Origin: Basidiobolus ranarum
Taxonomy: Eukaryota
Direction of reading: 5' to 3'
Length of the DNA stretch: 35,458 nt
NCBI GenBank assembly: GCA_040143965.1
Contig: JASJQH010006939.1
Coordinates: 1-35,458 of the forward strand
Every line of letters begins with the position of its first letter. Positions within the stretch are counted from its first letter, which is position 1. Made by a program: the position numbers and the translations under genes. Under the pieces are notes generated by a model. The model saw only the letters and a list, made by a program, of their open reading frames with translations, was not told where the DNA came from and did no database searches. Positions 1-35,458 of the stretch are shown here, piece after piece.

Positions 1-70
1 AAGTTGGTGTCAATATTCACAGTAAATTCCTTATGAGAATAATGGGTAATATCTTAGTGTAATATAAGAT

Positions 71-332
71 AACTAAGTACTAAGCTATATATGACTATAT
101 AGGTGTTTAGGCAATGCTGATTTCAACAGTAGTACTGAACAAGTGTTTCAAATGACCAAAAAATTTACTTAGGAAGTAGAGATAGTATTCTACAAATGTA
201 AAGGAAGGGAGCCTAGAATTATTCAATAGTATGTCTTGATATTTTGTAGCTGTTTAGGCAGTTAATGGTAATACTGTTGAAATTAGCATTACCTAAACAC
301 CTATATAGTCATATATAGCTTAGTATTTGGTT
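71..332. repeat. Long imperfect inverted repeat (65-bp arms at 71-135 and 268-332, 132-bp spacer); MITE/foldback-like
   Basis: Left arm aactaagtactaagctatatatgactatataggtgtttaggcaatgctgatttcaacagtagtac matches the reverse complement of 268-332 at 60/65 positions. No clear target-site duplication seen. Confidence 0.85.
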
Positions 333-599
333 CTTCCATATACATGGGCATGAAAGAAAGTAACATATACAGGCGAGATGTGAGGCCGGGTCAAGAATAT
401 ACAAACCTGAGATCGATATGGACGAAGTTGAGGCTCAACTTTGCCGACTGAAAATATTCAACATATATATCAAGTTAGATGTGCAACAAGAGATATCTAT
501 GCCAACAGAATCTATAAGCCTTATCAATTGTTAGTAGTGGTAACACTTTATAAATCTAAAACAAATAATTATAACAAATATAAGCAAAATAGAATAACT

Positions 600-733
600 T
601 TCCTTACACACTACACTGATGAATATTCGCAAACTACAGGTGCTGAATACATCCAAGAAATAATTAATAATCATGTAGCGCAGTAAATAGAATGTATGAA
701 GGTGTACCTCATTCTCATTATTGAACATGATCT
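600..733 (+). pseudogene. Possible decayed PIF/Harbinger transposase N-terminal fragment
   Basis: Frame reads ...SQTTGAEYIQEIINNHVAQ*IECMKV. This resembles the recalled TGxx(Y/W)(V/I)xE(L/I)(L/I)xxHxxRxxxxF(R/K)M motif upstream of Harbinger DDE domains. In-frame stop at 684-686. Short match judged by eye. Confidence 0.25.
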
Positions 734-973
734 TTAACGTGACTTAAGGCAGCAATGTAACCAGAAAAATTGATAAAATAGCGGCACTAATAATTTCATT
801 GCGCCTAACGTTTACTATGATTGGTGATTTATTTCTTGGAGTAGATTGAAATAAATAAGCATAATACGATATATGATTGGAATAAGATGATTTTTCAATA
901 TTACTAATAGATACAAACATCAATATTTCAAGTACTCTTGAAGTTTGCTCCTTTAGTACTTACAACCCACACC

Positions 974-1532
974 ATGTCTAAACATCACCCGGATCTGATC
1001 ATGTGCAGAAAGCAACCAGGCATTGGTAAGTATATACTCAAAGATTAGTTAATATATCTCCCACTCTTACTTACCCTAACCATATTTACTATAGCCATCG
1101 GTCGTGTCTGCGAAAAATGTGATGGTAAATGTGTCATTTGTGATTCTTACGTTAGTCCATCCACGTTAGTTCGTATTTGTGACGAATGTAACTACGGATC
1201 TTACCAAGGTCGGTGTGTTATCTGTGGAGGACCAGGAATTTCTGACGCGTATTATTGTAAAGAATGTACTATTCAAGAGAAAGATGTATGTATTCCAACT
1301 TCTCCCACCTTCGACCACCGCACGTATCTATGATATAGTACTAATACGGAGTGATATTTTTTTCTTTAGAGGGATGGTTGTCCAAAGATCGTCAATTTAG
1401 GTTCTTCCAAAACGGATCTATTTTATGAGAGAAAGAAATATGGTAAGGGAATTTTTCGATATCTACATAGAGTATTTTAGAGGCGATATTGACAGTATAT
1501 TCATTTGAATTATAGGTTTCAAAAAACGTTAA
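974..1532 (+). CDS. RDS3: PHD-finger SF3b splicing factor Rds3/PHF5A/Ini1 (4 exons: 974-1025, 1095-1285, 1370-1442, 1516-1532)
   Basis: Spliced product [110 protein letters not shown], near-identical to PHF5A. All introns GT-AG. Missed by the ORF track. Confidence 0.97.
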
Positions 1533-1850
1533 GATTGTAGACTCGTTATTTGATTATTATTTTATTGTACATCAAAAATGAACATATTAAAGGTCGTATC
1601 TTCGCATTACATTCATACTCGTATGGTTATAACTATGGTTACGGTTATGGTTATATGTGAAAATCCAACAGTTATAGGGGTGACGATTTTATTGGGTTTT
1701 CTTTAAAAGGTGGATAGATGGAGGTGTTTAATATACAAACAAATAAAGAACAAATGTTCATCGCAGTATCTAAAGAAACGGGGAAGTGTAATAAAAGCCG
1801 ATGGAAAAGCCAATTCACCAATATAGATTATTAAAGATGATGAGAAAGAT

Positions 1851-3303
1851 TTAACGCTTCTTGGCAAGGGTTCTAGGTTTAACATCATCCTCCTTTACAG
1901 CATGTAGGAAGATTTGATTCTTATTTGAAGGAGTAGCATGTTGATGTCCCTTACTCCAATCGTAACTAACAGAGTAAGCAAAGATCGACCCATTACGATT
2001 AAAGGTACATGCAGAAATTGGTCCACCAACGTTCGAGAAAGCCTTTAGACGTTGCTTGGAGTCCTTATCCCAAAAGTTAATAGTACCATCTGATCCGGTG
2101 GTGGCAAATGTACCATGGACTGGGTGGAAGCTCATGGCATTGACTGCGTAAACGTTGGAGTTCTCGCGATGACATTTGAATGAAAAGTTGCTCCTGATAG
2201 TTCATGAGGTAAATTATTTGGTGAACATTGAAATCGATAAATATGCAGACATTGACTTACCCTTGGTCCTTATCTTCCACATATTGAACACCAACACGGC
2301 CTTCAATAGAGCCAACAAGGTATCCAGAAGAGTTGGGGAAACAGCTGATGGAACGAGTTTGCCACTTGAGTGGAGAGGTGAGAGTCTGTTTTTCGAAGCA
2401 ATTGATTGGGTTATTTAAGGTCAACATCACAAAATACGAATAAAAAATCATGTACCTTGTAAGGAGTTGTTGGGTTATTTAAATTGAAAACGAGGACGTG
2501 TCTTTCAGCAGTGCCAACAACCATAAGTGGGAAAGTGGCATCCATTGCGTAACAACGTTCAGGCAAGTTAACAGTGCCAACTGGGTTAGGGCTTCTAGTA
2601 TCCCAGTACTACAGGTAAACATGAAAGCAAACGTCAATTATATTAAGTACATATCAAAAAATAAAGACTTCTAATCTACGTACTTTAACAGTTTTATCCC
2701 AACTGCCTGTAGCAACAATATTCTGCTCACCAACCCATTGTATACAACTAATAGGTGCGTCGTGTTGTGCAATTTGTTGGGACTGTCCAGTTGCTGTGTC
2801 GTATAACTTTGCAGTTTTATCAGCACTACCAGAAGCTATCTTGGTTCCATCCTATTTTTTGTCGAAATGAGGTATGAGTTAGTTCGGAGTTTAGGGAAAT
2901 TACTAACGAAATATCTATTCCAGCCTGAACGTACTTTACTCCATTTACAACAAAGGACAGGTCCTTCGTGGTTGTACATTGCTTTTCCTACAGTGCTACC
3001 ATTTGGTTGTACTTCATAAATTCTAACCTACAGAAGTTTACTGGTTAAATGCTGCGATTATAGAACTCAGGTCAACCCTTAAAGTGAACTAACTTGATTA
3101 TCCCAAGAGGAAACTGCAAGGAAATCAGCTTGTGTACTAAAGGATAACTCGGAAATGCCATCCTCGGGGGGTTGAGAAACCTAGATCGACCATTTAAGAA
3201 AGTAGATCGTCAGATGGGGGTTGATCAGAAATAGAATAACTTAACAAGAGTGATTCAACAAAAACGCTACCTCGAAATCTTTGTTAACGTTACTGGATAG
3301 CAT
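1851..3303 (-). CDS. RAE1: mRNA export factor Rae1/Gle2, WD40 (7 exons: 3303-3271, 3180-3094, 3027-2935, 2851-2684, 2608-2456, 2385-2261, 2193-1851)
   Basis: Motifs SQPPEDGISELSFS, VSSWDNQVRIYEV, SPLKWQTRSISCF, GSIEGRV, NFSFKCHR, FHPVHGTFATTGSDG, FWDKDSKQRLK, SYDWSKGH. Exon phases are consistent. Confidence 0.96.
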
Positions 3304-3655
3304 AACTAAATATATCTGAAGTTGCTAACGACGGTAAACCTAGTTCTCTCTTAACAACCAATTTCGATGAAAGGGACAATGAAATGGTTTTTTTTACCTG
3401 GAAAAATTCGATCAAAACACGAACTGAATTTTATTGACACTTGATTTCTATTTGAAAATCAACATTTCAATTCACTAATTAATCAACTCTCGCGTAGTCA
3501 ATGGTGCTTTTATATTGACACGTATACTGATCAACATCATATTCCACTTAACTTATCTAGGATTATTTAATCAGAATCATCCAAGTTCACTTAGCCACCA
3601 CAATTCAAACGCTAACAATAGGTGTGGCTCTTAAACGTCATAGCTGTTGACTGAA

Positions 3656-6265
3656 ATGGAGCTAGAGCGATATTCTTCCCCCAACATTAATGGTAAACAA
3701 TCTTCCCTTCCGATGGAGCGCTCTTCGCCCCAAAGGGTCCATTTCGATAGCGAGACGTTTTTAACAGATAGGAGACACTTACCACTCAAAGAAATTAAAG
3801 AGGAGTTGGAGTTTCAATTAGCCACTGTCAAGAATCATCTTGTAGAATTAATTAACAGGGATTACACTGAATTTTTGGACTTGGTAACGGACTTGGTGGA
3901 TGTTGATAAAGTGGTAGACTTGCTTAGGGATCCGTTGAAGAATACTGAACTAGAAGTTAAGGTGGAGTGAATATTTTATTCCAAAAGACATATTGGTCTC
4001 TATTCCCTTACTGAGCTACATACATTGTAGATGATACGTGACAGTTTAGTTTCAATCGAGCGGTCTTTGGAGGAAAGATTGAATTATCGTAGCTCTATTA
4101 GGGAGAAGAAAGTAGTATATTTAGCATATCGAATAACACCAAGTTAAATTGAAGTTGACTTTGTTTACCTTGACTCCTATAGGCGTGTCTCCAGCTAATA
4201 TTAAATTTGGCTCAATCGGTTGAGAAGATTGAATATTTGCTTAAAGAGGAGCAGTTGGAAGAAAACACACTTTTACAAGCAGCATCGGCCGAGAACCCTA
4301 TTAGGTAATTACTTTGTAGTGTCTCCAACTGAGATCGCAATCGTTGATTCGATTCTTCATATAGTTTAGCTACCACTACAGCCACAACCATATCGAAATT
4401 CATGGAGAGAATTGCCATGGAGTACAACCAGATTCGATACTATGTGAAGAAGGGGAAGGATTTACCTTTCGTGGCTCAAATGGAACCGGTAAATACTGAA
4501 TTCATTTCACTGATTCAATCTCCAAGTTCTAATGTTTTATACATATAAAAGCGCATTGAAGGAATCAAAAAAACCCTTCAAACACGTTTATCTTCGAGCC
4601 TCCGTATCCTGATTGAGGACATAGCTCAAGGTCGGGAGTCTGCTGATACTTTAGCATCGTTGACTCAGAACCTTCGTACATATGCTCTGATCGATCGAGC
4701 TGCCGATGCCGAGGAGATATTTCGTAAACAACTCGTAGCCCCATTTATTCAAAAGGTAAACAGTGCGCATCAGACTTCTGGGAGTTTCCAGTACTAATGC
4801 TTTTCTATAGATGGTGACCTCCGAGATAATTGGAAGCAAGAATGAAGCTGACAAGTTGAAGGCAATGTTTAGTAAAATACTGGAGTTTATCAACACCAAA
4901 TGTTCAGCCATTCTGAATATTACCCAAAATGTTCTACGCGGGACAGATTACGACCTTCTTATCAATGCTATATGGTATGAGGTGGTTGACAGTATCAATC
5001 AAAATCTCCCAAAGATCTTTTCAGCCGAGAATCCCAACGTATTTCAGCAACGTTACAAGCTTACCATTGATTTCATCATCCAATTTGAGAAACTCTGTGG
5101 TTCAAGAAAAAGTTTCCTGAACTTGCGGAGTCACTCATCCTACATGAATTTCATGCAATCTTGGGAATTAACGAAATATTATCAAGCACGTTTGACTGAG
5201 ATTTCTCTTCAATTCGAAGAAGCTTTACTTAAAGAAAACTTAGAAAATACCACTAAAACTAAAGCCCAGCAATTACCCGCCACAAAATCTTTGATCACTC
5301 TGGTGAACTATTGTTGGTCAGATGAAGTCTATCTGTACCAGCTAGCCCCTAAATTCTGGAAATTGACCTTTCAATTGCTGACCAGGTATAGCAGCTGGAT
5401 TAATGACTTGATGTCTGAATTCTCGGAGCCAGGAGGTGTTCAACTGGAGAAATCAAGGAGTCAAGCAGGTCCATATCCATCCTCAACTGGAATGTCTCGC
5501 TCAATAAGCACACCGTCTAATAGTGCATCTACAACCAGTACCACCAACTTCAGTGAGGATTTCATTTTGGGACATTTGGCCGTCCTTTATCGTGACTTGA
5601 GCTACATTAGTACTGAGATACATCAGCTATTCCATGATAGAATATCTGAATTGCTACCTTCCAATCTGAAATCCGAACCTATATTCAAGCAAAGTCTCGA
5701 GGATGCCCTGCAAGAGATCACTTCAAAGCAGAAGCAAATTGGCGAAAGGATAACCCAATGTTTGACTAAGAAATGCTCAGATCAATTACGTTTGGTTAGA
5801 AATGTAACTGGACAGTATCGACATACAAATCGTAAGCCTCCCACCCAAAGCTCCCCATACGTGCAAGTGATCTTTGAACCGGTAGTGAATTATCTCAATG
5901 TTGAGAATAACTATTTCGACACTAAAGAAACCGGAGAATGGAAATCATCCATTGCAAATATCGTCACTTCTAAGTATGCTAGCATTCTTTCGGAGCTTCT
6001 TACCACTTTACAACGAACAGAAGAAAGTTTGAAACGACTCAAGAAAGGAAAGCGCACTGGTACAGCACTTGCCTCTTCTTTGTTCTCTTCATCTGGTGCT
6101 ACGAGTACTTTGAGTGATGAAGATAAGATCCGTCTACAGCTATTACTCGATGTTAAAAGATATCAACAAGAGTTAACTAAAATAGGAGTTCAACTGGAGA
6201 CTATTCAGGATCTGGATGAGTTAAAGAAGACGGTCGAGCCGTACCAAGATCTGGAGCGTACATAG
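3656..6265 (+). CDS. COG2: Conserved oligomeric Golgi complex subunit 2 (6 exons: 3656-3961, 4031-4111, 4183-4304, 4365-4488, 4552-4755, 4811-6265)
   Basis: N-terminal FDSETFL...LVELINRDYTEFLDL and ERIAMEYNQ, plus C-terminal SDEDKIRLQLLLDV, are typical COG2 motifs. GT-AG introns keep the frame. Confidence 0.9.
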
Positions 6266-7361
6266 AAATAGGAAATTATTTCATTCTTTCATTTACTACA
6301 AACATCAAATTCCCATAAACTACTGGATATTAAAGTAATCTTTATTTCTACTTTTCCACTGAATCTTGACTAGCTTATTATATAAACAAAGCGCTACTCA
6401 TCATTCTACATGCAATATACATGTTCTAGCGAGTTTTTGACGCTTAGCTTGGCCAAACAATAACTGTGATAACTGGTGAACCCAGAAACAGAGGATTCTA
6501 GTACAACTCTGATCCTGAATAGGTTAATTAAAATGAAACAATCTTTTGACTGAAGACCAATGAGAAGAAACAAAATGTTAGTGCAGAGTACTGTTCGATA
6601 GGAAGTTTACAAGGGTTACTTTCATGTAACTTGGACCATGGATTATTGATGACACTCTGTCCCGCATCCACTTGGAAATGTCCGTTTTGTTTGCAATCTA
6701 GCTCGGGCACTTACATTATTTAGCCGTAACAATTGTGTGGCAACCATGGTCCAGTTTGGAATGAGATCAAGCGTGGTTTTCTCCTTCTAGTCTGATGAGC
6801 ACTCATTGGCATGATGTTATTCCTTACAAAGGACATGGAGTGGTGCTAGGGCTAGGGCTATGGCTATGACAAATAAAGTAGGGACTCAGAATCGTACTCG
6901 TGAGATGAGATGAGATACATTTGTTTCATGCTAGAGGATCAACATCTTGACACGTGCAGGAGTTGTTCGTCCAATAGAGAGGTATGAATGTTTCCGGAGA
7001 AAGGGCAACTCTGCATCAGTTACAACGTCTTGTACAATAAAACAATTGGCTCGTAATATTTTTTGCAAGGGATACGATCCTACACCATTAAAGACCGATA
7101 TCCTCCTCTCTGCCTACTACAGAAGTTAGTTTCATGATGGTGGAATTAACCTTTATGCATAGGGGGCACGATGAAGTTTTTTAAAGTACCAGTTCAATTG
7201 AAGTGGATCTGATGTTTGATTACCTACACCATTTCAATTGGAACCGATTGGAAAGATGATCGTGTTGTTGGGACCTTTGAAGATGCACATAAAGTGCGCA
7301 TCTAGCAGTCCCGGTGTACACTCGATTATTCAACAATTGCTGAAACTAAAAGGAAAATCCC

Positions 7362-7369
7362 TATAAAAA
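7362..7369 (+). promoter_or_regulatory. Candidate TATA box of tyrosinase gene
   Basis: TATAAAAA ~150 bp upstream of ATG 7514, followed by a pyrimidine-rich tract. Confidence 0.45.
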
Positions 7370-7513
7370 GCTCAAGCGAAATCCTCTCAATGACGGAACA
7401 AATCTTTTGTGTGTTAGTGTTATTTAATTGAAAAAATACGCTCTAACATTTACACCACTTTTTGCTTTACCACATCTCCCTTCATTTCTTCTTCAACTCA
7501 TATACCAGTAAAA

Positions 7514-9107
7514 ATGAAGAACTTACTACAACTCTTGGCCGTCTGCACTTTCAGTATTAGTTTAGTGACATCTCAGACAAGTGGTGCGTGTAGCAAGGTG
7601 ACCATTCGCAAAGAGATAAGGCAGTTAAGTGCACAAGAGTGGGATACTTTCGTGAACGCTGTTAAGCAACTACATACGGGCCCACCTCCGACGATATATG
7701 ATAAATTTGTAAACATACATCTGCAAAGCGTCCCGGTTGCCCATGCCATACCTGCTTTCTTTCCGTGGCATCGGATGTTTGTAAAGGCATTTGAACAACA
7801 ACTCCAACAAATCAATCCGACCATTGCCATTCCATACTGGGTAGATACCTATTATTCATTTCAACGCTTTACCTCTCATCAATACTAAATATTTTTATTA
7901 GGATTGGACCTTAGATTCCCAGGCTCCAGAGAAGAGTATTGTATGGGATTCCAAGCATTTTGGAGCTAGTGGTGATGCTAATTGTGTAGCAGATGGGCCT
8001 TTTGCTGGTTGGATTATGAATACTCCAAAGCCTCACTGTTTGCGTCGTAAATGGAACAAAGGAAAGCAAATCAGCGCACTTTACCCTCCAGAGTTGCTTT
8101 CAAGAATTCTGAATGAAGCAAAAAGTTATTCGGAGTTTCGAACTGCTGTTGAGGCCGCTCCTCATGGCTTGGTTCACGTTAACATTGGGAGTGATGGAGG
8201 TGACCTTAGTACTATGTGGAGTCCAAATGAGTAAGTAAATAACCTATAACGTAGTGGTATTATATAGAATATACTGACAATATTGCTGTATGATAGTCCT
8301 ATCTTTTGGGTGCACCATTCATTCGTAGACAAAGTTTGGGCGGATTTCCAGTTGTTAAAGCCAACTATAGCTGGTACCTACGATGGACGGGATAAATCCA
8401 ACCGTACTGTAACTCTAAACGATATTATCACTCCATTTAATGTGCGTGTTAAAGATATATTGAATGTCAATAACTCACCACTTTGTTATCGTTACACGAA
8501 CCCTCTATTGACTACACGTGGATATGTCAAGTCCCCGGCGGCCTCTGCTGCAACTCCAGCCACCAAACAACCAACTGCTGGTAATACTAATACCCGTCCT
8601 GGCGTGAAAAATCCTGGCAATAAACGTAGTGTTGGCTCAGAACTTGGCTGTACTATTGACCCTGATGATCGTTCTGACCAAACTGGACTACGTACACCAC
8701 ACAGACTCCCCTCCAAATGGGTGGAAATGATGGAATTGAATCATGAACGTGTTAGAGCTATGGAAGATCAATATGCCGTATTTATCAATTCTCTAAATGA
8801 AGAACACTCTTATGTATCCCCTATTTCACTCTCTCGTCACTCAGACACCATTGAGAAGTTTGTCGATGGAAAACTCGAGACCCTACACCTCTTCGATGGC
8901 GTATCCAAGATCCCCGTACTTAATCTGACCAATTTGGCCCAAGTGGGGGAACCGGTGGTGAAGATAGTCGAACCAATTGTTGATATAGTGGATGAGTTGT
9001 TGAACAACCAGAAGCATGCGAGTAAAGATGAACAACCAGAGTCGAATGTATATCAAACGGAAGATGTACTAAGCATTAAGATCTCTGGATTGAATATTGG
9101 TCTTTAA
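7514..9107 (+). CDS. Secreted type-3 di-copper tyrosinase/catechol oxidase family protein (3 exons: 7514-7840, 7902-8230, 8297-9107)
   Basis: Hydrophobic signal peptide; IRKEIRQLS; CuA H-x7-H-x8-H (IHLQSVPVAHAIPAFFPWHR); PYW|DW across intron 1; CuB PHGLVH...SPND|PIFWVHHSFVD; C-Y-x-Y motif; then P/A/T linker and C-terminal domain. Confidence 0.93.
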
Positions 9108-9171
9108 TCGCTATATTTAGATACCAAAAATTAGATTCTTGTATTTTTGGACTTACCCTCATTTCCCATAT

Positions 9172-9197
9172 ATTGATACATCCGATTGATACATCCG
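9172..9197. repeat. 13-bp direct tandem duplication (ATTGATACATCCG x2) between convergent tyrosinase and polyubiquitin 3' ends
   Basis: attgatacatccg attgatacatccg read directly. Confidence 0.8.
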
Positions 9198-9462
9198 ATC
9201 TCTCCTATTTATTCTCTAGCCTATCTATAGATATCCAAAATGAAATAAATCTTTTTGTTATTGTCTCCATGAATCAACTGAGCATCTATCTTCTAAAATT
9301 CAATATAGTTCCATGTTTCAACTCTACTAATTGCGCTCGTAAAAACTTCTAAATAAAACAACCATGATTTTTCTTTTTAACCAATTTATTACAATATCAT
9401 TACTAGTAACTTTCCAAATGAATCACGCATGAAACTTCTAAGGTAAATTACAGAACAGACTA

Positions 9463-10170
<708 letters not shown>

Positions 10171-10980
10171 TTATTCGAATAGCTTAGGGATTATAGAGAT
10201 TTTGGGTAAGGAATAGAGTAGTGAAGAAGGAAGAAGATTGTTGGTAAGAGAAGAGAGAACGGATTGACCCTTTTATTCCCATCAGCACAAGTCCGCAGAA
10301 TAGGGGAGACTGCGATATTTGATGAGTAATACGTATTTACCTAATATGCAGTCTTCGTTGTTATCTGTTTGGACCAATTATCCGTACATTACGCCATTGT
10401 TAGATAGATAATTCAATATTGTCTAGATTAAAATATAGATATCAATTGAAATTCATTAATTAGTTAACTATGCATATATAAGACCAGTCACTTGACTGAT
10501 TTCAGAAAGAGCTTAATATTTCAAAAGAACAGCAAATAGGATTAGGCAACACCAACTAAGCCTTCTATCATGTGACCATTCAGATAATATTCTCAGAATC
10601 TGACGCAATTCCTGATTACTTTCACAATCAGATTATTCATTTATTTTTTGTAATCAAATAACTATATAATAATAAGGCATCGACCATATGAAAAGGTTTA
10701 GAAAATGACAAAGAGATGCGCTAGAGTTCGCAGTAAGAAAGAGATGTTGTTTGAAAATAAAAATATATCCACAAAAGTGCAAGATTTTCTTATATAATCG
10801 AAATATCTTGCTTGATAATAGAATTTTGAAATACAAAGGTAACAATGCAACGAGAGACTCTTCTATTTATGCTTTTGGCGACATCTATTTGTTCAATTCT
10901 AATAGCAGTAACATAGGAGAACGAATAACAAAATAAAGAATAGGGTTTGTATAGGGTAGGGAACATGAAAAGGGAGATTA

Positions 10981-13648
10981 TTATGTGCCATACTTGGCTT
11001 TGTAGAAAGAGGGTGGAAGTTTTTCCAAGATTGCGAACCATGGCCTCTCTACAACACACAGTGAGTCAGGACCAGTGAAGTCGAGGAACATAAGTGGTTG
11101 GTATTTGAACAAAGCTTGGAAGTTTTGTTCAAATTGCATCATTTTCTGACTGATAGGTTGGTTGGCTTCGAGTGTGAGTGCGGAGATTACCTTGGGATTG
11201 AAATTGGATTCTTCAATCTTCTTACGAACCTCCTTACCAATCTTGGACTGCTCCTTGGAGATTTCAATACGCTTACGTTTGGCGATGTTAATGATTGTAT
11301 CTTTCTCGACAGGTTTGCTTATGTCTACCATACACAGGTAGTTAGCACCCCAGAGTACGATGGTGTTTTTACGTGCAGGATTAAAGCTGACTCCCATAAT
11401 CTTCTCCTTGAGCTGCATGAACCGAGTGGGAAGGTTTTGAGAATATTGTCTAGACCAATCGGTTAATCTTTTGGCCTCGACGTCATACAAGTAAAATTCG
11501 TTGGAAGATAGCGGGACCACTAAGGTAGGTGAATGGGTGTGGAAATAAAGACCGGTGTGAACTGAAGTGAATTTAGGCAAGGTGCAATGATACTGAAGTG
11601 CGTCCAAATTGTAAACATAAATTCGGTTGAACAAATCTCCACTTGCCAACCACTGGCCATCCTCACTGACACTTAATGAAGAGATAGTACCAACTCTGGC
11701 ATCATCGTTCTGGCTGTCATCATCATCGGTCATCACTCCATCACCATGGTGCTGGCCAAAGGTACGAAGAATCTCGAAAGATCCATTCTCCCACTCGGCC
11801 AAATCGATGATCTTGATGTATGAATCAGTGGTAGCAACCACGAGCTTACTCGAGTCAGGTGTAAAGACAATGTTATGTGCACCTTTGTAGGGGTTGAGTC
11901 TGCTGGTAATGGCCTCTGAAGGGAAATTCTTAATCTTCTGAATTTTGACGACACCGGGGACACTAGGATCCTCAGTCAATCTGAAGAGCTTGATATTGTA
12001 AATATCGGAGACAGCAATCCACTGGCCATCTTCGGATATGGCGCTGGCAATGATGTGATTATCATCCTTGAGCTTGATTTCCAATAAAGTCTCTAGATTT
12101 TCAATCAAACCAAGATCCGTACCGATCTCCAGATTACCATATGGTTGCATGGGAGGCGCAGCCTTGCCAAGTCTCCAAACACGGACTGAGTTGGGGAAGC
12201 GGCACATCAATAGACGTTTAGATTTGGAAAGTGAGATTAGAGGTTTTTGAGGGAAGTAAGGAAGACGCCATTGGTACATGTTGGGGAATTCGGCGGCAGG
12301 ACAAACAACCAATTGTACATCAACACCACCAGATACCAAAGCATTAACAGGTCGACTCTCATCTAGTGCCAAAGCTTTAACATCATGTGAATGGTATCTA
12401 CGGGTACCAGCTAAAACCCATTTCATCTCGCCAGTCTGTTCAGCCTTTGAGGCATCTTTGCTAGAAGATTTCGAGTTACGACCTTTTCTATCTACAGGAG
12501 CGTAGTTGGAATTTTGAACAAGTCGGAACTGAATGACCTTTCTGTCTACACCTGAGGTAAAGATAGTATCACCTTCCTATAGGATTTTTACTTGTTAATA
12601 TGGAATCAAAAGTCGCAGAATTCTGACTATATCATACTAACCTCATTTGCAACAACACACAAAATATCTGCGGAGTGAGCGTTAAAGCTTTGAAGCATAG
12701 TACCCATCTCTCCGTCCCAGAATTTGACATGACCTAACGAGTCACCACTAACAATAGAGCCATTCCTAATAAAAGTAAAAAAGTAAGTCGTGACTACCAT
12801 TAAACTCTGTTGAGAAAATCTTAACATACTTGAGAACTTTAACAGCCCACACGAGTGTGTCCTCACGACCAAATCTTTCTACGGTCATACGGGAGGTTGG
12901 TCGACCTTGTTTAACATCCCACTTGCGGATACAACTATCAGCAGAACCAGTGACGATGATCTTGTCATCAGGGCTCCAAGCTAATGAAAGAATACGAGCT
13001 AACAAACGAAAAATGAATGAGTATAAATTAAATCCATATATCTGCAGAACCTAATATGTTACCTTTTTGTTTAACAAATGACCTTTCGAAGGATAAATCC
13101 CCATCTATTATATTGAAAATTCTAATGCAACCATCCTCACAACCAACTGCCAATTTAGTTCCTACATTGTTGACAGCCAAACACCATACTGCACCACCGT
13201 GTGAATCAATGGTTTGCTAGGATTACCAAAAAAAAGAGCATATCAAGTCAGTTACTCTGTTTACAAAGTTCATATTACAAATATCATTTTTAAGTACCTT
13301 GGGACAAAGTGTAGTAAGATCCCATTCGGTTATTAAAGAATTCAAACCGGCAGAAAAGAGTCTAGGAGACTCTGACAAAAGCTTTTTTTGTGCCTCAGCT
13401 TTCTCTTCGGGAGTATCATAGTCATCGTCACCCAAGACAGTTTGGTGAGCCCAGGTTAAAGCTTCAATATTGTAATTGGCACCACCTGGAATAATCTTCT
13501 CAAGATGCCAACTTTTTGGGTTCCATATTTCAACGTCTCCGCCAGCTCTAGCGCAAGCTAAAAGCGGCTTGGTGGATTTGGGAGTAAAAGTAAGCGCATT
13601 AATTGCAGCTGGAGTATAATCGACAAAACGACACCTGTGAACCTCCAT
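10981..13648 (-). CDS. UTP4: U3 snoRNA-associated protein 4 (Utp4/Cirhin), WD40; ~5 exons (13648-13298, 13217-13062, 12998-12830, 12767-12642, 12575-10981, approximate)
   Basis: Diagnostic N-terminus MEVHRCRFVDYTPAAINALTF; RLFSAG; IVSGDSLGHVKFWD; RRYHSHDVKAL; LVSGGVD; C-terminal YQPLMFLDF...VVERPW...LPPSFYKAKYGT. Confidence 0.95.
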
Positions 13649-14025
13649 ATTGAAATAGAGAGTAACTGGTGATAAAAAAGGAGTCTGCTGCTTATACACT
13701 AATATGAGATTTTTTTTATTTTTTCCAAGAAATTAGTGTATATACTGAATAAAATTTCAACTGATTTTACGTGATAATAGAACCTTGAACCAAATCCTTT
13801 TTTTTTCTTTTTTTTTCTCAACATAAACATTTCTTATTTATTATCCCACTTGGAATTCCCCCTTTTTTATTCTCGGATATCATTAAATGCGATAATTTAA
13901 TTTATCTAGTATTAGGCGAATGCAAATGATTTAATAGATTTATGAAATAATAGGAATGATGGTGATTTACATTGGCTAAAAGAAAATACACTCAAAAAAG
14001 ACATTCTAAAATAAGTGATCAATGA

Positions 14026-16041
14026 CTAAGAACGACGGAATTTCATCGCAACTTTGTGTTTTTGGGACATGTTAAGAACAGCTATGAATAAAGAAGTTTA
14101 GAGTTAAACTTGTTTGGCATATATTATATCTGCATGCTTACCATTCTTTCTGTTAACACGATCTCCGTAGAAATGTCCTCGTTTGAATTCCAGAACATCC
14201 TCTGGGACTGGCTTGATAAGTGTTTGGTTTGCTAAAGATACCACTTTGATGGATCTTATTCATTATCGATTAATATTCGATCAGTAACAATTTGAAAGTG
14301 CCTACAAATAGCTTACCCGATGTCTTTTTCGCCCTTGATTTTCTTGGGTTGTGGTTCGGCCTCAAAGTCATCTACTCTGATGTGCTTACCATGCTTGAGG
14401 GGTTTCTCAACTTGACTATAATAGTAAAGAATATCAGTTAGATCTTTATCGGCGTTTAATTTGCAAACTCGACTCAATTACTTGGTTTCCATATCAGCCA
14501 CCATCTCCAACATATCCAGTGGTAAGGTGGTAGGAATTTCTAAGGGTTTGGGTACTTCTTCTACTTCAATATCTACAGCAGGGAGCTTCTGTTGAGAGAT
14601 GCGATCTTTTTTGGCTGTCTTTTGTTGTTTCAACTTGGCGTCTGTCTCACGTCTCTTATTCTTGTGCTGATCAGCAAGTCTAAATAGAACAAGGTCAAAT
14701 AAAATTAAAAGAAACCATAGAATAAAATGTATTATTACTTCTGGGCTGCTTCACGTTCTTGTCTCTTGGTTTCCAATGCTTTAGTTTTACCCGAACTCAA
14801 CGAAATGGCCTCTGGTGCATCATCATCACTATCACTATCATCCGAAGCGGAGTCGTTTTGACTAGATATGGTATCAACTCTCGTGGGCTTTGAGATTATT
14901 GCGATCTCGTCTTCTTGCTCTTCTTCCGAGTTGGAGGTAGACTTGGCACTCTCTTCTCCTTCGGTAGCTTCACTATCCATCTCGTCCGAACTAGGATGGT
15001 CTTCAGGAGTATTTGCGTTGCCTTCGGTAGTAATCTCTACTGACATCAATGTTTGAGTATTACCCACTTTCTTGGCTTTTGAAGGCGAAGCAAGGATAGT
15101 ATCAGGTAAAGCAGTACGGGTTTTCTTCGATATTAAAAATATAAGATTTAGATATTTGTGTTAAAATAAATAATGATAAAATTGCAGAGTTTATCACATA
15201 CCTTGGTAGAAGGTTTTGCCTCGGGAGTGCCGGGCTTGAAGGGACTTTTAACATCTAAAGGTATAGTTCTATTATCACCTAACGAAGCCTCCACTGATGC
15301 TTCGACGTTTTCATCTCCATCACTGTCTTCTTGGCCCTGTACAAGGTCCTCGAAAAGATTTCTTTTGGGTGTTTTTTCTTTTTTTCCTCGGGCAACCGGC
15401 GCAGGTGTTTCCATGGTAGCAGCTTTTCTACTTTTTTTACTAGAAATGGGAGTTTGGGCGGACAAGGGCTCAGCTACAGTGGGACGAGGTTCTGTCTTAC
15501 GAGCCCGGCTACGAAGGCGCTTGACAAGCGGAGGGGATGTTAATTGAGGAGTTGTAACTGTAGTTTTCTCAGGTTCCTCCGACGCTTCGTTATCTTCAAT
15601 CGTTTCGGCTTGTTCAGTTACCTCTACCTGGACGGTTAACTCCTGGGAGGAATCTTGATTTTCTGTAACCATCTGTTCTTTTGCTTTTTTAGATGACTTT
15701 CCTCTAGGGCGTACAGTGGTTTTTGGTGTGTCTATAGTAGACATGATAACATCTTCAGACACCCTTTTAATAGGTTGTGTTTTGGCTCTACTAGCAGGAG
15801 CATTTCTGGTTTTCTTAGCGATGGGAGTACTATATTCTTCTTTATTAGGAGTTAACTTATCCTTAGGCAACGGAGTTTTTGACTCCTTACTAGGTGAAGC
15901 AGGTTCTTCGACAGGTCTTTCGTTCTTACGAATACGACTACGAAGACGCGAAGAGACCGGAGGAGAGGTGAAATTTCTCAGACCAGTTTTTGGAGTAGAA
16001 GGGATCTCACCTTTAGTTTTACGGGGGGTTGCCGGAGCCAT
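14026..16041 (-). CDS. Bud21/Utp16/NOL7-like nucleolar protein, copy A, with long low-complexity N-terminus (6 exons)
   Basis: SDSDDDAPEAISLSSGK followed by a basic coiled coil (EREAAQK|LADQHKNKRRETDAKLKQQK), LPLDMLE and C-terminal IKVVSL...VLEFKRGHFYGDRVNRKN|AVLNMSQKHKVAMKFRRS*. The gene model is well supported by paralog B. The family label rests on the recalled DDxAPExVS motif only. Confidence 0.6.
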
Positions 16042-17401
16042 ATAAGTTCTTTTCAGTGGTATATTTCGAAGTTTTCTAAACCAAAAAGAATATAAAGTAA
16101 TAAGGAAACAAGTTTCTATTGTATTTTTGGAATAATTTAATACGGAAAAAGAAAGAACCGAAGTGTTACCCGCTAAACTCTACTAAAGATCTCTATGAAA
16201 CACGAAAAGTAACCTTTGGAAAAGTTCACTTGATTTCTTCTGGAGGGTATTTTACTTACTCTTCACATACTTGATCAATATCTTGATGTGGATTTTTTTT
16301 TAATTCTTGATTAAATATATGCATGTTTCAGTGATTGGAGGTGTAATAAATCATTTCCAATACAAATTACATATAGAGCATCAGAAACGAATGAGACGTG
16401 AGTTAGTGTGGGTGGATGGGCATGGGCATGGACATGGAGAGCGAGAAGTGCTTGTGGATATAATAGACATGAGACAAGGGGTTACTATATGCTTTGTTGG
16501 TCAGAGTGGGGAGTAACAGTAAAGAAAACTTAATGTATTGGACTTGGTATCGGGATGCTAATCGATTTCTTTGCTTCACTTTGCGCGTATTAAACATGAC
16601 TTTTGGAACGGCTCTCTGAATGTTACCAAGCTTGTAATACTCTCACTGTACTGTTGCCAATTATCAAGAGAGAGCTTGCAACACCAACCACGGTTCAGTT
16701 TACAATCACGATGGAAGCAATAAATGGAGAAAGCACTGTCCCAAAGCCGATGAAGTCTACATATCCCATGACCAAATAGATCCAGATTTACTGTTGATGT
16801 GTAGGTAACGGATAGGTGGCGCCTGGATTCAAACCCGCGACCTTATTTTAATACAGTAACTGAAAATCGCCAGAACTAAGTTAGATGGAATTGGAATCTT
16901 TACTTGGGCCATGGATAGGTGATTGGCCAGGATGTAGATCCAGTAGTATCAAGATAGTGTGTAGAAAGCATTATGCTCTCGCTCAATGAGTTGTCTGAAT
17001 GCTCCCATTCAATGATAAACACATGTAACATCAATAGATTGAATGCTTATTGTTAAATTGGATATCTATTTGCACCGCACCTTCACGTCTACTACATTAA
17101 TCCATTGGTTTTACATCAACTATTGAAGCCGAGTGCAAGTGCCCCTTCAATTGAATGGATTTTATATCATTCTATATATATATACATTCTTCCAGCCCAT
17201 ACCAAAGATGATATCACTCAATGTGATACTTTATCAAACGATATTTGTACAGATATGAATCAGTTTATTCCTGAAAAACCAATCAATCAATCAAATGAAG
17301 AGTCGGAGCATGTATGTTCATCCGATATGTCGCAGCTTATTTCTCTTATTTCTCATAATCCTGCTTCTATTCTAGAAACTCTTATTTGTCCTGTGAAATA
17401 G

Positions 17402-17911
<510 letters not shown>

Positions 17912-19136
17912 ACTCCTCACTTGAATTGTTAATTTTTTTTATTGTTTTGCTTATTACTAGTTTGTACCCACAAATGTAGTGAGTGAAATTTTCTTTAGTA
18001 TTGTCATTGTTTTTTTTTCATTTGCTATTTTACGTGTATAATTTTTCGTGTTTCTTGAATAGCCTTTAGTTCAATTTAGAAATAAAGACATAATCAAAAC
18101 CAAATGAATTCGCCAAGGAATACTTTCACATCATTTATTTAACATGCAAGAAGATTCTTAATTGTTAGTAAATGCATGAACTATCGTATATTAAGTATGG
18201 GATTCATCTGTAACAAATGAGGGGGGCAGTTTGAAACGCTTTGCATTTGACCAAGAGAATATGAATCTTGATAGAGAACAATATCAGATGACTTGAATCA
18301 CCCAGATAATATAAAGACGCGTATAAGTGATGAACACCTGACCAATGAAGTATATCTCAACAAGGAATTTCATCAACTTTAGTTTTACCTAACCATTAGA
18401 TTAGAATAACCTAACTCTAACCCTGACCCTGACCACTCCTCCCACCTTCACTCTCGCTCTCATCAGTGGCACAAGCCTCGATTGCTTATCTTTTCCAAAT
18501 AGATGATTTTCTTGTTTCGATATTTGCCTTCACTTCCCCTCACCTTGGAGTCATTTACATAGTTTGAACGAATATTAGCTGACGTGAGATCTATTAATTT
18601 CCAATCCAAATGAAGACTGTGTGATCTAGCCTGGCCTCATATTAGTTTACTCATTAAAGTATGTGTGACATTTGGTTTGCATACTATTGATGATACTAGT
18701 ATTAACCTTTAATATTAACCAATACAAGGAGTATTTTCAGTTAGGTAAGGAGATGTAAGGATTGCTTTGGAGCAACATAACAAGGTTTTATTTTCATATC
18801 ATACTAAATTATGCAAACAACCAAAAGATACTTAACAACCAGATAGTTCATATTTATCGTAAAGTACTTTTACAATTCCAGGTGAGAAGACTGGTGAAAA
18901 TTGGTGACAATGGTTTGCTCTACCCGGAAATTTGTTTAATGTATGGGGTCATCCTAGGTCAAGAACCTAGGTAAAGAACAAGCAAAGATTTACAAATAAG
19001 TTGGATATAAAGAACACCAGCCAAGGTGATTACATTAAAGCTTGGCAGATATGAAAGAGAACGGGTATAGGCTATAATAGAATGGAGGTCATCTTGATTC
19101 GGTGGATCAGGTGATCAAGTGAATGGATAACATATT

Positions 19137-20816
19137 CTAAGAGCGACGAAATTTAACGGCTACATTGCGTTTTTGTGACACATTGAGGACGGCTATATTG
19201 AATGGTGTGTTAGTGGACTGTAATGTATTCGAGAGAAGTTCTTTTAAATAACTCACCGTTCTTTCTGTTGACACGACTTCCAAAGAAATGGTTTGACTTG
19301 AAATCCGAGATAGACTCTGGGATAAGTTTCGCCTTGGGCTGACTTGTCAAGGAAATGACCTTGATAGCGCTGAATACTCTTGGTTAGTAAAATTCAGGGG
19401 TGCTGTGTTATATCTAATGAGCTTACCCGAATGTCTTTTCACCCTTGATTTTCTTGGATTTGGGCACATCATCCTCGAGGTCAATTTCATCTAATTGGAT
19501 GTGATTACGCTTTTTGGAAGGTCTAATACATTGGGAAGATTAGTAAATATCACAAGCAGACTAGCCATGATAAATAGTACTAACTTTTCGTCCATATCGG
19601 CAACCATCTCCAACATGTCAAGGGGTAATGTGGTTGGGATTTCGAGAGGCTTTGGTACTTCCACTTCTTCAACTTCAATCAAAGGAAGAGGCTTCTTAGC
19701 GCTGCGGTCCTTCTTTGCGGCCTTTTGCTCCTTCAACTTGGAGTCAGCCTCACGTCTCTTTTGTTTCTGCTGATCAGCAATCCTAATTGGCAAGCACGTT
19801 ACTAAAGTGAATGATGATAGACAAAACATATAGTCCCAACATACTTTTGGATGGCTTCACGTTCTTGTTTCTTAGCTTGAAGAGCCATAGATTTACCGGA
19901 ACTCAAAGAAACGGCTTCTGGAGCGTCATCATCACTATCACTCTCTTCAGAATCAGATGGTTCATTGGTTTCTTTAGAAATTTCAACATCCTCCTCTTTC
20001 TCTTCCTCTTCACTTTCAGAGTTTGACTGATTTTCATTCACACTTTCCTCAGGCTCGTCAGCAGATTCGTTCTCACTTGCGCTGGCTTCAAACATGTTGA
20101 CTTCTTCCTTTGATTGAGACTTTACTGGATTGACGGATTTTTTAACTGACCAAAGATTTTTGGCATGCTAAACGAGTAAAATACGAATTAAGAATTATTA
20201 TGATAAAACGAGAAATCTCATGAAATCACGACACTACCTTAGAATCGTTAGAGATAGGGGATTTTGATGAGTCCTCACTTTCAACTTTTTGTAAAGATTT
20301 CAAAAGATTCTTTTGAATACCTTTAGTGACCACTGGTGTTTCCGAATTCACCTCTTTGTTATTTTGAATGGTAGTAACTGGTGTATCAACGGATTTTCTT
20401 CCACCTCTTACTTCCGATTTTTTGTGACTACGTAAACGTTTAACCAAAGGAGGGGAGACAAGAGTAGGTGTTTCTGGTGATTCATCGGTGGGAATATTCT
20501 TGATATCTACTGCTTCGATCACCTCTTCGGTTTTCTTGGTTGATTTTTGTGATTTACGAGCGGTAGTTTTAGGGGTTTTAATTACCGTTTCCACTTGTTC
20601 ACTAACTCTCTTAACGGGTAGTGTTTTAGAAGGAGATACATGGGGGTTCTGTTTCGATAATGGGGTAAGAGTTTCTGATGGTTCTACTCTGACGGACCTT
20701 CTATTTCTACTGCGTAAACGTGAAGAAACTGGAGGTGAAACCAAAGTTGGTAGACCAGTTTTAGGAGTTCCAAAGTGATTTTCCGAAGATGTCTTACGTG
20801 GGGTTTTGGATGGCAT
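19137..20816 (-). CDS. Bud21/Utp16/NOL7-like nucleolar protein, copy B (paralog of 14026-16041; 6 exons)
   Basis: MPSKTPRK...SPPVSSRLRSR...SPPLVKRLRS...DSDDDAPEAVSLSSGK...KRREADSKLKEQK...EVPKPLEIPTTLPLDMLEMVADM...AVLNVSQKRNVAVKFRRS*. Intron positions match copy A. Confidence 0.6.
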
Positions 20817-21431
20817 AATGACTAATATTACTTGATTCCAATTGAATTCCAATCTATAGGTCTAATTTGATATGATTTCGTACAAGAATATCTATATATT
20901 CAATCCCTTTTTATAATAGATACAGTAAAATTTCCTCTCTTTCGAAAGTGAAGAAAGTGAATTTTCTCTTGGGTTGAACGTTTCTTCGAGTGAGAAGGAA
21001 ACGAATGTTGTTGAAAGTGAATAATTCATTCATCAATTTTCTTAATTCTTTTTTTTTTCTCCGATTTTCTTGTTTTCTTTCTTCTGTAATTTCTAATTTG
21101 GCTTCGTTGGTGGGATTTTTTTTCCGTGACTTGGAATATTTTACGAAACCTTTTTTTTTTCTTTTCGAAATTCCCTTGGCTTTTTTTCCCTGGTTCGTGA
21201 TTTAACATTTGTAAGTGCATGATTAAGTAATTATGCGTTGATTGGTGATCTTTGGTTAATACTAGTTTAATTTCATGAGATTGCGAACTAAATAATATTA
21301 ATTTGGTTAACACTTAATGATAAGCGGGGATAAAAGAGAGGAGTATGTTAATGACTAGGTAGTGCAACTAAATTTACAGTGGAATCGTACTCTTAGTTGT
21401 ATCAATGATCGTTTTGCTTCCCTGATGGTGT

Positions 21432-23922
21432 TCACTTGTTGACAACTGACATTTGATTTAAAGCTGAACCTGCTTTGAACCAATCGATTTGATTTTCGTT
21501 GAATGTGTGATTCACTGGAATCTCGAGTGTTTCCCCATTATCACGTTGAATACGAAGAGTCAACGGCTTTCCTGGAGTAAAGTCCGTAAGACCAACGATG
21601 GCGATGTTATCTGAAGGCTTAATCTTGTCATAATCTGTGGGATTCGCAAAAGTCAAAGGAAGAACACCTTGCTTCTTTAAATTGGTTTCGTGAATGCGAG
21701 CGAAAGACTTGGTAATAACTGCAATACCCCCCAAGTGACGAACTTCAAGAGCTGCATGTTCTCGAGAAGATCCCTCTCCATAATTTTCATCCCCGATGAC
21801 AACCCATTTAATTCCTTTGGCCTTGTAATCTCTAGCCACCGCAGGGACTGCATCATATTTACCAGTCAGCTTATTTTTGATCTTGTTTGCCTCACCATTT
21901 TCCGAATTAATCGCACCAATCAACATATTGTTTGAAATATTATCCAAGTGACCGCGATATTTGAGCCAAGGACCAGCCATGGAGATATGATCGGTGGTAC
22001 ACTTACCTTTAACCTTGATCAGAACGGGAAGGTTCTCAGGATCTTTTCCATCCCATTGGGAGAAAGCCTCCAAAAGTTGTAAGCGTTTACTGTTAGGGTT
22101 GACACTCACCGAGACAGAATTCTTGTCTTGAGGTGGGGCTTGGTAAGTATCCTCACCAGGTTCGTACCCACGAACTGGAAGTTCATCACCATATGGAGGG
22201 GTAAATTGGAATTGTTTACCATCAGAACCGGTAAGTTTATCAGTCAAGGGATTGAATCGAAGATCGCCAGCGAAACTCATAGCAGTAACAATCTCCGGTG
22301 AGGCTACAAAGGCGTGGGTGGCTGGGTTACCATCATTTCTACCGGTAAAATTTCTATTATAGGATGTGATGATCGAGTTCTTTTCTCCTTGTTTTACATC
22401 TTTACGATCCCATTGACCGATGCATGGACCACAAGCATTAGCAAGAACAGTGCCTCCAGCCTTGTCAAATACATCTATTAATCCATCACGAGTGATTGTA
22501 GCACGAATTTGTTCAGAACCGGGGGTAATGGTAAATTTAGATTTAACTTGGAGACCGTGGTCAAGTGCTTCTTGAGCAAGAGATGCTGAGCGAGACATAT
22601 CTTCGTAAGAGGAATTGGTACATGAACCAATAAGACCAACTTTGATCTCAGCAGGCCAGGCATGGTCCTCAACTGCATCTTTGAATTTGCTTATAGGTGT
22701 GGCAAGATCGGGAGTGAAAGGACCATTTACATGTGGCTCTAGCTCAGACAGGTTGATTTCAATAACTTGGTCGTAGTTGGCATTCTTATCAGCTTTAAGA
22801 TTGTAAGCAAACTGGTCAGAAGCTCTAGCAATTTGGTCGCGCCTAGTTGCACGAAGATAATCTCCCATACGCTTATTATAAGGAAATACTGAGGTAGTAG
22901 CCCCAATTTCAGCACCCATATTGCATATAGTGGCCATACCTGTGCAAGACAAGCTCTCGACGCCCGGTCCGAAGTATTCGACTATAGCGCCAGTTCCACC
23001 CTTAACCGTCAAAATGCCAGCTACTTTAAGGATAACATCCTTCGGAGAGGTCCATCCACTGATCGCACCAGTCAATTTAACACCAATAACCTTGGGGCAT
23101 TTCAATTCCCAAGGGATATCAGCCATAACGTCAACAGCGTCGGCACCCCCAACACCAATGGCACACATACCAAGACCACCAGCGTTGGGAGTGTGAGAGT
23201 CAGTACCGATCATAAGGCCACCAGGAAAAGCATAGTTTTCAAGTATAATCTGATGAATAATACCTGATCCTGGTTTCCAAAAACCCAGCCCATATTTGGC
23301 GGTACAGGTAGCCAAGAAGTCATAAACTTCCTTATTGATATCTTTGGCTCTGGCCAAATCTTCCTCACCTCCAATTTGGGCTTCAATCAAATGATCACAG
23401 TGAACAGTGGATGGAACAGCTACGTTAGGGAGTCCAGCAGACATAAATTGTAATAGAGCCATTTGAGCGGTGGCATCCTGACAAGCGACACGATCCGGTC
23501 TAAGTTTAAGGTAACTCGTACCACGTTCAATATCTTGACTCTTTGCGTCATCCAAATGACCATAGACAATCTTTTCAGCAAGAGTGAGAGGATGATTCAA
23601 ACTAAAAGCATGGCGATTGGTATGTTGTAGCGCATGATATCCATTTGTTAGTTGAGTTTTAAGAACTTACCGTTTTCTAATAACAGATAGATTATCCTCG
23701 ATTCTCTGATAGTTGATATATTTATCTTTCTCCAGGTTTGACATGGAGATCTTTTGAGGTACAGTGCCACCGACAGCTGTAGCCAGGGTTCTTGTTGAAG
23801 CCACCTTGCGAACAGCGGGGGAAAGGTTCTGTAAATAAAATAACTTGGTTAAATGTGATATTATCGCATATATAGATGATGTAATGACATACTCTTGCAG
23901 CGCGAGTGAATGATAACACCAT
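21432..23922 (-). CDS. ACO1: Mitochondrial aconitate hydratase (3 exons: 23922-23893, 23828-23671, 23601-21432)
   Basis: Presequence [72 protein letters not shown] (three Fe-S Cys ligands), [19 protein letters not shown]. Confidence 0.98.
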
Positions 23923-25183
23923 TGTAGCGATAAGTAAAAGTGGGAATCAATGAAGCTTTGTCGGTAGTAGTACGGGGAAGCAGGGTATTTGTATGTTTTT
24001 GTTGCCCCATACACAGACCAATCACTCAAATACTCTTGACAAGAATACGATTTGTGACGTGATGAATACCCCAAGTCACGGGTAAAATGATTGAATTAAC
24101 TTCGTTGTGTGGATACTTTAATATGAGGATTGGAATCAATGAATGGTTATCAATAGAACCTCTATACTGTAAACCTGGGCAAGGTATTTCATTATCCAGC
24201 TGTCCAGCTGATAAAGTGACTGTATAAAGAATGGTAAAATCACATGGAGGGCAAATCATCGAAATAGGAAATGGTTTTGCCTATTACTACGGTCAGCTCG
24301 ATTAGGAAGGGGTTAAGCGTTTTGTTTGCTCAACCCTTACCTATTTGGACTCCGCTTGAATTAGGAAACCAAGCTCATCTGTTCTGGGCCACTAGTCATT
24401 CGATTTATCATGCAATTCCACATAATTGTTTCAACGCGAGACATGACTTTGCACAAGTGCAAGGTCGGTGAAGGGGTGATTTTTGTCACCTTCCGTTGGA
24501 ATAATCTAAACAAATATGAATGTATGCTCACAATTCATAAGGTCAATTTGCTGCTATTAATGTCCACCAGACTTTCAATATTCTAAATGCTCAATGGGAG
24601 CCCCGCATAATTAGTCATGGTGGGAAGATATCCTGCTTGGATGTACTGTCTCGGATACGGTAAGTGAGTGTGTAAGTATTGAAATAATGTAGTAACGCAT
24701 GCATCGATGCTAATCAAGTCCAAAATAATATCAGTAATCAAGAATCCAGTACCATCAAAGGAACTCTGCTCAACTCTAGAGATTTTCTGCGCATCTCAGT
24801 TTATGCACATCACTTTTTACACTACTCAATAAAGCAAGGGCAGTCCATTCAATATCCTTGAATACTACAATCGTTTAAGGGTATATCATAGTGAATCCGA
24901 AAGTAATACAAAATGCATAGTTGATCGAGTTCAGCTTATTTAATCAAAAAATTCGAAGCTTACTCGCTTAAGCATTGTATATCTATAGGATAAAGACAAG
25001 ACTATCTTTGAAAGATCATGAAGTGGGTATATAGCTGACAATATGAGAAAAGTTCAGCAAGGAAGGCGATAGGTAGTGGGCTATGCACAATTGGTTTAGC
25101 ACTGGACTATCATCTCGTAGACATTAACATGACAAACAAGTTATCGTTAAAGTGTAAAGTCATATGTGAAGGATGGTGAACTT

Positions 25184-26986
25184 TTAGCTAGGTGTGTTGA
25201 TGCGCTTATACTCGTCTCTAGCTCTTGAGATTATTCTCAGAGTAGATCTCCGCTCATACAATGGCTTCACTATGTCGATGATGAAAAAGTCATCATTATT
25301 CACGGGAATCTTGCGATTTAGAAAGGTCATGATTTCTTCAAATCCCATTTTAAGCAGTGAAACTATCCAATTTAAACTTGTTCATAAATGTACTAGTAGA
25401 TGATTAAGGTGTTGTCAATCTTACCCTCGTGATACTTCAGTAAAGCTACAGACACACATATCAGCATGTCAAGGCCATGAAGTAAAAAAATGTCCCATAT
25501 TCGAAGTGTGGTTCGATGAGGCACGACACCCGATGAAAAAAGTGTGAGATACCACCGAGCCGCGAAAAAGCTCAATTGGATATCAAGTGTGTTCTATATT
25601 AGGAATCAATTCAAAAGTCACGTCAGTCCATTGACAATTAGAATGGTAAGCAAAGATAAACCAATACCAGGTATTGTAGTAACTTGGGGGTGTGCTTTTT
25701 CATAAGTTTCGCTTGAACATGGAATGTCTCCATCAATTTGGGAAACCCAGGGAGGAACATTTCTCGTAGGGAGTAGTGTTCAAATAGACAACTTAACGCG
25801 ACAAAGGATTTCTAATGTTCAATACGGCGTGAATATAAGATCTAACTTAATTGTCAATTGGGCTCTTACCTCTTCAGATATATAGGCAATTAAAGTGGAG
25901 GCCACGCTTGCCATCCCTTGGCAATAGCCAACTTCTTTATCATAGTTGGAAAACGATGTCAGAACAGTGAACAGCATCCGTTGTCTATTCAAGGATCGTA
26001 TTTGAATGGAGTTTGGTGATTGACTTCTATAATCAATGTACTAACCCAAGCCCATATCTTTGCTTAAACATAATATTATCTTGCAAAGTACGCGGGATGT
26101 CTAAATCAATTTGTGTCTCGTCCGTAGATTCCAAGCTGGAGAGTACCTTTAGAAATGTATCAAGTTACTGTTACGAACATACGCAAATAAGATACAACAA
26201 TAAGTGAGTACTTGATAGTCACTGGTCAGTTTTCTCTCGGTCTTCATGCTTATTTTTCGGGTGGATAGGAAATACCTATATTTCATCGCATTATTAGTGT
26301 TAAGATAAGATACTTTAAAGTAGTCTTGACTCCTCGGAAGGGGTTGGCTTACCAATATTCTCCACGCCAACAATCGGGAACACCTTTGTAAGTTCTTCTC
26401 ACCAACTGGTACAAAATAACGATGTGTGATTTAGTAGATATTTAAATATAATACTAAAAATCGCTATATATACCTTTCTACTTTCTTTAAAAGAGTACAA
26501 ACGAAGGTTGGAAACACCAATAGTCTTACTCAAAACCATTCCCTTCCACTTTAATGCACGTTCCACCTCTTTCTCTAGGGAGCTAGATAGGTATGTTAAT
26601 AAAACTGTTTTAATAATCACTTACCAAAGAAAAATAGGTGCGAGATACGAGCCATTTTACCTAGTATTCGGAGAAGTTTGATCCTCTTCAAGGAAGCCAT
26701 ATCTGTCAACTTGGCTCGCAAGTTTTTCCAAGTCAAGGGCACTTTCTGATAAGCAAGTGGAAGTAGATTGATAAGATTTTCGGATTTCCGAACGCGATAT
26801 GGAATAGTTGGAGAGGTTTCGTCTTTTATTAACAAAAGTCTCTTGAATATCGTTGACGGAATTCTGCGAGTCCGAGCAATTCTCTGATATTTCATCCACT
26901 TCAACTCGAGGTATCGGAGGTAATTCTTTTAAATCCAATTCGAACGATGGAACCATTTTCTCCATAAATACTGGGTTTTCACTCAT
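25184..26986 (-). CDS. TBC-domain Rab GTPase-activating protein (about 9 exons; start codon uncertain)
   Basis: VDRYGF, RALKWKGM, TYKGVPDCWRGEYW, Arg finger QIDLDIPRT, Gln finger VGYCQGM, RWYLTLF, TLRIWDIFLLHG, GFEEIMTFL. Confidence 0.9.
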
Positions 26987-27643
26987 ACTGGCTTTTCTAA
27001 AATTTATATCAATACAGGGCTTGGAGGAAGTAGTGGGTGGTATGCTAGATGTAAATAAAGTGTACAAGAAAGTGAAAAATAGTACGAAGCTGTATTAATG
27101 CTTCAGACCAAAATTTCGTACAAAAAACCAAAAGTGTAGGTTCTTTCTACTTCAAAATCGGAATATAACACAAACTAAGGAACTAACAAAGTTTAAGGAA
27201 ATATTGACAGTTTCAAAAAGATATTAGACTTTCAAGGCTGAAGTATCCTCGACTTCCAAGGCATTATAAGCGAAGTTCCATTAAGCCAATCAGATTAAGC
27301 TGGTTTTGGAATAAACAATGGTTCATTTAATTATTATATTCCATCAATTTAAGACTTGGCAATGATGAGAGTTAAATAGATATATATAGTCTAACATAGA
27401 CGATCACATGTTCCAAAAATCACATCAATAAAAGTGATGAGAGAAGACTCAATAAATGCTTGAAGTCACAAATTCACTCGTGTTAAACTCGTAACTAATA
27501 AATAGCATGTTGATCAATAAAATAAATATTGTCAACAGTTCATACACTCAAAAACGGGATTTATTGATTAACAAGACATATTGAACAAGGTAGAAAAATG
27601 CCAAAGTATATATAATGTAAATTGGAAGTCATGTACTGAATTG

Positions 27644-28431
27644 TTAAGCAGTTTCGGTGGTTTGGGTTTGAGGTTCAACGCTCTCTTTGTGCTTGATTAC
27701 ATCCTCCTTAATCAATAATTCCTCTAATTCTCCCGACTGATGCATATTGAGAACTATATCACAACCTCCGACAAACTCTCCTTTGACATATACTTGAGGA
27801 ATAGTAGGCCAATTACTGCAAATAATAATCAGACAAAAATATCTCAATCATAGCGTGAATAAATAGAAACTTACGAATATTCTTTGATACCGTTTCTAAG
27901 CTCAGGATCCTCAAACACATTGAAAGCCTTCAAATCTTTGATATCTAGTTTTATCAACCAAATCAGTATGTATAGCAATATAACTATTATCGAAGAAAGC
28001 TACTCACCATAAAGATCGAGAATGGAAGAGACGGCCTTACTGAATCCGCACTGTTATCGAAGAATTTTGAGTGAGTTTTCAGTTAATAGGAGAAAAAAGC
28101 AAATATAGTTACCATTGGCTCTTCAGGTGTTCCCTTCATGAATAAACAAACTTCATTCTCTTTAACGGTCTAAAAGAATTGTAAATACAAACTTAATAAC
28201 AGATATACATAAATACGTAAACACAGTATAAGGACCTTATCAAGCTTATGACGAAGCTCTTCAGACAGAAATCTGACTGAGCAAGCCATACGTGGCATAA
28301 TAGTGTTTCTGCTTGTGGCAGCCAAAAGTGGGCTGGAAGACAGAGCCTATATGACCAACGAGTTAGTAACATGGTCAAACGCGGATGATATATCAAATAA
28401 ATACCAAGCGTGAAGCAAATTTAGAAATCAT
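27644..28431 (-). CDS. GRX5: Mitochondrial monothiol (CGFS) glutaredoxin Grx5, multi-exon
   Basis: [13 protein letters not shown]...[48 protein letters not shown]..., [37 protein letters not shown]. Confidence 0.95.
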
Positions 28432-29236
28432 CACAAGAATGTATAAAGAAGCAAAGAGGTCAAAGTATTACTATCAATTGGGTGACAATATAAAAATATA
28501 TGTAACCAACTCCAAGGTCTGGATGAATCTATTAGCGAGAAAAAATCCGAAAAGATTTATATACATTTATCCAATATGATAAACTAGGTTTAAGCTGCGG
28601 CGTTTTCACCAATTATATTCGTTTGGAGCATCTTCGCGTAAATCAACCCAGAGAGTTAAAGGTTTGGGGAAGTGTCAAGTACAGAAGACATCTTAAGGTT
28701 ATCTTGAGCAATAGAATCAACACCAATCTTCACATTAATCATCTGGAGAAGCAAAAAGAAGATTTCTGTCCCACCCTGATGATCTTTATATAATTCATAT
28801 AGGACCATTAAATAAAAAAAACCAACTATTTCCATGAGTTGATATGATTGCTTCAAATAGTGTCGCTAGGCACATGAATTTGGCAAGCAACAAATTCCGT
28901 TGGAAATTACACTGAAATTGGGCTTACTTGAGCTGGAAACAACTACTGTGTTGATGATGATTAATGTGGGTTATTATTTACTTGGTTCTCAAACCAAAGC
29001 AGAGACAATGGGAAATAGCGGCAAAGAGTGGCTTGTAGGAAGTGAATATAACAAGGTATCTAACAAAGCTAAGAAAAAATAAAAGCAAATAATTCGGAAT
29101 GTATGCTTGAGTGAAGAGTGGGAGGGGTAAAGATACATGACAAATGGTGGATATCACAAAGTAATAATAAAGATTCAATGCCAAATATGATGATGCTGTG
29201 TTGAACATACAAAAATGCCTTTATATGACGATCAGG

Positions 29237-30999
<1,763 letters not shown>

Positions 31000-31186
31000 T
31001 GCGTAAAATAATGTAAAAAGAAAGAAGATATGACTAGCTTGAAATCAACTTTTGTAAATCGGAAATATAATTAAAGAATGTAAATAATAAAGCAACAAGG
31101 TAACGCAAGGTAGTTTTCTACTAATGAGATATAACTAGCAAAAGAAATTTGAAATAAAATCTTCCACAGCCTCGATAATTTTCTCC

Positions 31187-31210
31187 ACTAACCCATTAAC
31201 CCACTAACCC
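31187..31210. repeat. Short tandem repeat (ACTAACCC-like) x3 in the MDM38 promoter
   Basis: actaaccc attaaccc actaaccc read directly. Confidence 0.7.
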
Positions 31211-32545
31211 AATATCCCCCATCTCTGATAAGCTATACAATGGGAATTGAACACGAAATGAATCCATAAAAAGTAGTGGTTGGCTAGCTGAAAGTAATGC
31301 TCGCTATCTAATGTAATACAAGATGCTTAATTCCGTACTTAACCTCGAACTTCGCAATAATATATTCTGGAACACTCTGCTAACCCATTACAGTCGTTTT
31401 CTACGGGTGATTGGCTGTCAAGATGGATATGGATGCCGTCTTGCAAACCCCATACAATTCAGTGATATTTCTAGTAGCACTTTCTCCAATTATAACTTAG
31501 GCATGCTTAAGAACATCGGCCAATCTGGCTAGCACAAAATAATGTAATAGTAAGAGAAGCAAATCAGGGATCCGTAGTAAGATACATCTGAGATCGCTTA
31601 ATGAAGGCCCAAGTGTATTGAATTCAATCCTTATCGCAATCCCTATCCCTTAATTGCAAGGTAGATCATGACTAATTAGCCGAATTCGGGCCCTTCATTC
31701 ATGGTTCGGATTTCCGAATATGATAAAGCCGCATGACTGTTTTGGGTAGTAAAAATAGAAATTTAGAAACTGAATGGGCTGCTAGTACGTGGTGGTCGCG
31801 TCACACGGACTTATCATCTCCAAAAAGAGAAATAAATGGCTATATTAAGAGACAGCTCCAAATCATATGGTGTAATCATAGCCGCTTTTGCTCATAACCA
31901 ATCCACGGACTTCCAATTCGGGAAAGACGGTCAACGTATACCTTACCAATTCCATACCAGGTAACTACAATTTCAGTTACAATACACCACTCACACCACT
32001 CGCATCACAATATTCTGGAAATAGCGTGAATTCTAGTTGATTATATGCATCATATCTCATCTTGCATATCCCATCAATCATCCTAGCACTATCTCTGGCA
32101 GTCATGAATATCCATCATTTTCGGCCTTGTCCTGTCCAATAACCATTACAAATCTGAATGCGCTTTTTATACTGGGCGTTGTCGTTAGACTTACCTGTCT
32201 CCAATCCGATTTCCTTTTACTTGTAGGTGTCACTTCCTAGTATGGAAAGAAGGGGATTCCCACCACGGCAATTCGATCGCATGAATGCTGGGTGATCTCC
32301 ACATCTATTGTTTACGATGGTGTGGATTCTAAAAAACCTAATCAACTTCAATTTCTTTTACAATTCCCTTAGCTCCCTTTTCTTCCCGTTGAACAATTTC
32401 TCCAAGTCTCTACTTTAAATCCTCTTGTATTTATCTTACTCTCAACAGTTTTAATAAATTCCACAACGTCTCACTTGAAGGCGAATTTTCGTACTTGTAT
32501 TTAAAGCCTTGATTCTAGTAAGAGACAAGTTGAAAGTAACGTAGC

Positions 32546-34578
32546 ATGATACGCGGCGAAGAGCTGAAAAATTATATTGAGGAGTATTTACAATACGACG
32601 TAAGAGATGTCGAACAATTTTATGCCAAAACCAAAACCAGTAGATTAAGTTTGACTCTGGATCTTGAACACAACCTCAACATAGCATATTCTCCTTCCGA
32701 TTTAGTGTCTGGGATACTGGTTTCTTGGCTATCCTTGTCTGAAACTCAAGCTCTCTTAAAAACGTATCTTTCAGAAAATCTAAGCGATAACGTGCTAGAT
32801 GCACTCCCCGAGGGATATTTTGTAGAGAAAAAAACGAAACACTTTGAGGTACCTTTACATCCAGGCTCATATAAGCGAAGGGAACTGCGCGAATATGTAG
32901 CAAAGAGTTGGCAGTATTTAACTGGTAAGTTGAGTTATGTATTTTGTTACCAGCCTATAAATTAATCGATGGATAATGCACCTAGGCATGAGTCGACCAA
33001 ATTTTGCAAATCCAAAAAAACGACCGAAAAATCTGCCCAAACAGATCCCTTGGAAGGACCCACTTTCTATGTCAATACCTCAGCTACGTCTAGCCAGTCA
33101 ATGGCTGTCCTACACCATCGATGGTATAGCAGCTAAACGGATTTCTCCAGGTATATATCACTACGGATATGTACTATCATCGAGTAATGACTGACGTTTT
33201 TATATCAATATTCATAGACCAATTCAGAGACAAAGGAGTCGAGGATTCTTTAAAAGCAGATATAATCAAAGGCTTCGAAATCGTAAAGAAGCTGGATAAC
33301 TTCAAGCTGACTTCAAACAAAAATTCAACATCCAAATTTGTAGATACAATCGCGCCGCTTGTGAGAGAAATGCCTCGGGCAACGGATTATGTTCGAGTTT
33401 CTAATGAAGGTCCACGTCGAGTAAGTTGTGATGTAATTAGATGGGATGGTTCGTACCCTGCATTTGATTTACCCGCAAATAATCAAGATGCTGAAAGAGG
33501 TGATAAGAATATTCGAGATTTCCGGCCAAGGTCTATGAGTAATATCGAAACAAGAAAGTTGGAAAGAGCAGACTCCAAGGAGGATATTCCGTCTAATGAA
33601 CCTTACCAACCATTTCGAACTCTCTCATTTTCATCTAAAAATCCCAAATCGATTACACAAACCTCACCGTTGGCTAATCAAACGGGATTGCAGTTCGTAA
33701 TGAAGCCTATAAACCACCCAACTATGCAGAGTTTGCCTTTTAAGGTCAAGCCTAACGTTGATGCGTCAGGTGGACCTCCTTCTAATGATACACTGAATCA
33801 TACTGATCCAAATCAGTCATCTCAATATCAATTTGTACAGCACCGAATGGTTGGCACTGACGTACAAAGGCCACCGTCAATAGCTTCACATCATCCAATT
33901 CCTGGTGCCTTACCTCCAACTCAAACAACCTCAACTAACCCACAACCTGCGTATAGCTCCAGATTCCTTCCTACAACAGTGGCCTCTCAGCCACTTCCAC
34001 CAAACATCATAATTCCGTCTAATTCTCCACATAATGGCGAAGATATTAAGAAGGAACGAAAGAATTCTGTCAGTAAAAAATCCCCTAAAAGAAAACATAA
34101 ATTGGCCGAAGACACTCGAGCTTCCAACGAAGCTAGTTCACCTCAACCCGCTCCAGAAGGCCCTACCAATCGTCGATTATCCTTAGGAGCTAAGCCTAAT
34201 GATAATTCATCTAGCACCCAATTCGTTTTTGTGTCTTACCCTGATCGGAGAGGATCTGTCAGTTCTGTCTCTAGTCTAAACAATGCCTCCAACACAGCAT
34301 TAGCTCCATCTACCGCTAGCAATACAAGTGTTAGTTCTTTTAACAGTGGAAGCGGCGCGGATACGAAAGAAACACCCACCGGGACTCCCGAGCCGCTACA
34401 ACAGCGATCATCTCCAACATCAAAAGATTCGCCAAAGTCCCAACTTACATTTCATAGTTACGTACCACCAAGCGATGGAATAGTAACTCAAACAAAGACA
34501 AAGAGGAAATCCATTTCAAACGGACGCAAGAAACAATTTGCATTCTCTGATTACATGAAGTCATCTCCACCGTCTTAA
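32546..34578 (+). CDS. Putative transcription factor: folded N-terminal domain resembling the NRF1/EWG/P3A2 DNA-binding domain plus a long S/P/Q/T-rich disordered tail (3 exons: 32546-32924, 32986-33150, 33218-34578)
   Basis: Three ORF pieces joined by GT-AG introns in compatible phase; basic NLS-like segments (KKSPKRKHK, KTKRKSISNGRKK). The CDS itself is well supported; the function is inferred. Confidence 0.8.
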
Positions 34579-35034
34579 AAAAAGTCACATTGTATTATCA
34601 ATCATGTTAAGCAAATTACATTCTTCGTAGACTGCTCAGAAGCATTGTTTCTCAGATCTTTGTACACACATATTTCGATCGTCTTGGACAAGCAGTTGGT
34701 TTGTCCAATGGAGGTACTTTTTGTCTATACCATATGCCAAAGATGATGACACTTTCTTGTCATTACTTTTGCTTTTCCCAATCCTCCACTACTCCTCTCT
34801 TCTCTCTCCCCCTCACTTCTTTTCACTTGTATTCCTTTAATATCGTAACCAAATATTTAGTGTTTATTTATAATCGTTGCTTACTCTTTGCTGTTCGTTT
34901 GTCCCAGTTTTTGTAAATAAAGATGGAGATAATCAAGTCTTCTTTTTTAATTATGGACTTGAGTGAATAATTTCAACTAGTTTGAGGTAATATTTCACCA
35001 CTTATCAATACATATATAAGCGCCCATAACTGAT

Positions 35035-35310
35035 TCACTTCTTGGCATGCATTTTGCCAATGTTAATAACTGTGCATTCACCACATGATTCAAATCGATA
35101 TTCAACACCTAACATAGTCAAGTTCAAAATTTTAGTCTCTGACATAATAACAGTAATTCCACCACTCAATGCAATAATTTATATATTTGTAACTGATACT
35201 ATTGACCAATTGGTTTTGTACACATATTTGCTCAAGTAAATTTTTAGCTCTCTCTATTGTCACCAAGTATTGAACATGACTTCAAAAATGATTGAGTTCA
35301 CCTGCCAAGG
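35035..35310 (-). pseudogene. Possible degenerate LTR-retrotransposon aspartic protease (retropepsin) remnant
   Basis: One minus frame: QVNSIIFEVMFNTW*Q*RELKIYLSKYVYKTNWSIVSVTNI*IIALSGGITVIMSETKILNLTMLGVEYRFESCGECTVINIGKMHAKK*. Spacing resembles the retropepsin hDTG...h(I/L)S...flap GG...h(I/L)G pattern, with several stops. Confidence 0.3.
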
Positions 35311-35458
35311 CTATATTTCTATATTTCTGGTTTTTATAAAAAAGGGAGATTATCTCAAAAACAAAAGACAAAGCCACCTTCCAAGAGAAGCAGCATGGTT
35401 TCCACTGCTTAGGGTTAGTGAAAAAAAGAATAATATTCCATTGGAAAGTGGCTCAAAA

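What the first reader, a model, noticed from the sequence alone, without database searches (positions are those of the whole stretch)
32546..33150. Fungal protein with an NRF1/EWG/P3A2-like DNA-binding domain, head-to-head with mitochondrial genes
Seen: splicing 32924^32986 gives VPLHPGSYKRRELREYVAKSWQYLTGMSRPNFANPKKRPKNLPKQIPWKDP. Recalled human NRF1: IPVSVDKMTQAQLRAFIPEMLKYSTGRGKPGWGKESCKPIWWPEDIPWANV. These align without gaps over 51 aa with 12 identities (P, LR, Y-TG, P, P, P, IPW) and conservative pairs (F/Y, I/V, K/R, W/F). The upstream VEQFYAKTKTSRLSLTLD also parallels NRF1 LDEYTTRVGQQAIVLCIS in the dimerisation region. The NRF1 WW is replaced by NL. The motif is split by an intron, so the ORF track hides it. 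Known: NRF1 is generally regarded as an animal regulator of nuclear-encoded mitochondrial genes. Inference: a deep opisthokont NRF1-like family surviving in early-diverging fungi, possibly linking to other P-x-W-W-P domains (EIN3, fungal DUF2841), here adjacent to MDM38, GRX5 and ACO1. The alignment is from memory and unscored.
Basis: partly seen in the sequence, partly recalled or inferred. Interest (0 to 1): 0.8.

Follow-up and report, generated by a model that had tools for sequence, protein, structure and literature searches.

The report
Fungal protein with NRF1-like DNA-binding fold
A three-exon gene of the fungus Basidiobolus ranarum encodes an uncharacterised, probably nuclear protein whose best-conserved 77-residue core most resembles the DNA-binding domain of the animal regulator NRF1, but only at the level of predicted fold and not by any significant sequence score.

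Summary
The gene model is right. Exons 32546-32924, 32986-33150 and 33218-34578 (+) give a 634-aa protein identical to the deposited Basidiobolus ranarum hypothetical protein K7432_002400. NRF1 chain 8k3d_A was the sole PDB hit in 3 of 5 whole-protein or profile searches (E 0.46-1.2), second in one and absent in one. Pfam finds nothing in 0 of 3 family proteins.

Fold evidence points the same way each time. NRF1 ranks first among 48,161 chains for one AlphaFold model and second/third for a paralogue's model. It is Foldseek's top hit for both models (E 1.4 and 0.043). A PF10491 cluster tops the ESM-Atlas structure search. Every score is modest.

Only 1 of 3 NRF1 base-contact residues is kept, and the WW motif is missing. 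Detectable relatives are three Basidiobolus proteins only.

My reading (about 0.6): a very divergent, Basidiobolus-restricted DNA-binding protein with an NRF1-type DNA-binding domain and a different target sequence. It is not a canonical NRF1 family member. A link to the neighbouring mitochondrial genes is unsupported.

The parts
32546..32924 (+). Exon 1 (aa 1-126 plus the first base of G127). An in-frame stop lies two codons upstream of the ATG.
   Evidence: All three family proteins start at the same Met.
32925..32985 (+). Intron 1, 61 nt, GTAAGT...TAG, 33% GC. It splits the NRF1-like motif.
   Evidence: The sequence across the junction (YLTG-xSRP) is conserved in P0005 and P0006.
32986..33150 (+). 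Exon 2 (rest of G127, aa 128-181, first base of D182).
33151..33217 (+). Intron 2, 67 nt, GTATAT...TAG, 30% GC.
33218..34578 (+). Exon 3 (aa 182-634 and TAA). It is mostly a Ser/Thr/Pro/Asn/Gln-rich tail: 49% of aa 271-634 are these residues.
32843..33134 (+). NRF1-DBD-like core, aa 100-176 (intron 1 lies inside). It consists of helix 111-126, a Pro-rich 30-residue loop 127-156 and helix 157-177. Segment 101-185 has net charge +10. This is the best-conserved large block, with 57 of 77 positions invariant in 3 proteins.
   Evidence: models; fold matches.
32888..32890 (+). Codon of R115, which faces NRF1 R206. It is the only one of the three base-reading residues that is kept.
   Evidence: Alignment. 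NRF1 residue roles come from PMC10810270, section 17.
32546..32815 (+). N-terminal module, aa 1-90, acidic. It is a possible counterpart of NRF1's dimerisation domain. Helix-strand-strand-helix was predicted in 1 of 2 models, at pLDDT 34-51.
33409..33465 (+). Short conserved motif, aa 246-264 (begins GPRRVSCD). 16 of 19 positions are invariant. Role unknown.
34048..34095 (+). Basic cluster, aa 459-474 (KKERKNSVSKKSPKRK). It looks like a bipartite nuclear localisation signal; that label is my recall.

Best explanation
The gene encodes a fast-evolving nuclear DNA-binding protein found, as far as searches show, only in Basidiobolus. Its conserved basic core (aa about 100-176) adopts the fold of the NRF1 DNA-binding domain: a recognition helix, a long proline-rich loop and a second helix.

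Shown here:
- the gene model;
- the conservation pattern;
- the positive charge of the core;
- the repeated top-ranked fold match.

Inferred:
- Helix 111-126 lies in the major groove, with R115 reading a base as NRF1 R206 does.
- The loop 127-156 follows the groove.
- Because the partners of NRF1 N242 and R244 are D151 and L153, and the WW pair is N142/L143, the target sequence is probably not GCGCATGCGC.
- The acidic N-terminal 90 residues may form a dimerisation module like NRF1's.
- The 450-residue Ser/Thr/Pro-rich tail, with its basic cluster and six [KR][KR]x[ST] sites, would serve nuclear import, regulation by phosphorylation and activation.

I treat it as a remote homologue of the NRF1 DNA-binding domain, not as a member of the NRF1/EWG/P3A2 family.
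For: VIA-align against 48,161 PDB chains, without Foldseek:

Foldseek against 350,542 chains:
- NRF1 is the top hit for both models: E 1.4 over 74 columns, and E 0.043 and 0.062 over 162 and 208 columns.
- The longer alignments span both NRF1 domains.

ESM-Atlas structure search, using a different predictor's model of aa 98-185:
- Row 1 is a cluster in which 98% of members carry PF10491 (TM 0.62, 76 aligned).

Sequence:
- NRF1 was the sole PDB hit at E<=10 in 3 of 5 whole-protein or profile searches.
- Identities fall on R206, Y215, T217, G218, P222, P231, P235 and I238-P239-W240 (with numbering).

Other:
- The core is the most conserved block (57 of 77 invariant).
- The core is basic, net +10.
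- The predicted helix-loop-helix order matches NRF1's alpha5, linker2 and alpha6.
Against: - No score is significant on its own.
  - PDB sequence E values are 0.46-1.2.
  - Chance hits of equal strength appeared.
  - The next rows are within 1 Z unit: 2gf4 and EIN3 at 5.0, and DdrC at 6.2 ranks above NRF1.
- The Pfam scan found nothing at E<=10 in 0 of 3 proteins or in 0 of 3 exon pieces, apart from an unrelated E 5.7 hit.
- The models are poor overall (mean pLDDT 41.8 and 44.4). The core reaches 54-72 in one model and 76-83 in the other.
- The searches are not independent. All derive from three sequences that are 58-77% identical, and Foldseek also uses residue identity.
- 2 of the 3 base-reading residues, and the WW pair, are not kept.
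- The Atlas search by language-model features gave no usable hit for the core.
- No intermediate sequences link the family to NRF1.
Confidence: 0.6

Rival explanations
1. Chance resemblance. The protein is a Basidiobolus orphan whose small two-helix-plus-loop core merely shares a common arrangement with NRF1. The 12-13 identities would be coincidence, helped by proline- and lysine-rich composition. Its function, DNA-binding or not, would be unrelated to NRF1.
For: - Sequence E values are 0.46-1.2, and equal-strength chance hits occur.
- Repeat-amplified spurious hits show how easily this sequence collects weak matches.
- Pfam is negative.
- The models have low confidence.
Against: One family holds 2 of the 48,161 representative chains. 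It tops, or nearly tops, sequence-only, structure-only and mixed searches from two predictors and two paralogues. That is hard to get by chance. NRF1 rows show 18-22% identity in the structural alignments. Apart from the GTF2I domains, which reach up to 18%, other rows of the VIA-align tables stay at or below 17% and are mostly under 14%.
Confidence: 0.25
2. The core belongs nearer to another family with the same helix-loop-helix fold than to NRF1 proper. The candidates are the fungal PF11001 family (AFUB_079030/YDR124W-like helical bundle), the GTF2I repeat and the plant EIN3 core. NRF1 would come first only because solved NRF1 structures exist.
For: - A PF11001 cluster (Ascomycota) is row 2 in the Atlas structure search, at TM 0.60 against 0.62 for NRF1.
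- The host is a fungus, as are PF11001 carriers.
Against: - Pfam reports neither PF11001, EIN3 nor GTF2I at E<=10 for 0 of 3 proteins.
- NRF1 outranks each of them in every list.
- None of them gave a PDB sequence hit.
Confidence: 0.1

Closest known systems
NRF1 / EWG / P3A2 (Pfam PF10491 Nrf1_DNA-bind; PDB 8k3d, 8k4l)
   Same: - Helix, long Pro-rich loop, helix, over about 77 residues (rmsd 2.8-3.1).
- Ungapped motif match that includes the base-reading Arg (R206/R115) and IPW.
- The domain sits after an N-terminal module of about 90-120 residues and before a long tail.
- Basic surface.
   Different: - No Pfam match.
- N242 faces D151, R244 faces L153, and W233/W234 face N142/L143.
- About 14 fewer residues after the loop.
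- The N-terminal module is acidic, shorter and not confidently modelled.
- Found only in Basidiobolus.
- No GCGCNTGCGC-like site nearby.
PF11001 AFUB_07903_YDR124W_hel (fungal; I recall it as the former DUF2841; function unknown)
   Same: Predicted fold similarity (TM 0.60 over aa 98-176). Fungal host.
   Different: No sequence or Pfam match. It ranks below NRF1. The only paper passage seen says its role is unknown (PMC8545126).
EIN3 DNA-binding core (4zds) and GTF2I repeat domains (2eje, 2dn5, 1q60, 2d99)
   Different: Lower rank and no sequence signal. EIN3 shows 10-13% identity. The relationship among these folds was not established here.

Membership tests
NRF1/EWG/P3A2 (PF10491) | Match to the Pfam Nrf1_DNA-bind profile at or above its cut-off | tested here: not met
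   hmmscan at E<=10 gave no PF10491 row for P0004, P0005 or P0006 (0 of 3), nor for the 3 exon pieces.
NRF1/EWG/P3A2 (PF10491) | DNA-binding-domain fold: alpha5, linker2, alpha6/7 | tested here: inconclusive
NRF1/EWG/P3A2 (PF10491) | Base-reading residues R206, N242, R244 | tested here: not met
   1 of 3 is kept: R115 faces R206, D151 faces N242 and L153 faces R244 (alignment; residue roles).
NRF1/EWG/P3A2 (PF10491) | P-x-W-W-P ... I-P-W motif in linker2 | tested here: not met
   The P, P and IPW are kept, but WW is replaced by N142/L143. All three Basidiobolus proteins keep N142; position 143 is L, M or V.
NRF1/EWG/P3A2 (PF10491) | N-terminal MADS-like dimerisation domain (helix, two strands, helix) | tested here: inconclusive
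   The strands (35-38, 44-47) flanked by helices appear only in the P0006 model, at pLDDT 34-51; the P0004 model has none. Foldseek alignments of 162 and 208 columns span both NRF1 domains.
NRF1/EWG/P3A2 (PF10491) | Homodimer formation | not tested
   The complex-prediction job (two copies of aa 1-100) was never accepted because the queue was full.
NRF1/EWG/P3A2 (PF10491) | Binding to GCGCATGCGC | not testable with these tools
   The only related check: 0 GCGCNTGCGC sites with <=1 mismatch in the window, against 0.85 expected.
PF11001 (YDR124W-like helical bundle) | Pfam profile match | tested here: not met
   No row at E<=10 for 0 of 3 proteins. There is a fold hint only (TM 0.60).
EIN3 (DNA-binding core) | Fold and profile match | tested here: inconclusive

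The most novel reading that the evidence does not exclude
The Basidiobolus protein is a surviving fungal offshoot of an ancient NRF1-type DNA-binding fold. That fold would also underlie the Dikarya PF11001/YDR124W-like proteins, the plant EIN3 core and the GTF2I repeat. NRF1's DNA-binding domain would then be one branch of a pan-eukaryotic superfamily rather than an animal invention, and PF11001 proteins of unknown function would be DNA-binding regulators.
Probability: 0.2. Interest if true: 0.75.

Novelty: new variant of a known kind. Interest (0 to 1): 0.5.

Why it matters
The paper read here describes NRF1 and names only animal homologues (PMC10810270, section 21). A fungal protein with the same DNA-binding fold would push that fold's origin back to at least the opisthokont ancestor. 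It would also give a first functional handle on a Basidiobolus orphan protein, and perhaps on the uncharacterised fungal PF11001 family. It would not show that fungi use an NRF1-like circuit for mitochondrial genes: the base-reading residues differ and no NRF1 site lies nearby. My searches found no report of a fungal NRF1/EWG relative. Supplementary tables and database taxonomic listings were not searchable. I vaguely recall that PF10491 may already be listed for some early-diverging fungi, which would lower the novelty.

Tried and rejected
- **Pfam.** Exon pieces gave only TRI4_N at E 5.7. P0006 gave only a transportin TPR hit at E 0.2. I treated both as noise.
- **Word-indexed homologue searches.** These returned 2 proteins among 345 candidates, 2 of 1780 and 2 of 11. 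All were the two Basidiobolus orthologues.
- **Exhaustive HMMER over 1.84 billion representatives.** It gave 3 hits. One, P0007, is a 2689-aa bacterial repeat protein matched in 13 stretches to aa 10-69. I rejected it as repeat-amplified.
- **Exon 1 alone against PDB.** It hit 6 designed leucine-rich-repeat proteins through one 19-residue motif (aa 75-93) matched repeatedly, each stretch with i-Evalue >= 390. I rejected these.
- **Chance PDB hits.** Acylglycerol kinase scored E 0.45 and OsmC E 0.74.
- **Atlas search on aa 1-270.** Feature scores were 0.84-0.86 (leads only) and structure TM was <=0.34.
- **Atlas feature search on the core.** No usable hit.
- **NRF1 site search in the window.** 0 matches.
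  - Own-genome search: no genome is held.
  - Dimer prediction: it never entered the queue, so nothing can be said about dimerisation.
- **Profile-profile comparison with PF10491.** This was not possible, because no tool supplied NRF1-family sequences as stored proteins.

Full report
**What is there**

The window matches a 35,458-bp contig of Basidiobolus ranarum, judged from the record of the protein it encodes. On the + strand an ATG at 32546 opens a three-exon gene, with an in-frame stop two codons upstream.
- Exon 1 is 32546-32924.
- Intron 1 is 32925-32985 (61 nt, GTAAGT...TAG).
- Exon 2 is 32986-33150.
- Intron 2 is 33151-33217 (67 nt, GTATAT...TAG).
- Exon 3 is 33218-34578.

A script that joined the exons by coordinate gave 1905 nt and 634 aa. 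The product is identical to P0004, NCBI 'hypothetical protein K7432_002400 [Basidiobolus ranarum]'. If intron 1 is kept, a stop follows after 139 codons. The sequence across the first junction is conserved in the B. meristosporus orthologue P0005 and in P0006. RNA-seq could not be consulted.

**Relatives**

Word-indexed searches found only P0004 and P0005, which is 617 aa and 77% identical over exon 1. The counts were 2 proteins among 345 candidates, 2 of 1780 and 2 of 11.

An exhaustive HMMER search of 1.84 billion representatives, using a profile of the first 266 residues, gave 3 hits at E<=0.001:
- P0005.
- P0006, a 330-aa partial second B. ranarum protein, K7432_016966, 62% identical to P0004.
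- P0007, a bacterial repeat protein that I reject as repeat-amplified.

At sequence level the family is therefore confined to Basidiobolus, with at least two paralogues in B. ranarum.

**Sequence comparison with NRF1**

Pfam reports nothing at E<=10 for P0004, P0005 or P0006 (0 of 3).

Results against 177,635 distinct PDB sequences were:

| Query | NRF1 chain 8k3d_A | Other hit |
|---|---|---|
| P0004 | only hit at E<=10; E 0.46, 12.6 bits, aa 103-154 against chain positions 19-70 | none |
| 2-sequence profile | only hit, E 1.2 | none |
| 3-sequence profile | only hit, E 1.2 | none |
| P0005 | second, E 1.2 | acylglycerol kinase, E 0.45 |
| P0006 | not listed | OsmC, E 0.74 |

By sequence alone the match is at noise level.

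I numbered the printed chain from six residues named in the NRF1 structure paper: G220, G223, W224, N242, R244 and S245 (PMC10810270; outline and sections 16, 17 and 21 read). On that numbering the identities are on R206/R115, Y215/Y124, T217-G218/T126-G127, P222/P131, P231/P140, P235/P144, I238-P239-W240/I147-P148-W149 and S245/S154.

Of the three base-reading residues (R206, N242, R244), only R206 is kept. N242 faces D151 and R244 faces L153. W233/W234 face N142/L143.

**Fold evidence**

AlphaFold2 with the three-sequence alignment gave poor models overall (mean pLDDT 41.8 for P0004 aa 1-266, and 44.4 for P0006). The core is better modelled. Its pLDDT is 54-72 in P0004 and 76-83 in P0006, across helix 111-126, loop 127-156 and helix 157-177. 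This is the same order as NRF1's alpha5, linker2 (aa 218-249) and alpha6.

| Search | Model | NRF1 result | Nearest other rows |
|---|---|---|---|
| Foldseek, 350,542 chains | P0004 | top hit, E 1.4, 74 columns | none better |
| Foldseek, 350,542 chains | P0006 | ranks 1-2, E 0.043 and 0.062, 162 and 208 columns | TFIIIC chain 8ffz_B, E 0.10 |
| ESM Atlas, its own model of aa 98-185 | P0004 | row 1, cluster with 98% PF10491 members, TM 0.62 | row 2, PF11001 cluster, TM 0.60 |

The 162- and 208-column Foldseek alignments cover both NRF1 domains. Their rmsd of 14-15 Å is what differently placed domains would give.

None of these scores is significant by the tools' own guides, and the searches share their input. 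Still, one family holds 2 of the 48,161 representative chains and heads sequence-only, structure-only and mixed searches from two predictors. Its structural alignments show 18-22% identity. Apart from the GTF2I domains, which reach up to 18%, other rows of the VIA-align tables stay at or below 17% and are mostly under 14%. I take this as more than chance and put homology of the core to the NRF1 DNA-binding domain at about 0.6-0.7.

**Other features**

- The core is the best-conserved large block, with 57 of 77 positions invariant against 47-54% in the N-terminal 99 residues.
- The core is basic: segment 101-185 has net charge +10, while aa 1-100 have net -6.
- In the P0006 model the N-terminus reads helix 20-28, strands 35-38 and 44-47, then helix 53-62. 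That order matches the helix-strand-strand-helix heart of NRF1's dimerisation domain. However, pLDDT there is 34-51, and the P0004 model shows helices only.
- The dimer prediction never ran, so dimerisation is open.
- The tail (aa 271-634) is 49% Ser/Thr/Pro/Asn/Gln. It carries a basic cluster at 459-474, and six [KR][KR]x[ST] sites occur across the protein. Reading these as a nuclear import signal and basophilic-kinase sites is my recall, not a test.

**Context**

The divergent upstream neighbour matches LETM1_RBD (29527-30165, -). I recall Mdm38 as its yeast name. Further upstream on the same strand lie a glutaredoxin fragment (27644-27847, E 0.0014, below cut-off), RabGAP-TBC pieces (25393-26040) and aconitase (21432-23666). 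No GCGCNTGCGC site with <=1 mismatch occurs in the window, against 0.85 expected. The adjacency is real, but it gives no evidence of regulation.

**Comparison and verdict**

The protein probably works like NRF1 in that it likely reads DNA with an NRF1-type helix-plus-loop module. It fails the membership tests for the NRF1/EWG/P3A2 family in three ways: no profile match, 1 of 3 base-reading residues kept, and no WW pair.

The only paper passage seen on the DUF2841 domain, which I recall as PF11001's former name, calls its role unknown (PMC8545126, one passage).

Literature searches found no report of a fungal NRF1/EWG relative or of an NRF1-EIN3 link (listings only). Supplements and database taxonomic tables were not searched.

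I rate it a new variant of a known kind, with interest 0.5.

Noticed in passing
P0006 (not in the window): B. ranarum has a second, partial copy of this gene, K7432_016966, on a 2562-bp contig. It is 62% identical to P0004, so the gene is duplicated within the genome.
   Followed up: partly
window 33409-33465 (aa 246-264): A 19-residue motif beginning GPRRVSCD is 16 of 19 invariant among the three proteins. It is more conserved than its surroundings and lies in a region modelled as disordered. No explanation.
   Followed up: no
window 32768-32824 (aa 75-93): A single leucine-rich-repeat-like motif (LSENLSDNVLDALPEGYFV) pulls designed LRR proteins out of PDB by repeated matching. It is one unit only, so it is probably coincidence.
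   Followed up: partly
window 21432-30931, minus strand: A run of genes with mitochondrial homologues lies on one strand: aconitase, a glutaredoxin fragment and a LETM1-like gene. A RabGAP-TBC gene is interspersed at about 25393-26040. The LETM1-like ORF piece at 30404-30931 contains no Met, so its first exon must lie further upstream, closer to the studied gene.
   Followed up: partly
window 4811-6265, 8268-9107, 9463-10170, 10981-12576, 17402-17911: Other genes in the window by Pfam: COG2 C-terminal domain (4811-6265), a tyrosinase fragment below cut-off (8268-9107), polyubiquitin with 3 repeats (9463-10170), a WD40 protein (10981-12576) and a histone H3-type fold (17402-17911).
   Followed up: no
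fold-search lists for aa 100-176: Three unrelated DNA-binding modules recur just below NRF1: the EIN3 core, GTF2I repeats and the PF11001 family. This hints that they may share one helix, long loop, helix fold.
   Followed up: partly
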